Shown: positions 1 through 38,748 of the stretch, piece after piece
Position numbering within the stretch: position 1 is the first letter of the stretch
How the letters are laid out: the number at the start of each line of letters is the position of its first letter
IMG/VR virus record: IMGVR_UViG_2534682158_000014
Source: a virus
Lineage: Duplodnaviria; Heunggongvirae; Uroviricota; Caudoviricetes
Direction: 5' to 3' (one strand)
Length of the DNA stretch: 38,748 nucleotides
Translations under genes and position numbers: made by a program
Notes under the pieces: generated by a model
The model's input: only the letters and a program-made list of their open reading frames with translations
What the model was told of the DNA's origin: nothing
Databases searched by the model: none

Positions 1-846
<846 letters not shown>

Positions 847-973
847 TTTGTTCTCCACGTATATGCGCTGCACCGCGCTGAATTCTGGTAAAAGGAAGTC
901 CTCACCATCCGGCGATTATTGAGTTAATTACGTTTCCATAAATTCCCCCGCAGGGGCATTTGCAGTAATGAAA

Positions 974-1798
974 TCAGGCGGTGAAAGTACCAATAAAGGT
1001 TTCTACTTTGCTGTCTTTGAATTTCTCAACAAGCAGATCACGAAATTCGTTAGCCATTTCTTCCTGCACCGCTTCCAGCTGAATAATGCGCAGAACCAGT
1101 ACAGGACGATCGCCAGTGATAATGCTGAGGCGTAATTTAAATGGACGTTCTTTCAGGCCTTCAAACGGAACGCATTTAAATTCAAATGCCACTGGCATAA
1201 TGTCTTTGGTCTTCGCTTCGACAGACTCCATCAGGGAGCGTTTGCCGCTGAAGTCATTATCTTCAAAATCAGCGGTCTGGTTCGCTTCAATTGTGATTTT
1301 ACGGATAGCCGCCGCCGCTTTGGTTGCCTGAATGGCGTCACCATTAGCATCAAAGCCCACAAGGTAGTCGGCCCAGTCTTCAATCCATTCTGCCAGTGAT
1401 TTCTGGGAGTTACGCTCGCCATTAACAGACAACAGAGCAGAGAACGGTGCTGTCTTTTTCAGTTTGAGAGTGGCGGTGTTATCTGCGTGACCTGGTTCAT
1501 CAATAGTACCCAGGTTAAGCACACTGACGGCACGCATATTATCAGCATCGATAAAGCAGCGGGTGCCTTCATCTGCAAGATCTTTAGAATAACGGGTAAA
1601 GTCATCGATGCTGGCAGTGGAAAGCGCACCACGGAAACGGAAGCGATTTAAATTAAATTTTTCCAGATCATGAATGCGGAAATTCTCAGGCAATGCCACA
1701 GCATCGGCACCAATCTTACTGATAATTTCATTAACACCCTGAGCAGAAATAAGGGCATGGATTTGATTAAATGCGGTTGCGTCTAAGTTTTGAGACAT
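974..1798 (-). CDS. yfdQ: YfdQ-like protein (DUF2303 family), 274 aa
   Basis: N-terminus '[21 protein letters not shown]' and length match my recollection of CPS-53 YfdQ. A GAGGA Shine-Dalgarno precedes the ATG at 1798. Confidence 0.75.
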
Positions 1799-1863
1799 AA
1801 TAAGTCCTCACTATATTAAGATATTCAGTGATGAGATAAATAATCGGTTAATTAAGAACGATA

Positions 1864-2226
1864 TTAATGACCTGCTGCGCGGAGTTTTCCGTCAGGTTCA
1901 CCGGCAAGAGTCAGTAATTGTCCCTGGTCTTCCTGCAGAATAGTCAGGCGACCACCGCGATTGACATACATCGGCGTTTCGGTGGTGTCTTCTTCGGAAA
2001 TTTTCCCGCGGTTAGTCGGGCGAACATATGAGAGTTTGTGTTTGATTTTCACACGGTTTTCATCAAATGGTTCGATTTCCAGGTTGAGTGAGACCTTACC
2101 TTTGGTTTTCGTGTTCATCACACCGGAAGCGACTTCACTGAGAACTGCGCCGATTTTGGTTTCAAATACGCCGCCGTCCAGCTCCCCGATAAATGCCTGC
2201 ACATCAGTACTGCGTTCGCTAGCCAT
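1864..2226 (-). CDS. yfdP: YfdP-like hypothetical protein, 120 aa
   Basis: Start chosen at the internal Met 'MASERSTDVQAFIGELDGG' (2224-2226), which is preceded by 'GAGGAGCAGCAAA'. The N-terminal extension in the track ORF (to 2544) is Pro/Arg/Gly-rich and runs through a hairpin-rich region. Confidence 0.65.
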   Translation of the reverse strand: MASERSTDVQAFIGELDGGVFETKIGAVLSEVASGVMNTKTKGKVSLNLEIEPFDENRVKIKHKLSYVRPTNRGKISEEDTTETPMYVNRGGRLTILQEDQGQLLTLAGEPDGKLRAAGH

Positions 2227-2274
2227 TTTGCTGCTCCTCATCATATCGACCCTGCAAGGTCGGTTAGTTTCTCC

Positions 2275-2363
2275 ACAAAACAGAGAAGAACACCTGCGGT
2301 GACTGCCGCCCGGATGGATTGGGTTATGAGCCCGTCGTCCGGTGATGCTCTTCTCTGTTTTGT
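2275..2363. repeat. 18-bp imperfect inverted repeat (17/18 complementary) enclosing a 53-nt GC-rich segment
   Basis: Left arm 'acaaaacagagaagaaca' (2275-2292) and right arm 'tgctcttctctgttttgt' (2346-2363) are complementary apart from one position. It sits within a ~460-nt region that has no convincing ORF. Confidence 0.6.
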
Positions 2364-2629
2364 AAAAAGGACGGTACCAGCCGGAAGCAAGGGTACAAAC
2401 TGGTACCGCCAGGACTACACACAGCATAAAGTTGTGGTGCCGGGTGCCTCCCGGTGCCTGGCGAAGGTTGCACACCAGGCGGGTGGGTATCCACAGAAGG
2501 TCGACTGTCAGCCTCAACCTTAACCCGCGTGCGCTGAGCCGCATTCACCACAACGCTAAGGATTCTCTCTGGTTGAAAATACTTAGCTGTTATGTGCCTG
2601 CTTTTAGCCACATCAGGCGAGGTGGACCT

Positions 2630-2679
2630 GGTTATTCCCCAACAACAAGGATTCGGTTAATCTGGTTATCCCCAACAAC
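2630..2679 (+). repeat. Two direct repeats of a 16-17-nt motif upstream of the 2695 ORF
   Basis: 'ggttattccccaacaac' (2630-2646) and 'ggttatccccaacaac' (2664-2679), 34 nt apart, end 16 nt before the ATG at 2695. Candidate regulator-binding or RNA motif. Confidence 0.55.
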
Positions 2680-2694
2680 GCAAAAGGAAAAGAA

Positions 2695-3129
2695 ATGTCC
2701 GGTAATATCTATACGCTGTACAAATCCCACTGTGAAAATGTTGGAAAGTATCGGGGCATTGAAATCAGTGGGGTAGTGTCATCAGTCGAAATAAGCAAAG
2801 TTGAATCAAGGGCAACATTACTTACTCTTCTGGACCTTGTCTTAAATGAGCACCGGAAGAAATTCGGCACACCCTATAATCAGTTGAATGGGAAAAAGGC
2901 TCTGGTTCACCTTATTCTGATGAAGCATCACTGGATGCCAAAACAGATTAATGAGATGAAATTTGATGAACTTCTTCTTTCAATTCAGGATGAACTCACG
3001 CTTGATAAAATAAGTGTAACCGCCCAGAAATTTTTAGATTATCGAGACTGGAGATCACAAATTCATCACTTTGATGATTTTGACGAAAATGAATGGGATC
3101 CTAATTTGTCTGCACAATATCTAAAGTAA
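2695..3129 (+). CDS. Hypothetical protein, 144 aa, AT-rich accessory gene
   Basis: ATG preceded by 'aaaaggaaaag'. AT-rich codon usage unlike the flanking phage genes. Orientation opposes the leftward early operon and it converges on the 3101..3307 ORF. No domain recognised. Confidence 0.5.
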   Translation: MSGNIYTLYKSHCENVGKYRGIEISGVVSSVEISKVESRATLLTLLDLVLNEHRKKFGTPYNQLNGKKALVHLILMKHHWMPKQINEMKFDELLLSIQDELTLDKISVTAQKFLDYRDWRSQIHHFDDFDENEWDPNLSAQYLK

Positions 3130-3307
3130 CATCCTGTGATAAAACCGTGATTTCCTGATCCAGTTTTTTTAAGGAGTCTATTGTTTCCTGTCGATAAGAC
3201 AGCACTTCACGAAGCTGGTTTATAGCTGCCAGCTTCTTTGTCATCCACTCATAAATTTCCTCATCTGTGTAGCCAGGCGCGACGATTTTTTGTTCTGTTT
3301 TGTGCAT
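3101..3307 (-). CDS. Small hypothetical protein, 68 aa, first gene of the leftward early transcript
   Basis: Internal Met start 'MHKTEQKIVAPGY' is preceded by 'GAGGAGG' with 7-nt spacing. It lies just downstream (leftward) of the OL-like operators. Predicted helical; function unknown. Confidence 0.45.
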   Translation of the reverse strand: MHKTEQKIVAPGYTDEEIYEWMTKKLAAINQLREVLSYRQETIDSLKKLDQEITVLSQDVTLDIVQTN

Positions 3308-3361
3308 TTCACACCTCCTCAAGTTATCAGTTACTTGTTGATGGGGACCAGATTGTTAAAG

Positions 3362-3390
3362 AGCGAAGCGTCCTATAGGGCGCTTTTTTT
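3362..3390 (+). terminator. Intrinsic terminator on the + strand
   Basis: Hairpin 'aagcgtcc-tata-gggcgctt' followed by 'ttttttt'. Likely stops rightward transcripts from the 2695 ORF before the immunity region. Confidence 0.6.
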
Positions 3391-3563
3391 GTTGCTAACG
3401 AATCATCCGGTCATTCATACGCCACCGGCGGCTACTTCGTGGGCGTCCTGCCTGTTCGTTTTTGACATTTACTGACCTCTTACGACACATGCACCGTGCA
3501 CCGTGTTGCAACCAGATTTTGTTGTAATCCTGTAGTTGGTCTGGAACAAAAGATAAAATTAAA

Positions 3564-3600
3564 TTGCGAGATATGCAAGTAATATTTGCGAAATATGCAA
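3564..3600. promoter_or_regulatory. OL-like operator pair, motif TTGCG-N6-GCAA
   Basis: 'ttgcgagatatgcaa' (3564-3578) and 'ttgcgaaatatgcaa' (3586-3600). The same half-site pattern recurs in the cI–cro intergenic region. Confidence 0.55.
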
Positions 3601-3610
3601 AACGGTGGGT

Positions 3611-3634
3611 AATAAAAAGCCACCTTTCGGTGGC
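3611..3634 (-). terminator. Intrinsic terminator downstream of the repressor gene (minus strand)
   Basis: Minus-strand reading 'gccacc-gaaa-ggtggc' followed by 'tttttatt', directly after the repressor stop at 3655-3657. Confidence 0.65.
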
Positions 3635-3654
3635 CGATGGATGGGATATTGAGG

Positions 3655-4347
3655 TTAATTATGTCTCTTAAGGGTTTGCGACTGACTGATTAAGACCTTT
3701 CCAAAGACCATAAATCGGTGTTCGTTTTCGCTAGTAATTCCCCATTCACGGTAAATCTGGTTATCAGAAATCACCAGCAGTTTGTCAGGAATCATTTGAA
3801 GTCTTTTAACGTATATTTTGTCATCAAAACCAAAGACATATATACCATCACCATCAAACTGATTGATGCTGACATCAACGAAGATGAGATCTCCTGGCTC
3901 AATGGTTGGACACATACTGTCCCCACGAACGTTGATAACTTTGATGTGATTGGCTGGTCGTCCGCCGAACATTGATACAGCATTATCAGTTCTGTATTCG
4001 ATGGCATGAATCACATCAATGACATCACCGCCCTGGATAAGGCCATTTCCCGCACTGGCACTGATATCCAGCATTTCAATACGGAACACATCCTTCACCT
4101 GCGCAACATCCTCATTATTACTGTTTTTATATACAGTATTACTTTTGAGGGCAGAGGTAAAGAGATCAGCAATATCAACACCTAAGCTCTTGGCAATATT
4201 ACTCAGTGTTTGTTCGGTAAATTGTTTTTGCTTACCCGTTTCTAAGCGCGAGATGTTCGCCGCATCTACTCCTATTGCTTCAGCGAGATCGGCGATTTTC
4301 ATGTTCTTCGCTTGGCGAAGTTGTCTGACTCGGTTTCCTATGTTCAT
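3655..4347 (-). CDS. cI-type prophage repressor (N-terminal HTH, C-terminal S24/LexA-like autopeptidase)
   Basis: HTH region 'RVRQLRQAKNMKIADLAEAIGVDAANISRLETGK'. C-terminal domain carries 'GDSMCPTIEPGDLIFVD', the Ser-containing S24 peptidase motif. No obvious Shine-Dalgarno before the ATG, so possibly leaderless like lambda cI from pRM. Confidence 0.85.
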   Translation of the reverse strand: MNIGNRVRQLRQAKNMKIADLAEAIGVDAANISRLETGKQKQFTEQTLSNIAKSLGVDIADLFTSALKSNTVYKNSNNEDVAQVKDVFRIEMLDISASAGNGLIQGGDVIDVIHAIEYRTDNAVSMFGGRPANHIKVINVRGDSMCPTIEPGDLIFVDVSINQFDGDGIYVFGFDDKIYVKRLQMIPDKLLVISDNQIYREWGITSENEHRFMVFGKVLISQSQTLKRHN

Positions 4348-4367
4348 GCGTTTATTACATTTCTTTA

Positions 4368-4430
4368 TTGCGTGATAAGCAAATCAACTTGCGCAAAATA
4401 ATTGCGTGAAATAACATGCATAACGCGCAA
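4368..4430. promoter_or_regulatory. OR-like operator cluster and divergent promoters between repressor and cro-like gene
   Basis: 'ttgcgtgataagcaa' (4368-4382) plus overlapping 'ttgcg...cgcaa' dyads through 4430 ('ttgcgcaaaataattgcgtgaaataacatgcataacgcgcaa'). Confidence 0.55.
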
Positions 4431-4444
4431 TATTTGGAGGGTAT

Positions 4445-4705
4445 ATGCAATCACCATTACGAAATGTGCGTAAGGCGCATGGTTTCACTTTGCAGCATGT
4501 TGCTGCGGGTGTTCAAGTCAATCCAGCGACGTTGAGTCGTATTGAGAGGCTGGAGCAGATTCCATCTATCGAACTTGCAGAACGTTTAGCCAATTTTTTT
4601 AAGGGTGAAGTCAGCGAAATGCAGATTCTTTATCCGGCACGTTTTCAATCTAGCCAAAACCAGAATGGGTTTAAACCACAGGAACAGGAGGTAAGCCGTG
4701 GGTAA
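4445..4705 (+). CDS. Cro-like HTH (XRE family) regulator, 86 aa
   Basis: HTH 'FTLQHVAAGVQVNPATLSRIERLEQIPS'. GGAGGG Shine-Dalgarno. Divergent from the repressor gene. Confidence 0.7.
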   Translation: MQSPLRNVRKAHGFTLQHVAAGVQVNPATLSRIERLEQIPSIELAERLANFFKGEVSEMQILYPARFQSSQNQNGFKPQEQEVSRG

Positions 4706-5249
4706 GCATCATTGGAAAGTGGAAAAACAACCTGAGTGGTACGTGAAAGCTGTCAGAAAAACTATCGCGGCATTGCCAGGGGGTTACGCTGAAGCTGCTG
4801 ACTGGCTGGATGTAACAGAGAACGCTTTATTCAACCGCCTTCGTGCAGATGGCGATCAGATTTTCCCGTTGGGATGGGCAATGGTTTTACAGCGTGCTGC
4901 TGGCAATCACCACATTGCGGATGCTGTCGCACAGTCTGCTGGTGGGGTGTTTGTATCACTTCCTGAAATTGAGGAAGTAGAGAACGCCGATATCAACCAG
5001 CGCCTGTTGGAGGTTATTGAACAGATCGGCAGTTATTCAAAACAGATTCGTTCAGCAATTGAAGACGGGGTGGTGGAACCACACGAGCAGGCAGCAATTA
5101 ACGACGAGCTGTACATGTCAATTTCGAAGCTGCAGGAGCATGCAGCACTGGTCTACAAAATCTTTTGCGCTCCAGAAAAGAGTGACGCCCGCGAGTGTGC
5201 AGCTCCGGGCGCCGTGGCGTTTTGTGTCTGTGGAGAAACTAACGCATGA
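4698..5249 (+). CDS. CII-like phage regulatory protein (tentatively CP76 family)
   Basis: GTG start with 'AGGAGG' 6 nt upstream. Position directly after cro. Family assignment is from memory of sequence flavour only. Confidence 0.5.
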
Positions 5250-5584
5250 ACAGTTTAACAACACACTACCGTCGCTCGCAACTGATTGCGCTTCCTGTAC
5301 CGGGTGGAAAAGCGAAGGTGGAATATTGCTATGCAGTGAATGTACCAGGTGACAGGGAAATTGTAACCCACAGCTTTGCTGAGTGGGCTGTGGGTGATTT
5401 CAACCGGCAGAAGGAGACAGTCCTTTGCGACAAGTTAACCGCTGGTTCAAAGATCACTACGGAGTGCCCGTCAGAGTCATTCGTTGGGAACCGGAAACAC
5501 AACGGGTTATCTACCTCCGCGAAGGCTATGAGCATGAATGCTTCAGTCCGCTCGAACAGTTTCGTCGTAAATTCAGGGAAATAG
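5246..5584 (+). CDS. Hypothetical protein; the 3' half is probably read in the wrong frame (see findings)
   Basis: ATG overlaps the upstream stop (ATGA coupling). From about 5398 a second frame is open to 5604 and gives a more protein-like translation ('[49 protein letters not shown]'). Confidence 0.3.
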
Positions 5585-5593
5585 AGGTCGGTC

Positions 5594-6535
5594 ATGAGCA
5601 CTAAATTAACCGGCTATGTATGGGATGGTTGCGCTGCGTCAGGCATGAAGTTATCCAGCGTGGCAATTATGGCCCGCCTGGCTGATTTCAGTAATGACGA
5701 AGGTGTGTGCTGGCCATCAATTGAAACCATTGCCCGCCAGATTGGCGCGGGGATGAGTACCGTCAGAACGGCTATCGCACGACTGGAAGCAGAAGGCTGG
5801 TTAACGCGTAAGGCGCGTCGCCAGGGTAACCGCAATGCGTCGAATGTTTATCAGCTTAACGTTGCGAAGCTTCAGGCAGCGGCATTTTCTCAACTGTCAG
5901 ATTCTGACCCGTCAAAATCTGACGCATCAAAATCTGACCCGTCAAAATTTGATGCGTCGAAATCTGGCAAAAAAGCGGGTTTTCACCCGTCAGAATCTGG
6001 CGGGGATCCGTCAGTAAAATCAAAACATGATCCGTCAGATAAAAAACCTTCTCGTCCGGACGCTTCGCAACCGGACACGCAGACGGCTGAACAGAATTTT
6101 TTAACTCGCCATCCTGATGCGGTTGTATTCAGCCCTAAAAAGCGCCAGTGGGGAACGCAGGATGATTTGACCTGCGCACAGTGGCTCTGGAAAAAAATCA
6201 TCGCCCTGTACGAGCAGGCCGCCGAATTTGACGGCGAGGCGGTACGTCCGAAAGAACCGAACTGGACAGCCTGGGCAAATGAAATTCGCCTGATGTGTGT
6301 ACAGGACGGTCGTACCCACAAACAAATCTGCGAGATGTACAACCGTGTCAGCCGCGACCCGTTCTGGTGCCGTAACGTGCTCAGCCCGTCGAAGCTGCGG
6401 GAAAAATGGGATGAACTTTCCCTGCGCTTATCGCCGTCCGTCAGCACGTACACAGAAAAACGCGAAGACCCGTACTTCAAAGCCAGTTACGACAATGTGG
6501 ACTACAGCCAGATCCCGGCAGGATTCAGGGGGTGA
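5594..6535 (+). CDS. Replication initiator (lambda O-like architecture: N-terminal winged-helix, repeat linker, C-terminal domain)
   Basis: N-terminal 'LSSVAIMARLADFSNDEGVCWPSIETIARQIGAGMSTVRTAIARLEAEGWL' is typical of phage replication-initiator HTH domains. Tandem DNA repeats lie inside the gene, encoding 'SDPSKSDASKSDPSKFDASKS'. Confidence 0.7.
   Translation: MSTKLTGYVWDGCAASGMKLSSVAIMARLADFSNDEGVCWPSIETIARQIGAGMSTVRTAIARLEAEGWLTRKARRQGNRNASNVYQLNVAKLQAAAFSQLSDSDPSKSDASKSDPSKFDASKSGKKAGFHPSESGGDPSVKSKHDPSDKKPSRPDASQPDTQTAEQNFLTRHPDAVVFSPKKRQWGTQDDLTCAQWLWKKIIALYEQAAEFDGEAVRPKEPNWTAWANEIRLMCVQDGRTHKQICEMYNRVSRDPFWCRNVLSPSKLREKWDELSLRLSPSVSTYTEKREDPYFKASYDNVDYSQIPAGFRG
5897..6046. repeat. 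Tandem ~15-bp iteron-like repeats inside the initiator gene (candidate ori)
   Basis: 'ccgtcaaaatctgac' / 'gcatcaaaatctgac' / 'ccgtcaaaatttgat' / 'gcgtcgaaatctgg' / 'ccgtcagaatctgg', and further 'ccgtcag...' copies to about 6046. Confidence 0.6.
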
Positions 6536-6537
6536 TC

Positions 6538-7020
6538 ATGAGCCTTTTGAATGACGTTCAGAAATTCATTGAAGCCCATCCGGGGTGTACTTCCGGAGAC
6601 ATTGCGGATGCTTTTGCAGGTTACTCACGGCAGCGAGTTCTGCAGTCAGCAAGCAAGTTACGTCAGAGTGGGCGTGTGGCTCACCGTTGTGAAGAGGATA
6701 CACGCAGACATTTCCCGCGCCAGGCTGAGATATCGCAGGAGCCGGAACCAGTTTGTGAAACCAGACCTGTGCGCAATTTCTATGTCGGCACTAACGACCC
6801 CCGGGTGATTTTGTGCCTGACCCGCCAGGCTGAAGAACTGGAGTCCAGGGGCTTATTCCGTCGAGCTGCAACGGTGTGGATGGAGGCATTCCGTGAAAGC
6901 CACTCCCAGCCAGAACGAAACAATTTTCTGGCGCGTCGTGAGCGGTGCTTACGGAAAAGCAGCAAGCGCGCTGCATCGGGTGAAGAGTGGTATCTGTCAG
7001 GGAATTACGTGGGGGCTTAA
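6538..7020 (+). CDS. Hypothetical protein, 160 aa, Arg-rich C-terminus
   Basis: ATG at 6538 directly after the initiator stop. No domain recognised with confidence. Confidence 0.45.
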   Translation: MSLLNDVQKFIEAHPGCTSGDIADAFAGYSRQRVLQSASKLRQSGRVAHRCEEDTRRHFPRQAEISQEPEPVCETRPVRNFYVGTNDPRVILCLTRQAEELESRGLFRRAATVWMEAFRESHSQPERNNFLARRERCLRKSSKRAASGEEWYLSGNYVGA

Positions 7021-7346
7021 TGACGACGTTAACTCAATGCCAGCAGCAGGTGCTGGATATGCTGATTTCTTACCAGAAAGAACGTGGCTTCCCGCCAACC
7101 AATCAGGAGGTGGCTACCATGCTGGGATACCGTTCAGTGAATGCAGCGGTGGAGCATCTTCGCGCACTGGAGAAAAAAGGCGTCATCACGATAAAGCGTG
7201 GCGTGGCCCGGGGCATCACGCTTCATACCGCGGTGAAGGACGACGATAGCGAGGCGGCCGGGATTATCCGCGCACTGCTTGCTGGTGAGGAAAACGCCAG
7301 GCCGCGTGCAGCCCACTGGTTACATGAGAGGGGGCTGAAAGTATGA
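7020..7346 (+). CDS. Standalone LexA-type N-terminal DNA-binding domain protein, 108 aa
   Basis: 'QQQVLDMLISYQKERGFPPTNQEVATMLGYRSVNAAVEHLRALEKKGVI' resembles the LexA winged-HTH domain. No S24 peptidase domain follows. Confidence 0.55.
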   Translation: MTTLTQCQQQVLDMLISYQKERGFPPTNQEVATMLGYRSVNAAVEHLRALEKKGVITIKRGVARGITLHTAVKDDDSEAAGIIRALLAGEENARPRAAHWLHERGLKV

Positions 7347-7732
7347 AGCTGATTCTGCCTTTTCCACCCAGCGTGAACACCTACTGGCGACACCCCAACA
7401 AAGGGGCATTTGCTGGTAAGAGCCTGATAAGCGCGGCGGGGCGAAAATTCCAGAGTGCGGCGTGCACAGCAATAGTTGAGCAGTTACGTCGTCTGCCGAA
7501 ACCAACGTCGGCACCTGCTTCAGTGGAGATCGTGTTGTTTCCTCCGGATAACCGGATCCGCGATCTGGACAACTATAACAAGGCGCTGTTTGACGCCCTG
7601 ACCCACGCGGGTGTGTGGGAAGACGACAGCCAGGTGAAAAGAATGCTGGTTGAGTGGGGACCGGTTATCCCGAAAGGGAAGGTCGAGATCACTATCAGTA
7701 AGTACGAGAAAACGGCGGGTGCAGCCGCCTGA
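7343..7732 (+). CDS. rusA: RusA Holliday-junction resolvase
   Basis: 'LPFPPSVNTYWRH...' start and the 'RIRDLDNYNKALFDALTHAGVWEDDSQV' acidic catalytic region typical of RusA. Confidence 0.85.
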   Translation: MKLILPFPPSVNTYWRHPNKGAFAGKSLISAAGRKFQSAACTAIVEQLRRLPKPTSAPASVEIVLFPPDNRIRDLDNYNKALFDALTHAGVWEDDSQVKRMLVEWGPVIPKGKVEITISKYEKTAGAAA

Positions 7733-7751
7733 TCAAGAGGAGAAACGAAGT

Positions 7752-8561
7752 ATGAATAATCTGATGGTCATTGATGGTATTGAAGTTCGTCGTGATGCTT
7801 ATGGGCGTTACAGCCTGAACGATCTGCATCGCGCAGCAGTAGCATCTGGTGCAAATGCCAGAACCAAGGAGCCAGGAAAGTTTCTTTCCAGCCAACAAAC
7901 TGTTGAGCTTGTTCATGAATTGATCAACACCCAGAATTTGGGTGTTGACCCGGTGAGTGTGATTCATGGGGGAAATGAACGGGGAACGTATGTCTGTAAG
8001 GAACTGGTGTATGCCTATGCAATGTGGATCAGCCCGTCATTCCATCTGAAGGTGATCCGTACTTTCGACATGGTAACCAGCGCACCGGAAAAATTATCCG
8101 GACAGGCTGCTGACAAGATGCAGGCTGGAGTGATTCTGCTGGACTTTATGCGTCGGGAGTTAAACCTGTCTAACTCATCTGTGCTTGGAGCCTGTCAGAA
8201 ACTCCAGGAGGCTGTTGGCTTACCGAATCTGGCACCGCGCTATGCCATTGATGCTCCTGCTGATGCACACGATGGCTCAAGTCGCCCCACGCTGTCGCTG
8301 AGTGCACTGCTGAAGCAGTATGGTATCCGCCTGACGGCTAATCAGGCATATCACCAGATGGTGAAGCTGGGGATCGTTGAACAACGCGAACGATACAGCC
8401 GTACCGCGATTAACAACATCAAAAAATTCTGGTCGCTGACAGCGAAAGGCTGCATGTTCGGCAAGAACATCACCAGTCCCGCAAATCCGCGCGAGACGCA
8501 GCCGCATTTCTTCGAATCCCGATTCCCTGAGCTGTTAAAGCTGCTCGATACCGTTCATTGA
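7752..8561 (+). CDS. KilA-N domain protein
   Basis: N-terminal 'MVIDGIEVRRDAYGRYSLNDLHRAAVASG' is KilA-N/APSES-type. Start at the internal ATG preceded by 'AGAGGAG'. Confidence 0.65.
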   Translation: MNNLMVIDGIEVRRDAYGRYSLNDLHRAAVASGANARTKEPGKFLSSQQTVELVHELINTQNLGVDPVSVIHGGNERGTYVCKELVYAYAMWISPSFHLKVIRTFDMVTSAPEKLSGQAADKMQAGVILLDFMRRELNLSNSSVLGACQKLQEAVGLPNLAPRYAIDAPADAHDGSSRPTLSLSALLKQYGIRLTANQAYHQMVKLGIVEQRERYSRTAINNIKKFWSLTAKGCMFGKNITSPANPRETQPHFFESRFPELLKLLDTVH

Positions 8562-8562
8562 G

Positions 8563-9558
8563 GTGACCGTGAGAGCACTACTGACCCCTGAAATTGCCCC
8601 GCGTATGGGGATCGTATTGTTCAGACCAGGTTCAGAGCTGATGCCCCTGTTTATGCAGGGGCGTGTCCTGCTGGAGCCTGAGCCGGAACGTTATTCATCT
8701 TTCGCCAGTGGTGCCGTTCCGGCAGCATCACAACCGCTGGCGGATGATCCTGCCGTTCGGGCCGTGTTCCGCAATGAGGCAGTGATCCGTCGTGCTGGTG
8801 GAGTGGAATGTCTTGAAAGCTGGTTACTTCGTGAAAAAGGCTGCCAGTGGCCTCATTCCGACTGGCACAGCGAGAACATGACCACAATGCGACACGCGCC
8901 GGGCGCAATCCGTCTGTGCTGGCACTGCGATAACCAGCTGCGCGATCAGTTCACGGAACGGCTGGAATCAATGGCAACGGATAACTGTGCTCGCTGGGTG
9001 TTGTCTGTCGTGCGTCGGGATCTCGGTTTTGATGATAGTCACGTTGTGACAATGCCGGAACTGTGCTGGTGGCTGGTTCGTAATGACCTGGCGGATGCCT
9101 TACCGGAAAGTGCAGCCCGTAAGGCTCTGAGATTACCGAAGCCTGTTGTGCCGTCTGTCACCCGGGAAAGTGACCTTGTGCCTTTGGTTCCTGCCACCAG
9201 CATCATCCAGGATAAAGCGAAAAAGGTGCTGGCGCTGAAAGTGGATCCGGAGTCGCCGGAGTCTTTTATGTTACGCCCGAAACGTCGCCGCTGGGTTAAT
9301 GAAAAGTACACGCGCTGGGTTAAGACGCAGCCGTGCGCATGTTGTGGAAAGCCTGCTGATGATCCCCACCACCTGATAGGCCACGGTCAGGGTGGAATGG
9401 GTACAAAAGCGCATGACCTCTTTGTGTTGCCTTTGTGCAGAAAGCATCACGACGAGCTGCATGCGGATACCGTGGCATTTGAAGAGAAGTATGGCTCCCA
9501 GCTGGAGCTGATATTTCGTTTTATCGATCGTGCGCTGGCAATTGGCGTACTGGCCTGA
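8563..9558 (+). CDS. DUF968-family protein (nin-region type, Cys/His-rich C-terminus)
   Basis: C-terminal 'CACCGKPADDPHHLIGHGQGGMGTKAHDLFVLPLCRKHHDELH'. GTG start is uncertain. Confidence 0.55.
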   Translation: MTVRALLTPEIAPRMGIVLFRPGSELMPLFMQGRVLLEPEPERYSSFASGAVPAASQPLADDPAVRAVFRNEAVIRRAGGVECLESWLLREKGCQWPHSDWHSENMTTMRHAPGAIRLCWHCDNQLRDQFTERLESMATDNCARWVLSVVRRDLGFDDSHVVTMPELCWWLVRNDLADALPESAARKALRLPKPVVPSVTRESDLVPLVPATSIIQDKAKKVLALKVDPESPESFMLRPKRRRWVNEKYTRWVKTQPCACCGKPADDPHHLIGHGQGGMGTKAHDLFVLPLCRKHHDELHADTVAFEEKYGSQLELIFRFIDRALAIGVLA

Positions 9559-9575
9559 TTTTGTGGAGAAAGGTG

Positions 9576-9941
9576 ATGCGTGATATTCAGATGATACTTG
9601 AACGTTGGGGAGCATGGGCTGCGAGTGATAACTCTGGTGTTGATTATTCACCTATAGCTGCTGGGTTTAAGGGACTTCTTCCCTATACCAGCAAGAAACG
9701 CTTGGCTTGTTCGGATAGTGATGCATTAATTATTGAAGGTTGTCTTGCTCGTCTAAAGCAAAAAAGACCTTATGAGCATTCGCTTCTTGTGGCACATTAT
9801 TTATACAGAATATCCAAGCGTAAGATTGCAAAGGCGCGTGGAAAGGATGAGAAATTGATACGTATAGAAATACAGCTAGCCGAAGGATTTATTGATGGCT
9901 GCCTTTCCATGCTAGATCTAACATTAGATTTGGACGTTTAA
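9576..9941 (+). CDS. Late-gene antiterminator Q-like protein
   Basis: Size, position immediately upstream of the late promoter/terminator and lysis genes, and sequence flavour of small Q-family proteins. ATG at 9576 is preceded by 'GGAGAAAGG'. Confidence 0.6.
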   Translation: MRDIQMILERWGAWAASDNSGVDYSPIAAGFKGLLPYTSKKRLACSDSDALIIEGCLARLKQKRPYEHSLLVAHYLYRISKRKIAKARGKDEKLIRIEIQLAEGFIDGCLSMLDLTLDLDV

Positions 9942-9944
9942 TAA

Positions 9945-9969
9945 AATACGCCCCATGCAGGGGCGTATT
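9945..9969. terminator. Bidirectional intrinsic terminator between Q (+) and the KAP NTPase gene (-)
   Basis: Perfect 10-bp stem 'aatacgcccc-atgca-ggggcgtatt', with A/T runs on both sides. Confidence 0.65.
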
Positions 9970-9971
9970 AT

Positions 9972-11303
9972 TTACTGAATGAATGACATTTGATTGATAT
10001 ATTTTATCAATAACTCTCTGGGTGTAGTACTACAAAAATTTAGGTGGTCATAATCAGTATAAACATTTGTGAATTTTTTAAGTTCTTCATCACTTTTAGG
10101 GGCAAATCGCGCATTAAGAGTAATGCTGTCTTTAATTATTCCGAAGAATACAATAGATATTTCAGGAATTTGCGTTCTTCTCTCATAAGAATAAGGTATT
10201 TCTTTTATGTTAAGCAGGTCTGCTAAATGAGATATAGATTCAGCGGTAATTTCTTGTTTTATTTTTTTCTTGTCACCAAAGCAATGTATGAAGACAGCTA
10301 CGACAAAGATCCTATTTATTAAAGGAGCACTGCTTTTGTACTCCTCGTCGTTTAACAGTTGAAAAATGTTAAGATTGCGTGAAAAAGTTTGTGTTTCACG
10401 TAAGGATAAGTTGGTTCGTTGAATTAAATCACGGATAAATCTACCAGATAAACTATTAATTTCATTTAGTGATTTTGTCTTGTCTACAAGGTAATTCCAA
10501 TATATAACAGATGTTTTACATACGACGTGACCTTTTATTAAACATGTGTCTGGAAGCGTGATGGTATATTTAATAAACTTGTCAAGATACTTTTGTGAGT
10601 TAATACTATAACCATAAATATGATTTATCGATGCTTTTAATTGTTCTGTGTTTGTAACTAAAATAAAAAAGACATTATTGATGTCAAAAATGTGTTTTAT
10701 TGTTTCAATGACATTTGTTGAAAAACTCGGCTTACATCGGTCTAATTCATCAATTATAATTACTATCTTTTGGTTTTCTGAAATACTTTCGATGCAAGAT
10801 TTAAGTGAATTTATGTTTTTCTCTGATTCCATATGGTCTTCAAGCAAATTTTCAATAGTCCCATCTATTGCTGCATTGCTTGCTTTCTTCATAGCATCTT
10901 GGAATTCTTCGGCAACTTCACTAGCCTCCTGTCGTAAAAACCAACCTGCACCAGCTTTTAGTACCGTTTTTAAACCAAATCGAATTGCAGGAAGGGATCT
11001 CTTAATGAAGTGTTGTTTTTCTTCCTCAGGCAAAATGCTAGCAATTGCAGAGGTTATGAGAAGTAATGGAGATTCTGCATGATCCCCTTTAAAGGCATCA
11101 ATATAAACAACTTTAGATTCGGTTTCTTGCTCAATAATGAGATTTTTCAGTTTGATACTAAATTCTGTTTTCCCTGTTCCCCATGCGCCGTCTATTACCA
11201 GTGGTGAAATGTCTGCCTCTGGTTTTAGCAACTTGATGATATTTTCAGCGATGTTTCTTCGTTGGAACTCGTCACGTTCAGTGAAAGATAGTGTATCTAA
11301 CAT
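9972..11303 (-). CDS. KAP-family P-loop NTPase, 443 aa, AT-rich accessory gene
   Basis: Walker A 'VIDGAWGTGKTEF' and Walker B 'IVIIIDELDRC'. Strongly AT-rich and oriented against the flanking late genes. Confidence 0.8.
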   Translation of the reverse strand: MLDTLSFTERDEFQRRNIAENIIKLLKPEADISPLVIDGAWGTGKTEFSIKLKNLIIEQETESKVVYIDAFKGDHAESPLLLITSAIASILPEEEKQHFIKRSLPAIRFGLKTVLKAGAGWFLRQEASEVAEEFQDAMKKASNAAIDGTIENLLEDHMESEKNINSLKSCIESISENQKIVIIIDELDRCKPSFSTNVIETIKHIFDINNVFFILVTNTEQLKASINHIYGYSINSQKYLDKFIKYTITLPDTCLIKGHVVCKTSVIYWNYLVDKTKSLNEINSLSGRFIRDLIQRTNLSLRETQTFSRNLNIFQLLNDEEYKSSAPLINRIFVVAVFIHCFGDKKKIKQEITAESISHLADLLNIKEIPYSYERRTQIPEISIVFFGIIKDSITLNARFAPKSDEELKKFTNVYTDYDHLNFCSTTPRELLIKYINQMSFIQ

Positions 11304-11428
11304 AATATAAACCTGTTAACTCCTACAGTAAAAAACGAATAATACGACTTTGGGATTAAAAATCATTAACGCGGTCCGCAAAAATTCTTGTAATCTGTTA
11401 AGAGTGGTTACTTCGCCACACAGCTTAA

Positions 11429-11456
11429 ACCCGCCGTCGAGCGGGTTTTGTCGTTT
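11429..11456 (+). terminator. tR'-like terminator of the late leader transcript (putative pR' just upstream)
   Basis: 'acccgc-cgtcga-gcgggt' followed by 'tttgtcgttt', about 150 nt upstream of the holin gene. Confidence 0.55.
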
Positions 11457-11600
11457 CTGTGGCTGGGGATTCGTTGGGCCTGGCCTATCCCGCAGTTATC
11501 CTTTGACTCGGCTTCTTTGACGTTTCCGCTTCTGATTTGCGGAACATGATGTTTCCTCAATTTGCACCTGCTGTATCAGCGAGGTGAGAGATAACTACAA

Positions 11601-11936
11601 ATGCCTCATAACCCAAATACCTGGCCGGACTGGCTGGAGTTGTTTCAGAGCTGGTGGCGTGGAGACACACCGCTGGGCGCAGTGATTATGTCGATCGTTA
11701 TGGCTGGCTTGCGCATTGCCTATTTTGGCGGTGGTGGTGGCTGGAAGCGAAAAACGCTCGAGATTTTGCTCTGTGGTGCTCTGACGCTGACATTTGCATC
11801 CGCTCTTGAGTATGTCGGATGGCCTAAATCACTTTCTGTTGCCATTGGTGGTGGTGTTGGGCTGATCGGTGTCGATGCTATTCGTGGGGCAGCAATGCGA
11901 GTAATCGGTAACAAATTTGGTAGCTCGAAGGAGTAA
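11601..11936 (+). CDS. Putative holin (three predicted TM segments)
   Basis: Three hydrophobic stretches and a charged C-terminus. Immediately precedes the endolysin. Confidence 0.6.
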   Translation: MPHNPNTWPDWLELFQSWWRGDTPLGAVIMSIVMAGLRIAYFGGGGGWKRKTLEILLCGALTLTFASALEYVGWPKSLSVAIGGGVGLIGVDAIRGAAMRVIGNKFGSSKE

Positions 11937-11939
11937 TTT

Positions 11940-12416
11940 ATGCAGGCACTAAATTCCCAGCGTAAAGCTTTCCTTGATATGGTGGCATGGTCAGAGGGAA
12001 CGGATAACGGGCGACAACCGACACATAACCACGGTTATGACGTTATTGTTGGTGGTGAACTATTCACTGATTACTCCGATCACCCTCGCAAACTTGTCAC
12101 GCTAAATCCGAAACTCAAGTCAACAGCTGCAGGCCGTTATCAACTTCTTTCCCGTTGGTGGGATGCCTACCGCAAGCAGCTTGGCCTGAAAGACTTCTCT
12201 CCCAAAAGCCAGGATGCTGTGGCATTGCAGCAGATTAAAGAGCGTGGCGCTTTACCGATGATTGATCGCGGTGATATCCGTCAGGCTATCGATCGTTGCA
12301 GCAATATCTGGGCGTCGTTACCTGGTGCAGGTTACGGTCAGTATGAACATAAAATCAGTGACCTGATTTCCCGGTTTAAAGAGGCAGGTGGGGTGGTAAA
12401 TGAAGTTGAGCTATAA
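11940..12416 (+). CDS. R: Endolysin, lambda R-type lytic transglycosylase
   Basis: 'NSQRKAFLDMVAWSEGTDNGRQPTHNHGYDVIVGGELFTDYSDHPRKLVTLNPKLKSTAAGRYQLLSRWWDAYRKQLGL' closely matches my recollection of lambda R. Confidence 0.9.
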   Translation: MQALNSQRKAFLDMVAWSEGTDNGRQPTHNHGYDVIVGGELFTDYSDHPRKLVTLNPKLKSTAAGRYQLLSRWWDAYRKQLGLKDFSPKSQDAVALQQIKERGALPMIDRGDIRQAIDRCSNIWASLPGAGYGQYEHKISDLISRFKEAGGVVNEVEL

Positions 12417-12792
12417 GCTGGTTATCGCTGCATTCTTCTTTACTGTCATTGGTTCTTTCATCTGGTCTGCCAACCACTACTACAGCAAATATCAGCACGA
12501 AAAGAAACGTGCTGATGAGGCTGTACAAAATGCTGAATCTGCAACAGCCATTACCCGTAACGTCCTGCAATCACTGCAACTCGTCAATACAGTTATAGAG
12601 GTTAACCAGCATGCAAAACAGCAGATCGCACTGGAGTCACAGAGAACCCAGAAAGATATCAAAGTGGCTGTTGCGGATGATGATTGTGCTGCAGGCCTTG
12701 TGCCTGCTGCCGCTGCTGAGCGGTTGCGGAAGTACGCGAACAGTTTACGTGAGCATTCCGGTGGTTCCGTTACCAGCCACCCTGACGGCTGA
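12400..12792 (+). CDS. Rz-like i-spanin
   Basis: N-terminal TM 'LVIAAFFFTVIGSFIW', coiled-coil-like body. Overlaps the endolysin stop. Confidence 0.65.
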   Translation: MKLSYKLVIAAFFFTVIGSFIWSANHYYSKYQHEKKRADEAVQNAESATAITRNVLQSLQLVNTVIEVNQHAKQQIALESQRTQKDIKVAVADDDCAAGLVPAAAAERLRKYANSLREHSGGSVTSHPDG

Positions 12793-12934
12793 AACGCCTT
12801 ATCCTGACATTCCGGATAATATGACATGGGGTAATAGTCTTAATTTAAATGTCAGTCTGCTATCGGCACTTGGCCAGTGCAATCGGGATAAGGCTGATAT
12901 CAGGCAGGCTGAGAAAAAAAGAGCGGGCTTCTAA
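12677..12934 (+). CDS. Rz1-like o-spanin lipoprotein (starts inside Rz in the +1 frame)
   Basis: 'MMIVLQALCLLPLLSGCGS' contains a lipobox (LLSGC). Pro-rich mature part. Unlike lambda Rz1, it extends past the Rz stop. Confidence 0.55.
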   Translation: MMIVLQALCLLPLLSGCGSTRTVYVSIPVVPLPATLTAETPYPDIPDNMTWGNSLNLNVSLLSALGQCNRDKADIRQAEKKRAGF

Positions 12935-12940
12935 GCCCGC
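12913..12940 (-). terminator. Intrinsic terminator for the minus-strand accessory operon (13601..14149 then 12962..13522)
   Basis: Minus-strand 'gcgggctt-ag-aagcccgc' followed by 'tcttttttt', immediately after the stop at 12962. Confidence 0.65.
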
Positions 12941-12961
12941 ATTATGGTGAATATTATGATT

Positions 12962-13522
12962 TTAAAGTACCCACCAGCGGATCGATTCCGTGGGTATGGT
13001 TGCAGCCTCGACTTGATGAACAATTCCCAACTCGGAGGCCCTTCCGGGATGAAGGATGGTTGCCGAAGTGATCAAATCCTTCCAATCAGCAATCTCACTT
13101 GGATTTTTCTTTTTTGTTTCAATATCCATGATTTGAATAAATCGATTTAGATCGTCATCGAGGCATGAAGCCCATTCTCTCAATCGTAGGTGATCTTCGC
13201 TGGGTGCGGCGAACCCCCAATGCAGTGGGTGAAGAAGGAAGCGAGAAAGTGGGTTGGCAGTTCGCACTTCTCCAGCCATATAGATCACGTTTGCGATTGA
13301 TTCAACATTACTGAGGTTATGCGTAGTAACCTTTACACCAAGTGACTTTAAAAAATTGTAAGCAGTAAAGCCTGAAACTGTATCTCCACCTTTGCTGGAA
13401 ATATAGAGCTTAATTTCTGTTGCTGGTTGATTAGTATTTGAAACTGCTTTTAAGCAGACATCCATCAGATTAGTTACAGAGGCAACTGTAACATCTGTCA
13501 AAAAATGTACCGTATGGATCAT
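12962..13522 (-). CDS. ClpP-fold (S14-like) serine peptidase homologue, 186 aa
   Basis: 'EIKLYISSKGGDTVSGFTAYNFLKSLGVKV...SNVESIANVIYMAGE...FLLHPLHWGF' aligns by eye to ClpP '[23 protein letters not shown]...GQAASMGAFLLTAG...MIHQPLGGY', with candidate Ser and His retained. Preceded by 'GAGGAG' on the minus strand. Confidence 0.55.
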   Translation of the reverse strand: MIHTVHFLTDVTVASVTNLMDVCLKAVSNTNQPATEIKLYISSKGGDTVSGFTAYNFLKSLGVKVTTHNLSNVESIANVIYMAGEVRTANPLSRFLLHPLHWGFAAPSEDHLRLREWASCLDDDLNRFIQIMDIETKKKNPSEIADWKDLITSATILHPGRASELGIVHQVEAATIPTESIRWWVL

Positions 13523-13600
13523 TTTTACTCCTCAATGGCAGGTCGCTAATGCAACAGGAAATGCAAATAATCGAATGTTATTAGAGCATCAAAGTAGAGC

Positions 13601-14149
13601 CTAGCTCTGTGGCGTGCTTAAGCATTTTGCTTCGTAATGTACCCTCATGGAAAACATAGCGAATAACATAATGAGCTTATCGCGTAAGCTTGTAGAGGAT
13701 CCCGTGAAACTTACAACCCTAGTTTCTGCTCCGTAAACCCCAAGCTTAAAATCTCTAATGGGGGTCAAGCTATCAGGGTAACCGTGCTCCATTAGACTTG
13801 TTAAGGAGTCAATCTCACTGTTAGTGATGTCAGAGTTGTTAATTTGATGTGAACGTTTGTTTCTGAAGTTGTTGAACCTTCGAATAAATTTGTTTAGCTC
13901 TGAGCTCATCCCATAGTTCATCGCAAGCTGAGCTTTAATGGCAAAATCCATGTTGATATTTTCGCCAAAACCGCTGAAGAAATCCCTGTTACCAGAGGCA
14001 CAGATAATCCAAGCTTCCAAGATTTGTTCAATCAAAAGGTGAGTGCGGAGATAGATACCAATGTCATCTTGGGACCGAACTATAGTCATTATTCTATCGG
14101 GTTGATGGGATGCTAAAGTCAACTCTTCAAAATGAGTAAAATCAAACAT
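13601..14149 (-). CDS. Hypothetical protein, 182 aa, with an R-x4-H motif (possible HEPN-like); first gene of the two-gene cassette
   Basis: 'FRNKRSHQ' fits R-x4-H. AT-rich. 'AAGGA' Shine-Dalgarno. No other recognisable domain. Confidence 0.5.
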   Translation of the reverse strand: MFDFTHFEELTLASHQPDRIMTIVRSQDDIGIYLRTHLLIEQILEAWIICASGNRDFFSGFGENINMDFAIKAQLAMNYGMSSELNKFIRRFNNFRNKRSHQINNSDITNSEIDSLTSLMEHGYPDSLTPIRDFKLGVYGAETRVVSFTGSSTSLRDKLIMLFAMFSMRVHYEAKCLSTPQS

Positions 14150-14324
14150 ATTGATTCCTTGTAGAGGCTATTTTGTTGCTAATATCTTGTAAATTTGAAC
14201 GTTTACTATCGATTTGTCTAACAAAAAAATCCTGAGGTTTTTATGGCAAAACCGTAGTGGAATACGCTTCGATTCTGAAAAGGATGCCACATATCGCACG
14301 TGAACCAACCAAGAGTATTATGCA

Positions 14325-14675
14325 ATGCCCTCACGAACCCCAAAAGCCTGCCGTGTTCGCGGCTGCCGCTCTACAACCACAGACCCTTCAGGCTACTGCG
14401 AAAGCCACAAAAGCGAAGGCTGGAAGCAATACAAACCTGGACAATCCCGTCATCAGCGCGGCTACGGTTCGAAGTGGGACAGTATTCGCGCGCGTGTCCT
14501 GAAGCGTGACAAAGGCCTGTGTCAGTTATGTCTGCGTGCTGGTGTGGTGCGTGAGGCGAAGACCGTTGACCACATCATCCCTAAATCGCATGGCGGCACT
14601 GATGTCGACAGTAATCTGCAGAGTTTGTGCTGGCCGTGTCATAAGGCGAAGACGGCCCGTGAACGGTTGAAGTGA
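14325..14675 (+). CDS. HNH endonuclease (packaging-associated, adjacent to terminase)
   Basis: 'VDHIIPKSHGGTDVDSNLQSLCWPCHKAK' HNH motif plus an N-terminal Cys cluster. Confidence 0.85.
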   Translation: MPSRTPKACRVRGCRSTTTDPSGYCESHKSEGWKQYKPGQSRHQRGYGSKWDSIRARVLKRDKGLCQLCLRAGVVREAKTVDHIIPKSHGGTDVDSNLQSLCWPCHKAKTARERLK

Positions 14676-14702
14676 TAATAATTCTCAACTGCCTGAGGGG
14701 AG

Positions 14703-14761
14703 GGGCGGGTCAAATCCCTGCGGCCTGACGTCTTCCGGACTGCCCGCCCCATCGTTTTTTT
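14703..14761 (+). terminator. GC-rich long-range hairpin with T-run; candidate terminator and/or cos region between HNH and terminase small subunit
   Basis: 'ggggcggg' (14703-14710) pairs with 'cccgcccc' (14743-14750), followed by 'atcgttttttt'. Confidence 0.45.
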
Positions 14762-14800
14762 ATACCCGCGAAAAATGAAATTTAACCAGGAGTGCCGCAT

Positions 14801-15295
14801 ATGGCTGGAACGGCGGGGCGTTCCGGGCGTCGCCCCAAGCCAACGGCGCGCAAGGCGCTGGCCGGAAATCCCGGCAAGCGAGCCCTGAACAAAGATGAAC
14901 CTGTTTTTACGCCCATCAAAGGTGTTGAGCCACCGGAGTGGTTCGCTGAAGAAGATCTCCCTCTCGCCACGATCATGTGGCAACTGACAACCAAAGAACT
15001 CTGCGGTCAGGGCCTGCTGTGCGTGACTGACCTCGCGGTGCTTGAGCGGTGGTGCGTGGCCTACGAGTTCTGGCGACGTGCCGTGAAAAATATTGCCAGA
15101 CAGGGCAACACCATCACCGGTGCAATGGGCGGTATGGTCAAAAATCCGGAGCTGACCGCCAAAAAAGAACAGGAGTCCGAGATGAGCAGTACGGGGGCAA
15201 TGCTCGGACTCGACCCCAGCAGCCGCCAGCGTCTGATTGGCCTGGCGGGGAAGAAGAAAGCCACTAACCCGTTTCTGAAAATCATCGAATCATGA
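14801..15295 (+). CDS. Terminase small subunit (P27-family type)
   Basis: '[34 protein letters not shown]'. ATG at 14801 preceded by 'AGGAG'; the track start at 14792 is a GTG inside the Shine-Dalgarno. Confidence 0.8.
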
Positions 15296-17025
15296 GCCGG
15301 AAATCTTACCCCAACGTAAATGCTGCCAATCAGTATGCCCGGGATGTCGTGCGCGGAAAGATTGTGGCCTGCCAGTTTGTGATTCAGGCCTGCCAGCGCC
15401 ATCTTGATGACCTGATGGCGGAAAAAAGTAAGTCGTTTCGTTACCGCTTCGACAAGGACCTGGCTGAACGGGCCGCCAAATTTATTCAGCTGTTGCCGCA
15501 CACCAAGGGTGAGTGGGCATTCAAGAGGATGCCCATCACGCTGGAGCCGTGGCAGCTCTTTGTGATCTGCTGCGCGTTTGGCTGGGTCAATAAAGGCTCC
15601 CGGCTGCGCCGCTTCCGGGAGGTGTATACCGAAATCCCCCGTAAGAACGGCAAATCAGCAATCTCTGCCGGTGTCGCCCTGTATTGTTTTGCCTGTGATA
15701 ACGAGTTCGGCGCGGAAGTGTATTCCGGTGCCACGACGGAGAAACAGGCATGGGAAGTCTTTCGTCCGGCAAGACTGATGTGTAAACGCACACCCATGCT
15801 GACGGAAGCGTTCGGGATTGAGGTTAACGCCTCAAACATGAACCGTCCGGAGGATGGCGCGCGGTTTGAACCGCTGATCGGTAACCCTGGTGATGGTTCA
15901 TCACCCCACTGTGCGGTGGTGGATGAATATCACGAGCACGCCACCGATGCGCTTTATACCACGATGCTTACCGGGATGGGGGCGCGACGTCAGCCACTGA
16001 TGTGGGCCATCACCACCGCCGGGTACAACATTGAGGGGCCGTGCTACGACAAGCGGCGGGAAGTTATCGAGATGCTCAACGGTTCGGTACCCAACGATGA
16101 ACTGTTCGGGATCATCTATACCGTTGATGAAGGTGACGACTGGACCGACCCGCAGGTGCTGGAAAAAGCCAATCCAAATATTGGCGTGTCGGTTTATCGC
16201 GAATTTTTGTTAAGTCAGCAGCAGCGTGCGAAAAATAACGCCCGTCTGGCAAACGTCTTTAAAACAAAACACCTCAATATCTGGGTGTCGGCGCGTTCGG
16301 CGTATTTCAACCTGGTGAGCTGGCAGAGCTGCGAGGATAAATCACTGTCCCTTGAGCAGTTCGAGGGGCAGCCGTGCATTCTGGCCTTTGACCTGGCGCG
16401 TAAACTGGATATGAACAGCATGGCGCGACTTTATACCCGCGAGATTGACGGTAAAACGCATTACTACAGTGTGGCCCCGCGTTTCTGGGTACCGTATGAC
16501 ACGGTGTACAGCGTCGAGAAAAATGAAGATCGACGGACAGCCGAACGCTTTCAGAAATGGGTGGAAATGGGCGTTCTGACCGTTACCGATGGTGCGGAGG
16601 TGGATTATCGCTACATCCTCGAGGAGGCCAAAGCGGCGAACAAAATCAGCCCGGTCAGTGAGTCACCCATCGACCCCTTCGGGGCGACCGGGTTGTCACA
16701 TGATCTTGCTGATGAAGACCTGAACCCCATCACTATCATTCAGAACTACACCAACATGTCCGACCCGATGAAAGAGCTGGAAGCGGCAATTGAATCGGGG
16801 CGCTTTCATCATGATGGCAATCCCATCATGACCTGGTGTATCGGCAACGTGGTCGGCAAAACCATTCCGGGTAACGATGATGTGGTGAAGCCCGTCAAAG
16901 AGCAGGCGGAAAACAAAATCGATGGTGCGGTTGCGCTGATTATGGCGGTTGGCAGAGCCATGCTGTACGAGAAAGAAGACACGCTGTCTGACCACATTGA
17001 GTCCTATGGGATCCGCTCGCTTTAA
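15292..17025 (+). CDS. Terminase large subunit
   Basis: 577 aa, with ATPase and nuclease regions typical of HK97-type TerL, directly downstream of TerS. Confidence 0.9.
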
Positions 17026-17036
17026 CTGAGGTAATT

Positions 17037-17219
17037 ATGATCATGCTGATTCTCGCGCCTCTGGTGGGCGTGCTGGGGGCGCTTTTGCTGGCGTATGGTG
17101 CCTGGCTGATTTATCCCCCGGCGGGGTTTGTTGTTGCCGGGGCGTTGTGCCTGTTCTGGTCGTGGCTGGTGGCGCGATATCTCGACCGTACACAGCTGTC
17201 TGTTGGTGGAGGTAAATAG
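17037..17219 (+). CDS. Small hydrophobic protein, 60 aa
   Basis: Two predicted TM helices. Fills the gap between TerL and portal. Confidence 0.4.
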
Positions 17220-18460
17220 TGTTCTTTTCGGGATTATTTCAACGAAAAAGTGACGCACCGGTGACCACGCCAGCAGAGCTGGCGGATGCCATCGGGTTGT
17301 CCTACGACACCTATACCGGAAAGCAGATCAGCAGTCAGCGGGCCATGCGACTGACGGCGGTTTTTTCCTGCGTCAGAGTGCTGGCAGAGTCGGTCGGGAT
17401 GTTGCCCTGCAATCTGTATCACCTGAACGGCAGCCTGAAGCAGAGAGCCACCGGCGAACGTCTGCATAAACTGATCTCCACGCATCCCAATAGCTATATG
17501 ACGCCGCAGGAGTTCTGGGAGCTGGTGGTCACCTGTCTGTGTCTGAGGGGAAATTTTTACGCCTACAAAGTGAAAGCATTTGGCGAAGTGGCTGAACTGC
17601 TGCCCGTCGATCCCGGTTGTGTGGTACCGAAGCTTAACAGTAGCTGGGAGCCGGTCTATCAGGTCACATTCCCGGATGGCTCCACGGATGTACTGAGCCA
17701 GGAGGATATCTGGCATGTGCGCACGCTGACGCTGGACGGACTGGTGGGGCTGAATCCCGTCGCCTATGCCCGCGAGGCAATATCGCTGGCGGCAGCGACC
17801 GAAGAGCACGGGGCCAGACTGTTCAGCAATGGCGCGGTGACGTCGGGTGTGTTGCGTACAGAGCAGACGCTGTCAGATCAGGCTTATGAGCGCCTGAAGA
17901 AAGATTTTGAGGAGCGTCACACCGGGCTTGGCAATGCTCACCGCCCGATGATCCTTGAGATGGGGCTGGACTGGAAGTCGATGGCGCTGAACGCCGAGGA
18001 CAGCCAGTTCCTGGAAACCCGCAAGTTTCAGCTTGAAGAAATCTGTCGTCTGTTCCGGGTGCCGTTGCACATGGTGCAGAACACCGATCGCGCCACCTTC
18101 AACAATATCGAAGAGCTGGGGCTGGGATTTATCAACTATTCACTGGTGCCGTATCTGACCCGCATCGAACAGCGGATCAACACCGGACTGGTACGAAAAA
18201 GTAAGCAGGGCGTTTATTACGCCAAATTTAACGCCGGGGCGTTACTGCGCGGGGATATGAAGTCCCGTTTTGAAGCCTACGCCACCGGGATCAACTGGGG
18301 AATTTACTCTCCCAATGACTGCCGCGACCTGGAAGATATGAATCCGCGTCCCGGTGGGGATGTCTATCTCACACCGATGAACATGACCACGAAACCCTCC
18401 GATGGCAGTAAAGCCGGTAAGCAGAAGGATAACGCCAATGCAGACGAAACAACGTCTTGA
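17219..18460 (+). CDS. Portal protein (HK97 family)
   Basis: Size and sequence flavour. GTG start preceded by 'GGAGG' with 6-nt spacing. Confidence 0.9.
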   Translation: MFFSGLFQRKSDAPVTTPAELADAIGLSYDTYTGKQISSQRAMRLTAVFSCVRVLAESVGMLPCNLYHLNGSLKQRATGERLHKLISTHPNSYMTPQEFWELVVTCLCLRGNFYAYKVKAFGEVAELLPVDPGCVVPKLNSSWEPVYQVTFPDGSTDVLSQEDIWHVRTLTLDGLVGLNPVAYAREAISLAAATEEHGARLFSNGAVTSGVLRTEQTLSDQAYERLKKDFEERHTGLGNAHRPMILEMGLDWKSMALNAEDSQFLETRKFQLEEICRLFRVPLHMVQNTDRATFNNIEELGLGFINYSLVPYLTRIEQRINTGLVRKSKQGVYYAKFNAGALLRGDMKSRFEAYATGINWGIYSPNDCRDLEDMNPRPGGDVYLTPMNMTTKPSDGSKAGKQKDNANADETTS

Positions 18461-19088
18461 TGTACCGCTGAGTCTGAAATCTGTCAGTGACTCCGGTGAG
18501 TTTGAAGGGTATGGCTCCGTCTTTGGTGTAAAGGACAGCCACGATGATGTGGTGATGTCCGGGGCATTTGCTGCTTCCCTGCGGGCGTGGAGTGACAGAA
18601 AAGCGTTACCTGCGCTGCTCTGGCAGCACCGCATGGATGAACCCATCGGTGTTTACACCGAAATGAAGGAAGACGATGTCGGGCTTTACGTCAGGGGACG
18701 GTTGCTTATTGATGATGATCCCCTCGCAAAACGCGCACATGCACACATGAAGGCCGGTTCGTTAACCGGCCTTTCTATTGGGTATGTCCTGAAAGACTGG
18801 GAATACGACCGGAGCAAAGAAGCCTTTCTGCTGAAAGAAATCGACCTCTGGGAAGTCAGCCTGGTGACGTTCCCGTCTAACGACGAGGCGCGGATCAGCG
18901 ACGTCAAGAACGCACTGGCCCGCGGGGAAATCCCCGAACAGAAAAAAATCGAAAGAGTCCTGCGTGATGTCGGACTCTCCCGTACCCAGGCCAAAGCATT
19001 CATGGCCGGGGGCTATGGCGCACTGTCCCTGCGCGACGCTGAGGATGTGGGCTCTGCACTGAATGCACTGAAAAATCTGAACTTCTAA
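18438..19088 (+). CDS. Prohead maturation protease (HK97 type)
   Basis: 'GYGSVFGVKDSHDDVVMSGAF' is typical of HK97-family prohead proteases. Start at the internal ATG preceded by 'AAGGA', overlapping the portal 3' end. Confidence 0.85.
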   Translation: MQTKQRLDVPLSLKSVSDSGEFEGYGSVFGVKDSHDDVVMSGAFAASLRAWSDRKALPALLWQHRMDEPIGVYTEMKEDDVGLYVRGRLLIDDDPLAKRAHAHMKAGSLTGLSIGYVLKDWEYDRSKEAFLLKEIDLWEVSLVTFPSNDEARISDVKNALARGEIPEQKKIERVLRDVGLSRTQAKAFMAGGYGALSLRDAEDVGSALNALKNLNF

Positions 19089-19102
19089 TCAGGAGAAATA
19101 CG

Positions 19103-20308
19103 ATGGCGGTTGATATTAAAGATGTCGAACAGGTCGCGCAGGAGCTGCAGCAGAAGTTTGACGACTTCAAAGCAAAGAACGACAAGCGCGTGGAGGCGAT
19201 TGAGCAGGAAAAAGGCAAACTTGCCGGGCAGGTGGAAACCCTGAACGGGAAACTCAGCGAGCTGGAAAATCTCAAAAGCGACCTTGAAAAAGAGCTGCTT
19301 GAGCTGAAACGTCCGGCAGGTGGTGCGCAAAATAAACTGGCCACCGAGCATAAAGAAGCGTTTGTGGGCTTCCTGCGTAAAGGCCGTGAAGATGGTCTGC
19401 GCGATCTGGAGCGCAAGGCATTACAGGTGGGCACCGATGAAGACGGCGGCTATGCCGTGCCGGAAGCACTGGATCGCAACATTCTTACCCTGCTGAAAGA
19501 TGAAGTGGTGATGCGCCAGGAAGCCACGGTGATCACCGTTGGCGGTTCCGACTACAAAAAACTGGTGAATCTGGGCGGCACGGCTTCCGGATGGGTTGGC
19601 GAGACTGACGCGCGCTCCCAGACTGCCACCTCAAAACTGGGACTGATTGAACCTTTCATGGGGGAAATCTACGGTAACCCGCAGGCTACCCAGAAAATGC
19701 TGGATGATGCCTTTTTCAACGTGGAAGCATGGATCAACAGCGAGCTGGCAACCGAATTTGCCGAACAGGAAGAAATTGCCTTTACCACCGGCGATGGTAC
19801 CAAGAAGCCGAAAGGGTTCCTGGCGTATGAATCCACTGATGAAACCGATAAGGTCCGGGCGTTCGGCAAACTTCAGCATATTGTATCCGGCGAAGCGACG
19901 GCGGTGACCGCAGACGCCATTATCAAACTGATTTACACGCTGCGTAAGGCACACCGCACTGGCGCGAAGTTCATGATGAACAACAACAGCCTGTTTGCCA
20001 TCCGTCTGCTGAAAGACACCGAGGGTAACTATCTGTGGCGTCCGGGGCTGGAACTGGGGCAGCCGTCCTCTCTGGCGGGTTACGGTATCGCTGAAAACGA
20101 ACAGATGCCGGATATCGCCGCTGATGCGAAAGCCATTGCATTTGGTAACTTCAAACGGGGTTACACCATCGTTGACCGTATCGGCACCCGCATTCTGCGT
20201 GACCCGTACACCAATAAACCGTTTGTCGGTTTTTATACCACCAAGCGCACCGGCGGGATGCTGGTCGATTCGCAGGCCATCAAACTGCTGAAGATTGCAG
20301 CGGCGTAA
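19103..20308 (+). CDS. Major capsid protein (HK97 fold), with N-terminal coiled-coil delta/scaffold-like domain
   Basis: 401 aa. The coiled-coil N-terminus 'KLAGQVETLNGKLSELENLKSDLEKELLELK' followed by the capsid domain is the HK97 arrangement. Confidence 0.9.
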   Translation: MAVDIKDVEQVAQELQQKFDDFKAKNDKRVEAIEQEKGKLAGQVETLNGKLSELENLKSDLEKELLELKRPAGGAQNKLATEHKEAFVGFLRKGREDGLRDLERKALQVGTDEDGGYAVPEALDRNILTLLKDEVVMRQEATVITVGGSDYKKLVNLGGTASGWVGETDARSQTATSKLGLIEPFMGEIYGNPQATQKMLDDAFFNVEAWINSELATEFAEQEEIAFTTGDGTKKPKGFLAYESTDETDKVRAFGKLQHIVSGEATAVTADAIIKLIYTLRKAHRTGAKFMMNNNSLFAIRLLKDTEGNYLWRPGLELGQPSSLAGYGIAENEQMPDIAADAKAIAFGNFKRGYTIVDRIGTRILRDPYTNKPFVGFYTTKRTGGMLVDSQAIKLLKIAAA

Positions 20309-20315
20309 TCACTCA

Positions 20316-20335
20316 GGGGCGCGGAACCGCGCCCC
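20316..20335 (+). terminator. GC-rich hairpin after the capsid gene (possible attenuator)
   Basis: 'ggggcgcgg-aa-ccgcgcccc' 9-bp stem, followed by 'tgttctg' (weak U-tract). Confidence 0.4.
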
Positions 20336-20356
20336 TGTTCTGACGGGTGAAGAATC

Positions 20357-20557
20357 ATGATCCTGAAACAAGATCTGAAATGGTCACCGGACGGTATGCG
20401 TGTTGAGGTCATTCGGGCCGGTGAGTATGACGACGGGGCGCTTCCTGCCCGGGTGCAGGAGATTGCACTTCAGGCCGGGTTAGCAGAGCGCGGAATCAGT
20501 ACAAAAAGCAGTAAAGCGGCAAAAGAGAAAAAAGCCACGACCAGTAAAGAGGGCTGA
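20357..20557 (+). CDS. Small hypothetical head-module protein, 66 aa
   Basis: Fills the capsid–connector gap. Lys-rich C-terminus. Confidence 0.45.
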   Translation: MILKQDLKWSPDGMRVEVIRAGEYDDGALPARVQEIALQAGLAERGISTKSSKAAKEKKATTSKEG

Positions 20558-20559
20558 GT

Positions 20560-20883
20560 ATGCTTCTGACAATGGAAGAGATTAAAGCCCAACTCCGGCT
20601 GGATGAGGATTTCGATGCTGATGACCGCCATCTGCAACTGCTGGCCTGTGCGGCGCAAAAGCGGACGGAAACGTATCTGAACCGGAAGCTCTATGCACCG
20701 GATGAAACCATTCCGGACAGCGATCCGGACGGGCTGCACCTGCCGGATGATATTCGTCTGGGGATGCTGATGCTTATCAGCCATTTTTACGAAAACCGCT
20801 CGTCGGTTACGGAAGTGGAGAAACTCGACATGCCGCAGAGTTTTGGCTGGCTTGTCGGCCCGTACAGGTACTTTCCGCAATGA
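20560..20883 (+). CDS. Head-tail connector / adaptor (gp6-like)
   Basis: Size, position and 'MEEIKAQLRLDED' type N-terminus common in head-tail adaptor proteins. Confidence 0.65.
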   Translation: MLLTMEEIKAQLRLDEDFDADDRHLQLLACAAQKRTETYLNRKLYAPDETIPDSDPDGLHLPDDIRLGMLMLISHFYENRSSVTEVEKLDMPQSFGWLVGPYRYFPQ

Positions 20884-21290
20884 AAATTCGTCAGGCGCAG
20901 ACCAGCGCAACCTACATTCTGCCGGACCCCGGTGAACTGAATAAACGCGTCCTGATCCGCCAGCGGGTGGATATGCCCGCGGATAACTTTGGCGTGGAGC
21001 ATCAATACCCGGTTACGTTCCGGACATGGGCGAAGGTTATCCAGACCAGTGCCACCACCTGGCAGGAAACCGCGCAGACTGGAGACGCCATCACCCATTA
21101 CATCACCATTCGCTACCGCCGGGGGATCACCGCTGATTATGAGGTGGTCTGCGGTGACAGTGTGTACCGGGTGAAACGTCAGCGCGATCTGAACGGGGCG
21201 CGGCGCTTTCTGCTGCTGGAGTGTACGGAACTGGGCGAATGTACGCAGAGTCACGGAGGCAGCAATGGCGACTCCCTTTTTTCACGTTGA
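20880..21290 (+). CDS. Head-closure / head-tail joining protein
   Basis: Position after the adaptor; overlapping stop/start. Confidence 0.55.
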   Translation: MKIRQAQTSATYILPDPGELNKRVLIRQRVDMPADNFGVEHQYPVTFRTWAKVIQTSATTWQETAQTGDAITHYITIRYRRGITADYEVVCGDSVYRVKRQRDLNGARRFLLLECTELGECTQSHGGSNGDSLFSR

Positions 21291-21771
21291 TGTTCAGCAG
21301 CCCGCGGAGATGCGCTTTAACCGCGCCCGTGTCCGGCGGGCGTTTGTCACGATTGGGCAGCGTCATATGCGTGATGCCCGTCGGCTGGTGATGCGCCGTG
21401 CGCGGTCGGCACCGGGTGAAAATCCCGGTTATCAGACCGGACGTCTGGCTCGTTCGATTGGTTACATGGTGCCGAGAGCCAGTAAAAAGCGAGCCGGTTT
21501 TATGACACGCATTGCCCCTAACCAGCGCAACGGGAAGGGGAACCGGATGATCTCTGGTGACTTCTATCCGGCGTTTCTGTTTTTTGGTGTCCGGGGAGGA
21601 GCAAAACGTCGTCGTAGCCATCATCGTGGTGCATCCGGTGGCAGCGGCTGGCGGCTGGCTCCACGTAATAACTTTATGGTGGAAACGCTTGAAAAGAACC
21701 GCAGCTGGACACGCTATTTTCTGGCGCGGGAATTGCGTAAATCACTGAAGCCGGAGCGACGACACAGATGA
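21265..21771 (+). CDS. Neck / tail-completion protein (HK97 gp10-like)
   Basis: Position and size in the head-to-tail joining block. Confidence 0.55.
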   Translation: MATPFFHVDVQQPAEMRFNRARVRRAFVTIGQRHMRDARRLVMRRARSAPGENPGYQTGRLARSIGYMVPRASKKRAGFMTRIAPNQRNGKGNRMISGDFYPAFLFFGVRGGAKRRRSHHRGASGGSGWRLAPRNNFMVETLEKNRSWTRYFLARELRKSLKPERRHR

Positions 21772-22328
21772 AACTGACGCCTGTTATTGCTGCGCTGCGT
21801 GCCCGCTGCCCGTATTTTGAAAACCGGGTGGCAGGCGCGGCACAGTTCAAAAATCTGCCGGAGGTCGGAAAGCTGAGACTCCCGGCGGCGTATGTGGTAC
21901 CGGGTGATGACTCTCCGGGAGAAAACAAAAGCCAGACCGACTACTGGCAGGAGCTGAAAGAGGGCTTCTCCGTGGTTGTCATACTGAGTAACGGGCGTGA
22001 TGAGCGCGGTCAGTTTGCCTCGTATGATGTGGTGGACGATGTCCGGCAGATGCTCTTTAAGGCTCTGCTGGGCTGGAACCCGGAAGCGTGCGGTAACCCG
22101 ATTACCTATGACGGCGGCACGCTGCTGGATCTGAATCGTCATGAGCTGATTTATCAGTTCGATTTTTCGGTCATCAGCGAGCTGACCGAAGACGATACCC
22201 GCCAGCAGGATGACCTGAACAGTCTGGATGAACTGCGAACGCTGGCGATTGATGTTGATTATCTCGATCCCGGTAACGGGCCTGACGGCGATATCGAACA
22301 TCACACCGAAATAACCCTTCCTTCCTGA
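21768..22328 (+). CDS. Tail-terminator / tail-completion protein (Mu-like tail module)
   Basis: Position immediately upstream of the sheath gene. Confidence 0.55.
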   Translation: MKLTPVIAALRARCPYFENRVAGAAQFKNLPEVGKLRLPAAYVVPGDDSPGENKSQTDYWQELKEGFSVVVILSNGRDERGQFASYDVVDDVRQMLFKALLGWNPEACGNPITYDGGTLLDLNRHELIYQFDFSVISELTEDDTRQQDDLNSLDELRTLAIDVDYLDPGNGPDGDIEHHTEITLPS

Positions 22329-22336
22329 GGATCCTC

Positions 22337-22507
22337 ATGTTTGTGAAACCTGTTAAAGGGCGGTCAGTGCCTGACCCTGCCCGCGGCGACCTTTTGCCCG
22401 CCGAAGGGCGAAATGTTGACGAGAACAACTACTGGCTGCGCCGTGAAGCAGCGGGTGATATCCGGCGCGTGAATAAAAAGGTGAATACCGATGACGATAA
22501 GCTTTAA
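22337..22507 (+). CDS. Small protein, 56 aa, upstream of the sheath gene (absent from the ORF track because it is under 60 aa)
   Basis: 'MFVKPVKGRSVPDPARGDLLPAEGRNVDENNYWLRREAAGDIRRVNKKVNTDDDKL'. 'GAGG' Shine-Dalgarno 6 nt upstream. Overlaps the sheath start. Confidence 0.45.
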   Translation: MFVKPVKGRSVPDPARGDLLPAEGRNVDENNYWLRREAAGDIRRVNKKVNTDDDKL

Positions 22508-23987
22508 CACCATTCCGTCGAATACGCTGGTTCCGTTGTTTTATGCGGAAATGGATAACCAGGCGGCGAATACTGCACAGGACAGCGGAGCATCGTTGCT
22601 GATTGGTCACGCCAATAACGGTGCAGAGATTGTTGCCAACAGTCTGGTGCTGATGCCGTCGGCAGACTATGCACGCCAGATTTGTGGTGCGGGAAGTCAG
22701 CTGGCGCGTATGGTCGAGGCTTATCGCCAGACCGACCCGTTTGGCGAGCTGTATGTGATTGCCGTTCCGGAAGCCACAGGCGCGGCGGCAACGGTTACTC
22801 TGACGGTGACCGGGGCGGCAACCGAAACCGGCACGGTGAATGTGTATGTGGGACGTACCCGCGTGCAGGCACCGGTGACCAACGGCGATAACGTCGCGAC
22901 CATTGCCAGCAGTATCCAGGATGCTATCAATGCCGTTCCGGCCCTGCCGTTTACGGCCTCATTTTCGGCTGGCGTGGTCACACTGACCGCGCGTCATAAG
23001 GGACTTTGCGGGAATGAAATTCCTGTCAGCCTCAATTACTACGGCTTTGGTGGGGGCGAAGTGCTGCCAGCGGGTGTACAGATTGCTGTGGCGACGGGTA
23101 CCGCCGGAACGGGCGCTCCTGTTCTCACCGGTGCGGTGGCTGCAATGGCGGATGAGCCGTTTGATTATATCGGTCTGCCGTTCAACGACACGGCCTCCGT
23201 TAACACGCTGGTGACCGAGATGAACGATACCAGCGGTCGCTGGAGCTATGCGCGTCAGCTGTATGGTCATGTGTATACGGCAAAGACCGGTACGCTGTCA
23301 GAACTGGTGACCGCAGGTGACCAGTTTAACCAGCAGCACATTACCCTGGCGGGGTACGAAAAAGAAACCCAGACACCTGCCGACGAGCTGGCGGCAAGCC
23401 GTACCGCCCGCGCAGCGGTGTTTATCCGCAACGATCCGGCACGTCCCACGCAGACCGGTGAGCTGGTGGGTATGCTGCCTGCGCCGAAGGGGAAACGGTT
23501 CACGATGACCGAGCAGCAGACCCTGCTGTCTCATGGCGTGGCAACGGCGTATGTCGAAAGCGGGGTACTGCGCATTCAGCGTGATGTCACCACGTACAGG
23601 AAAAATGCTTACGGGGTTGCGGATAACAGCTACCTCGACAGCGAGACGCTGCATACCAGCGCGTATGTGCTGCGCAAACTGAAATCCGTCATTACCAGTA
23701 AGTACGGGCGTCACAAGCTTGCCAGTGACGGTACCCGCTTTGGTCCCGGTCAGGCGATTGTCACCCCGGCGGTGATCAAAGGGGAACTGCTGGCAACCTA
23801 CCGTCAGCTTGAGCGTGCGGGGATCGTGGAAAACTACGAACTGTTTAAGCAGTACCTGGTTGTGGAGCGTGATGCCAGCGATCCGAACCGCCTGAACACG
23901 CTGTTCCCGCCTGACTATGTTAACCAGTTGCGTGTCTTTGCCGTGGTTAACCAGTTCCGTCTTCAGTATTCAGAGGAGTCCGCATAA
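22491..23987 (+). CDS. Contractile tail sheath protein
   Basis: 498 aa, directly followed by the tube gene (Mu-type tail order). Confidence 0.85.
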   Translation: MTISFNTIPSNTLVPLFYAEMDNQAANTAQDSGASLLIGHANNGAEIVANSLVLMPSADYARQICGAGSQLARMVEAYRQTDPFGELYVIAVPEATGAAATVTLTVTGAATETGTVNVYVGRTRVQAPVTNGDNVATIASSIQDAINAVPALPFTASFSAGVVTLTARHKGLCGNEIPVSLNYYGFGGGEVLPAGVQIAVATGTAGTGAPVLTGAVAAMADEPFDYIGLPFNDTASVNTLVTEMNDTSGRWSYARQLYGHVYTAKTGTLSELVTAGDQFNQQHITLAGYEKETQTPADELAASRTARAAVFIRNDPARPTQTGELVGMLPAPKGKRFTMTEQQTLLSHGVATAYVESGVLRIQRDVTTYRKNAYGVADNSYLDSETLHTSAYVLRKLKSVITSKYGRHKLASDGTRFGPGQAIVTPAVIKGELLATYRQLERAGIVENYELFKQYLVVERDASDPNRLNTLFPPDYVNQLRVFAVVNQFRLQYSEESA

Positions 23988-24343
23988 TGGCCCGTATCGG
24001 GGGAACCTGTTATTTCAAAATTGACGGTCAGCAGCTATCGCTGACCGGCGGCATTGAGGTGCCCATGAACAGGACGGTCAATGATGACATCATCGGCCTG
24101 GACGGTTCAGTGGACCGCAAGGAAACTCACCGTGCGCCTTATGTCAAAGGGACCTTCAAGGTGCCGAAGAATTTTCCGGTGAGCAAAATCACCTCGTCTG
24201 ATGAGATGACCATCACTGCCGAGCTGGCGAACGGTCAGGTCTATGTACTGTCGTCTGCCTGGCTGCACGGCGAAGCGAACCATAATGCCGAAGAAGGCAC
24301 GGTCGATCTTGAGTTCCACGGTGAAGAAGGGGATTACCAGTAA
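23987..24343 (+). CDS. Tail tube protein
   Basis: 118 aa, directly after the sheath gene. Confidence 0.8.
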   Translation: MARIGGTCYFKIDGQQLSLTGGIEVPMNRTVNDDIIGLDGSVDRKETHRAPYVKGTFKVPKNFPVSKITSSDEMTITAELANGQVYVLSSAWLHGEANHNAEEGTVDLEFHGEEGDYQ

Positions 24344-24612
24344 TGAAAGAGCTTGAGTTAAAGAAACCGATTACCGCTCATGGCGAGACACTCTCCGTAC
24401 TGGAGTTTGATGAGCCCACCGGGAAAGATGTCCGCGAGCTGGGGTATCCCTACCAGATGAATCAGGATGAGTCCGTCAGACTTCTGGCGCATGTGGTGTC
24501 GAAATACATTGTGCGGCTGGCGAAAGTGCCGCAAAGCTCTGTCGACCAGATGTCTCCGGCAGACCTGAATGCAGCGGCGTGGCTTGTGGCTGGTTTTTTC
24601 CTCCAGGCCTGA
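24343..24612 (+). CDS. Tail assembly chaperone; -1 frameshift at 24594-24600 would extend the product to 24761
   Basis: Slippery heptamer 't ttt ttc' in frame near the 3' end. The -1 frame stays open to 24761, overlapping the tape-measure start. Confidence 0.7.
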   Translation: MKELELKKPITAHGETLSVLEFDEPTGKDVRELGYPYQMNQDESVRLLAHVVSKYIVRLAKVPQSSVDQMSPADLNAAAWLVAGFFLQA

Positions 24613-24753
24613 CGGCTGAATACCTCACTGATCGCTTCTTTGACTGCGCCAGCTACTGGCGCATTAATCCCTTCGAATTGCTGAATATGCCGATCAGTGA
24701 AATTCCCTTGCTGGTCAGTCAGGCAAACAGGATAGAGCAGGAGAAACGCACAC

Positions 24754-26595
24754 ATGGCTGAATTTGAGCTTAAGGCGTTGATCACCGGTGTCGACAGGCT
24801 TTCTCCCGCGCTGTCGAAAATGCAAAAGAAAATCCGGGGATTTAAACGCCAGGCGGAAGAAGCGTCACAGGGTGGGCTGGCGCTTGGTGGCGGACTGGCT
24901 GCGGGTCTGACGCTTTCCCTGAAATCTTATGCCGATCAGGAAAACGCCGCCACCGGGCTGAAAGTCGCCATGATGGATGCGAACGGCGAGGTTGGAAAGA
25001 GCTTTCAGGACATCAATAAACTGGCTATTGGTCTGGGTAACCAGCTACCCGGTACAACGGCTGATTTCCAGAACATGATGCAGATGCTGGTGCGTCAGGG
25101 GATCCCGGCAGAAAACATTCTGGGTGGTGTGGGTAAAGCGACAGCTTATCTTGCGGTACAACTGAAAAAAACACCGGAAGCGGCTGCTGAGTTTGCTGCA
25201 AAGATGCAGGATGCTACCGGAACGGCGTCAGAAGACATGATGGGGCTGTTCGACACTATCCAGAAGGCGTTTTATCTGGGCGTTGACGATACCAACATGT
25301 TGTCCTTCTTCACTAAAACCAGTTCTGTTCTGAAGATGGTGAACAAGGACGGTCTTCAGGCTGCACAGAGCCTTGCCCCCATCAGCGTCATGATGGATCA
25401 GATGGGGATGAACGGGGAGTCGGCAGGTAATGCCCTGCGAAAAGTTATCCAGTCCGGATTAAGCGTTAAGAAAATCAGGGACGTCAATAAAGTCATGGCC
25501 CGCCAGAAACTCGGGGTACAGCTCGATTTTACTGACGGCAAAGGAAGTTTTGGCGGTCTTGATAACATGTTCAGGCAACTGGCAAAGCTGCGAAAACTGA
25601 CCGACGTTAAGCGAACAGGTGTACTTAAGGCAATATTTGGTGATGATGCCGAAACCCTTCAGGTGGTCAATGCACTAATCGATAAAGGAAAGGATGGCTA
25701 CGATCAGATCCAGCAGAAGATGAATAAACAGGCCAGCCTGAATAAACGTGTTCAGGCCCAGCTTGGTACGCTGTCCAACCTGTGGGAGGCAATGACGGGG
25801 ACCGCAACTAACGGCCTTGCGGCTATTGGCGGCGCATTTTCTGGTGACGCCAAAAATATCACGCAATGGCTGGGGGAGTTAGGGGAAAAATTCACGAAGT
25901 TTGCGGATGAAAATCCCCGGGTTATTCGCGGCGTCGTCGGGCTTGCTGCCGGTCTTGCGATTCTGAAACTGGGATTGATGGGCGTTGGCGGGGCCATCAG
26001 TATTGTCAGCAGGATCATGTCGATGACGCCGATTGGAATGATTGCGACGGCGATAGCCCTGGCTGCGGGATTAATTATCACTAACTGGGATGTTGTCGGA
26101 CCTTATTTCAAGAAGCTCTGGGAAACCATTGGTCCTTATTTTGAGGCTGGCTGGGAACTTCTGAAGAAGGTTTTTGCCTGGTCGCCGCTGGGGATGGTAA
26201 TCAATAACTGGGGACCGGTTGTTAAGTGGTTTCAGGATATGTGGGACAAGCTGAAGCCAATTATTGAGTGGTTTACCGACAGTTCCGGTGACACGGTCGA
26301 TGCCATTAACTCTGCGCAGTGGGGCGCGGGTGCTTATGATGCTTATGGGACGGGATTCCCGGCGCGGGGATACACACCTTATCCGGCGATGGATCCGGCT
26401 CAGGCAAACAACGCCTCCGATGCCACAGGCCCGAATCCCTTCATGATTAACAAAGCTTCTGCGCCAAAAGTTGACGGTGAGATCAAGGTCTCTTTTGTGA
26501 ATTCGCCTCCGGGTATGCGGGTTATGGAAACGCGATCCAGCGGTATCGACGTGAATCACGACGTTGGCTACACCCGATTTGGTATGGGGGGCTGA
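24754..26595 (+). CDS. Tail tape-measure protein
   Basis: 613 aa, Ala/Gly-rich helical protein with hydrophobic segments, downstream of the chaperone pair. Confidence 0.85.
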   Translation: MAEFELKALITGVDRLSPALSKMQKKIRGFKRQAEEASQGGLALGGGLAAGLTLSLKSYADQENAATGLKVAMMDANGEVGKSFQDINKLAIGLGNQLPGTTADFQNMMQMLVRQGIPAENILGGVGKATAYLAVQLKKTPEAAAEFAAKMQDATGTASEDMMGLFDTIQKAFYLGVDDTNMLSFFTKTSSVLKMVNKDGLQAAQSLAPISVMMDQMGMNGESAGNALRKVIQSGLSVKKIRDVNKVMARQKLGVQLDFTDGKGSFGGLDNMFRQLAKLRKLTDVKRTGVLKAIFGDDAETLQVVNALIDKGKDGYDQIQQKMNKQASLNKRVQAQLGTLSNLWEAMTGTATNGLAAIGGAFSGDAKNITQWLGELGEKFTKFADENPRVIRGVVGLAAGLAILKLGLMGVGGAISIVSRIMSMTPIGMIATAIALAAGLIITNWDVVGPYFKKLWETIGPYFEAGWELLKKVFAWSPLGMVINNWGPVVKWFQDMWDKLKPIIEWFTDSSGDTVDAINSAQWGAGAYDAYGTGFPARGYTPYPAMDPAQANNASDATGPNPFMINKASAPKVDGEIKVSFVNSPPGMRVMETRSSGIDVNHDVGYTRFGMGG

Positions 26596-26676
26596 TACCC
26601 CGCTTAAACACGGGTTTTGTCGTTTAGCAGGTTCTTGGTAGGATTAGTCCGATACTTTAATGATGGGAATAGGGAT

Positions 26677-27354
26677 ATGAAAGTCTTAACAATTTATTCA
26701 GTTGTCGGCATGGCTCTTTTACTCGGGGGATGTACCTCTCCGAAGTACAATTATTTACCAAAAACAGAAAATTATAGTGAACCTCCTGTAGGAAGCATTA
26801 ATACAGCTTATGTCGGTGATTCAATGATTAAGCAGGGGGTGTCACAGAGGTTTGAAGGTCTGAAGGTTAATGCTCCTGCGAGAATTTCCTGGGCGTATAC
26901 GATCACTCCGGGGATGCTGAAAAAGGTTGGTGAGGATAACAAGGCTGATTATTACTTTCTCACAAACGGTGCTGATTCAGCCAATGTGGAAAAGGCAGTC
27001 CTTGCCGATATGTGGCAGGGCATCATGGTAGAAAAGAAAAAGAATGCCTTATGTGTAATAACAGTTTTCGGTGTTACCAACTGTGAAACTAACATGCCTA
27101 TCGAAAAGGTTACTCTGAATATCAGTGGTGATTCATCTTTCCAGCAAGCTCTGCTTTACAACGGAAGGGTCGGAAACAAAATCAACATTGGATATCGTGA
27201 ATTTTCATCGAATACAGCACGCCCGGCCTTCAACAACGATGTTGAGTATGATCTCGCGGAGTCTAAAACAATTGGCTATAAAGGGGCTAAATTCGAAGTA
27301 CTTGATGCGAGTAACCAAAGCATAAGGTATCGGGTAATAAGTAACTTTAGATAA
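26677..27354 (+). CDS. Lipoprotein, 225 aa, AT-rich insertion inside the tail module
   Basis: Signal peptide plus lipobox 'MKVLTIYSVVGMALLLGGCTSP'. Own Shine-Dalgarno and own terminator. Confidence 0.7.
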   Translation: MKVLTIYSVVGMALLLGGCTSPKYNYLPKTENYSEPPVGSINTAYVGDSMIKQGVSQRFEGLKVNAPARISWAYTITPGMLKKVGEDNKADYYFLTNGADSANVEKAVLADMWQGIMVEKKKNALCVITVFGVTNCETNMPIEKVTLNISGDSSFQQALLYNGRVGNKINIGYREFSSNTARPAFNNDVEYDLAESKTIGYKGAKFEVLDASNQSIRYRVISNFR

Positions 27355-27368
27355 GCGATAATTTAATG

Positions 27369-27394
27369 AAACCCGCTTCGGCGGGTTTTTTTAT
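27369..27394 (+). terminator. Intrinsic terminator after the lipoprotein gene
   Basis: 'acccgc-ttcg-gcgggt' followed by 'ttttttt'. Confidence 0.7.
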
Positions 27395-27407
27395 ATCCGG
27401 AGTTTAT

Positions 27408-28736
27408 ATGACGTGGAAAGACAGACTTCAGGACGCGTCATTTCGCGGCGTGCCGTTTAAGGTTGAAGAAGAAAGTGCGGGAACCGGTCGTCGTGTGGAA
27501 ACGCACGAATACCCGAACCGCGACAAACCCTATACCGAAGACCTGGGGAAAATCACTTTCCGCCCGTCCATCACGGCTTATGTGGTGGGAGATGACTGCT
27601 TTGACCAGCGCGATCGCCTGATTGACGCGCTGAATAAACCCGGTCCCGGCACGCTTGTCCATCCGACTTACGGTGAGCTGAAAGTCTGTGTTGACGGAGA
27701 GGTTCGGGTCAGCACATCGAAGAGTGAAGGGCGTATTGTCCGCTTTGACCTGAAGTTTGTCGAAGCAGGAGAACTCTCTTACCCCACATCAGGTGCGGCG
27801 ACGGCGCAGACGCTGATGTCATCCTGTTCTGCACTGGATGACTGCATCAGTGACAGCTTCAGCGGTTTCAGTATCGATGGTGTGGCGGATTTCGTGCAGA
27901 ACGACGTTATCGGTAATGCCAGCATAATGCTGGGGTATGTTTCTGATGCGATGAAAGTGGTGGATTCTGCCGTATCGGATGCCGCCAGGCTGTTGCAGGG
28001 GGATATCTCGGTACTTCTGCCGCCGCCATCGTCAGGCAAAAATTTCGTTGAGCAGGTGCAGAAAATGTGGCGTACCGGGAAACGCCTTTATGGTAACGCC
28101 AGCGACCTGGTCACCATGATCAAAACGCTTTCCGGTGTCAGCCTCGGCAGCGATCTGCAACCGCGCGGCGTCTGGAAAACGGACAGTAAAACCACCGCCA
28201 CGGCGACGCAGCAGCGTAACGTGGTTGCCAGCACTCTTCGTACGACCGCAATCAGCGAAGCGGCGTATGCCGTTACCCGATTGCCTGCGCCAACAACTTT
28301 CGCGGTGATGCAGAATTCCGCAGTGGGGCAGACAACAACACCCGCGCAGAGCAGTGGCTGGCCTTCCGTCACGCATTCGGCACTGAACAATGCACCGGCG
28401 GTGAAAAACACGGTTGACCTGCCGACGTGGGAAGAACTGACTGACATTCGCGACATACTGAATACGGCAATTGATAAGGAGTTGTCCCGTACAACCAGCG
28501 ATGCGCTGTTTCTGGCGCTGCGCCGGGTGAAAGCAGATCTGAATGCGGATATCAACACGCGCCTTGAACAGTCTGCACGGATCATTCAGCGCACACCGGA
28601 TGAGGTTTTACCCGCGCTGGTGCTGGCGGCGACCTGGTTTGATAACGCGGCGCGTGACGCGGACATTATCCGGCGTAATGCCATTACGCATCCCGGCTTT
28701 GTGCCGGTGATCCCTCTGAAGGTGCCAGTGCAATGA
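27408..28736 (+). CDS. DNA circulation protein (Mu N-like)
   Basis: 'MTWKDRLQDASFRGVPFKVEEESAGTGRRVETHEYPNRDKPYTEDLG' is typical of Mu gpN-family proteins. ATG at 27408 preceded by 'CCGGAG'. Confidence 0.8.
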   Translation: MTWKDRLQDASFRGVPFKVEEESAGTGRRVETHEYPNRDKPYTEDLGKITFRPSITAYVVGDDCFDQRDRLIDALNKPGPGTLVHPTYGELKVCVDGEVRVSTSKSEGRIVRFDLKFVEAGELSYPTSGAATAQTLMSSCSALDDCISDSFSGFSIDGVADFVQNDVIGNASIMLGYVSDAMKVVDSAVSDAARLLQGDISVLLPPPSSGKNFVEQVQKMWRTGKRLYGNASDLVTMIKTLSGVSLGSDLQPRGVWKTDSKTTATATQQRNVVASTLRTTAISEAAYAVTRLPAPTTFAVMQNSAVGQTTTPAQSSGWPSVTHSALNNAPAVKNTVDLPTWEELTDIRDILNTAIDKELSRTTSDALFLALRRVKADLNADINTRLEQSARIIQRTPDEVLPALVLAATWFDNAARDADIIRRNAITHPGFVPVIPLKVPVQ

Positions 28737-29812
28737 ACGACAATGTCACGCTACGGGTAAATGGCCGGGAGTGGAATGGCTGGACATCGGTGCGCATCGG
28801 TGCCGGTATTGAACGGCTGGCGCGGGATTTCAGTGTGGAGATCACCCGCCAGTGGCCGGGAGATGAGGGTATCACCACGCTTCAGCCGCGCATTAAAAAT
28901 GGTTCAAAAGTGGAAGTGCTGATTGGTGATGAGCTGGTGATCACCGGCTGGGTGGAGGCGACCCCCGTTCGTTACGATGCCCGTTCGGTCAGCACCGGTA
29001 TTGCCGGACGTAGTCTGACTGCTGACCTGATTGACTGTGCAGCCGAACCGACACAGTTTAACGGACGATCGCTGGTACAGATTGCGCAGGCGCTTGCTGC
29101 GCCTTTCGGCATTGAGGTGGTGAACAGCGATGCGCCGTCGGGTGTTATTCCGGATGTCCAGCCTGATCACGGTGAAACGGTGATTGAGGTGATCAACAAA
29201 ATACTCGGTCAGCAGCAGGCGCTGGCTTATGACGACCCGCACGGCAGGCTGGTGATTGGTGGTATTGGCTCAACGCGGGCACATACCGCGCTGGTACTTG
29301 GGGAAAACATCCTTTCCTGTGATACGGAGAAGAGTATCCGGGAGCGGTTTTCTGTTTACCAGGTGGCGGGGCAGCGTGCCGGAAACGACGATGATTTCGG
29401 TGAGGCCACCACCACCGCGCTGCGGGCCCGCACAGAGGACGCATTTATTGCCCGTTACCGTCCGATGTATATCAGGCAGACAGGGCAGGCTACGGGGGCA
29501 GGCTGTATTGCCCGTGCGGACTTTGAAGCCCGACAACGGGCGGCGCGGACGGATGAAACCACCTATGTGGTGCAGGGTTGGCGACAGGGTAACGGTACGC
29601 TGTGGCAGCCCAACCAGCGGGTGATTGTCTTTGATCCGGTCTGTGGTTTCGACAATACCGAACTGCTTGTTTCGGAAGTCACGTTTACTCAGGACCAGAA
29701 CGGCACCCTGACGGAAATCCGTGTCGGCCCACCTGATGCTTATCTGCCTGAACCCGAAGCCCCCGGCGCGCGGAAAAAGAAAAAAGCCAGAGTACAGGAG
29801 GACCCGTTCTGA
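28733..29812 (+). CDS. Baseplate hub protein (Mu gp44 / P2 gpD-like)
   Basis: Position and size in a Mu-type baseplate block. Confidence 0.7.
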   Translation: MNDNVTLRVNGREWNGWTSVRIGAGIERLARDFSVEITRQWPGDEGITTLQPRIKNGSKVEVLIGDELVITGWVEATPVRYDARSVSTGIAGRSLTADLIDCAAEPTQFNGRSLVQIAQALAAPFGIEVVNSDAPSGVIPDVQPDHGETVIEVINKILGQQQALAYDDPHGRLVIGGIGSTRAHTALVLGENILSCDTEKSIRERFSVYQVAGQRAGNDDDFGEATTTALRARTEDAFIARYRPMYIRQTGQATGAGCIARADFEARQRAARTDETTYVVQGWRQGNGTLWQPNQRVIVFDPVCGFDNTELLVSEVTFTQDQNGTLTEIRVGPPDAYLPEPEAPGARKKKKARVQEDPF

Positions 29813-30360
29813 TGAGGACGATTGAAGCCATGCAGCGACAACTCCTCGGCCTGATTGGGCGGGCCGTGGTGAAAAGCATCAGTGCCGCCACGAAATGTCA
29901 GACCGTGGATGTGTCCCTGATTGCCGGTGAACCCAAAGCAGGGGTTGAACATCTTGAACCCTACGGTTTTACCTCAAGGGCAAACAGCGGTGCGGAAGCG
30001 GTGGTGTTGTTTCCGGATGGCGACCGTTCTCATGCGGTGGTTGTTACGGTGTCGGACCGGCGCTACCGCCTGAAAGGGCTGCAGACGGGTGAGGAGGCTG
30101 TCTATGACGATCAGGGGCAGTCCGTGACGCTGACCCGGGAGGGGATCGTGGTGGACGGTGCAGGTAAAACGATCACGTTTCGCAATTCACCTAAAGCACG
30201 TTTTGAAATGGACCTGGAAGTGACAGGACAGGTGAAAGACCTGTGCGACTCCGGCGGCACCACCATGTCAGCGATGCGGCTTGCCTATAACGGGCATCGT
30301 CACAGAGAGAACGGTCAGGGCAGTAACACCGACAAACCTGATAAAGCGATGGAGGCATGA
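29812..30360 (+). CDS. Baseplate spike / assembly protein (Mu gp45 / gpV-like)
   Basis: Position and size. Confidence 0.7.
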   Translation: MRTIEAMQRQLLGLIGRAVVKSISAATKCQTVDVSLIAGEPKAGVEHLEPYGFTSRANSGAEAVVLFPDGDRSHAVVVTVSDRRYRLKGLQTGEEAVYDDQGQSVTLTREGIVVDGAGKTITFRNSPKARFEMDLEVTGQVKDLCDSGGTTMSAMRLAYNGHRHRENGQGSNTDKPDKAMEA

Positions 30361-30785
30361 TGGAACTGTGGCTGACGGTGAACGGTAAACGCACCTGCGC
30401 CAGCGCACCGCTGGATCCGCTGACCCGCGCCGTGGTGATTTCCCTGTTTACCTGGCGGCGGGCGGAGCCTGATGACAACGCCGACGTCCCGATGGGATGG
30501 TGGGGGGATACCTGGCCTGCGGTACAGAATGACCGTTACGGCTCCCGGCTGTGGCTGCTTCAGCGCAGCAAACTGACCAATCAGCTGGTGCAGACGGTAA
30601 AGGGGTATATCCGCGAATGCCTGCAATGGATGATTGATGACGGCGTGGTGTCCCGTATTGATCTGGATATCCGCCGCACCGGGATTAATGAACTGGGTAA
30701 CAGTATCACTCTCTGGCGTCGTGACGGACCGGTAATGATTTCTTTTGATGATCTGTGGAGTGCGATAACGCATGGCGGACAGTGA
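30357..30785 (+). CDS. Baseplate wedge protein (Mu gp46 / gpW-like)
   Basis: Position and size. Confidence 0.65.
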   Translation: MMELWLTVNGKRTCASAPLDPLTRAVVISLFTWRRAEPDDNADVPMGWWGDTWPAVQNDRYGSRLWLLQRSKLTNQLVQTVKGYIRECLQWMIDDGVVSRIDLDIRRTGINELGNSITLWRRDGPVMISFDDLWSAITHGGQ

Positions 30786-31830
30786 ATTTCAGCGCCCGAC
30801 GCTGGCAGAAAATATCAGTATGCTCCGTAACGATTTATTCGCCAGGCTGGACGTCAGCGACACGCTCCGGCGCATGGATGAAGACGTGCGGGCAAAGGTG
30901 TATGCGGCGGCGCTGCATACGGTTTACGGGTACATCGATTATCTGGCAATGAATATGCTGCCTGACCTGTGCGATGAGTCCTGGCTGGCGCGACATGCTG
31001 CGATGAAACGGTGTCCGCGCAAGGGGGCCACGGCTGCCAGCGGGTATATGCGCTGGGAAGGTGTCAGCGATGGCCTGAAGGTGACTGCCGGAAGCGTGAT
31101 TCAGCGCGATGACCTGGTTCAGTACACGGCAACTGCCGATGCAACCAGCTCCGGTGGTGTCCTGCGCGTGCCGATCGCCTGCTCAAGTGCAGGCGCGGTC
31201 GGTAACGCTGACGACGGTACGTCATTAATCCTGGTCACGCCGGTGAATGGTCTGCCGTCTTCCGGCGTGGCAGATACCCTGACAGGTGGATTTGATACTG
31301 AAGAGCTGGAAACGTGGCGCGCCCGCGTCATTGAGCGGTATTACTGGACGCCTCAGGGCGGGGCTGACGGGGACTATGTCGTCTGGGCTAAAGAAGTGCC
31401 CGGCATTACCCGCGCATGGACATACCGTCACTGGATGGGAACGGGAACTGTCGGTGTGATGATTGCCAGCAGTGACCTGATTAATCCCATTCCGGAAGAA
31501 TCAACGGAAACGGCGGCAAGACAACATATCGAGCCACTGGCCCCGGTGGCAGGCTCTGATTTGTATGTGTTCAGGCCGGTGGCACATACGGTGGATTTTC
31601 ATATCCGCGTGACGCCGGACACACCGGAAATACGGGCTGCCATCACCGCGGAGTTGCGTTCGTTCCTGCTGCGTGATGGTTATCCGCAGGGAGAACTGAA
31701 GGTATCGCGTATCAGTGAGGCGATTTCCGGTGCGAACGGGGAATACAGCCATCAGTTGCTTGCACCGGCAGACAATATCTCCATTGCAAAAAATGAACTG
31801 GCGGTTCTGGGGACGATTTCATGGACGTGA
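30772..31830 (+). CDS. Baseplate J-like protein (Mu gp47)
   Basis: 352 aa, position. Confidence 0.8.
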
Positions 31831-32405
31831 CAAACGATGATTACATCCGTCTGTTGTCGGCACTGTTGCCCCCCGGTCCGGCGTGGTCAGCCAGCGATCC
31901 GGCGATTGCCGGTGCGGCACCGTCATTAACCCGTGTTCATCAGCGTGCGGATGCCCTGATGCGGGAGCTGGATCCGCGCACCACCACTGAACTGATAAAC
32001 CGCTGGGAGCGTCTGTGCGGTCTGCCGGATGAATGTATTCCCGCAGGGACACAGACCCTTCGTCAGCGTCAGCAACGGCTGGATGCGAAGGTTAACCTGG
32101 CGGGCAGCATCAACGAGAATTTTTATCTTGCACAGCTTGCTGCCCTGGGCAGACCAGATGCCAACATCACGCGATACGACAAAAGCACGTTCACCTGCTC
32201 ATCGGCCTGTACTGACGCGGTGAATGCGCCGGAATGGCGGTATTACTGGCAGGTCAACATGCCAGCTGCCACCAACACCACCTGGATGACATGTGGCGAT
32301 CCCTGTGATTCCGCACTGCGTATCTGGGGCGACACCGTTGTCGAGTGTGTGCTTAACAAACTCTGCCCGTCGCATACCTACGTAATTTTTAAATATCCGG
32401 AGTAA
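31821..32405 (+). CDS. Tail protein (Mu gp48 / YmfQ-like)
   Basis: Position between baseplate J and the tail fibre. Confidence 0.65.
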
Positions 32406-32408
32406 TCC

Positions 32409-33341
32409 ATGCATCGTATAGACACGAAAACCGCGCAGAAGGATAAGTTCGGCGCGGGTAAGAACGGTTTTACCCGTGGTAACCCCCAGACCGGCACACC
32501 TGCCACCGATCTGGATGATGACTACTTTGACATGTTGCAGGAAGAACTTTGTAGCGTGGTGGAGGCCTCCGGTGCCAGCCTGGAGAAGGAGCGGCACGAC
32601 CAGTTGCTTACCGCGCTTCGTGCGCTGCTGTTAAGCCGCAAGAATCCGTTTGGTGATATCAAATCGGATGGCACGGTGAAAACGGCTCTCGAAAACCTTG
32701 GTTTGGGAGATGGCTCGGGGCGTTACAGCAAAACTGTCGTTTTTTCATCGTCGGGTTCATATACGTGGCCAGCTGACGTAAAACGAATTGACGTTATTCT
32801 GACTGCGGGGGGCGGCGGTGGCGGTGGATGTAACGCGGAGAACGCAAATCAGACATTTTCAGGGGCTGGCGGAGGAGCCGGAGGTACTGTTTTTGCCACT
32901 ATTTATGCGACAGACAACGATGCCGGGCCAGGGACCTATACAGTGACAATTGGTAGCGGTGGTAGTGGTGCCAATGGGCCAGGGTCTGGAAATAATGGCG
33001 GTCATAGTTCGTTCATGACATTAACTGCGCTCGGCGGCCAGGGTGGGCAATGGGGCGGCGCTACAAATACCGCTGGCGGGCGCGGTGGCTCAGGCTCTGG
33101 CGGTTATAAAACTGAACAAGGCGGAGACGGTTCAGACGGACAGGCGGGCCAGGCGCTATTAGTAGGCAATGGGGCATCGAGCTATTGGGGTGGCGGCGGC
33201 CGCGCTGGGCAACTGAGCGGTAATCCTGGAGTTTGCTCTGGCTCCGGCGGCGGGGGTGCATACGATAATAGCTATTCACACACGTCAGGACGTGGCGGGC
33301 ACGGAGCTAATGGCGTGCTGGTAATTCGGGAGTACATGTAA
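32409..33341 (+). CDS. Tail fibre protein with a Gly-rich C-terminal region
   Basis: N-terminal '[46 protein letters not shown]' fibre-attachment domain. The C-terminal ~200 aa are dominated by GGxGG / GSG repeats. Confidence 0.7.
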
Positions 33342-33746
33342 ATGAATGATATCTATGCAGTTGTTGATAATAACGTTGTTATTAATGTCATTATCTGGGA
33401 CGGAATTTCTGAATGGAAACCAGAGGCTGGTAATTTAGTTCCGTTAAACGGCGATGCTGGCATCGGTTGGTCATATTCAGACGGAGTATTTACCGTGCCA
33501 CCTCCCCCAGAACGCTCTCACAACGCGTTAGTTGCGGAGGCTGAGCTGCAGAAATCAGCACTACTGACCGTAGCAAATAACGCAATAGCACCGCTGCAGG
33601 ATGCCGTTGATTTGGAAATGGTGACAGACGATGAACAGGCGTTACTGCTGGCGTGGAAAAAATACAGGGTACTGCTGAACCGTGTTGATACCTCAGCGGC
33701 ACCCGAAATAGAGTGGCCTACGCAACCGGGGGAGCGGGCCAGTTGA
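33342..33746 (+). CDS. Tail fibre assembly protein (Tfa)
   Basis: '[21 protein letters not shown]...' and the C-terminal '[11 protein letters not shown]' motif typical of Tfa proteins. Confidence 0.8.
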
Positions 33747-33867
33747 TATCAGGCGCAGCGTCAGCATCAACTGCTGTCACTGCGTCGATGTAGTCGAGTA
33801 CCGCATTCAGCCGCGTTTTTTCATCATCAGTCAGTTTGCGGCCTGCACTTCTCCGTTGACATCTTTG
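33721..33867 (-). pseudogene. Inverted C-terminal remnant of a second tail-fibre-assembly gene
   Basis: Minus-strand frame between stops reads '[49 protein letters not shown]' with no start codon. Its C-terminal motif parallels that of the + strand Tfa, and the two 3' ends overlap by about 26 nt. Confidence 0.5.
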
Positions 33868-34002
33868 TTATATGGTACAACTGCGCAGAGGCCTGTCTCT
33901 TCAATTGTGCCAGTTGAATACTACGATACAACGCTAGGTCTTCCAATATGGACACAGTATCATCTGAATGGAAGAGGGCGTATGGTACAAGTGTATGATA
34001 AT

Positions 34003-34030
34003 GCGGGTGCTTAGCACCCGCTTATTTAAT
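34003..34030. terminator. Hairpin terminator between the tfa (+) and gtrC-like (-) genes
   Basis: 'gcgggtgc-tta-gcacccgc' followed by 'ttatttaatt'. Confidence 0.55.
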
Positions 34031-35496
34031 TAATTGCAGTTGAATGTAATGTTTTTATCGTAAACAAAAATCTTCTTATCTCCGACGTCAATAACCTTTG
34101 ATGGATTACCAATCTCTTTAATTGTTATATTTCTCATAACCTCGTCATCTGTAATTATGAAATTTCCTCCGCGCTCATACCAATAGTTTTTTGACAACCA
34201 TTTATTGCATGCAAGTATATTCAAACCTCGGTTTACATCAATCGGAGCAATTGATATGTCTCCATCTATACTTGCTGATGAAGCAAACCAGAAAGATGCA
34301 TACCCGTTTGTGAGGTTATTCTGCCTTACAGTGTGTTTTATCTGATTTATAATATCATTAGAATTGTCTTTTTTTTCATGCATATAAATAGAACAAAAGA
34401 GAATAAATGTTGTAACAACCCCTAATGCGATGAATTTCCACCCTCTGGAGTTGTTAGATCTGCCAATAACAACAGGTGCTAGTATAAAAAATGGAACGAT
34501 ATATCTTATAGTCCATTCATCTATTGGACGGTTACTTGCAAGGTATGCTGGTATCATTATAATACAAGCTATACATATAGCCATATTGATCATGGAGGTT
34601 TTGAATATTTCCTTTACTGACATTGCAACTAATATAAGAAGTAAAATCATTACAACAAAACAAAAAACAGAAATAAGCGCTGTAATATCAGAAGGTGGCT
34701 TGCCAAAGAAGAAAGCTCCACTGTATAGGAGGAATCCTTTTACGAATAAGTATAAATTATTCAGGATATCATCAAATGCAACAAATGTTGGATCTGGAAC
34801 GCCTGGCAAAATGTACCAGTTATGAGCTCTTGCGTACATGGTCATAATTTTTGATGCAACATATGCAAATATAGTTGCAACTAGTATGATCAGATTTTTT
34901 TGGCTTTTGGTTTTTACTATAAAAATCACTGATGATATTGCTACTGGTGCAATAATGAGTAGCTTTATGATGTCATCACTGAAACAAGCTAGAGCTAACA
35001 CTAAAATATAAAGAGATAGAGAAATTAACGATCTTGTTTTGGAAAAATTGTCTAACATTATGAAGCAAAACAACATGGATACATATGTGCCGACATGTAT
35101 CACAGGTATTAATACGTTTAATACTGCAAACCCAGAAGGCAGCGCAACGCAAAATGAAATGGCCCATAACGATGAAAGCCTTTCTTTTGAAAGATAAAAT
35201 GTCATCAATGTAACCATTGAATACATAATTGCCGGTATGCAGTATGCTTGGTACTGTCCGTACCAGAATACCTTTGAAGCAAGCCCGTACCATATTATGT
35301 CTGTAAAATAGAATGATACTGTAGAGAGATACCATCCACTAAGCGTCCAATTTCCGTCCGCAATGTCCTTACCCTCAAGAAGTCCAGAAACAGCATCCGA
35401 ACTTGGCAAAATCTGTTTTGAAATCGAGGCGTAGAAGAAAGTCAAGAATATAAATCCAATGATGTATATGGCTGTTTTTTTTATATTTAAAGTCAT
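34030..35496 (-). CDS. GtrC-type serotype-specific O-antigen glucosyltransferase (polytopic membrane protein)
   Basis: 488 aa, multiple TM segments, AT-rich, last gene of a gtrA–gtrB–gtrC arrangement. Confidence 0.6.
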   Translation of the reverse strand: MTLNIKKTAIYIIGFIFLTFFYASISKQILPSSDAVSGLLEGKDIADGNWTLSGWYLSTVSFYFTDIIWYGLASKVFWYGQYQAYCIPAIMYSMVTLMTFYLSKERLSSLWAISFCVALPSGFAVLNVLIPVIHVGTYVSMLFCFIMLDNFSKTRSLISLSLYILVLALACFSDDIIKLLIIAPVAISSVIFIVKTKSQKNLIILVATIFAYVASKIMTMYARAHNWYILPGVPDPTFVAFDDILNNLYLFVKGFLLYSGAFFFGKPPSDITALISVFCFVVMILLLILVAMSVKEIFKTSMINMAICIACIIMIPAYLASNRPIDEWTIRYIVPFFILAPVVIGRSNNSRGWKFIALGVVTTFILFCSIYMHEKKDNSNDIINQIKHTVRQNNLTNGYASFWFASSASIDGDISIAPIDVNRGLNILACNKWLSKNYWYERGGNFIITDDEVMRNITIKEIGNPSKVIDVGDKKIFVYDKNITFNCN

Positions 35497-35497
35497 T

Positions 35498-36412
35498 TTA
35501 CTTATCCTTTAGAATGTATCTTGGTCGCTGCTTAACTTCAACATAAATTCTTCCTATATACTCTCCAAGAACTCCTATGCCTATTAACTGAACTCCACCA
35601 AGAAACAATATTGATACAATGATAGAAGGGTAACCTGGAACACTATTTCCAAACATCAATTTATCAGCAATCATCCATGCTCCATAAAGGAATGATAAGG
35701 TTGCCACAAACAGGCCTATATAAGTCCACATGCGCAAAGGGAAAGTAGAAAAGCTAGTGATCCCTTCCAGCGCCAAGTTCCATAGCTTCCATCCATTGAA
35801 CTTTGTGCTTCCTGCAACTCGTTCTGCTCGCGCATATTCTACGACATCGGTTCGACCACCAACCCAGCTCAGCACACCCTTCATAAACAGGTTTCGTTCT
35901 GGCATGAGCTTAATGTTTTCTACTACTTCGCGAGACATGAGCCGGAAGTCGCCAACATTTTCTTCTATCTTAGGGTTGCTGATTTTGTTATGAAGCTTAT
36001 AGAACCACTCAGCAGATTTACGCTTCAGCCTGCTGTCAGTGGAGCGGTCAGAGCGTTTAGCCAGAACCATATCTGCACCGGCCTGCCATTTCTCTATCAA
36101 GTGAGGAATAACTTCGATAGGGTCTTGCAGATCAACGTCAATCGGGATAATTGCCTCCCCGGTAGCATGGTCCAGACCTGCGAACAGGGCGGGTTCTTTG
36201 CCGAAGTTACGTGTGAACGACAGCGAAACAACAAGCGGGTCGGCAACAGCAAGCTCGTTGATAATTGATTCTGTAGCGTCTTTGCTGCCATCGTTTATGA
36301 AGACTATCTCGACTTCATGCTGCTGAAGCCCTTCAAATTCGCGCACAGTTTTATAAAAAATAGGTATCGTGGCCTCTTCGTTAAAGACCGGAACGACTAA
36401 AGAAATTTTCAT
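35498..36412 (-). CDS. gtrB: GtrB bactoprenol glucosyltransferase (GT2 family)
   Basis: '[13 protein letters not shown]...IFINDGSKD' GT2 N-terminus, 'IDVDLQD' DxD region and two C-terminal TM helices. Confidence 0.9.
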
Positions 36413-36771
36413 TTCGCATCCCTAAAGACAATGAACTTTGAATAGACGAAACCGCACACCAGGCTGATGGCGGAGAAGGTGACAAGAGTTATCATCGGGG
36501 GAAGTGCGCATCTATCAGCAGCCCATCCAACAGTAGCACTGAGTGTTCCCATGAACCCGACATATAACATGTAGCGCATCGTTGTAGTTGATGCTTTGAA
36601 TGTGAATTTTGCATTCGCGAAGAAGCTAAAACTCACAGCCACAACGAAACCTGCGAAGTTTGCCAGAGCCTGATTGGTATGCGCGGCATAGATACATACA
36701 CCAAAAACCACCCAGTGTATAAGTGTGTTCAGCACACCAATCGAGGTGTACCTTGCAAATATATTTAACAT
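36409..36771 (-). CDS. gtrA: GtrA flippase (small four-TM protein)
   Basis: 120 aa hydrophobic protein immediately upstream of, and overlapping, gtrB. Confidence 0.8.
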
Positions 36772-36969
36772 TTATTTAATCAATGAGTTCTGAAAGGTAT
36801 GAAGTCTATCATCCAAGTCTCAATCGATCGATACTTGCGGTAGTTGATGAGGAAAACTCTGGTACACAAAGCTTTGCACTGGACTGCAAGGTGTTGTGCT
36901 TCTCTGGAGTGCGATATGTTTGATGACAAAAAATTAGCGCAAGAGGACAAAAAATCACCTTGCGCTAAT

Positions 36970-37129
36970 GCTCTGTCTCAGGTCACTAATACCATCTAAG
37001 TAGTTGATTCATAGTGACTGGATATGTTGTTTTTTGTAGTATCATGCAGTCTATTTTTTAGACTAAATGTATTTTAACACATTGATATTATTGGCTTTTG
37101 CTGTTTCGCGTTCAGCTTTTTTATACTAA
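36970..37129. other. Lambda-type attR: phage P-arm sequence plus 15-bp core 'GCTTTTTTATACTAA' (37115-37129), followed by bacterial B' flank
   Basis: The core is identical to the lambda att common core. Upstream 'caggtcactaataccatctaagtagttgattcatagtgactg' resembles the lambda attP P arm as I recall it. Downstream 'cttgagcgaaacgg' leads into ybhB. Confidence 0.8.
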
Positions 37130-37219
37130 CTTGAGCGAAACGGGAAGGTAAAAAGACAAAAAGTTGTTTTTAATACCTTTAAGTGATACCAGATGGCATA
37201 GCGCCATCTGGCAGAGTGA

Positions 37220-37696
37220 TTAACTAAACATCGCAGTAATCGAGGCGCTTGCCAGAGAATGGAAATGGACGTTAAACCCGACCATCGCGCCGCTGGCACC
37301 TTCATCGACATCAATACGTTCTACATCCAGCGCGTGAACGGTAAAAATGTAGCGATGGGTTTCGCCTTTCGGCGGCGCTGCACCATCGTACCCGGTTTTA
37401 CCAAAGTCGGTACGCGTCTGCAAAACGCCGTCTGGCATTGCTACCAGACCAGAGCCAAACCCTTGCGGTAATACGCGGGTATCAGCGGGTAAATTAACAA
37501 CTACCCAGTGCCACCAGCCGGAGCCGGTTGGCGCATCCGGGTCGTAGCAGGTGACAACAAAACTTTTCGTTCCCGCAGGAACATCATCCCACGCCAGATG
37601 CGGTGAAACATTATCGCCATCGTAACCCATGCCGTTAAAGACATGACGATGTGGCAACTTATCGCCATCGCGCAGATCATTACTGATGAGTTTCAT
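37220..37696 (-). CDS. ybhB: YbhB (PEBP/Raf-kinase-inhibitor-like family protein), host gene
   Basis: 'MKLISNDLRDGDKLPHRHVFNGMGYDGDN...YDPDAPTGSGWWHWVV' matches E. coli YbhB as I recall it. Confidence 0.9.
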   Translation of the reverse strand: MKLISNDLRDGDKLPHRHVFNGMGYDGDNVSPHLAWDDVPAGTKSFVVTCYDPDAPTGSGWWHWVVVNLPADTRVLPQGFGSGLVAMPDGVLQTRTDFGKTGYDGAAPPKGETHRYIFTVHALDVERIDVDEGASGAMVGFNVHFHSLASASITAMFS

Positions 37697-37754
37697 GAAC
37701 CCTCCTTTCTAGTTTGCAGAAAGTGTAGCCAGAAACCCTCACGCTGACTTCCCG

Positions 37755-38748
37755 TTATTGGCAAAAAAATGTTTCATCCTGCACCGCACGATTAACCGCT
37801 GCGGTCAGACGCTGCAACTGTTGCGGGAGAATAATATAGGGCGGCATCAGGTAAATCAGTTTGCCAAAAGGCCGGATCCAGACACCCTGTTCGACAAAGA
37901 ATTTTTGCAGCGCTGCCATATTCACCGGACGAGTGGTTTCGACCACGCCAATGGCCCCTAGCACGCGCACATCGGCAACCATTTTGGCATCACGGGCTGG
38001 TGCCAGTTGCTCGCGCAGTTGTACTTCAATAGCCACCACCTGCTGCTGCCAGTCGCCAGATTCGAGAATCGCCAGGCTGGCGTTTGCTGCCGCGCAGGCT
38101 AGCGGATTGCCCATAAAAGTTGGCCCATGCATAAAGCAACCGGCTTCGCCGTTACTGATGGTTTCCGCAACCTCGCGCGTGGTGAGTGTGGCGGAAAGGG
38201 TCATTGTACCGCCGGTTAAGGCTTTACCGAGGCACAAAATGTCCGGCGCGATATCTGCATGTTCACAGGCAAACAGTTTGCCAGTACGACCAAATCCGGT
38301 GGCGATCTCGTCGGCAATCAGCAAGATACCTTCGCGATCGCACATTTTGCGGATTCGTTTTAACCATTCCGGATGGTAGATGCGCATCCCGCCTGCGCCC
38401 TGGACAATCGGTTCAATGATCACCGCCGCGATTTCATGACGATGCGCCGCCATCAGGCGGGCAAAGCCCACCATATCGCGCTCATCCCATTCACCATCCA
38501 TGCGGCTTTGCGGGGCGGGAGCAAACAAGTTTTCTGGCAGATAGCCTTTCCACAGACTGTGCATTGAGTTATCCGGATCGCACACCGACATCGCGCCAAA
38601 GGTATCGCCATGATAACCATTGCGGAAGGTCAGAAAACGCTGGCGCGCTTCGCCTTTGGCTTGCCAGTACTGCAACGCCATTTTCATCGCCACTTCCACC
38701 GCTACGGAACCGGAGTCCGCGAGAAAAACGCATTCCAGCGGTTGCGGC
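37755..38748 (-). CDS. bioA: BioA adenosylmethionine-8-amino-7-oxononanoate aminotransferase, 5' end outside the window
   Basis: Class-III PLP aminotransferase sequence ending '...[13 protein letters not shown]'. Located beside ybhB as in E. coli. Confidence 0.95.

Follow-up and report, generated by a model that had tools for sequence, protein, structure and literature searches.

What occupies almost half a kilobase of phage DNA in which no protein can be read? In the window studied here (the whole 38,748-nucleotide Caudoviricetes virus record IMGVR_UViG_2534682158_000014 of IMG/VR), positions 2227–2694 lie between yfdP and an open reading frame that begins at 2695, and an initial annotation described them as a GC-rich, hairpin-dense non-coding block. 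Our analysis suggests that positions 2245–2587 are a minus-strand non-coding RNA module within the prophage early-left (PL) operon, a reading that we consider fairly probable when it is taken jointly with the mechanism proposed below. Judged by its sequence, the module is a new member of known RNA families, STnc100 and DicF/KilS, and its most likely function would be that of an attenuator that also serves as the source of an Hfq-type small RNA.

Results

A predicted structured RNA on the minus strand

The repeats listed in the initial annotation are present in the sequence. The inverted repeat 2275–2292 / 2346–2363 extends to 25 nt (2275–2299 / 2339–2363, 84% complementary), and the pair 'ggtaccag...ctggtacc' lies within a perfect 9/9 repeat (2372–2380 / 2400–2408), which by reading belongs to an 11-bp stem (2370–2380 / 2400–2410). 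The pair 'gcctggcg...caccaggc' is found at 2456–2463 / 2473–2480, where the single mismatch of the stem is C·A on the plus strand and a G·U wobble on the minus strand. Two direct repeats were confirmed at 2628–2646 and 2662–2679, with a chance expectation of 0.07 matches; our gapless pattern search recovered the copy at 2662–2679 exactly and missed that at 2628–2646, which has one extra T. The GC content reaches 0.585 over 2301–2500, compared with about 0.40–0.48 in the flanks, and the minus strand of 2228–2600 folds at −160.6 kcal/mol, compared with −123.0 ± 5.1 for shuffled sequences (z = −7.34; 0 of 100 shuffles equal).

The RNA strand is the minus strand: the module runs in the same direction as the PL operon and yfdP, and opposite to the 2695 ORF. 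Only in the minus-strand reading is the terminator stem described below followed by a U-run, and only in that reading are the G·U pairs of helices P1, P3, P4 and of the second hairpin valid. Since paired positions covary and the wobbles can pair on one strand but not on the other, 2245–2587 appears to act as RNA. The expectation of a structured RNA instead of a gene was thus borne out, both by a match to STnc100 and by helices with compensatory changes in related prophages; the covariation analysis of homologous prophages, which had been suggested as a check, shows the stems kept by such changes.

From 5′ to 3′ on the minus strand, the module consists of a hairpin (P0), a five-helix STnc100-type domain, a DicF/KilS-type small-RNA part and a second, terminator-like hairpin. 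It is located between the repressor region and yfdP-yfdQ-yfdR, and spans about 2245–2587, possibly to 2625. At its upstream edge, a short hairpin assigned to neither strand (2608–2625) marks a mosaic boundary, with similarity to SfV, e14 and others stopping at ~2625.

The five-helix domain

The five-helix domain of STnc100 type occupies 2431–2554 on the minus strand and is supported by the Rfam match, the consensus fold and covariation. Its closing helix P1 pairs 2546–2554 with 2431–2439; P2 lies at about 2530–2543; P3 pairs about 2479–2484 with 2523–2528 and encloses a variable insert; P4 (2456–2480) and P5 (2440–2455) complete the domain, all on the minus strand. The resulting topology is cloverleaf-like: two nucleotides separate the closing helix from a small hairpin that never varies, a variable arm comes next, and a hairpin of 5 bp adjoins the 3′ strand. 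Despite this topology, our tRNA/tmRNA search found none. Directly 5′ of the domain, P0 (2555–2587, minus strand) is a hairpin with 13-nt arms, supported by the inverted repeat 2555–2567 / 2575–2587 (85% complementary) and by the predicted fold; by reading, ST64B has a hairpin of different sequence in its place.

In a permissive Rfam scan, the only one in which the match was seen, minus-strand positions 2584..2362 aligned with STnc100 (RF02076) over model positions 1–206 of 206, at 43.1 bits and thus below the gathering cut-off of 47 bits (E = 5.8e-8 for 701 nt of local sequence, 3.2e-6 for the whole window). At curated thresholds, the Rfam scan returned nothing across the whole window. The structural hallmarks of STnc100 are present, namely a UGGUG/CACCA-closed junction, a CCGGG-AGGCA-CCCGG hairpin beside the 3′ strand and then an intrinsic terminator. 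The whole window holds a single copy of the domain, and the minimum-energy fold of the isolated domain is the consensus fold. Across 26 distinct enterobacterial prophage homologues, 97.6% of cells are paired, compared with 25–44% after sliding partners, and compensatory changes are found in 9 of 28 pairs. The covariation score is 0.238, compared with 0.112 in shuffles, none of which reaches it (0/500), and none of the 26 sequences shows a change in P2 or at the junction nucleotides.

The DicF/KilS-type part and the second hairpin

The DicF/KilS-type small-RNA module (2363–2430, minus strand) was recognised by its identity to KilS and DicF and by a covarying terminator stem. It contains a conserved single-stranded stretch, UUUAUGCUGUGUGUAGUCCUG (2411–2430), followed by the GC-rich 11-bp terminator stem introduced above and a U-run (UUUUU, 2364–2368), all on the minus strand. 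The alignment is identical at 58 of 76 positions to E. coli K-12 KilS, including a fully identical 21-nt block, and at 45 of 64 to DicF, for which the Rfam model gave 15.7 bits (E = 1.3; cut-off 48). Pair counts in the terminator stem (UA:8/CG:2, AU:8/GC:2, CG:8/UA:2) show compensatory changes; in the window, e14, phiNP, ST64B and phiES15, the stem sequences vary yet pair, and the single-stranded stretch stays constant. This stretch is conserved across 20 representative loci, and its complement within the window is found at the locus itself only. Behind the closing helix, the AU-rich linker ACAAC/UUUAUG is a possible RNase E site.

The second long hairpin (2270–2368, minus strand), supported by the extended inverted repeat, the fold and conservation, consists of a stem of 25 bp with a branched tip that is conserved, and folds alone at −50.2 kcal/mol (z = −8.42). 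Its conservation extends to e14, ST64B, phiNP and mEp460, where some changes are compensatory and others preserve wobbles, and several of its invariant U·G pairs would be A·C mismatches on the opposite strand. Since UUUUGUGG follows, this hairpin could act as a second terminator in tandem, as a site of RNase III-type processing, or as both. A small hairpin (2245–2264, minus strand), found by a stem-loop scan, which lists it on the plus strand, and in the fold, closely precedes GAGGAG, the ribosome-binding site of yfdP, and forms the left limit of similarity in SfII and ST64B. The first same-strand gene downstream of the module is yfdP itself (1864–2226, minus strand), named from the RefSeq annotation of an identical locus.

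A separate segment upstream of the 2695 ORF

The initial annotation had treated the block as one unit, a picture that comparison with related phages corrects: the last ~70–110 bases (about 2588/2626–2694) are a unit apart from the RNA module. Within them, 2626–2694 (plus strand) is a mosaic segment comprising the two direct repeats, which are thus no part of the structured block, and the ribosome-binding site of an ECs1072-family gene. PhiR49_1 has the same segment before a different plus-strand gene, and SfV and e14 are without it; presumably it is a promoter/operator cassette for plus-strand accessory genes. The gene that follows (2695–3129, plus strand; NCBIfam NF033230, 156 bits) encodes an ECs1072-family phage-associated protein and is an accessory gene running against the PL operon. 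Scanning for sigma-70 consensus promoters upstream of the RNA module and of the 2695 ORF found none.

Distribution among prophages

A block of this kind had seemed atypical for a phage, but about half of the complete E. coli genomes (2861 of 5426) have a match to the region, and 1853 have one to the five-helix domain alone. Copies of the domain are found upstream of P1 tciA and within the K-12 'gene' ymfH, and in MG1655 the domain fills the dicF-dicB and kilS-kilR spacers. Among 121 copies collected, it lies ~25–45 nt before the start codon of dicB (57 copies), kilR (11), P1 tciA (3) and others, and the STnc100-type domain stands directly before several cell-division inhibitor genes in K-12 prophages and phage P1; in phiES15, it is upstream of kil with its own terminator between. 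A genome-contig scan gave 41 matches, with full copies in Escherichia, Shigella, Klebsiella and Raoultella and one in a Veillonella-labelled metagenome bin, where contamination is likely. About half of these 41 matches were rejected as chance, coming from GC-rich non-enteric metagenome bins and actinobacteria without the 3′ half of the domain, and the Enterobacter matches showed no 3′ motif by the pattern used.

The e14 copy of K-12, annotated as ymfH, is among the e14 genes of the YmfT (e14) iModulon (PMC12133099), and our literature search on 'ymfH' found no paper treating it as RNA. Since the evidence says RNA, copies annotated as a pseudogene, as hypothetical ORFs that overlap, or as the K-12 protein gene ymfH need re-examination, as do the phenotypes of 'ymfH' clones. 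The K-12 copies between dicF and dicB and between kilS and kilR make the function of STnc100 directly testable.

Operon context and a proposed mechanism

The repressor gene (3655–4347, minus strand) is followed by operator-like repeats, and no minus-strand terminator was found between this repressor/operator region and the module. In ST64B, e14, phiES15 and phiNP, the module is likewise sense-oriented downstream of the repressor gene. We propose that in the lysogen PL would be held off by the repressor; once PL is active, the module would be transcribed and some transcripts would stop at the first or second terminator, and through this partial termination the module would attenuate yfdP and the genes beyond. 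The product would be ~220 nt long, or cleavage in the AU-rich linker that follows the closing helix would release a 3′ fragment of ~65–70 nt. Either RNA would carry a terminator hairpin and U-tail, as do other Hfq-binding small RNAs, and might act in trans through the single-stranded stretch UUGCUGUGUGUAGUC, as with KilS and DicF. Because the promoter scan just upstream of the module was empty, such a small RNA would depend on PL and processing. Read-through into yfdP would require antitermination of some form, for which a conserved element just after PL (about 3395–3460, minus strand) is one candidate. That two terminators stand in tandem before yfdPQR implies that read-through of the early-left operon is regulated in this phage.

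KilS has been verified in K-12 by northern blot and Hfq RIL-seq (PMC8175672), and Hfq binding has been described for STnc100/EcOnc27 and PasD (PMC12711010; bioRxiv 10.64898/2026.05.13.724894). Several observations nevertheless speak against the small-RNA reading: both Rfam scores are under their cut-offs; a small-RNA body would not need so elaborate a five-helix domain, whose P2 never varies; and dicB, kilR and tciA follow directly behind domain copies that lack their own terminator, which fits a cis role better.

Discussion

Alternative readings of the locus

Could the block be a protein gene after all, real or decayed? Database annotation leans that way: the equivalent of about 2242–2552 is a 'frameshifted hypothetical protein' in the PGAP annotation, a frameshifted pseudogene called in RefSeq, SfIV_34 and SfIV_35 are annotated across the region, K-12 ymfH (103 aa) spans the homologous element, and a ymfH clone triggers a retron toxin (bioRxiv 10.1101/2020.06.22.160242). 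However, the open frame varies among homologues despite conserved nucleotides and helices; the ymfH frame, open in E. coli copies, ends after 24 codons in both ST64B and 118970_sal3, and in phiES15 every frame is ≤ 52 codons. Substitutions preserve base pairs, not codons, the ORFs annotated in SfIV were chosen on both strands, and Pfam and NCBIfam searches with the local ORFs and YmfH gave no family match. With neither a frame conserved in diverged homologues nor membership of a protein family, a small protein gene is very improbable, in line with the earlier statement that no frame gives a credible protein. Control at the DNA level, in which operators, a promoter or a recombination site would do the work and the hairpins would be incidental palindromes, is better suited to the direct repeats, which are very unlikely by chance, sit just upstream of a plus-strand gene and belong to a portable cassette that in PhiR49_1 precedes another gene. 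This applies to 2626–2694 at most, though, and the scan there found no consensus promoter; we hold it to be improbable for the block. An RNA antitoxin or riboregulator dedicated to the 2695 ORF, as originally suggested, would have adjacency alone to point to it, along with PL transcripts that would be antisense to the ORF. The module is present without that ORF in e14, SfV, ST64B, phiNP and mEp460, which leaves such a role unsupported, and other or no annotated genes stand at that place in e14 (ymfI), SfV, PhiR49_1, ST64B and mEp460. Module and ORF do not overlap and the module contains no tandem repeat array of ToxI type; neither the obligate co-occurrence with a toxin gene nor the antisense overlap or tandem repeats of type I/III antitoxins are seen here, making this role extremely improbable.

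A different possibility, which we regard as real but doubtful, is that the five-helix domain works chiefly in cis as a leader element, gating the toxic or early genes behind it, and not as the body of a small RNA. Such a leader might direct processing, with an RNase III, RNase E or tRNA-like signal; it might act as a switch that senses a protein or ligand; or it might work in antitermination or against Rho. The fused terminator in the window would then be its expression platform. The short distance to the start codons of dicB, kilR, tciA and others among the 121 copies is consistent with this, as are the dicF-dicB and kilS-kilR spacers of MG1655 that the domain fills. Counting from where dicF is annotated to begin places the published 72-nt RNase III end of DicF (PMC5069750) within the 5′ strand of the extended closing helix; the invariant P2 and junction nucleotides suggest a specific binding partner; and a junction closed by one helix and then followed by a terminator is a riboswitch layout. 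In addition, boxA-like strings are found ahead of the domain: TGCTCTTT and TGCTCTTA in P1-type copies and L118, and a weaker TGCTCTCA in 118970_sal3. In the window, however, the boxA-like string is base-paired within P0, and since it forms the 3′ arm of that hairpin here and in ST64B, we dropped the boxA/nut idea for this locus. The window also has a single copy, whereas nut/put systems have two; the domain bears no resemblance to HK022 put (PMC9378689); and canonical STnc100 and PasD were recovered as Hfq-bound small RNAs. It would be a further and rather unlikely generalisation that the STnc100-type domain, more than a small-RNA body, is an RNA with a cis-regulatory or processing role that is widespread in enterobacterial prophages and has gone unrecognised. 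If it were true, the domain would time host-killing and early genes (dicB, kilR, kil and tciA; here yfdP and beyond) through protein or small-molecule sensing or directed RNase cleavage, and ymfH and the dicF-dicB and kilS-kilR spacers would be copies of one functional RNA element.

Comparison with known systems

The reading that we prefer, an early-left RNA module that attenuates yfdP and yields a small RNA, can be set beside four known systems. With HK022 put and lambda nut, it shares the situation of a structured early-operon RNA upstream of terminators that need read-through, and boxA-like strings occur beside some STnc100-type family members. Put, however, is ~70 nt long with two stems right after the promoter and is present in two copies (PMC9378689), whereas the window has one 124-nt five-helix junction ~1 kb from PL. 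When the HK022 PL region was compared with the window by blastn, the repressor gene alone matched and the module gave no put-like match, no N-like protein was identified, and neither a two-stem ~70-nt RNA nor boxA with boxB was found in two copies just downstream of the early promoters.

STnc100 (RF02076), a small RNA encoded by enterobacterial prophages to which PasD and EcOnc27 are related, shares with the module the closing helix (..UGGUG / CACCA..), an identical P5 hairpin and 3′ strand, CACCGGGAGGCACCCGGCACCA, the P4 hairpin, a 3′ intrinsic terminator and a prophage-borne position in the sense direction of an operon. Unlike STnc100, which has CCCCC..GGGG at P2, the window has UGCGGCUCAGCGCA, and its 3′ end is of KilS/DicF type. 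Canonical STnc100 copies belong to the late region of lambdoid or Stx prophages, where they follow stx2B and Q and have esterase and lysis genes nearby (PMC12370729, PMC12711010, bioRxiv 10.64898/2026.05.13.724894); the window copy is not at this usual location but in the early-left operon, adjoining yfdP.

KilS, from the Rac prophage of K-12 (b4833), has the identical 21-nt block UGCUGUGUGUAGUCCUGGCGG and the same layout, in which a single-stranded stretch leads into a terminator hairpin and a U-run; as read from the alignment, the stem differs at three pairs, all of them still pairable. In contrast to the window, KilS is 98 nt long, is transcribed from a promoter of its own (PMC8175672) in the kilR 5′ UTR, and lies upstream of its copy of the five-helix domain. 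In the window, this order is reversed, the domain preceding the KilS-like part; no promoter of its own was seen, and the downstream gene is yfdP. DicF of the Qin prophage (RF00039) shares UGGCGGUA(U/C)CAGUUU and CCG(C/U)CCUUUUU with the module, along with an origin from a polycistronic transcript of a prophage early-left operon and physical linkage to the same five-helix domain, although the target-pairing 5′ part of DicF is not conserved in the window. DicF pairs with ftsZ and other host targets, KilS with yncL. STnc100/PasD, KilS and DicF, described apart so far, are joined at this locus and appear as shuffled modules of one prophage system.

A predicted, conserved five-helix RNA lies between yfdP and the ECs1072-family gene

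The stretch 2227–2694 is flanked by yfdP (1864–2226, minus strand) and an ECs1072-family gene (2695–3129, plus strand). All the features listed for it in the initial annotation are present; the stretch contains a long inverted repeat (2275–2299 / 2339–2363; 25 nt, 84% complementary), a perfect 9/9 repeat (2372–2380 / 2400–2408), the hairpin gcctggcg/caccaggc (2456–2480) and two direct repeats (2628–2646 and 2662–2679), and its GC content peaks at 0.585. Folded as RNA, the minus strand of 2228–2600 reaches -160.6 kcal/mol, compared with -123.0 ± 5.1 for shuffled sequences (z = -7.34). Rfam returned nothing at curated thresholds. With permissive settings, a single clear match emerged on the minus strand at 2584..2362, to STnc100 (RF02076) (43.1 bits versus a cut-off of 47; E = 5.8e-8 locally, 3.2e-6 across the whole window; model positions 1–206).

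We collected relatives from annotated phages and through a motif scan of viral contigs, yielding 121 copies with 64 distinct core sequences, and derived a five-helix consensus from an alignment of 26 representatives. The closing helix P1 pairs 2546–2554 with 2431–2439 in the window; P2 is a small, invariant hairpin, P3 a long-range helix enclosing a hypervariable insert, P4 a further helix of the consensus, and P5 adjoins the 3' strand of P1. Standard pairs fill 97.6% of cells in this alignment, versus 25–44% with partners slid by 1–3 columns, and 9/28 pairs show changes on both sides, such as a P5 pair that is U-A in 18 sequences and G-C in 8, or a P1 pair that is A-U in 18, U-A in 7 and G-C in 1. 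With a score of 0.238, covariation exceeds that of all 500 shuffles (0.112 ± 0.008). Together, the pairing counts, both-sided changes and covariation score support the five-helix structure. The minimum-energy and centroid folds of the window domain reproduce exactly this consensus, and many of its G.U pairs are valid only when the minus strand is read.

Directly 3' of P1 lies UUUAUGCUGUGUGUAGUCCUG, followed by an 11-bp stem (2370–2380 / 2400–2410) and UUUUU. This 3' part is identical to KilS at 58/76 positions, including a 21-nt identical block, and to DicF at 45/64. KilS itself, 98 nt long and encoded by the K-12 Rac prophage, has been confirmed as a small RNA by northern blot and Hfq RIL-seq (PMC8175672). 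The single-stranded stretch is constant across e14, phiNP, mEp460, ST64B, 118970_sal3, phiES15 and Rac-type loci; the terminator stem varies in sequence among loci with its pairing kept. A constant single strand beside a covarying terminator stem is the usual pattern of a trans-acting, Hfq-type small RNA, which at the sequence level the element appears to follow. A second conserved hairpin (2270–2368; -50.2 kcal/mol, z = -8.4), whose changes are compensatory and wobble-preserving, overlaps the U-run of the first terminator. Because it ends in UUUUGUGG, this hairpin could serve as a second terminator or as a site for double-strand processing. A small hairpin (2245–2264) precedes the yfdP ribosome-binding site.

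Two related loci differ inside the domain: mEp460 (L007, about 2350–2500) keeps the closing-helix sequence and phiNP (L008, about 2320–2490) has a variant of it, both with the KilS-like 3' module and with different sequence between the helix strands, as if the domain interior were exchangeable.

The stretch is not a gene

RefSeq labels the stretch a 'frameshifted hypothetical protein', SfIV carries annotated ORFs across it on both strands, and the homologous element of E. coli K-12 prophage e14, 97.8% identical, is annotated as the gene ymfH. With homologues anchored on a conserved motif, the open frame varies among them: only near-identical E. coli copies keep the ymfH frame open, ST64B and 118970_sal3 have it closed after 24 codons, and no frame in phiES15 exceeds 52 codons. 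Neither YmfH nor any local ORF matched Pfam or NCBIfam, and substitutions preserve base pairs, not codons. These shifting frames, the lack of a family match and the pair-preserving substitutions count against a coding role. In e14, ymfH (L131, 3001–3321) overlaps the copy of the five-helix domain as well as a KilS-like terminator. According to one report (bioRxiv 10.1101/2020.06.22.160242), a cloned ymfH triggers the retron-Sen2 toxin RcaT, an effect that might be due to the RNA.

The direct repeats lie outside the RNA

Similarity to SfV, SfII and e14 stops at about 2625, and that to ST64B covers 2263–2570. The equivalent of 2626–2694 differs from phage to phage, and so does the plus-strand gene that comes after it (ECs1072 here, ymfI in e14, other ORFs in SfV and PhiR49_1). 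The direct-repeat segment is common to the window and PhiR49_1, though a different gene follows in the latter; these shared repeats and varied contents place the direct repeats, judged by sequence comparison, in a portable cassette for plus-strand accessory genes, outside the RNA. The cassette is presumably regulatory; no consensus promoter was found in the direct-repeat segment. The proposal of a structured RNA is supported; its suggested link to the 2695 ORF is not, and the direct repeats fall outside the RNA. Compared with the SfV/PhiR49_1 loci (L176, L177) and e14, 2626–2694 is an insertion point for varied genes oriented against the early-left operon.

Occurrence of the domain and a possible role in cis

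At every other occurrence the domain lies in the sense direction. Copies are found in the MG1655 dicF-dicB spacer (L132, 860–980), in the kilS-kilR spacer (L133, about 1765–1895; the search motif matches with one mismatch), in the ban operon of P1 (L006) and SJ46 (L005) at 2504–2623, about 30 nt upstream of tciA, and upstream of kil in phiES15. Of the 121 copies, 57 are followed by dicB, 33 by a KilS-like terminator and 11 by kilR. The 72-nt RNase III end published for DicF (PMC5069750), counted from the annotated dicF start, falls within the extended closing helix, on its 5' strand. All tested copies score 33–43 bits, under the Rfam STnc100 cut-off, and would therefore be missed by Rfam-based annotation. 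The genome scan recovered full copies from Escherichia, Shigella, Klebsiella and Raoultella; annotated phages extend the range to Salmonella and Cronobacter, and to a Citrobacter phage with a variant interior. Hits in other taxa are chance matches or likely contamination. In the well-studied elements (the MG1655 spacers and P1/SJ46 tciA), the domain directly precedes three cell-division inhibitor genes.

The main rival to a small RNA is that the domain acts in cis. Its occurrence pattern across prophages keeps such a role alive, as do the lack of variation in P2 and the junction and the frequent absence of a terminator of its own; the KilS/DicF-type 3' part of the window element has the features usual for action in trans. 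BoxA-like strings (TGCTCTTT, TGCTCTTA, TGCTCTCA) occur in L005, L006, L012, L025 (P1-type), L118 and L010, at a fixed 2–3 nt upstream of the closing helix in copies without a preceding DicF or KilS. The window's counterpart is degenerate and base-paired.

A leftward early operon context

From the repressor gene (3655–4347, minus strand), its own terminator and operator-like repeats, the leftward early promoter (PL) is predicted near 3540–3600, and no minus-strand terminator was found between this promoter and the module. The module is likewise sense and downstream of the repressor gene in ST64B, e14, phiES15 and phiNP. The most economical reading, which we infer throughout, is that PL would drive transcription of the module once the prophage is derepressed, that the tandem terminators would attenuate transcription into yfdPQR and beyond, with antitermination required for read-through, and that the terminated or processed product would be an STnc100/KilS-type small RNA. 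Directly after the predicted PL lies a ~66-nt element (3395–3460, minus strand), nearly identical in the window, e14 (L131, about 2215–2285) and Salmonella phage ST64B (L003, about 2155–2225). It shares the position of HK022 putL but resembles it only loosely, and is a candidate that might explain read-through of both terminators.

On the left, the window opens with the C-terminal portion of an IS3-family transposase (3–362, plus strand), which abuts the yfdR-like gene (355–873, minus strand); therefore, the prophage arm expected to carry excision and integration genes may be interrupted.

Comparison with known small RNAs

Canonical STnc100, EcOnc27 and PasD are late-region elements located downstream of stx2B or Q, and are Hfq-associated (PMC12370729, PMC12711010, bioRxiv 10.64898/2026.05.13.724894). 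The window also holds a sub-threshold Rfam match to IS009 (33509–33697, plus strand; 44.9 bits versus a cut-off of 117, E = 2.6e-7); according to a recent preprint, IS009 matches are common near the prophage small RNA PasB.

We rate the element as belonging to known families and not as a new kind of element; the finding is of value for correcting annotation (of ymfH and of the pseudogene calls) and for linking STnc100, KilS, DicF and kil-type genes. The window element has the architecture and P5/P1 sequence of STnc100, but does not reach the curated score and differs in P2, 3' end and location. It is best described as a sub-threshold STnc100 relative fused to a KilS/DicF-type 3' module.

Follow-up and report, generated by a model that had tools for sequence, protein, structure and literature searches.

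A convergent pair of ECs1072-family and YdfC/Sb50-like genes in a swappable cassette next to the pL-like promoter of an Escherichia coli lambdoid prophage

Among lambdoid phages comparable arrangements are those of sieB-esc-sas (P22 and lambda) and rexAB (lambda), which are expressed in the lysogen, are found near the immunity region, within the pL operon or adjoining it, and are read against that operon so that pL transcription supplies antisense RNA. Convergent layouts are also found in excludon-type loci, where one gene has a long 3' UTR that covers the whole of an oppositely regulated neighbour in antisense, and in several type I toxin-antitoxin (TA) loci, whose genes have a convergent 3' overlap. 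A further relevant concept is that of the moron, defined by having its own promoter and terminator and a deviant GC content (PMC3594210).

The locus considered here lies in the window, by which is meant the whole stretch of DNA analysed (38,748 nucleotides); it represents the immunity region of an E. coli lambdoid prophage and has 100% identity to a locus in strain M7424. The original prediction had singled out an AT-rich + strand ORF (2695-3129, here orf144) that overlaps by 29 nt a - strand ORF (3101-3307, here orf68), with OL-like operators further on. All are present, the operators as TTGCGAnATATGCAA, and the GC content is 0.37-0.40 across 2700-3300, spanning both ORFs, versus 0.53-0.57 immediately to the left. 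The features are as follows.

2362-2584, - strand: STnc100/PasD-like sRNA region, the left flank of the cassette, common to SfV and SfII
2626-3396: swappable accessory cassette of 0.77 kb, comprising repeats and candidate promoter, orf144, orf68, boxA and + strand terminator
2628-2679, + strand: two direct repeats, CTGGTTAT(T)CCCCAACAAC, 34 nt apart, with an AAGGA motif after each
2635-2640 and 2658-2663, + strand: best candidate sigma-70 promoter, TTCCCC-17-TAATCT, inside the repeats
2695-3129, + strand: orf144, ECs1072-family phage-associated protein of 144 aa, starting with ATG; predicted to be cytoplasmic and all-alpha
3101-3129, both strands: dual-coding 3' overlap of orf144 and orf68, 29 nt
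3101-3307, - strand: orf68, small acidic YdfC/Sb50-like coiled-coil protein, 68 aa from ATG or 73 aa from an upstream TTG
3211-3236, + strand: perfect 9-bp hairpin inside orf68, terminator-like, with a weak U tail
3335-3354, - strand: inverted third repeat copy, AATCTGGTCCCCATCAACAA, in the orf68 5' leader; 20 nt, 75% complementary to 2659-2678
3353-3365, - strand: boxA, CGCTCTTTAACAA, exact consensus, in the leftward leader ~45 nt before the orf68 start codon
3365-3390, + strand: intrinsic terminator of orf144, its stem (3365-3386) of 9 pairs, 5 of them G-C, and seven T through 3390
3397-3465, - strand: conserved structured leader RNA of ~70 nt, directly downstream of pL; right-hand recombination boundary of the cassette
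3578-3550, - strand: pL-like promoter, TTGCAT-17-TATCTT (-35 at 3578-3573, -10 at 3555-3550), overlapped by both OL operators
3564-3578 and 3586-3600: OL operators, TTGCGAnATATGCAA; a third copy, OR, at 4368-4382
3655-4347, - strand: cI-like S24/HTH repressor gene
4445-4705, + strand: cro-like gene

Leftward from pL the order is orf68, orf144 (on the other strand), the STnc100-like sRNA region, yfdP, yfdQ and an HD hydrolase gene. With Rfam RF02076 the sRNA region scores 43.1 bits in the window (the gathering score being 47), 46.2 at the corresponding Escherichia albertii locus (L006) and 39.5 in SfV and SfII. The idea that this ‘upstream structured region’ might rescue cells from orf144, as an antitoxin would, was set aside: the region runs opposite to orf144, and its match is to the STnc100/PasD family of sRNAs.

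How far does the accessory DNA extend? In blastn comparison with SfV and SfII the common DNA ends at 2625 and restarts at 3397. SfII has the same repressor and immunity region with different cargo, and Kati, 689R6 and SfIV have the same cargo with a different immunity region; these boundaries, together with such reshuffling, mean that 2626-3396 travels as one unit. The flanks are present in 2893 genomes, and orf144 in only 422 (~8% of 5426 complete E. coli genomes). Recombination is probably anchored by the two conserved non-coding RNA regions on either side of the cassette. The cargo that replaces it in SfV and SfII likewise has a + strand ORF that converges with the first leftward gene and overlaps it, and Aeromonas phage pAEv1818 has the same convergent overlapping layout in the same slot, though the convergent proteins of all three are unrelated to orf144. 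Being present or absent among near-identical phages, deviant in GC and equipped with its own terminator, the cassette is in itself an ordinary kind of element, a prophage moron.

The leader RNA at the right-hand boundary recurs in 53 phage records, of phages of Escherichia, Shigella, Salmonella, Yersinia, Pectobacterium, Pantoea, Klebsiella, Providencia and Aeromonas, and comes just after the cI-like gene in all 6 of the phage loci examined. Across its three helices 98.3% of cells are paired, with both-side changes in 9 of 13 pairs, a result not reached by any of 500 shuffles; slid controls stayed below 50%. It has no match in Rfam 15, and the structure is confined to this 70-nt core, since the whole - strand leader (3308-3545) folds no better than shuffles (z 0.65). 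It is probably an antitermination or processivity RNA and may explain read-through of early terminators in these phages, where there is no N-like gene at that position.

The 144-aa protein had been described as an orphan with no recognisable family, and neither part of that description holds. It scores 156.2 bits with NCBIfam NF033230 (ECs1072 family), for which the cutoff is 70, in an alignment that covers residues 4-144, and it matches phrog_5286 (PHROG 5286) over its full length at 4.2e-90; besides the E. coli genomes it is in phages SfIV, Kati, 689R6 and 569R4, and a profile search of 1.84 billion representative proteins yielded 74 clusters of the family, 45 of them at E <= 1e-10 and nearly all 145-155 aa in length. 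Nor is orf144 an orphan by position, because it is linked to the small ORF on which it converges. Sakai ECs1072 (now ECs_5703) matches the family profile at 4.6e-16, and only this profile links the two, pairwise BLASTP with orf144 giving nothing. In an alignment of 45 sequences R39/A40, L50, R54, L64-x-G66-x-x-A69-L-x-H72 and W80 are conserved, and W134 is invariant within an E-W-x-P motif. With this alignment AlphaFold2 gave a confident all-alpha model (pLDDT 93.8, pTM 0.88), the larger alignment being needed as one of only 3 sequences led to an unusable model (pLDDT 41.6). In the Foldseek search, which like the structure prediction had originally been proposed as a check, the model has no structural neighbour in PDB (best E 1.0) or BFVD (best E 0.66). 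Searches of Pfam, PADLOC and PDB sequences gave no match for orf144, and with the PADLOC 2.0 defence models this extends to 0 of 45 family members and to orf68. Comparison with the 72%-identical E. albertii allele gives a dN/dS of ~0.26, the divergence between the window and that locus being limited to the orf144 CDS. This value, the 74 clusters of relatives and the pLDDT of 93.8 establish that orf144 is no chance frame; it is a real, soluble protein (GRAVY -0.47) of a named but uncharacterised prophage family.

The 68-aa ORF is more than a bystander: it is a conserved, YdfC/Sb50-type partner that shares the cassette with orf144, and it is the first gene downstream of pL. It matches phrog_1744 and no Pfam model, and in tblastn (E 4e-8 to 7e-8) 97% of its length aligns to annotated YdfC genes at 38-39% identity. 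When four partners were used to build an HMM, it detected a convergent, 3'-overlapping ORF of the YdfC-like kind next to members of the family in 7 lineages (the window, L006, L007, L010, L011/L026, L028/L029 and L030). The overlaps measure 35 nt in L010, 32 in L011, 56 in L028, 95 in each of L030 and L007, and 71 in the pair of Salmonella phage ST64B. Pairing persists down to 28-29% identity of the large protein, and large and small proteins diverge in parallel, to 32-43% identity. Sb50, the partner in ST64B, and the partner in L016/L017 are distantly homologous to the YdfC-like family (hhalign of the orf68-type partner with the Sb50 partner family: probability 92.9%, E 3.6e-7). As the pair is kept in two hotspots, one pL-proximal and the other between Q and holin genes, position alone cannot explain the pairing. 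The association is not universal: L005, L027 and the chromosomal L008/L009 carry family members with no recognisable partner, and in E. albertii the small ORF is frameshifted and orf144 intact. Conversely, ydfC can occur with no such partner: in the phage records found only via ydfC no ECs1072-family match reached E <= 1e-3.

The original prediction placed orf144, as an accessory gene, in opposition to the leftward early operon, and the relatives bear this out. They are on the opposite strand to the flanking phage operon in every prophage context sampled, whether pL-proximal (L006, L007, L010, L011), inside a leftward operon (L005), in the gap between Q and holin genes (L014-L017 and ST64B) or between cII-like and replication genes, as is ECs1072/ECs_5703 in Sakai Sp4. 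Since this counter-orientation was found everywhere sampled, in none of these relatives is it an early-region gene read in the expected direction.

For one homologous pair, that of ST64B, expression in lysogens is directly documented. The ST64B member of the family, an ORF of 144 aa that lacks annotation, lies between sb50 and the holin gene sb51, converging on sb50 and overlapping it by 71 nt. These ST64B ORFs agree exactly, in coordinates and length, with three genes of S. Typhimurium D23580: STMMW_20111 (holin), STMMW_20121 (435 nt) and STMMW_20131 (360 nt). Owen et al. reported that STMMW_20121 is antisense to lytic genes and has a promoter of its own, from which it is transcribed in nearly all of the 17 conditions (PMC7067206). 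In their Table S5 it has 60-269 TPM in 16 of 17 conditions versus 0.3-33 for the adjacent holin gene, with 22-258 for the partner STMMW_20131 (Sb50) and, in the same table, 35-289 for BTP1 cI (PMC7067206). Sakai ECs1072 was detected on arrays of uninduced cultures (PMC2241611). Because the two convergent ST64B partners show high TPM together, any interference between them is not absolute, convergent transcription alone does not bar co-expression, and the small partner is not there confined to lytic growth.

A consensus scan upstream of orf144 found no sigma-70 promoter that passes, and the best candidate is weak (score 6.2, with 228 sites in the window scoring equally well). Nevertheless the 55%-identical homologue in L005 has TTCCTC-17-TACTCT at the same hexamer positions with the key bases kept, and the orf144 promoter may lie within the repeat region. 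At the other end the strong + strand terminator expected between the small ORF and OL proved to be genuine and strand-specific: its hairpin has -14.6 kcal/mol as + strand RNA versus -7.4 as - strand RNA (z 0.1, equal to shuffles), as its G.U pairs turn into A.C mismatches on the - strand. The E. albertii locus keeps it, its stem having changed in a compensatory manner. Between pair and pL, L010 has no + strand terminator and L011 and L007 each have a weak one, which means that the module is not defined by it. The hairpin inside orf68 is also unusually stable (-15.6 kcal/mol, z -4.56, none of 200 shuffles being as stable), and the 2.3-kb region has 8 terminator-like sites versus 2.1 +/- 1.6 in shuffles. 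The boxA is the single exact match in the whole window, with none elsewhere, including downstream of pR.

Some other roles for the repeats were considered and discarded. That 2659-2678 and 3335-3354 bound an invertible segment is at odds with the arms being 75% complementary, with all relatives having the same orientation and with no recombinase being nearby. A type III TA system of the ToxIN kind would have to make do with two imperfect, 34-nt-spaced repeats that fold no better than shuffles (z +1.38), and PADLOC and Pfam gave no match. More speculatively, the 5'-leader motifs ACAAGGAU and AAAAGGAA, which resemble CsrA sites, might act as such; in L007 a phage csrA gene adjoins the pair.

The explanation favoured here, and held with moderate confidence, is that orf144 and orf68 constitute one mobile, lysogeny-expressed two-gene moron, insulated by a terminator and overrun by pL upon induction. 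In the lysogen the cI-like repressor would shut pL, and orf144 would be transcribed from its own weak candidate promoter in the repeat region. Its transcript would run antisense across orf68, perhaps with a partial stop at the hairpin 3211-3236, and end at the terminator 3365-3390, which, acting on the + strand only, would prevent both collision with OL/pL and an antisense run into cI. On induction the pL transcript, bearing the structured leader and boxA, would cross the terminator hairpin in its non-terminating orientation, express orf68 and overrun orf144 antisense, lowering orf144 expression. The transcriptional interference originally proposed between orf144 and pL transcription is, from the layout, plausible. 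The two proteins probably act together, and their product may benefit the lysogen through a host-modulating or phage-exclusion function.

Could exclusion be the whole story? One alternative takes orf144 for an anti-phage exclusion or abortive-infection protein, and orf68 with antisense pL transcription for the antidote that spares the phage's own lytic growth, so that the system would resemble sieB-esc-sas of P22/lambda or BstA-aba. Position by the immunity region and counter-orientation are matched by sieB, rexAB and bstA. Both genes are always carried by the cassette, three unrelated convergent pairs (SfV, SfII, pAEv1818) occupy the same slot, and divergence between the window and E. albertii is restricted to the orf144 CDS; bstA and STMMW_20121 were also flagged together (PMC7067206). 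Such a role is nevertheless unlikely, given that none of the 45 family members matches PADLOC, that the ST64B partner is co-expressed in lysogens and is not lytic-only, and that a dN/dS of ~0.26 is that of ordinary purifying selection. A toxin-antitoxin-like pair, one partner being growth-inhibitory and the other neutralising it via protein or via complementary 3' RNA ends, with the prophage stabilised in consequence, is improbable. Its appeal comes from the small two-gene module, whose linkage and 3' overlap are conserved and in convergence recall several type I TA loci, and from both partners being expressed in ST64B lysogens. It is disfavoured because induction of the Qin dicBF operon minus dicF and dicB, which leaves ydfABC, is not toxic (PMC5069750) and because the E. 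albertii partner is frameshifted beside an intact orf144; moreover the large protein occurs alone in a chromosomal context (L008/L009) and no similarity to any TA family was found in Pfam or PADLOC.

Two further alternatives bear on the reality of the parts. The exact boxA, unique in the window and immediately 3' of the hairpin on the - strand of the pL leader, could indicate that hairpin and boxA are a nutL-type antitermination site, leaving orf144 with no dedicated terminator. However, the hairpin precedes boxA rather than following it, is strong, with seven T after it, on the + strand and no better than shuffles (-7.4 kcal/mol, z 0.1) on the other; there is no second boxA or nut site downstream of pR, an arginine-rich motif is missing from orf68, the region has no N-like ORF, and SfV and SfII have no boxA at that position. 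Despite the exact boxA, then, the locus lacks what marks a lambda N/nut system, and this reading is very improbable. That orf144 is spurious, or an ordinary early lytic gene that merely seems misoriented, borders on the negligible: though no consensus promoter was found and PGAP calls a doubtful frameshifted CDS nearby, there are 74 diverged clusters with common conserved residues, the dN/dS of ~0.26 and AlphaFold2 pLDDT of 93.8, a homologue transcribed in lysogens with its lytic neighbours silent, and a counter-orientation kept in all contexts sampled.

The interest of the locus is that an uncharacterised gene in ~8% of complete E. coli genomes, in the Shigella serotype-converting phage SfIV and in Salmonella ST64B, where expression of the homologue is comparable to that of a prophage repressor (60-269 versus 35-289 TPM for BTP1 cI), is half of a conserved convergent pair carried in a self-contained cassette, providing a concrete two-gene unit for the study of exclusion, toxicity or host modulation. 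A bolder possibility, to be entertained only tentatively and on balance doubtful, is that the pair is a two-component prophage system, with an all-alpha fold unlike any seen, that ties exclusion or host control to the lysis-lysogeny switch and exemplifies a general class of convergent pairs behind a put-like pL leader RNA in phages of the SfV, ST64B and ZF40 type.

Set against the described systems, orf144 is like sieB-esc-sas and rexAB in being pL-adjacent, opposed to pL and beside the immunity region, but differs from sieB and rexAB in having no sequence or fold similarity to them, SieB being a membrane protein and orf144 soluble, and we know of no exclusion phenotype for orf144. By their layout orf144 and orf68, with the predicted transcript of the one running antisense to the other, also resemble an excludon. 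The YdfC gene of the Qin dicBF operon of E. coli K-12 is, as orf68 is, a small promoter-proximal gene of a repressor-controlled leftward operon, followed in each case by a long sRNA-containing stretch, with DicF in Qin and the STnc100-like RNA here (PMC5069750). The leader RNA is like the HK022 put RNAs (PMC9378689) in being of ~70 nt, with multiple helices and directly downstream of pL, a likeness extending to its occurrence in phages without an N-like gene at that position; unlike them it aligns poorly to putL and putR and was found in one copy only. With the ST64B pair (STMMW_20121 and STMMW_20131, or Sb50) there is in common the protein family (144 aa, tblastn E 6e-6, A3 profile) and the convergent overlap with a distantly homologous small partner, transcription in lysogens being reported there (PMC7067206); the differences are the location in the gap between Q and holin genes rather than next to pL and a partner of 119 aa outside pL control. 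With the morons of lambdoid phages, in the concept of Juhala and Hendrix (PMC3594210), the cassette shares being an extra block in some otherwise identical phages, deviant GC, its own terminator and expression from a repressed prophage, the latter seen for the orf144 homologue. It departs from them in having a candidate promoter only and in being a convergent two-gene unit, one gene of which is wired to the early lytic promoter. What is new is the predicted fold of the orf144 family, with no known neighbour, and the conserved convergent pairing of an ECs1072-family protein with a YdfC/Sb50-like gene.

The place occupied in the E. coli prophage by orf144 (an ECs1072-family gene read rightward) and orf68 (its YdfC-like convergent partner) is filled in the phages SfV, SfII and Aeromonas phage pAEv1818 by gene pairs unrelated to those of the window. 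In each of them an ORF read in the opposite direction runs into the 3' end of the gene that comes first in the leftward operon, and these unrelated convergent pairs suggest that the slot is a general hotspot for such arrangements.

Replacement pairs in the slot, with the extent of the overlap
L002 2965-3424: SfV, 83 nt
L003 2916-3275: SfII, 39 nt
L023 1345-1929: pAEv1818, 30 nt

On a finer scale, comparison of the E. albertii locus (L006 699-1312) with window 2695-3307 found flanks that are 94-100% identical but an orf144 coding sequence with only 60-90% identity and a dS of ~0.65. Such a pattern indicates a gene-sized allele swap at orf144. The E. albertii orf68 has a 1-nt frameshift located in a T-run. 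Kept there is a perfect 9-bp hairpin within the orf68 coding sequence (window 3211-3236; -15.6 kcal/mol, z -4.6), which may end transcripts of orf144 early or be a site for RNase III.

A 144-aa member of the ECs1072 family was left unannotated in the GenBank record of ST64B (L032 2345-2779, the complement of 36435-36869 in AY055382). It corresponds to STMMW_20121, for which published RNA-seq reported high expression in lysogens (PMC7067206). The 55%-identical homologue in L005 has its own perfect bidirectional hairpin (~6488-6520). Downstream of that homologue, 6560-6900 is non-coding, GC-rich and apparently structured, and an Rfam search gave no identification at E <= 0.01.

Several further elements of the window lie outside the coding pair or in other genes.

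Non-coding and repeat elements, window coordinates
2362-2584 (-): STnc100/PasD-like sRNA region, in the leftward operon
2628-2679 (+): two copies of CTGGT(TA)(T)CCCCA(A/T)CAAC, orf144 leader
3335-3354 (-): third copy of this motif, inverted, orf68 leader
3353-3365 (-): boxA, exact consensus CGCTCTTTAACAA, leftward leader, ~45 nt ahead of orf68
5895-5969: iteron-like direct repeats, TCTGAC-CCGTCAAAA units, within the replication gene (5594-6535)

Sequence related to the thrice-repeated motif is also present upstream of the L005 homologue; the motif may be a promoter, an operator or an RNA site. The orf144 leader also holds ACAAGGAU and AAAAGGAA, spaced 38 nt, which resemble CsrA sites. At L007 a phage-encoded CsrA homologue (2-169, -) adjoins a 38%-identical ECs1072/YdfC-like pair (273-882).

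The STnc100/PasD-like region, with counterparts at L006 365-587, L002 2662-2877 and L003 2612-2827, scores 39.5-46.2 bits, at or just under the Rfam gathering score of 47; the PGAP 'frameshifted hypothetical protein' overlapping part of it is probably spurious. The iteron-like units, which encode an SDPSKSDASK repeat, probably constitute the replication origin of the phage, and they are the source of a spurious Rfam match to mir-5880.

The boxA is the single exact copy in the whole window; no boxB or second nut site goes with it, nor any N protein, and it is lacking from SfV and SfII. Directly 3' of pL, the leftward early promoter, is a conserved RNA of ~70 nt (3397-3465, -), found in 53 phage records from at least nine genera, with strong covariation in two helices and no Rfam entry. 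Though it fails to align with either putL or putR of HK022, its position is like that of the HK022 put RNA.

Follow-up and report, generated by a model that had tools for sequence, protein, structure and literature searches.

The founding member of the KAP family is PifA of the F plasmid, a much longer, membrane-associated protein that excludes phage T7 and whose exclusion is triggered by T7 gp1.2 or gp10. Single-gene KAP NTPases protect E. faecalis, for which both the Walker B motif and the C-terminal region are required (PMC13552941). The validated KAP defences include EF_KAP and three metagenomic KAP proteins (PMC13552941, PLoS Biol 2026), and the sole KAP defence tested for abortive infection was not abortive (PMC13552941). 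A single-gene ATPase/KAP system recovered from P4 hotspots, named 'Reve', protects E. coli (PMC13586616, NAR 2026), and Tmn is a transmembrane NTPase of the YobI family (PMC13001434). PDC-S20 is one of the 145 PDC families, the predicted candidates of the guilt-by-embedding set of Payne et al., built from genes that lie within BREX, DISARM and type I RM loci (10.1101/2024.01.29.577857). PDC-S20 was nowhere mentioned in the publications retrieved by our literature search, which likewise returned no mention of the Q-to-late-promoter and cI-int prophage slots, and Vassallo et al. 2022 mention neither KAP nor NTPase.

In the window, as we call the whole stretch of 38,748 nucleotides that was analysed, a KAP-family P-loop NTPase gene was located at positions 9972..11303 of the minus strand, with an ATG start and a product of 443 aa (WP_000887615.1). 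A previous sequence-only reading of this stretch had assigned the product to the KAP family on account of the motifs GAWGTGKT and IIIDELDRC, and the assignment was upheld: the protein matched PF07693 (KAP_NTPase) at 2.7e-70, with 237.4 bits against a Pfam gathering cutoff of 20, aa 15-317 aligning to profile positions 1-292 of 293. Read from the translation, Walker A is VIDGAWGTGKTEF (aa 39-46; codons at 11166..11189, minus strand) and Walker B is KIVIIIDELDRCKPS (aa 182-190; codons at 10734..10760, minus strand), and the two agree with the patterns GxxxxGK[ST] and hhhhDE, respectively. Across 33 homologs, G39, W41, G42, T43, G44 and K45 of Walker A were invariant and T46 nearly so, and D185, E186, L187, D188, R189 and C190 of Walker B were all invariant. 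The KAP gene was confirmed as a real, intact gene of an E. coli prophage.

When the window protein was compared with the described systems, PifA resembled it in being a single protein encoded by a mobile element, but the PADLOC profile of PifA aligned with the NTPase part only (aa 7-252 to positions 13-255 of 720, 4.5e-18), and no F-type pifA locus was present among the plasmid tblastn matches listed (E <= 1e-6). EF_KAP and Reve, like the window protein, combine a KAP NTPase with an undefined C-terminal region and are encoded by single genes borne on mobile elements. In EF_KAP there are two transmembrane helices and a C-terminal region of 322 aa, whereas the window protein has no such helices and extends for ~125 residues past the Pfam KAP domain; Tmn, too, differs in being transmembrane. 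RdrA, of ~800 aa, acts together with the adenosine deaminase RdrB, whereas the window protein has 443 aa, and no deaminase or other partner was found among the neighbours of its gene in the window. QatA is, like the window protein, a defence-associated P-loop NTPase, and its profiles aligned to aa 124-285; however, QatA needs QatBCD, the score of the window protein for the equivalog model NF041923 (35.1 bits) fell far short of the cutoff (600), and the KAP gene has Q and a holin as neighbours.

The closest correspondence was with PDC-S20/PHROG 8614, of which the window protein is a member: the profile match covers the full length, the gene stands alone, the length class is the same, and no structural difference was found, the family itself being a prediction. 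The PADLOC PDC-S20 model PDLC04956 matched at 1.1e-175 (protein aa 3-442 of 443, profile positions 4-449 of 450), three more PDC-S20 models matched at 4.5e-52 to 2.4e-29, and PHROG 8614, a family of unknown function, matched at 4e-187. A lone KAP NTPase had been thought unusual in the sequence-only reading, a view contradicted by the more than 2,000 clusters of the same architecture in Enterobacterales (length class 440-447 aa), by the PADLOC single-gene candidate and by the validated single-gene KAP proteins (PMC13552941, PMC13586616). The KAP gene is a good candidate from an already catalogued family of single-gene defence candidates, not a new kind of system, and for the annotation of the window the result is an ordinary one: a prophage cargo slot is occupied by a candidate defence gene that had already been catalogued.

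All of the family contexts examined (8/8) were prophage cargo slots. Five were Q slots, those of the window, Salmonella, Citrobacter, Cronobacter and Atlantibacter, and three, from two E. coli clusters and a Yersinia cluster, were cI-int slots of prophages of the 186/P2-like type, in which the relatives were co-oriented with cI and int and began 11-31 nt past the preceding gene; a 186-type allele (P0112) is 44% identical to that of the window. The cI-int region of a P2-related phage is a defence hotspot in Vibrionaceae (Rousset et al.). Phage backbone aside, no neighbour of the KAP gene was conserved across the eight contexts, which represent two prophage types. The cluster nearest to the KAP protein is widespread in Salmonella, where the gene is 91% identical and sits in an apparent prophage remnant found in at least 1,000 contigs; that locus also has an oafA-like acyltransferase and an LRR/NEL effector (virulence effector). 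In E. coli the gene was carried by 50 of 5,426 genomes and was full length in every one of them (50/50). The prophage of the matching strain is broken by IS fragments. The prophage of the window also has a gtr O-antigen cassette. No close homolog was found in the isolated phages of INPHARED, where the best match was a Salmonella genome record and the others aligned in the NTPase region alone, at 26-31% identity.

The KAP gene lies antisense between Q and a lambda-type holin gene and runs against both the early-right and the late transcription units. The antiterminator Q gene (9561..9941, plus strand; PF06530 Phage_antitermQ, 2.6e-51; PGAP 'antiterminator Q family protein') is the left anchor of the slot, and the holin, the first late gene, is the right neighbour (11601..11936, plus strand; PF05106, 2.6e-27). 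A conserved phage-backbone block, the putative late promoter/Q-utilisation region, occupies 11358..11449 of the plus strand. In PhiR49_2, in the Stx2a phage Stx2_14040 and in loci of Serratia, Rahnella and Rouxiella, which lack the cassette, the Q stop directly abuts this block; the empty site of the related phages proves that the 1.4-kb segment is an insertion. The cassette (9942..11357) consists of a hairpin, the KAP gene and a private upstream region (11304..11357, minus strand) that was nearly identical in the aligned Salmonella cassette and partly kept in that of Citrobacter. The GC content of 10001-11000 was 0.316-0.318, against 0.54-0.57 upstream and 0.48-0.50 downstream. Both the AT-richness (GC ~0.32 vs ~0.55) and the antisense position between Q and the late promoter/terminator had been described from the letters, and they were borne out by these values and by the empty-site phages. 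The interval given at that time, 9945-11460, also took in the block 11358-11449, which is phage backbone and not cargo.

These data showed a foreign AT-rich cassette, with a putative terminator hairpin of its own, inserted between the Q stop and the putative late-promoter block. The features on its two sides adjoin each other in related phages, and its composition is deviant; we read the KAP gene as a moron, a self-contained cargo cassette of the prophage. Hendrix-type morons are likewise autonomous, placed between otherwise adjacent genes, deviant in composition and provided with their own terminator, and are found in the Q-to-lysis interval.

The hairpin (9945..9969) has a perfect 10-bp stem and a 5-nt loop, AATACGCCCC-ATGCA-GGGGCGTATT, and is flanked by the Q stop (9939-9941) and the KAP ORF stop (9972-9974); Q and the KAP gene converge on it, and it is a putative terminator for both directions. 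On its own it folded with a dG of -16.5 kcal/mol; ~50-nt windows spanning it reached -18.3 kcal/mol (z = -4.2 for the plus strand and -5.0 for the minus strand), and none of 200 shuffles folded as well. The strict terminator scan did not list this hairpin, because the T-run has 4, not 5, T in 8 bases. The perfect stem at the 3' end of the KAP gene, also remarked on in the sequence-only reading, has counterparts at the equivalent place in the Citrobacter and Cronobacter cassettes, with changed stem sequences. In the slot survey, most other occupied sites had a GC-rich hairpin no more than ~25 nt away from the Q stop, and none was found between Q and the block at the five empty sites carrying the block. 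No convincing sigma-70 -35/-10 pair for the KAP gene emerged from a consensus scan or from three-way alignments, the weak consensus matches overlapping the start codon or falling within the ORF. DNA of 32% GC is often silenced in E. coli; for these two reasons, expression of the KAP gene in the lysogen is no more than putative.

The survey of the slot for unrelated cargo, which the sequence-only reading had proposed, revealed 10 cassette types at the Q-to-block junction, all of them antisense (10/10), as well as phages in which the site was empty. Two Yersinia loci with 4-kb 'gaps' (L022 and L023) were left out, as their block match was of 27 nt and the intervening genes were metabolic-looking. 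The other cargos include PDC-S42, an SRA/methyl-directed-REase-like protein and an NYN-domain protein, and the GC content of their cassettes was 0.32-0.45 versus 0.42-0.58 in the flanks, a difference lacking in L039 alone. The Q-to-promoter slot in this Q family is therefore a real hotspot of antisense cassettes. It had also been called a classic lambdoid cargo site, which needs amending: the slot of this Q family is indeed a hotspot, but the classic site, that of stx and tRNAs, is downstream of the late promoter. The stx and tRNA cargo of two surveyed loci (L001 and L069) was in sense orientation downstream of the late promoter block, and in Stx2_14040 the block is upstream of the tRNAs and stx2A. 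Such cargo is Q-dependent, whereas the KAP cassette, being upstream of the block and antisense, should not depend on Q. Within the block, GCGGTCCGC and GTTAAGAGTGGTTACTTCGCC were invariant, and a terminator hairpin (11427-11448), a terminator-like site in the scan, closes it; from its position, the block is probably PR'/tR'. It had no Rfam match to a known RNA at E <= 1 and no matching sequence string in the StxS paper.

The C-terminal half of the KAP protein (aa 264-443; 9975..10514, minus strand) was characterized by identity, dN/dS, predicted structure and cluster search. The sequence-only reading had called for a search for an effector domain in the C-terminal ~250 aa; the profile and structure searches instead assigned the residues up to ~317 to the NTPase and its lid, with a lid helix bearing LSLRE..R (aa 299-309), and the rest to an all-helical, family-private domain. 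No enzymatic effector domain was found in the KAP protein by profile, structure and cluster searches. The C-terminal half was predicted to be helical with pLDDT mostly of 80-94, and it had matches in only 9 representative clusters out of 1.84 billion, all at the same position. Identity to the query was 28% in aa 261-443 versus 61% in aa 1-260. The homolog comparisons showed a protein under purifying selection, with dN/dS of 0.18-0.24 over the whole length; the N-terminal half (1-260) gave 0.07-0.17 and aa 261-443 gave 0.26-0.43. The C-terminal half may be the target sensor. The predicted fold is AAA+/STAND-like and nearest to RADAR RdrA, a ring-forming ATPase, at a sequence identity of 12-16%; RdrA and BrxC were the closest defence proteins by structure. 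The insert between Walker A and Walker B is amphipathic and was modelled with low confidence. Many prokaryotic KAP proteins, though not all, have transmembrane helices inserted in the NTPase domain. A transmembrane KAP was ruled out here by hydropathy, since no 19-residue window exceeded a Kyte-Doolittle value of 1.6, the maximum (1.60) falling at aa 325-343, on a helix (H327-342) that was modelled with confidence.

The KAP gene is best explained as a lysogen-expressed, single-protein anti-phage defence or superinfection-exclusion factor, to which we assign a probability of about 0.55. The full-length PDC-S20 match and the occurrence of relatives in cargo slots together with other defence-like genes favour the defence reading; a location in a cargo slot is also compatible with other lysogenic-conversion functions. 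The gene would be expressed in the lysogen independently of Q, which we infer with support from the 186/P2-like relatives, whose place is in the lysogenic operon of cI and int. A protein of the infecting phage would be recognised by the variable C-terminal domain, and this recognition would shift the NTPase to an oligomeric, NTP-hydrolysing state. Since a separate effector is lacking, it would be the assembled NTPase that blocks the infection, by sequestering or remodelling the phage target or by consuming NTP, an executing step that is conjecture, as neither an effector domain nor a partner was found. On sequence, the outcome for infected cells could be either survival (exclusion) or death (abortive infection). 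Of the single-gene abortive-infection or exclusion factor suggested earlier, defence or exclusion is the part best supported, by PDC-S20 and the cargo slots, and abortive infection the part that found no support, the tested KAP defence not being abortive (PMC13552941).

A role in lysogenic conversion or host physiology, for instance as an NTPase scaffold affecting host signalling, stress tolerance or virulence that rides the cargo slot as gtr, bor/lom, porin and effector genes do, appears unlikely. Lambdoid cargo slots do hold non-defence genes, as the gtr cassette of this prophage and the acyltransferase and effector genes beside the 91%-identical Salmonella gene illustrate, but the protein matches over its full length a family defined by embedding in BREX, DISARM and RM loci, in structure it comes closest, among defence proteins, to RdrA and BrxC, it has diverged chiefly in the C-terminal domain, as expected of a protein in an arms race, and other defence-like genes share the slot; moreover, related single-gene KAP proteins are antiviral (PMC13552941). 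Of the characterised proteins, the nearest relatives are QatA and RdrA, which act with QatBCD and RdrB, respectively, and the KAP protein might correspondingly be half of a multi-component system, with its partner in the host chromosome or in a second AT-rich antisense pair, ClpP-like, lying 1.7 kb off at 12962-14149. The lack of an effector domain of its own fits this possibility, which we nevertheless regard as distinctly unlikely: the ClpP-like pair is replaced by other genes in prophages sharing the KAP gene, the Citrobacter, Cronobacter, Salmonella and 186-like contexts have only phage backbone in common, and the QatA equivalog score was far below its cutoff (35 bits vs 600). A conserved partner encoded by the host may nevertheless exist.

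Service to the phage itself is very unlikely, whether as a convergent-transcription roadblock that damps leaky Q and stabilises lysogeny or as an NTPase acting on the late functions of the phage. The slot holds unrelated proteins or none, so the phage cycle does not require any one of them; in unrelated phages of the 186/P2-like type, members of the KAP protein's family lie in the cI-int operon in sense orientation, and a purely transcriptional effect would leave the strong purifying selection on the protein unexplained. The roadblock does gain from all 10 slot cassette types being antisense and convergent on Q, by which orientation itself seems selected, and from the constitutive activity of the late promoter of lambdoid phages, which depends on the level of Q (PMC7547250). 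That the gene is a decaying, non-functional passenger is extremely improbable, since its frame is intact in 50/50 genomes, dN/dS is ~0.2, the catalytic motifs are invariant across genera and the gene is kept in the apparent Salmonella remnant (at least 1,000 contigs), even though IS fragments interrupt the prophage of the matching strain and the gene is rare in E. coli (50/5,426 genomes).

A bolder form of the defence reading is tentative and, on balance, rather doubtful. Here the soluble KAP NTPase would be a minimal sensor and effector in one: its fast-evolving helical C-terminal domain would recognise a phage protein, and the AAA+/STAND-like ring formed thereupon would be the weapon, trapping or remodelling the target or burning NTP, with no nuclease, membrane pore, deaminase or partner; the Q-to-late-promoter junction would be an undescribed defence hotspot, whose cassettes would be silenced by convergent early transcription during induction of their own prophage, thereby conferring self-immunity. 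Such a sensor-effector mode would set it apart from PifA and Tmn, both tied to the membrane, from QatA with its partners and from RdrA with its deaminase. If the KAP gene does defend, PDC-S20 would thereby have its first tested member; this is a family common in Enterobacterales prophages, including the island widespread in Salmonella. The product of the KAP gene would then be an unusually small KAP/AAA+ defence protein with neither partner nor effector and, for these very features, well suited to studying the way in which such NTPases halt phages. The interval from the Q stop to the block in this Q type holds at least 10 antisense cassettes, which are mostly unannotated and could be mined for further defence genes.

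The gene lies antisense at 9972-11303 on the minus strand, begins with ATG and encodes 443 aa, the translation including VIDGAWGTGKTEF and KIVIIIDELDRCKPS; PGAP already names its product 'KAP family NTPase' (WP_000887615.1). The antiterminator gene Q (PF06530, 2.6e-51) flanks it on one side and a lambda-type holin gene (PF05106) on the other. Its GC content was 0.316-0.318 over 10001-11000, against 0.54-0.57 in the 2 kb before and about 0.5 downstream. Between the stop codons of the plus-strand gene upstream (9939-9941) and of the ORF (9972-9974) stands a hairpin with a perfect 10-bp stem, AATACGCCCC-ATGCA-GGGGCGTATT (9945-9969). In isolation it had a dG of -16.5 kcal/mol, and windows of about 50 nt around it reached -18.3 kcal/mol on either strand (z = -4.2 and -5.0), with none of 200 shuffles as stable; a strict terminator scan did not list it, because its T-run is one T too short. 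The sequence-only reading had described the ORF, its motifs, AT-richness, antisense orientation, 10-bp hairpin and place beside Q, all of them correctly.

Comparison with PhiR49_2 and a Stx2a-converting phage exposed the boundaries of the insert. In both, the stop codon of a related Q abuts a conserved block of about 92 bp (...GCGGTCCGCAAA...GTTAAGAGTGGTTACTTCGCCACACAGCTT, then the hairpin AAACCCGCC...GCGGGTTTT), which in the Stx2a phage is followed downstream by a methylase gene, three tRNAs and stx2A. The window copy of this block lies at 11358-11449, beyond the KAP gene, indicating that a cargo spanning about 9942-11357 was inserted between Q and the block. We infer that the block comprises a Q-responsive late promoter and first terminator, judging by where it lies, by its conservation together with Q and by the model of lambda and Stx phages, whose PR' is found just past Q and undergoes constitutive termination (PMC7547250). 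Promoter hexamers were not obvious in it, and an Rfam search of the block matched no family. By analogy with lambda 6S RNA or StxS, it would yield a terminated transcript of about 45-50 nt. The palindrome GCGGTCCGC (11372-11380), a candidate Q-binding or promoter element, was unchanged in six loci (L001, L002, L062, L069, L073 and L077) and one base different in the Atlantibacter locus L007, and its neighbouring bases varied among the aligned loci.

The interval between Q and the block was surveyed in 53 loci with relatives of the window Q, one genome per species, in which the block was then located. The gap was about zero in PhiR49_2, the Stx2a phage and the Serratia, Rahnella and Rouxiella loci; in the other loci 0.5-1.8 kb intervened, mostly AT-rich and with genes on the opposite strand. 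Ten cassette types were counted, all of them antisense: the KAP type (Atlantibacter homolog, 43% identity), DUF6731 with a small membrane protein (in phage cdtI and in Citrobacter braakii), two types in which a small membrane protein accompanies a protein of ~330-370 aa, a PADLOC PDC-S42 protein, a 147-aa protein with an SRA domain, similar to the C-terminal part of type II methyl-directed restriction enzymes, an NYN-domain protein and three single genes without annotation. The nine types other than that of the window came from other genera, in loci L002, L004, L005, L009, L012, L017, L024, L026, L037, L039 and L040; most carry no annotation, and they are possible untapped defence genes. At most occupied sites a GC-rich hairpin stood no more than about 25 nt from the Q stop, and the five block-bearing empty sites had none between Q and the block; the KAP cassettes of Citrobacter and Cronobacter retained the hairpin in place but with other stem sequences. 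These cassettes are classic morons. The label of a classic cargo site held only in part: the known cargo (tRNAs, stx) is sense and downstream of the block, and the cassettes counted here are antisense and upstream of it. Four records, labelled Bacillus MAG (L004), Actinomycetes MAG (L012), Chryseobacterium (L014) and Martelella (L046), had a Q 51-94% identical to the enterobacterial Q of the window and are probably contaminated or mis-binned assemblies. A DUF968/HNHc_6 (YdfU-family) gene (8563-9558) directly precedes Q in the window, as in the annotated loci examined from E. coli, the Stx2a phage, PhiR49_2, Citrobacter, Cronobacter and Salmonella, the two genes being a conserved pair.

Members of the KAP gene's family occupied prophage cargo slots in all eight contexts examined, that of the window included, and no neighbour was common to the eight. 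The Salmonella copy (91% identity) reproduces the same Q-hairpin-KAP-block-holin module near base-for-base, at 5375-11428 of Salmonella Typhimurium contig AAYVPS010000009.1, a region resembling a remnant prophage; at least 1,000 Salmonella contigs carried a member of its cluster. The surrounding island also encodes a 788-aa effector of the LRR/NEL type and an oafA-like acyltransferase and is apparently SPI-12, which has been described with oafA and sspH2 (PMC5626846). Homologs from Citrobacter (65%), Cronobacter (45%) and Atlantibacter (43%) had the same antisense position in lambdoid prophages with differing lysis cassettes. Two E. coli clusters and one from Yersinia lay instead between cI and int of 186/P2-like prophages, co-oriented with these two genes and 11-31 nt past the preceding one. 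In phage 186 the lysogenic transcript comes from the cI-int operon. P2-related Vibrio phages have been described as having an equivalent hotspot of defence genes between cI and int (PMC9122126).

Pfam KAP_NTPase matched aa 15-317 end to end (2.7e-70) and the PADLOC profile PDC-S20 the whole length (1.1e-175), while PifA (4.5e-18) and QatA (4e-12) profiles matched the NTPase part only; the NCBIfam QatA equivalog was rejected at 35 bits (cutoff 600). In PHROGs the family is phrog_8614, 'unknown function'. PDC families were defined by 'guilt-by-embedding', in a screen that looked for genes lying inside BREX, DISARM and type I RM loci, and were declared untested by their authors (10.1101/2024.01.29.577857); none of the papers searched named PDC-S20. 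By profile match, the gene belongs to a catalogued single-gene family of defence-candidate KAP NTPases, in a described position, and the view that a lone KAP NTPase is unusual was mistaken. At a threshold of E <= 1e-5 the family numbered 2,267 clusters in Escherichia, Salmonella, Citrobacter, Klebsiella, Enterobacter, Cronobacter, Kosakonia, Yersinia, Serratia, Rahnella and others, with few exceptions 440-447 aa long. Public databases already contain the identical protein, in a 90% cluster of 2,139 members, mostly from Salmonella enterica. The gene is rare in E. coli (50 of 5,426 complete genomes, full length in all 50); INPHARED isolated phages held no close homolog, and plasmids a single copy with 49% identity.

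An alignment of 33 members separated two regions. The N-terminal ~260 residues were highly conserved (RDE 10-12, GxWGTGKTEF, YIDAF..DH, DELDRCxP, KH, N218/Q221, YLDKF), and the C-terminal part was conserved only at LSLRE (299-303) and R309, candidate sensor-2 or arginine-finger residues on a predicted lid helix; identity to the query averaged 61% over aa 1-260 and 28% over aa 261-443. The dN/dS values of four E. coli alleles were 0.18-0.24 overall, 0.07-0.17 in the N-terminal and 0.26-0.43 in the C-terminal half, indicating that the gene is under purifying selection and that the pressure on its C-terminal domain is relaxed or diversifying. These values contradict decay of the gene, which is accordingly very improbable. 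Many KAP proteins have a transmembrane segment, whereas none was detected here (19-residue hydropathy peak 1.60). The AlphaFold2 model (pLDDT 80.6, pTM 0.77) had an alpha/beta NTPase core, a low-confidence insert (113-154) and an all-helical C-terminal part; a Foldseek search accorded with this structural reading, and the viral structure library contributed nothing more. With aa 264-443 alone as the query, a complete HMMER scan across 1.84 billion representative proteins returned nine clusters, all of the same family and position or its fragments, indicating a family-private, fast-evolving domain; profile and structure searches for an effector domain there matched no known effector.

We consider the KAP protein to be a single-protein, prophage-encoded defence or exclusion factor with a probability of roughly 0.55. 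Several observations point this way: it belongs to a defence-candidate family, occurs only in cargo slots shared with defence-like genes, is either insulated from lytic transcription or part of a lysogenic operon, joins a conserved NTPase to a rapidly changing domain, and has defence ATPases as its nearest structural kin. The functional guess of the sequence-only reading is a reasonable hypothesis. There are recent precedents: single-gene KAP NTPases protect E. faecalis without being abortive, requiring Walker B and the C-terminal region (PMC13552941), and 'Reve', a single-gene ATPase/KAP system of P4 hotspots, protects E. coli (PMC13586616). A conversion function other than defence is a doubtful alternative, and dependence on a hidden host-encoded partner a slightly weaker one. 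That the gene serves to regulate its own prophage is unlikely, because unrelated cargos fill the slot, some sites are empty and the family also occurs in a different phage type.

For a defence factor, the C-terminal domain may recognise a phage protein, NTP-dependent oligomerisation could follow, and the assembly itself might act, either on the target or on the pool of NTP, no effector having been found in the protein. A consensus scan and alignments of the upstream region identified no promoter for the gene. Since all cassettes between Q and the block are strictly antisense, convergent early transcription through Q at induction might switch them off, sparing the phage's own lytic cycle. Mildly new are the hotspot of antisense cassettes between Q and the late promoter, the restriction of the KAP family to two prophage slots in the contexts examined, and a soluble architecture without partner or effector.

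Region 9400-12000 showed 100% identity to a chromosomal prophage present in E. coli M7424, M00057, M11957 and CNREC_004-43, which adjoins ybhC. With a lambdoid early region, P27-type terminase, HK97-type head, contractile Mu-like tail and gtr cassette, it resembles the SfII/SfIV/SfV phage group. IS fragments break its left arm in M7424, and IS30, IS3 and ISEc31 transposase gene fragments occur at 7393-10963 of that locus (L003) and at 3-362 of the window; these interruptions suggest a possibly defective prophage. A second AT-rich antisense cargo (12962-14149, minus strand), between the lysis and HNH/terminase genes, encodes a 186-aa ClpP-like protease (PF00574, 2e-12; phrog_94) and a 182-aa protein (phrog_5483) without Pfam or PADLOC match. 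The pair was rejected as a KAP companion, being replaced by other genes in prophages that retain the KAP gene; related prophages carry in its slot a 184-aa hypothetical protein, DUF6979 plus KilA-N, or DUF6236. In phi80-like phages, Tai defence systems are reported to lie upstream of the packaging module (PMC11364771). The right end of the prophage holds the AT-rich O-antigen-modification gtr cassette (34030-36771, minus strand), which encodes a 488-aa type-specific protein, GtrB (PF00535) and GtrA (PF04138), and is followed by the host ybhB-like (PF01161) and bioA-like (PF00202) genes (37220-38699). Such an arrangement is usual where SfV/SfII-type prophages occupy the lambda attachment region.

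What the first reader, a model, noticed from the sequence alone, without database searches (positions are those of the whole stretch)
26596..27394. Lipoprotein gene inserted between tape-measure and DNA-circulation genes
An AT-rich gene encoding a lipoprotein (lipobox LLGGC) with its own Shine-Dalgarno and terminator interrupts an otherwise tightly overlapping tail-gene array. Lipoprotein insertions in phages are often superinfection-exclusion factors that mask outer-membrane receptors or block DNA entry, as with Cor and Llp.
Basis: partly seen in the sequence, partly recalled or inferred. Interest (0 to 1): 0.55.

Follow-up and report, generated by a model that had tools for sequence, protein, structure and literature searches.

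The report
Mobile lipoprotein gene in prophage tail operon
A self-contained, horizontally acquired gene for an outer-membrane-type lipoprotein of unknown function sits in a swap-in/swap-out slot between two tail genes of an E. coli prophage; it is an accessory gene, possibly a shield against other phages, but it is unrelated to the known shields Cor and Llp.

Summary
ORF 26677-27354 (+) encodes a 225-aa protein with a signal peptide and a lipobox (LLGG-C19). It is AT-rich (41.6% GC; neighbours 52-56%) and lies between the tape-measure gene and the Mu N-like DNA-circulation gene of an SfV-like prophage. It is accessory, not structural. SfV, SfI, SfII and SfIV have an empty junction, and only 55 of about 1,100 E. 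coli genomes with this junction carry the gene. At least five unrelated single genes occupy the same slot elsewhere, so the junction is a cargo hotspot. One correction: the hairpin terminator is resident, because empty junctions have it too. The cassette instead carries a conserved extended -10 promoter motif (TGnTAGGAT) that travels with the gene between unrelated phages. The protein belongs to a large stand-alone family (phrog_1353; about 3,000 clusters at 50% identity, across several phyla) under strong purifying selection. It has no Pfam, NCBIfam or PADLOC match, a confident all-beta model with no PDB relative, and no similarity to Cor or Llp. Phage-borne copies lie beside the tape-measure gene in most lineages, the slot of the HK97 gp15 exclusion moron. 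Superinfection exclusion is plausible (about 0.4) but untested.

The parts
24754..26595 (+). Tape-measure protein gene (613 aa); left border of the cargo slot
   Evidence: PF10145 at E 1e-26; phrog_26612, phrog_17727 and phrog_28 (tail length tape measure)
26599..26618 (+). Weak hairpin (CCCG / CGGG, 8-nt loop) followed by TTTT, directly after the tape-measure stop codon
   Evidence: Read from the sequence. It fell below the threshold of the terminator scan. In other lineages the cassette also starts just after an upstream hairpin and T-run.
26617..26644 (+). Putative sigma-70 promoter of the cassette: -35-like TTGTCG (26617-26622), 16-nt spacer, extended -10 TGGTAGGAT (26636-26644)
   Evidence: The TGnTAGGAT motif is nearly invariant in 9 of 10 upstream regions taken from different phage contexts, while the surrounding sequence diverges (alignment A5). 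The consensus scan missed it because it scores 8 of 12. Function is inferred, not shown.
26665..26668 (+). Shine-Dalgarno candidate GGGA, 8 nt upstream of the ATG
   Evidence: Sequence; this position is G-rich in the homologues
26677..27354 (+). Lipoprotein gene (225 aa precursor, stop codon included); member of phrog_1353
   Evidence: (E 2.7e-98, full length)
26677..26733 (+). Signal peptide and lipobox (MKVLTIYSVVGMALLLGG-C19). The Cys19 codon is 26731-26733. The +2 residue is Thr, not Asp.
   Evidence: Cys19 is invariant and the lipobox is conserved in 45 homologues; LPAM_1 matches. Outer-membrane sorting is inferred from the +2 rule.
27368..27392 (+). Intrinsic terminator (9-bp stem, loop TTCG, seven T). 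It is a resident feature of the junction and is shared with empty junctions.
   Evidence: It aligns with the annotated SfII terminator with compensatory changes (CCCGC/GCGGG against CCCAC/GTGGG).
27408..28736 (+). DNA-circulation / baseplate-hub gene (Mu N-like); right border of the slot. The likely true start is 27408, preceded by GGAG at 27398-27401.
   Evidence: PF07157 at E 7e-34; phrog_184. The start ATGACGTGGAAAGAC and its GGAG are conserved in SfII and SKA5. RefSeq gives a 1329-nt gene.

Best explanation
SHOWN. This is a moron, a self-contained mobile single-gene cassette. It has a short leader with a conserved extended -10 promoter motif, a ribosome-binding site and a lipoprotein ORF. 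It occupies a cargo slot between the tape-measure gene and the Mu N-like baseplate-hub gene of an SfV-like temperate phage. That phage combines a lambdoid antiterminator, an HK97-type head and a Mu-type contractile tail.

The slot is empty in most relatives and holds at least five other unrelated single genes in others. The product has a Sec/Lgt/LspA-type lipoprotein signal. It belongs to a very large, conserved, stand-alone family with no known function and no solved structural relative.

INFERRED.
1. After lipidation the protein is sorted to the inner leaflet of the outer membrane, because residue +2 is Thr rather than Asp. Its roughly 205-aa all-beta body, with a likely C126-C136 disulfide, faces the periplasm.
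2. In the lysogen it is transcribed from its own promoter, and transcription stops at the resident terminator. During lytic growth the antiterminated late transcript reads through it, so it is also made late.
3. Most likely function (about 0.4): it protects the lysogen, and late in infection the progeny, by blocking a step of phage entry in the cell envelope. The target would be a conserved step such as passage of the tail tip, tape-measure protein and DNA through the periplasm, not one specific receptor. That is HK97 gp15-like, Ltp-like or T4 Sp-like logic, not Cor/Llp-like receptor masking.

Confidence that it is an accessory moron encoding an exported lipoprotein is about 0.9. Confidence in the exclusion function is about 0.4; the figure below refers to that function.
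For: Accessory and mobile:
- The junction is empty in SfI, SfII, SfV and SfIV.
- 1,097 of 5,426 complete E. coli genomes have the junction flanks, and 55 carry the gene, as two alleles.
- Alternative cargo in the same slot: a 170-aa and a 162-aa signal-peptide protein, a bPH_1 protein, a membrane-anchored tRNA_anti-like OB-fold protein on the opposite strand, and a 176-aa membrane-anchored protein. Four of these five types were counted, in 85, 101, 28 and 72 genomes.
- GC is 41.6% against 52-56% in the neighbours.
- The leader with TGnTAGGAT moves with the ORF into unrelated phages.
- Most lineages have a hairpin and T-run after the stop codon.

Real and constrained: dN/dS is 0.06-0.13. The family has 3,053 representatives of 50%-identity clusters at E<=1e-3. 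22 columns are invariant in A3, including C19; in A4, 40 are, also including C126, C136 and the YRE..ARPAF..VEYD motif.

Lipoprotein.

Context pointing to phage-phage conflict:
- In 9 of 12 analysable 80%-identity clusters that contain viral contigs, the gene lies within 2 ORFs of a tape-measure gene.
- These tape-measure proteins belong to at least six different best-matching PHROGs.
- An 88%-identical copy with the same promoter sits upstream of a different tape-measure gene in another phage (L025/L096).
- That slot, between the tail chaperone genes and the tape-measure gene, is where the HK97 gp15 exclusion moron lies (PMC3594210).
- The distant homologue STM2726 of Fels-2 lies between gpA and the portal gene. 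This is the P2 old/tin anti-phage hotspot (PMC9122126).
- The host prophage has an antitermination protein upstream of the late genes. This fits read-through of the terminator during lytic growth.
Against: - There is no functional evidence of any kind.
- There is no similarity to any known exclusion protein or defence model.
- In species-representative genomes, 66 of 78 analysable copies have no tape-measure gene nearby and no recurrent Pfam family among their immediate neighbours. Many lie between housekeeping genes. The family's basic job may therefore have nothing to do with phages.
- Adjacency to the tape-measure gene may simply reflect permissive insertion sites next to terminators in tail operons. 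The lineages are also not fully independent.
- The promoter is a conserved motif, not a mapped start site, and scores only 8 of 12 against consensus.
- The prophage already carries a gtrABC-type O-antigen modification module that serves exclusion.
Confidence: 0.4

Rival explanations
1. It is a lysogenic-conversion or host-fitness factor that is not aimed at phages. The envelope lipoprotein would alter outer-membrane or periplasmic physiology, for example resistance to serum, stress or toxins, or adhesion, as lambda Bor does. The prophage carries it because it benefits the host.
For: - Most copies in species-representative genomes are solitary chromosomal genes with unrelated neighbours.
- The range is very wide and includes environmental Beta-, Alpha- and Deltaproteobacteria, Planctomycetota and Omnitrophota.
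- Conservation is high, about 45-50% identity across classes. This suggests a conserved cellular partner rather than a fast-evolving phage target.
- Several other cargo genes in the same slot are also envelope-targeted proteins with no known defence role.
Against: - Phage-borne copies lie non-randomly beside the tape-measure gene.
- A distant homologue lies in the P2 anti-phage hotspot.
- No Pfam family matched the protein at E<=0.1 or any of 43 family members at E<=1, other than the lipid-attachment-site model LPAM_1 and single-member weak hits. From memory, Pfam has Bor and TraT models, so a match would have appeared.
- The distribution is patchy, in 102 of 185,579 species representatives, which is typical of mobile conflict genes.
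Confidence: 0.3
2. It works in the lytic cycle. It would be made by read-through of the late tail operon and act late in infection, for example to stop progeny virions from being inactivated on envelope debris (the second role described for T5 Llp) or to modulate the envelope before lysis.
For: - It has the same orientation as the late operon and lies inside it.
- The only strong terminator lies downstream of it. The phage encodes an antiterminator, so late transcripts should include it.
- In other phages it also sits co-oriented inside tail modules.
Against: - The conserved promoter motif of its own argues for expression independent of the late operon.
- Close relatives such as SfV, SfI, SfII and SfIV are viable phages without it.
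- The many non-phage chromosomal copies cannot have a lytic-cycle role.
Confidence: 0.15
3. It is a structural or assembly component of the tail, for example a tape-measure chaperone or a baseplate accessory protein.
For: Only its position, between the tape-measure and baseplate-hub genes and beside the tape-measure gene in many phages.
Against: - It is absent from the same junction in the closest phages and from about 95% of E. coli prophages of this type.
- The slot holds unrelated genes, one of them on the opposite strand.
- The signal peptide and lipobox export the protein from the cytoplasm, where tails assemble.
- Its base composition is foreign.
- Most family members lie outside phages.
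Confidence: 0.03

Closest known systems
HK97 gp15 moron (superinfection exclusion; Cumby et al. 2012; review PMC3594210)
   Same: Both are single-gene morons with foreign GC inside a tail operon beside the tape-measure gene. Homologues of this lipoprotein occupy the same slot as gp15, between the tail chaperone genes and the tape-measure gene, in several phage lineages with other tape-measure families. Both are envelope proteins, and both have homologues outside prophages.
   Different: gp15 is a small inner-membrane protein of the YebO family. This is a 225-aa lipoprotein predicted to go to the outer membrane, with no sequence relation. No Pfam family matched, so from memory it is not a YebO-family protein either. 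In the window it lies downstream of the tape-measure gene of a contractile-tailed phage. Its function is untested.
Cor (phi80, N15, HK022) and Llp (T5) exclusion lipoproteins
   Same: All are phage-encoded lipoproteins with a classical lipobox, carried as accessory genes.
   Different: Cor and Llp are 77-aa precursors that inactivate FhuA. BLASTP finds no similarity (E 35 and E 7), and the PHROG differs. This family is three times larger, predicted all-beta, and occurs in phyla where a FhuA-specific role is implausible.
Ltp of Streptococcus thermophilus phage TP-J34 and T4 Sp (spackle)
   Same: By function only, and from memory. These are exported or lipid-anchored prophage or phage proteins that block genome delivery after adsorption. 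They act on the incoming tail tip (the tape-measure protein for Ltp, the gp5 lysozyme for Sp). This is the mechanism favoured here.
phrog_1353 (PHROGs v4, 'unknown function'), including Fels-2 STM2726 and Acinetobacter Vieuvirus and Moraxella Mcat28 'hypothetical proteins'
   Same: True family membership: a full-length match at E 2.7e-98. tblastn identity is 46-48% to the Acinetobacter and Moraxella phage copies and 27% to copies in P2-like phages.
   Different: Nothing differs; this is simply the family's first closer description. No member has a described function in the libraries or papers searched.
P2 gpA-gpQ and P4 defence hotspots (Rousset et al. 2022, PMC9122126)
   Same: A fixed junction in a conserved phage backbone holds interchangeable accessory genes. 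A distant family member sits in the P2-type hotspot of Fels-2.
   Different: This slot lies inside the tail operon of SfV-like phages and holds only small single genes, mostly envelope proteins. None matches a PADLOC model. I found no description of this hotspot.

Membership tests
Bacterial lipoprotein (Lgt/LspA/Lnt substrate) | N-terminal signal peptide with a positively charged n-region and a hydrophobic h-region, followed by a lipobox [LVI]-x-[GAS]-C | tested here: met
   The N-terminus is MK-VLTIYSVVGMALL-LGG-C19. The Cys is invariant and the L-x-[GA]-C pattern holds in 45 homologues. Seven members match LPAM_1.
Bacterial lipoprotein (Lgt/LspA/Lnt substrate) | Acylation of the Cys, globomycin-sensitive processing, and outer-membrane localisation | not testable with these tools
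   Outer-membrane sorting is inferred only from the absence of Asp at +2 (Thr here; Thr, Ala, Val or Ile in homologues).
Moron (Juhala et al. 2000; PMC3594210) | Extra DNA that is absent at the same position in closely related phages | tested here: met
   The junction is empty in SfI, SfII, SfV and SfIV and in most E. coli prophages of this type.
Moron (Juhala et al. 2000; PMC3594210) | Base composition different from the neighbouring genes | tested here: met
   41.6% GC against 52.3% and 56.2%; GC3 is 41% against 58-62%.
Moron (Juhala et al. 2000; PMC3594210) | Own promoter and own terminator | tested here: inconclusive
   A conserved extended -10 motif TGnTAGGAT with a -35-like TTGTCG travels with the gene, but it fell below the scan threshold and no start site is mapped. 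A terminator is present but belongs to the junction, not to the insert.
Moron (Juhala et al. 2000; PMC3594210) | Expressed from the repressed prophage | not testable with these tools
   This needs RNA-seq or a promoter fusion in a lysogen.
Cor exclusion lipoprotein | Sequence homology to Cor (about 77 aa) | tested here: not met
   BLASTP against HK022 Cor gives E 35. No PHROG other than phrog_1353 and phrog_6167, both of unknown function, matched.
Llp (T5) exclusion lipoprotein | Sequence homology to Llp (77-aa precursor) | tested here: not met
   BLASTP against T5 T5.158 gives a best E of 7.
Cor / Llp | Inactivation of the FhuA receptor | not testable with these tools
   This needs an experiment. 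The family's occurrence far outside Enterobacterales makes a FhuA-specific role unlikely.
Bor / TraT outer-membrane lipoproteins | Match to the Pfam models for these families (that such models exist is from memory) | tested here: not met
   No Pfam family matched the protein at E<=0.1. Among 43 family members at E<=1, only LPAM_1 (7 members) and nine single-member weak hits (E 0.04-0.3) appeared.
Known anti-phage defence systems (PADLOC-DB v2) | Match to any defence-protein model | tested here: not met
   0 families at E<=1.
phrog_1353 | Full-length profile match | tested here: met
   E 2.7e-98, residues 1-225 against profile positions 1-227 of 230.
Phage tail structural protein | Conserved presence and position in related tail modules | tested here: not met
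   It is absent from the closest phages, the slot holds unrelated genes, and the signal peptide exports the protein.

The most novel reading that the evidence does not exclude
The family is a new, very widespread class of single-gene entry blockers. An outer-membrane-anchored periplasmic lipoprotein with a previously unseen all-beta fold would stop tape-measure-mediated genome delivery of both contractile and non-contractile tailed phages. It would do so by acting on a conserved envelope step. Its recurrent linkage to tape-measure genes would then be selected, for example because the blocker and a tape-measure protein that resists it are inherited together, and would not be an accident of permissive insertion sites. 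A corollary is that the tape-measure / baseplate-hub junction of SfV-like prophages is an undescribed hotspot for envelope-acting exclusion genes.
Probability: 0.2. Interest if true: 0.7.

Novelty: new variant of a known kind. Interest (0 to 1): 0.45.

Why it matters
About a fifth of complete E. coli genomes carry an SfV-like prophage with this junction, and roughly a third of those junctions hold one of at least six small genes of unknown function, most of them envelope proteins. The lipoprotein family has about 3,000 clusters at 50% identity, spans several phyla, is under strong purifying selection, and has no solved structural relative and no annotation. If it blocks phage entry, it would add a common single-gene determinant of phage host range. 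That matters for phage therapy and phage typing of E. coli, Klebsiella, Acinetobacter and Moraxella. It would also give a handle on the poorly understood periplasmic stage of genome delivery. If it does not, it is still a well-defined case of a portable promoter-plus-gene cassette hopping between tail operons.

Tried and rejected
- Family libraries. Pfam, NCBIfam and PADLOC gave nothing usable: 0, one sub-threshold pilin hit (14 bits against a cut-off of 138), and 0. Scanning 43 family members one by one against Pfam gave only LPAM_1.
- Solved structures by sequence. The single sequence gave no PDB hit at E<=10, and the profile gave one at E 0.18, so nothing significant.
- Guilt by association outside phages. 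Pfam on 119 immediate neighbours of non-phage copies showed no recurrent family.
- Domain fusions. The long relatives are mis-called starts. P0157 is a capsid::lipoprotein chimera from a deletion or misassembly, not a real fusion.
- The consensus promoter scan found nothing upstream. The promoter candidate came only from comparing upstream regions.
- The TTG start at 26617 (245 aa) was rejected. Its extension is not conserved and overlaps the promoter.
- The 27366 start for the DNA-circulation gene was rejected. It lies inside the terminator.
- Literature searches for STM2726, phrog_1353, WP_040072272, or a hotspot between the tape-measure and DNA-circulation genes found no characterisation.
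Full report
**1. The observation**

The window contains an ORF on the + strand between a tape-measure gene and a DNA-circulation gene. The tape-measure gene is at 24754-26595 (PF10145). The DNA-circulation / baseplate-hub gene is Mu N-like (PF07157, phrog_184).

The biologically sensible start is ATG 26677, with the stop at 27352-27354, giving 225 aa. RefSeq annotates the same 678-nt gene in a 99.9% identical E. coli prophage as 'hypothetical protein' WP_000866660.1.

The N-terminus, MKVLTIYSVVGMALLLGG-C19-TS, is a textbook lipoprotein signal. Cys19 is invariant and the lipobox L-x-[GA]-C is kept in all 45 aligned homologues.

The gene is 41.6% GC (GC3 41%). Its neighbours are 52.3% and 56.2% GC (GC3 58-62%). 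The other tail genes overlap or abut, so this is the only long gap in the array.

The gene is under strong purifying selection. dN/dS is 0.13 against the second E. coli allele and 0.06 against an 88%-identical copy elsewhere.

**2. Corrections to the anatomy**

The hairpin and T-run at 27368-27392 is a good intrinsic terminator, with a 9-bp stem, -16.4 kcal/mol and z -3.05. It is not the gene's own, however.
- The homologous hairpin lies in the empty junction of SfII, with compensatory stem changes, and is annotated there as a terminator.
- The T-run and right arm align in SKA5, which carries a different cargo gene.

The DNA-circulation gene therefore starts at 27408, preceded by GGAG at 27398-27401. 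The ORF-finder's 27366 lies inside the terminator.

The cassette's own control element lies upstream. Upstream regions were compared between copies in unrelated phage contexts. About 60 nt travel with the ORF, and one motif is nearly invariant while the surrounding sequence diverges: an extended -10 element, TGnTAGGAT.
- In the window this is 26636-26644.
- It is preceded by a -35-like TTGTCG at 26617-26622, with a 16-nt spacer.

The consensus scan missed it because it scores 8 of 12. This is a candidate promoter, not a mapped one.

In most other lineages the gene is followed by a hairpin and T-run.

**3. It is cargo in a hotspot, not a tail part**

The window is an SfV/SfI/SfII-like temperate phage. 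It has a lambdoid antiterminator, an HK97-type head, a Mu-type contractile tail and a gtr module next to ybhB-bioA.

In SfI, SfII and SfV the two flanks join directly. About 60 nt separate them, and these hold only the terminator. SfIV, which has a different tape-measure allele, also has no gene there.

Among 5,426 complete E. coli genomes, 1,097 match the flanks, but only 55 carry the lipoprotein gene. It occurs as two alleles (at least 99% identity, and about 94%). It was at this junction wherever I looked.

Other unrelated genes occupy the same slot:

| Cargo | Genomes |
|---|---|
| 170-aa signal-peptide protein (phage SKA5) | 85 |
| 162-aa signal-peptide protein (phage 720R4) | 101 |
| 125-aa bPH_1 protein | 28 |
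| 148-aa membrane-anchored tRNA_anti-like OB-fold protein, opposite strand | 72 |
| 176-aa membrane-anchored protein | not counted |

None matches a PADLOC model. These counts are of the cargo sequences. I checked their position only in samples.

I found no paper describing this junction as a hotspot.

**4. The protein family**

Pfam, NCBIfam and PADLOC give nothing. PHROGs gives a full-length match to phrog_1353, 'unknown function', at E 2.7e-98.

The family is large. There are more than 1,000 hits in the 90%-clustered database. Among representatives of 50%-identity clusters, 3,053 match at E<=1e-3 and 1,885 at E<=1e-10. Nearly all are stand-alone proteins of 215-235 aa. The few long ones are mis-called starts or a deletion chimera.

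Identity stays near 45-50% from E. coli to Acinetobacter, Vibrio, Burkholderia and Geobacter. Relatives also occur in Planctomycetota, Omnitrophota, Verrucomicrobiota, Gemmatimonadota and Bacteroidota. Only 102 of 185,579 species representatives carry one, a patchy distribution typical of a mobile gene.

Invariant positions include the lipid Cys, two further Cys (C126 and C136, probably a periplasmic disulfide) and a C-terminal motif, YRE..ARPAF..VEYD.

AlphaFold2 with a 43-sequence alignment gives a confident all-beta model, with pLDDT 90.3, pTM 0.71 and 18 strands.
- Foldseek against PDB and BFVD finds nothing at E<=1e-3.
- Sequence and profile searches of PDB find nothing significant (best E 0.18).

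The fold has no solved relative that I could detect. AFDB could not be searched.

**5. Context elsewhere**

198 IMG/VR contigs encode a relative. I used a crude ORF caller and seeded tape-measure detection with nine tape-measure proteins that were verified by PHROG. Phage-borne copies lie within two ORFs of the tape-measure gene in 9 of 12 analysable 80%-identity clusters that contain viral contigs.
- In SfV-like phages the gene is downstream of the tape-measure gene.
- In several other lineages it is upstream. Their tape-measure proteins match different best PHROGs (phrog_1107, 24, 1506, 2013), and the window's own matches phrog_26612.
- Acinetobacter Vieuvirus phages are one such lineage. 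There the gene follows a DUF4258/HTH pair.

The closest non-E. coli copy is 88% identical and has the same leader. It sits upstream of a different tape-measure gene in a Pseudocitrobacter prophage (L025/L096).

For a random gene in a phage of about 60 genes, I would expect this proximity in roughly 7% of cases. That is my rough estimate. The lineages are not fully independent, and tail-operon terminators may simply be permissive sites.

The upstream slot is the one occupied by the first moron ever named, HK97 gene 15. Its product blocks genome entry (PMC3594210).

Distant homologues (27% identity) in Fels-2, RE2010 and Klebsiella P2-like phages were found. In Fels-2, the one context examined, the gene lies between gpA and the portal gene. 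This is the old/tin anti-phage hotspot (PMC9122126).

Against a purely phage-directed role, 66 of 78 analysable species-representative loci have no tape-measure gene nearby. Their 119 immediate neighbours share no recurrent Pfam family, and many are housekeeping genes. The gene acts alone.

**6. Mechanism**

Shown:
- It is a mobile cassette of promoter motif plus lipoprotein ORF, sitting in a cargo slot.
- The product is exported and has a lipobox.
- The family is constrained and stand-alone.

Inferred from established rules:
- Lgt/LspA/Lnt processing and Lol sorting to the outer membrane, because residue +2 is Thr rather than Asp.
- A periplasmic, disulfide-bonded beta body.
- Expression in the lysogen from its own promoter, ending at the resident terminator.
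- Read-through by the antiterminated late transcript during lytic growth.

My favoured function, at about 0.4, is a block to phage entry in the envelope. The target would be a conserved step of tail-tip, tape-measure or DNA passage through the periplasm. This resembles HK97 gp15, TP-J34 Ltp or T4 Sp in logic, not the masking of one receptor.

Rivals:

| Rival | Confidence |
|---|---|
| Bor-like host-fitness factor unrelated to phages | 0.3 |
| Late-cycle helper | 0.15 |
| Tail component, contradicted by its absence from sister phages and by its export signal | 0.03 |

**7. Comparison with known systems**

It works like a classical moron, and it may work like an exclusion lipoprotein. It is not a member of the Cor or Llp families: BLASTP gives E 35 and E 7, and the proteins are 225 aa against 77 aa. 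It does not belong to any Pfam-defined lipoprotein family or to any PADLOC system. It is a member of phrog_1353.

**8. Verdict**

It is a new variant of a known kind: a moron-encoded envelope protein from an uncharacterised, very widespread family with an unmatched predicted fold.

The added value lies in three points:
- the cargo hotspot;
- the portable promoter;
- the recurrent linkage to the tape-measure gene.

Interest is moderate, because nothing here contradicts expectations for temperate phages and the function is untested.

Noticed in passing
window 26596-27407, compared with L001, L002, L006, L009, L010, L011: The tape-measure / DNA-circulation junction of SfV-like prophages is a cargo hotspot. 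It is empty in most, and otherwise holds one of at least six unrelated small genes, four of them with a signal peptide or membrane anchor. One (a tRNA_anti-like OB-fold protein) is on the opposite strand. None matches PADLOC. Four of the alternative cargo types occur in 28-101 of 5,426 E. coli genomes each; the fifth was not counted.
   Followed up: partly
window 9972-11303 (- strand): A 443-aa KAP-family P-loop NTPase (PF07693, E 3e-70) lies in a very AT-rich island (GC 0.30-0.37). It sits between the DUF968 gene and the lysis genes, in the classical moron slot downstream of the antiterminator. It may be a defence gene. The 99.9%-related prophage in strain 300033 has different genes there.
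   Followed up: partly
window 12962-14149 (- strand): Two minus-strand ORFs lie in an AT-rich stretch (GC about 0.41) between the lysis genes and the HNH/terminase genes. One is a 186-aa ClpP-like protease (PF00574, E 2e-12). The other is a 182-aa ORF with no Pfam match. This is another accessory island.
   Followed up: partly
window 34030-36771 (- strand): A gtrA-like gene (120 aa), a gtrB-like GT2 gene (304 aa) and a 488-aa gene with no Pfam match (GC 0.33-0.40) lie at the prophage end next to ybhB/bioA. This is an O-antigen modification module, itself an exclusion device. The assignment rests on the annotation of a related prophage (L176).
   Followed up: partly
window 26640-26649 and homologous leaders (L026/L027: GGATTAATCC): The conserved -10 region overlaps a short inverted repeat, GGATTAGTCC (a perfect GGATTAATCC in some lineages). 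It could be an operator or a 5'-UTR hairpin. It was not analysed further.
   Followed up: no
L004 4130-4896 (Acinetobacter phage Ab1656-2) and L058-L095: In Acinetobacter Vieuvirus phages the lipoprotein homologue follows a DUF4258 / helix-turn-helix pair that looks like a toxin-antitoxin module, and precedes an 87-aa ORF and the tape-measure gene. The slot upstream of the tape-measure gene therefore holds a small accessory island.
   Followed up: no
P0157; H140 (E. coli 2013C-4282): One database protein fuses an HK97-type major capsid N-terminal part to the C-terminal 150 residues of this lipoprotein, and one E. coli genome has only the 3' 42% of the gene. These look like deletion remnants of decaying prophages.
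   Followed up: partly
window 27368-27392 compared with L001 2103-2141: The terminator inside the tail operon is conserved between filled and empty junctions through compensatory stem changes (CCCGC/GCGGG against CCCAC/GTGGG). The hairpin itself therefore appears to be under selection in a Q-antiterminated late operon.
   Followed up: partly

Follow-up and report, generated by a model that had tools for sequence, protein, structure and literature searches.

A truncated, convergent tail-fibre assembly gene beside gtrCBA in an Escherichia coli prophage: probable relic of a Pin/Cin-type invertible cassette

The tail-fibre locus and its prophage

The window, the whole 38,748-nt stretch of DNA that was analysed, is E. 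coli DNA 100% identical to strain M00057. It carries an SfV/e14-type prophage with a Mu-like baseplate, bordered by IS elements at the left and by ybhB/bioA at the right. At the locus considered here, a ymfQ-like baseplate gene is followed by a tail-fibre gene and by an intact tail-fibre assembly gene, tfa, whose 3′ end overlaps that of a minus-strand fragment of a second such gene, tfa′. Beyond tfa′ lie a short junction, the 3′ end of a P22-like tailspike gene and the convergent genes gtrC, gtrB and gtrA (Table 1).

At the left end of the prophage (window 1–371 and the left flank in M00057), IS3-family and IS30 elements interrupt the sequence, and the annotation contains no integrase. Excision is probably no longer possible, although the morphogenesis genes look intact. 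Reverse-oriented cargo occurs in the late region at 9972–11303 (−) and 12962–14149 (−). A KAP-family NTPase is encoded between the Q antiterminator and the holin, and the lysis and terminase genes are separated by a ClpP-like protease gene and a hypothetical gene. These late-region cargo genes may be morons or defence genes.

Table 1. Positions of features at the tail-fibre locus, numbered from the first base of the window.
Feature	Position	Strand	Description
ymfQ-like baseplate gene	31821–32405	+	
Tail-fibre gene	32409–33341	+	310 aa; continuous ORF
Orphan Pin-type crossover site	32686–32711	none	CTCTCGAAAACCTTGGTTTGGGAGAT, 26 bp; codes ..ALENLGLG..
tfa, intact tail-fibre assembly (chaperone) gene	33342–33746	+	134 aa; ORF; Caudo_TAP E = 1.9e-32
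tfa′ remnant	33718–33846	−	last ~43 codons of a TfaE/P1-U′-type tail-fibre assembly gene
Dual-strand coding overlap	33718–33746	both	29 nt; last 9 codons and stop of tfa (+) and of tfa′ (−)
Junction, no assignable origin	33847–33873	none	27 nt; from the end of tfa′ homology (33846) to the start of tailspike homology (33874)
P22-like tailspike gene remnant	33874–33998	+	last 42 codons and stop; motif GTTAQRP..YYDTTLGLPIW
GC-rich hairpin	34003–34021	none	GCGGGTGCTTAGCACCCGC; T-rich tail after it; inside the block 99.3% identical to a P22-like prophage (L011)
gtrC	34030–35496	−	ORF; PGAP name
gtrB	35498–36412	−	ORF; Pfam Glycos_transf_2; PGAP name
gtrA	36409–36771	−	ORF; Pfam GtrA_DPMS_TM; PGAP name

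A live tfa gene and the remnant of a second

The plus-strand tfa encodes a full-length Caudo_TAP domain with a start codon, and its product is 61% identical to SfIV orf21 over 80 aa. On the minus strand, the initial annotation had recognised an open frame without a start codon as a Tfa-like C-terminus, and this reading was borne out. Translation of the minus strand from 34029 to 33718 gave a frame of 49 codons (33721–33867) with no usable start and a stop codon at 33718–33720; its product agrees exactly with the peptide quoted in that annotation. The frame matched PF02413 (Caudo_TAP) with E = 6.1e-11 and 43 bits (cut-off 22.1), and the match covered profile positions 94–130 of 131, the extreme C-terminus. 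Correspondingly, residues 156–200 of e14 TfaE aligned by tblastn to 33855–33721 with 67% identity, and blastp comparisons of the remnant gave identities of 83% with the Tfa encoded on the minus strand of a P1-like E. coli plasmid and of 71% with both e14 TfaE and SfIV orf22. These Pfam, tblastn and blastp matches dispose of the objection that the frame might have no real similarity to Tfa proteins. In all comparisons at the nucleotide level (SfIV, e14 and the P1-like plasmid), homology ended at 33846.

Lacking a start codon and a full-length PF02413 domain, tfa′ is a pseudogene fragment, and no promoter-like site was found upstream of it on the minus strand. PGAP labels 33718–33846 as ‘tail fiber assembly protein, incomplete, missing N-terminus’ (pseudogene), and the same partial tfa annotation is present in at least 67 E. 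coli genomes.

The 3′ ends of the two genes do overlap, as originally proposed, although the overlap is 29 nt long and not about 26 nt. A further objection, that the apparent remnant is merely the complement of conserved tfa codons, fails because about 100 of the 129 tfa′ homologous bases lie outside the plus-strand gene, leaving 29 inside it. The first 29 nt of tfa′ have been kept because they also code for the last nine codons and stop of the live tfa. The remnant is a non-functional fossil, constrained solely in these 29 shared nucleotides; no function was inferred for its other ~100 nt.

No close (>90%) full-length copy of the tfa′ allele was found, nor any longer copy at >90% in E. coli genomes, and a word-indexed protein search for the allele returned just eight short fragments of 24–57 aa. 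Likewise, no intact cassette with the glycine-rich fibre tip of the window was found. A related-locus search with the plus-strand Tfa yielded a single Providencia locus, with neither a convergent tfa′ nor Pin. When 33300–34040 was compared with the phage collection, megablast returned nothing and a more sensitive blastn mode found SfIV, at 71%.

An orphan crossover site in the tail-fibre gene

The tail-fibre protein is a fusion: its StfP-type constant N-terminus (about aa 1–100) meets, at the crossover site, a variable tip rich in glycine, in which the Pfam domain Gly_rich_2 spans aa 114–307 (E = 1e-18). The constant part thus lies outside the segment that would invert, and the variable part begins at the site. 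Bases 32300–32713 show 97% nucleotide identity to e14 ymfQ/stfP and 96% to SfIV. The e14 ymfQ–stfP region is collinear with the window as far as 32713. This point coincides exactly with the e14 crossover site, and the two sequences diverge beyond it; a short stretch, 32693–32716, also matches the right-hand site of e14 in inverted orientation. The 26-bp site in the window is identical to the e14 left site at 25 of 26 positions, matches the right site too, and includes TTGGTTTGGGAGATGG, the published e14 inverted repeat being TTGGTTTGGGAGAAGG (PMC12529663).

Homology to the constant fibre part ends at 32710–32716 in about 1,570 other E. coli genomes, which confirms the crossover site as the constant/variable joint. 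Among 5,426 complete E. coli genomes, 1,632 carry the StfP-type N-terminus (32600–32716, ending at the site), with many different tips attached, which makes the site a mosaic joint of very frequent occurrence. In the PGAP annotation the tail-fibre gene is divided in two, an ‘stfP pseudogene’ (32409–32715) and a ‘glycine-rich domain-containing protein’ (32703–33341). This split looks like an annotation artefact of the mosaic joint, because the gene is one uninterrupted frame of 310 codons.

The remaining parts of an invertible cassette were sought in the window. Of the crossover repeats, the left site survives and a second copy does not: at ≤3 mismatches the site occurs once in the window (chance expectation 0.02), where a cassette would have two sites of ~26 bp in inverted orientation. 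PinE and Cin-like recombinase queries gave no tblastn match at E < 1 anywhere in the 38.7 kb, no invertase gene adjoins the segment, and no serine recombinase appears in the PGAP annotation of the 100%-identical prophage in M00057. A tblastn search of the window for a StfE-like alternative tip gave nothing meaningful. The invertase and the alternative fibre gene are thus missing, as had been noted from the initial reading. In place of two complete convergent tfa genes, each with its own tip, the locus has an intact fibre–tfa pair on the plus strand and ~43 tfa′ codons on the minus strand.

In two E. coli genome searches covering the left and right boundaries, 67 records each time were collinear with the window, and among these assemblies none was inverted. 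The single site, the lack of an invertase and the 67 collinear records with no inverted form indicate that the cassette is locked in a single orientation.

Tailspike fragment, junction and gtr module

The DNA immediately beyond the junction matches tailspike aa 546–587 of 587 by tblastn (E = 6e-9), and alignment with a P22-like prophage (L011) revealed a frameshift caused by the loss of 4 bp after 33951. An exhaustive profile search with the 33859–34014 frame recovered GTTAQRP..YYDTTLG.PIW as a widespread repeated motif and nothing more; the origin of the frame was settled by DNA homology to the annotated tailspike gene. The L011 tailspike contains the Pfam domain Head_binding (E = 3e-66), its neighbour is a P22 injectosome protein, and its gene lies tail-to-tail with the same gtrC as in the window.

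In other E. coli strains this P22-like prophage likewise lies at ybhB/bioA, and it is 99.3% identical to the window across 33919–36900; as 36900 is the end of the query, the identical block reaches at least that far. The tailspike fossil shows that a P22-like prophage at this att site either supplied the gtr module or exchanged it. The hairpin at 34003–34021 came with the tailspike/gtrC block and is likely to be a terminator that separates the late operon from gtrC, which converges with it. The module itself (34030–36771, minus strand) is an O-antigen glucosylation module that converges with the tail genes in the order C-B-A, a layout equal to that of SfV, SfI, SfIV and CPS-53. Such modules comprise a GtrA flippase, a GT2 bactoprenol glucosyltransferase (GtrB) and a serotype-specific membrane protein (GtrC). 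The product at the gtrC position has 488 aa and no family match.

The junction is shared beyond this gtrC type. In strains GN06156 and CE0007a, which have other gtrC types, the join between tfa′ and the tailspike fragment is identical to that in the window, and the 27 nt between them are unchanged. GN06156 diverges from the window at 33951 and CE0007a at 33988, in both cases only past the conserved core coding for YDTTLGLPIW, which appears to be a crossover arm for gtrC allele swaps. In all 67–75 E. coli loci with the allele, the end of tfa′ is joined to tailspike-derived DNA with 27 unassigned bases between.

Comparison with known invertible cassettes

Invertible tail-fibre cassettes have been known since the 1980s. 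The C segment of P1 with Cin, represented here by the P1-like E. coli plasmid, and the G segment of Mu with Gin are switches in which a serine invertase replaces one fibre tip and its Tfa by another such pair, and both are intact and functional. The P segment of e14 (1,797 bp; stfP-tfaP-tfaE-stfE, beside pinE) has been shown experimentally to invert, between TTGGTTTGGGAGAAGG repeats (PMC12529663; PMC4272514), and Pin enzymes of other prophages invert it in trans (PMC12529663).

A tail-to-tail overlap of 29 nt with homologous sequence was found in e14 tfaP/tfaE, the P1-like C segment, SfIV orf21/22, CPS-53 yfdK/tfaS and the window, and the minus-strand Tfa of the P1-like plasmid is the closest full-length relative of tfa′. 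In Mu, by contrast, U and U′ are 28 bp apart with no overlap, and neither showed significant similarity to the remnant. The initial annotation had regarded tail-to-tail tfa genes as the signature of Gin/Cin/Pin-type cassettes and had suggested alignment to Mu G, P1 C and e14 P. The comparisons with e14 and the P1-like segment agree with that view; because of the 28-bp gap in Mu, the locus is to be modelled on the geometry of e14/P1, not on that of Mu G.

The window resembles e14 in its baseplate gene ymfQ and constant fibre N-terminus, its crossover site, its overlap and its TfaE-type remnant. However, e14 retains a full tfaE, the stfE tip, the right site and pinE, and it inverts, whereas the window has ~43 tfa′ codons, one site, no invertase, and a different (glycine-rich) tip and tfa allele.

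The cryptic K-12 prophage CPS-53 (yfdL-yfdK-tfaS-yodE-yfdI/H/G-intS) similarly has a truncated TfaE-type gene that overlaps yfdK and adjoins a gtrCBA module, without an invertase. It differs in that tfaS, which shares 94% identity with TfaE, keeps 95–100 codons and ends at another junction, and in that the prophage lies at the argW site. The neighbour of tfaS is yodE, whereas that of tfa′ is the tailspike fragment; in CPS-53 (locus L006, 5498–5644) the spacer between tfaS and gtrC (yfdI) holds yodE, a small toxic-protein gene. The K-12 pseudogene tfaS is a relic of the same kind as tfa′.

Shigella phage SfIV shares the backbone up to the crossover site, a convergent tfa′ with the same overlap and a gtr module after it. 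Unlike the window, it has a nearly full-length orf22 (174 aa), cut by ISEhe3. The SfIV study regarded its product as a further tail-fibre assembly protein peculiar to this phage and made no connection with inversion (PMC3851460).

Compared with the intact, 200-aa TfaE of e14, which is accompanied by stfE and pinE, the tfa′ sequence retained beside gtrC amounts to residues 30–200 (171 aa) in SfIV (then ISEhe3), 105–199 (95 aa) in CPS-53 tfaS, about 156–200 (about 45 aa) in the window, and nothing in SfV or SfI. Judged by these lengths, the relatives can be read as a decay series running from e14 through SfIV, CPS-53 and the window to SfV/SfI.

How the switch may have been lost

Together, these data support the identification of tfa′ as the real, dead remnant of a second tail-fibre chaperone gene from a Pin/Cin-type invertible cassette, and the cassette was very probably locked by a single join of tfa′ to tailspike DNA that brought in gtrCBA. 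As reconstructed from homologues, the ancestor would have been an SfV/e14-type myovirus with a Mu-like baseplate and a Pin/Cin-type host-range cassette laid out as in e14. In the proposed order, a constant fibre N-terminus and a crossover site preceded a variable tip and tfa, which faced tfa′ and the alternative tip; a further crossover site and a serine invertase gene completed the cassette. Each inversion between the sites would have exchanged one tip and its chaperone for the other pair.

It is proposed that switch loss and gtr gain were then one event, an illegitimate recombination that joined tfa′ at about codon 156 to a point 42 codons before the end of a P22-like tailspike gene. Through this one join, tfa′ would have lost three quarters of its length from the N-terminal end; the alternative tip, the invertase and the right crossover site would have gone with it, and gtrCBA would have been brought in. 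The switch would thereby have been locked with the glycine-rich tip and its Tfa alone expressible. The orphan left site, which codes for the conserved ENLGLG fibre joint, and the 129-nt tfa′ fossil would be what is left of the cassette. Later, gtrC alleles may have been exchanged by homologous recombination, for which the part of the tailspike fragment that codes for YDTTLGLPIW would have provided a homology arm.

The tailspike scrap beside tfa′ and the 99.3%-identical gtr block support loss of the switch when the gtr module was joined. The suggestion in the initial annotation that the two had coincided is strengthened in particular by the discovery, within 27 nt of tfa′ and beside gtrC, of a P22-type tailspike 3′ fragment. 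The different junctions of SfIV and CPS-53 suggest that, across these relatives, the switch was lost repeatedly or stepwise.

A two-step course, in which the stf′–pin part was deleted first and the tailspike-3′/gtrCBA block was later added or swapped in beside an already truncated tfa′ as an unrelated event, is unlikely, though its probability is far from negligible. Its appeal is that the truncation points differ among gtr-carrying relatives, SfIV having an almost full tfa′ followed by ISEhe3 and CPS-53 having 95 residues followed by yodE, and that homologous recombination has clearly swapped gtrC alleles at a later time. However, the intermediate state that it predicts was not found, and the tfa′–tailspike join is common to all the E. 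coli loci with the allele. Far less probable still is an origin of tfa′ by local inverted duplication of the 3′ end of the phage's own tfa, unrelated to any invertible cassette. The two genes do lie tail-to-tail and W-P-x-x-P endings are coded on both strands. Yet the remnant is only 44% identical to the plus-strand Tfa of the window by blastp, against 83% for the P1-like minus-strand Tfa and 71% for TfaE, which argues against a recent local duplication; the overlap is homologous to that of intact cassettes, and the fibre gene contains an e14-type crossover site.

There is equally little probability that the switch still works, through a Pin-family invertase of another prophage acting in trans on the orphan site and a cryptic partner such as the AAACCTCGGTTT core at 34223–34234. 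The precedent is the inversion of the e14 P segment by Pin enzymes of other prophages (PMC12529663), and an exact AAACCNNGGTTT core, an invertase-core-like palindrome in frame with the fibre joint, is indeed present at that position in gtrC. As a cryptic right-hand site, however, this core was rejected: its central dinucleotide is TC as against TT, and its flanks match poorly. The surrounding 26-mer is identical in gtrC of the P22-like prophage, which has no tfa system, so the core is native to gtrC and its resemblance to a site is probably due to chance. In addition, no alternative tip is coded, the 67 records of each search are all collinear, and examination of the icd locus showed that the host strain M00057 has no e14 there.

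There is also a slim chance that the orphan site, of the TTGGTTTGGGAGA type, is not inert and is paired by Pin-family invertases in trans with P-segment sites elsewhere in the chromosome. If so, a new tip-plus-chaperone cassette could be imported or large inter-prophage inversions could occur, and the ‘locked’ fibre gene would stay a docking point for host-range modules.

Implications for prophage evolution

Relics of this kind are already known, as PGAP pseudogenes and as tfaS in K-12. A prophage fossil such as tfa′ is ordinary, matters little beyond correct annotation and opens no new question on DNA inversion. It does explain the partial tfa gene in RefSeq at this locus, and with a locked cassette the host range of the prophage would be fixed to a single fibre tip.

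The locus also records an exchange of modules between phage families, in which an SfV/e14-type myovirus appears to have received, within its invertible cassette, gtrCBA and a scrap of a P22-type tailspike gene. The tailspike scrap would then have served as a homology arm for gtrC allele swaps, and this example may help to reconstruct how serotype-converting modules move between prophages.

Follow-up and report, generated by a model that had tools for sequence, protein, structure and literature searches.

The window analysed here, a stretch of 38,748 nucleotides recovered as an IMG/VR virus record (IMGVR_UViG_2534682158_000014), runs at its right-hand end into bacterial DNA, and we conclude with high confidence, as the best explanation of the whole, that positions 36980–37133 represent the attR (P arm, common core and B') of a lambda-family prophage that Int-mediated recombination inserted into the E. 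coli attB between ybhC and ybhB. Judged by its sequence, the element is a prophage of about 43 kb that combines an SfV-like head, a Mu-like tail and a lambda-type int-xis-att cassette, with gtrC-gtrB-gtrA as its last genes before att. The junction is a textbook attR of the lambda family, carried by a known type of mosaic serotype-converting prophage, whose site, mechanism, cargo position and chimeric make-up have all been described already.

The attR junction beside ybhB

The 15-bp lambda core GCTTTTTTATACTAA is present without mismatch on the + strand at 37115–37129 and is single-copy across the 38.7-kb window, even with two mismatches tolerated (chance expectation 0.08). To its left the resemblance to lambda continues: window 36860–37133 aligns with lambda 27470–27742 at 87.2% identity (E 5e-94) with only one single-base gap, and this P-arm region is closer still to the attP regions of 434 (94.2%), HK106 (91.5–93%) and HK97 (91.2%). 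For all four phages the likeness stops at most 4 bp past the core. There lambda enters its P' arm (GTTGGCATTATAAAAAAGC...), whereas the letters that come next in the window, CTTGAGCGAAACGGGAAGG..., belong to what in E. coli K-12 MG1655 is the right flank of the empty attB; the window matches this flank at 196 of 200 bases before ybhB and bioA follow. As the phage arm lies on the left, the shared core in the middle and the bacterial arm on the right, the junction is of the POB' type; by lambda convention the junction on the bio side is attR, and we name it accordingly. The prophage right end can thereby be placed to the base. The interval 36772–37219 is the exact non-coding gap that separates the start codon of gtrA (36771) from the stop codon of ybhB (37220). 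An earlier note on this DNA had located the right prophage boundary at a lambda-type attR next to ybhB, had described a P-arm-like sequence before the core, to be checked by alignment to lambda attP, and had concluded that the element uses the lambda attB; the exact and unique core, the alignment and the K-12 flank bear out all three statements.

A chance likeness to the lambda core in an ordinary AT-rich intergenic region would be a trivial reading of the same site, and a 15-mer with at most two mismatches did indeed arise in 8 of 100 shuffled versions of the window. The core observed here is exact, however, extends into a 274-bp lambda alignment that breaks at the crossover point, borders the K-12 attB flank and has a partner site in related genomes (see below). 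The alignment, the flank and the partner attL together refute a chance match, to which we give practically no weight.

To map the protein-binding sites, an alignment of the window with attP from lambda, HK106, 434 and HK97 was made and the lambda sites were transferred, their definitions (P1, P2, H1, H2, X1, X2, Fis and C) being those of textbook lambda attP (Table 1). Core, overlap, C, P1, H1 and P2 are the same in the window and all four phages, while H2, X1, X2, Fis and tI/sib are conserved, and in the colinear alignment the predicted P-arm sites P1, P2, H1, H2, X1, X2 and Fis retain the lambda order and spacing. The stretch from X1 to H2 is only 73% identical to lambda (47/64) and 84–92% identical to 434, HK106 and HK97. 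Because the differences in X2, Fis and H2 recur in these three phages, and because overall identity to them is higher, the P arm reads as a common natural variant of the att family and not as the lambda laboratory sequence. Only three positions in 36924–37129 are unique to the window. Among them is 37031 within X1, which is invariant in lambda, 434, HK106, HK97 and E. coli strain 042 and is changed from G to T in the window; by its distribution this substitution is lineage-specific. The same T is found in seven genomes that are 100% identical over 36400–37250.

Table 1. Features of the prophage right end and the adjoining host DNA, in window coordinates
Feature	Position	Strand	Basis and remarks
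gtrC-type gene, serotype-specific O-antigen glucosyltransferase (predicted)	34030-35496	-	488 aa, multi-pass membrane; directly downstream of gtrB
gtrB, bactoprenol glucosyltransferase (glycosyltransferase family 2)	35498-36412	-	Pfam PF00535, E 2e-30; yfdH in relatives
gtrA, Und-P-glucose flippase	36409-36771	-	Pfam PF04138, E 2e-13
gtrA upstream region, Sf-type; presumed home of the gtr promoter	36772-36859	-	aligns to the SfV/HF4s gtrA-int intergenic region, not to lambda
Lambda b-region-like stretch beyond sib	36860-36925	.	57/64 vs lambda, 61/64 vs HK106
tI terminator / sib retroregulation hairpin	36926-36976	-	33/35 aligned positions as in lambda 27544-27577
Int arm site P1, predicted	36980-36990	+	identical in window, lambda, HK106, 434, HK97
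IHF site H1, predicted	36996-37010	+	identical in window, lambda, HK106, 434, HK97
Int arm site P2, predicted	37011-37020	+	identical in window, lambda, HK106, 434, HK97
Xis site X1, predicted	37023-37035	+	one change, G to T at 37031
Xis site X2, predicted	37043-37055	+	3 changes vs lambda, each common to 434 or HK97
Fis site, predicted	about 37049-37063	+	each lambda difference common to at least one of 434, HK106, HK97
IHF site H2, predicted	37075-37088	+	fits consensus YAANNNNTTGATW; lambda differences each in at least one of 434, HK106, HK97
Crossover region C-O-B'	37113-37133	+	exact lambda match to 37129, then exact K-12 attB
Core site C, CAGCTTT	37113-37119	+	identical in window, lambda, HK106, 434, HK97
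7-bp overlap, TTTATAC	37120-37126	+	identical in window, lambda, HK106, 434, HK97
B' site, TAACTTG	37127-37133	+	exact K-12 attB after 37129
Bacterial B' flank	37130-37219		hairpin downstream of ybhB (about 37190-37212) read from sequence; flank 196/200 vs MG1655 attB
ybhB, host gene	37220-37696	-	Pfam PBP family, E 2e-42; ybhB annotated in relatives
bioA, host gene, runs off the window end	37755-38748	-	annotation from colinear relatives and MG1655

On the far side of the P arm lies the tI/sib hairpin, which departs from lambda 27544–27577 by one substitution and one extra base and whose location the HK97 record labels “sib retroregulation site” and the 434 record “terminator”. The minus strand of 36850–36990 folds into a long interrupted hairpin at −44.5 kcal/mol (z −5.19), a stability equalled in none of 200 shuffles. 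A strict terminator scan missed tI, the hairpin of which has an internal loop, and an Rfam scan of 36300–37800 (E ≤ 1) returned a plant miRNA alone, a meaningless match of 23 bits against a gathering score of 87. Lambda sib/tI is no Rfam family.

Beyond sib the lambda-type sequence gives way to Sf-type sequence. The Sf-type likeness that comes from gtrB ends at 36876–36891 and the lambda/HK106 likeness begins at 36853–36860; their overlap is GCTTTGCACTGGACTGCAAGGT, a hairpin at 36871–36892 that a terminator scan picked out and that sits on the joint of the two modules. It may be a regulatory element, or else a recombination linker that allows cargo to be swapped beside att. In lambda the corresponding place holds a perfect TTGC-N6-TTGC, a box of the cII type; the record of phage 434 marks the matching stretch as cII binding sites, and SfV and HF4s share a weaker version.

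Partner attL in relatives, excision and the state of the prophage

The window itself contains no second core, no integrase and no xis. Searched as a whole against 5,426 complete E. coli genomes it found no 100% match, the best being 99.87%, and the genomes M7424 and M00057 are colinear with it without gaps at 99.86–99.87% identity (53 and 51 mismatches). In both, the core recurs in direct orientation 43,281 bp left of the attR core, between ybhC and the prophage, which puts attL 6.2 kb outside the left end of the window. The B arm of attL agrees with K-12 at 199 of 200 positions and its P' arm with lambda at all 250; beside it stand an integrase (353/356 vs lambda Int) and an excisionase (71/72 vs lambda Xis), each with a full-length frame, and the outer flanks of the two junctions, when joined, rebuild the empty K-12 attB. 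Relying on relatives of 99.87% identity, we infer that attL, int and xis are likewise present in the source genome. The earlier note had assigned integrase and excisionase to the attL end outside the window and had set a second core copy at the other prophage end beforehand as its test; neither lies within the window, and all of them turned up where expected in these nearly identical genomes. Across the 5,426 genomes, the gtrA-attR-ybhB junction occurs in 91 and the ybhC-attL-lambda-type int junction in 1,891 (about a third).

The differences between the window and M00057 are unevenly spread, with 36 of the 51 falling in 27701–28632, about 930 bp of a “DNA circularization” (Mu gp43-like) tail gene. 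The cluster resembles a recombination patch more than the outcome of point mutation.

The visible mosaic, which changes from Sf-type to lambda-type at about 36860–36891, and the IS elements inside the element might suggest that the att belongs to a separate lambda-like prophage lying beside or around an SfV-like gtr element, in a composite or tandem insertion. Yet between the two direct cores, over 43.3 kb in M00057 and 40.8 kb in strain 042, there is just one set of regulatory, lysis, packaging, head and tail genes, with one integrase and no further att-like core, and the same joint of gtrA and P arm recurs in 91 genomes, as fits a single mobile phage genome. On these grounds, the one gene set and one integrase per interval and the widely shared joint, a composite insertion was rejected as very improbable, and a single lambda-family prophage is retained in what follows.

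What the DNA shows directly is that attR is genuine and intact, that a partner site exists in relatives and which cargo genes are present; lambda biology suggests how such a junction would work. To excise the prophage, Int (on P2 and the C and B' core sites), Xis (on X1 and X2), Fis and IHF (on H2) would bend the attR P arm. Thus bent, attR could pair with attL (B-O-P'), and strand exchange across the 7-bp overlap would restore attP and attB. Integration in lambda separates sib from int. The tI/sib hairpin of this prophage would similarly be cut off from int, and because of this separation the early-left int-xis transcripts would lack the sib RNase III site, so that Int and Xis could be made after induction. 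After excision or upon infection, sib would again lie downstream of int and retroregulation would return.

Whether the prophage can still follow this course is a question of present activity, not of identity, and a true attR by descent that has become a fossil would be compatible with our best explanation. Such a prophage would be locked, with Int and Xis not expressible from the early-left operon and X1 binding weakened, a state that we consider plausible, though less likely than not. It is suggested by a cluster of about 3.5 kb of IS30, IS3 and ISEc31 sequence that, in all four of the closest genomes, stands between PAPS-reductase-xis-int and the remaining early-left genes; by the window start, which falls within an ISEc31 fragment, the neighbouring HD-hydrolase gene abutting the IS; by an annotated frameshifted early gene and an stfP pseudogene; and by the T in place of G at 37031, within an X1 site that does not vary otherwise. 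The int and xis frames, by contrast, are full length and 99% identical to those of lambda, attL and attR are otherwise intact, the packaging, head, tail and lysis genes are all annotated as intact, and another lambda-family Int and Xis in the cell could act in trans. The IS cluster probably blocks expression of Int and Xis after induction, and since it splits the early-left region and X1 carries the 37031 change, excision may be impaired. In structure, the cluster is an IS30 copy interrupted by IS3, plus an ISEc31 fragment (window 1–362; 8097–11667 in relative L002 and 5619–9368 in relative L003), and the HD-hydrolase gene borders on it with its 3' end.

The gtr cargo and other accessory genes

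The last prophage genes before att are gtrC, gtrB and gtrA, in the order typical of such operons, with GtrA, GtrB and a multi-pass GtrC. They occupy the same position and run in the same direction as the leftward b-region genes of lambda, and the description of gtrABC in the earlier note as att-proximal cargo in place of the lambda b region holds. At the DNA level gtrB-gtrA is 80–82% identical to SfV and HF4s, and identity to SfI, SfIV, SfV, SfII and HF4s rises to 88–91% over 36401–36891, a stretch that takes in the 3' end of gtrB, all of gtrA and some 120 bp upstream of it. The operon would be expected to glucosylate the O antigen of the host (lysogenic conversion).

GtrC matches nothing in Pfam or NCBIfam and, in PHROGs, only families of unknown function, and its subfamily is one without a curated model. 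A hydropathy scan detected 11 partly overlapping hydrophobic stretches, forming about seven distinct regions, in the first 375 aa. It aligns over its full length with GtrC of strain 042 (E 5e-81), and because identity is only 32%, its glucosylation specificity probably differs from that of the O44 GtrC.

In the prophage, tI has the same direction as gtrA and would shield gtrABC from host read-through out of ybhB and bioA; the operon would therefore need a promoter of its own, which should lie within roughly 150 bp upstream of gtrA (36772–36925). A strict sigma-70 scan of 36700–37260 found no promoter, and a relaxed scan upstream of gtrA gave weak candidates only, namely TTGAGA-18-TACCTT and TCGATC-17-TAGACT, the latter preceded by TG. 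The gtr operon of P22 is phase-variable through a Dam/OxyR switch at paired GATC sites. Paired sites of this kind were sought in the intergenic region and none was found, the single GATC being at 36826. This GATC overlaps the −35 element of the weak candidate TCGATC-17-TAGACT.

Transcription could take another route in the phage form. In lambda, the ea genes of the b region are expressed by antiterminated early-left read-through past tI. In the excised or infecting phage considered here, gtrA-gtrB-gtrC come directly downstream of int-attP-tI/sib and in the same direction, and on this basis one may speculate that antiterminated early-left transcripts read through tI into gtr. The O antigen would then change minutes after infection and before lysogeny, with RNase III at sib setting the level, until integration breaks the link and leaves only the weak promoter of the operon itself. 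We regard this as improbable.

Elsewhere in the window several genes lie against the direction of their neighbours. One of them, at 9972–11303 (-), encodes a KAP-family P-loop NTPase and runs opposite to the Q antiterminator gene and the lysis genes that flank it; it matches PDC-S20, a candidate defence system in PADLOC (E 1e-175), and, more weakly, PifA and QatA, and is probably a prophage-borne anti-phage gene. The space from the lysis genes to the terminase genes likewise has two genes on the opposite strand, a ClpP-like protease gene (12962–13522, -) and a hypothetical gene (13601–14149, -), neither of which had a match in PADLOC. At the tail-fibre end, the fibre and assembly genes, both intact, are followed by an inverted fragment of a tail-fibre-assembly gene (33718–33846, -), and the fibre ORF (32409–33746, +) has an annotated stfP pseudogene fragment at its 5' end. 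These fragments look like what is left of an invertible fibre segment that has lost its invertase.

Comparison with lambdoid and serotype-converting phages

What the window holds is an SfV-like serotype-converting phage with a lambda integration cassette. It brings no new biology, and the finding is of use for prophage annotation and for predicting glucosylation of the host O antigen; the points of modest note are details of the lineage, that is, the divergent GtrC and the signs of an IS-locked prophage.

Compared with the lambdoid phages that share its att, the element differs to the left of sib, where the window has the gtr operon, lambda has ea genes and HK97 and HK106 have tail-fibre genes. 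The body of the element belongs elsewhere. Over 14.7–32.7 kb (packaging, head and tail) its DNA is 97% identical to SfII, SfI, SfIV, SfV and vB_EcoM-689R6, and it combines an HK97-type head with a Mu-like contractile tail and baseplate module, whose baseplate genes have Pfam matches to Mu Gp45, GP46, Baseplate_J and Mu Gp48. The earlier note had called gtr together with a Mu-type tail an unusual combination. This does not stand, as it is the standard layout of SfV, SfII, SfI and SfIV, whose structural genes are the ones 97% identical to those of the window (PMC3636060). All glucosylating serotype-converting phages carry gtrABC immediately beside attP, followed by int and xis (PMC3636060, the SfI genome paper). 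SfV has the same order as the element, with a tail-fibre-assembly gene, the gene in the gtrC position (gtrV in SfV), gtrB, gtrA, att, int and xis. SfV, SfII, SfI and SfIV, however, integrate by means of a P22/DLP12-type integrase, and their 46-bp core is taken from the tRNA-thrW 3' end (PMC3636060), whereas the window element has the lambda cassette and attB, and the tRNA-like att core of SfV has no counterpart in the intergenic region of the window.

Besides its structural region, vB_EcoM-689R6 shares with the element the early and regulatory genes yfdP, yfdQ, an HD hydrolase, ymfL, yfdN, RusA and KilA-N (by annotation). Unlike the element, it integrates by icd with an e14-type integrase and is without gtr, and at the tail-fibre end, where the window has gtr, it carries a DNA invertase. 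Within the collection of phage records, none covers gtrA and the lambda P arm together, and no place covers at least 80% of the query.

The joint is found in the prophage 042p1 (ROD15) of enteroaggregative E. coli 042 (O44:H18), which occupies the same site between 15-bp direct repeats, has a lambda-type int/xis on the ybhC side and, like the window, combines an SfV-like structural module with gtrC-gtrB-gtrA as the last genes before attR. Across 36772–37219 the two differ at 3 of 448 positions. The 042 genome paper describes ROD15 / 042p1 at 877116..917926 with a “15bp direct repeat” and the cargo gtrAB and Ec042-0853 (PMC2808357); the distance from core to core in strain 042 is 40,826 bp, and the published coordinates sit exactly between the 15-bp repeats. 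The genes for the glucose side-branch of O44 have been placed in a prophage between ybhB and ybhC, where lambda normally inserts (PMC10304059; PMC7685785, citing Wang et al. 2007), and the GtrC of strain 042 has been assigned to this side-branch (PMC10304059). Apart from its distant GtrC, 042p1 differs from the element in being without the IS cluster and in its early half, which is lambda/P22-like with N, recT, kil and cII, whereas that of the window is of the yfdP/yfdQ/ymfL type. Relative to the Sf phages, it is the integration module (int/xis/att) that differs, and a chimera of this kind is already published.
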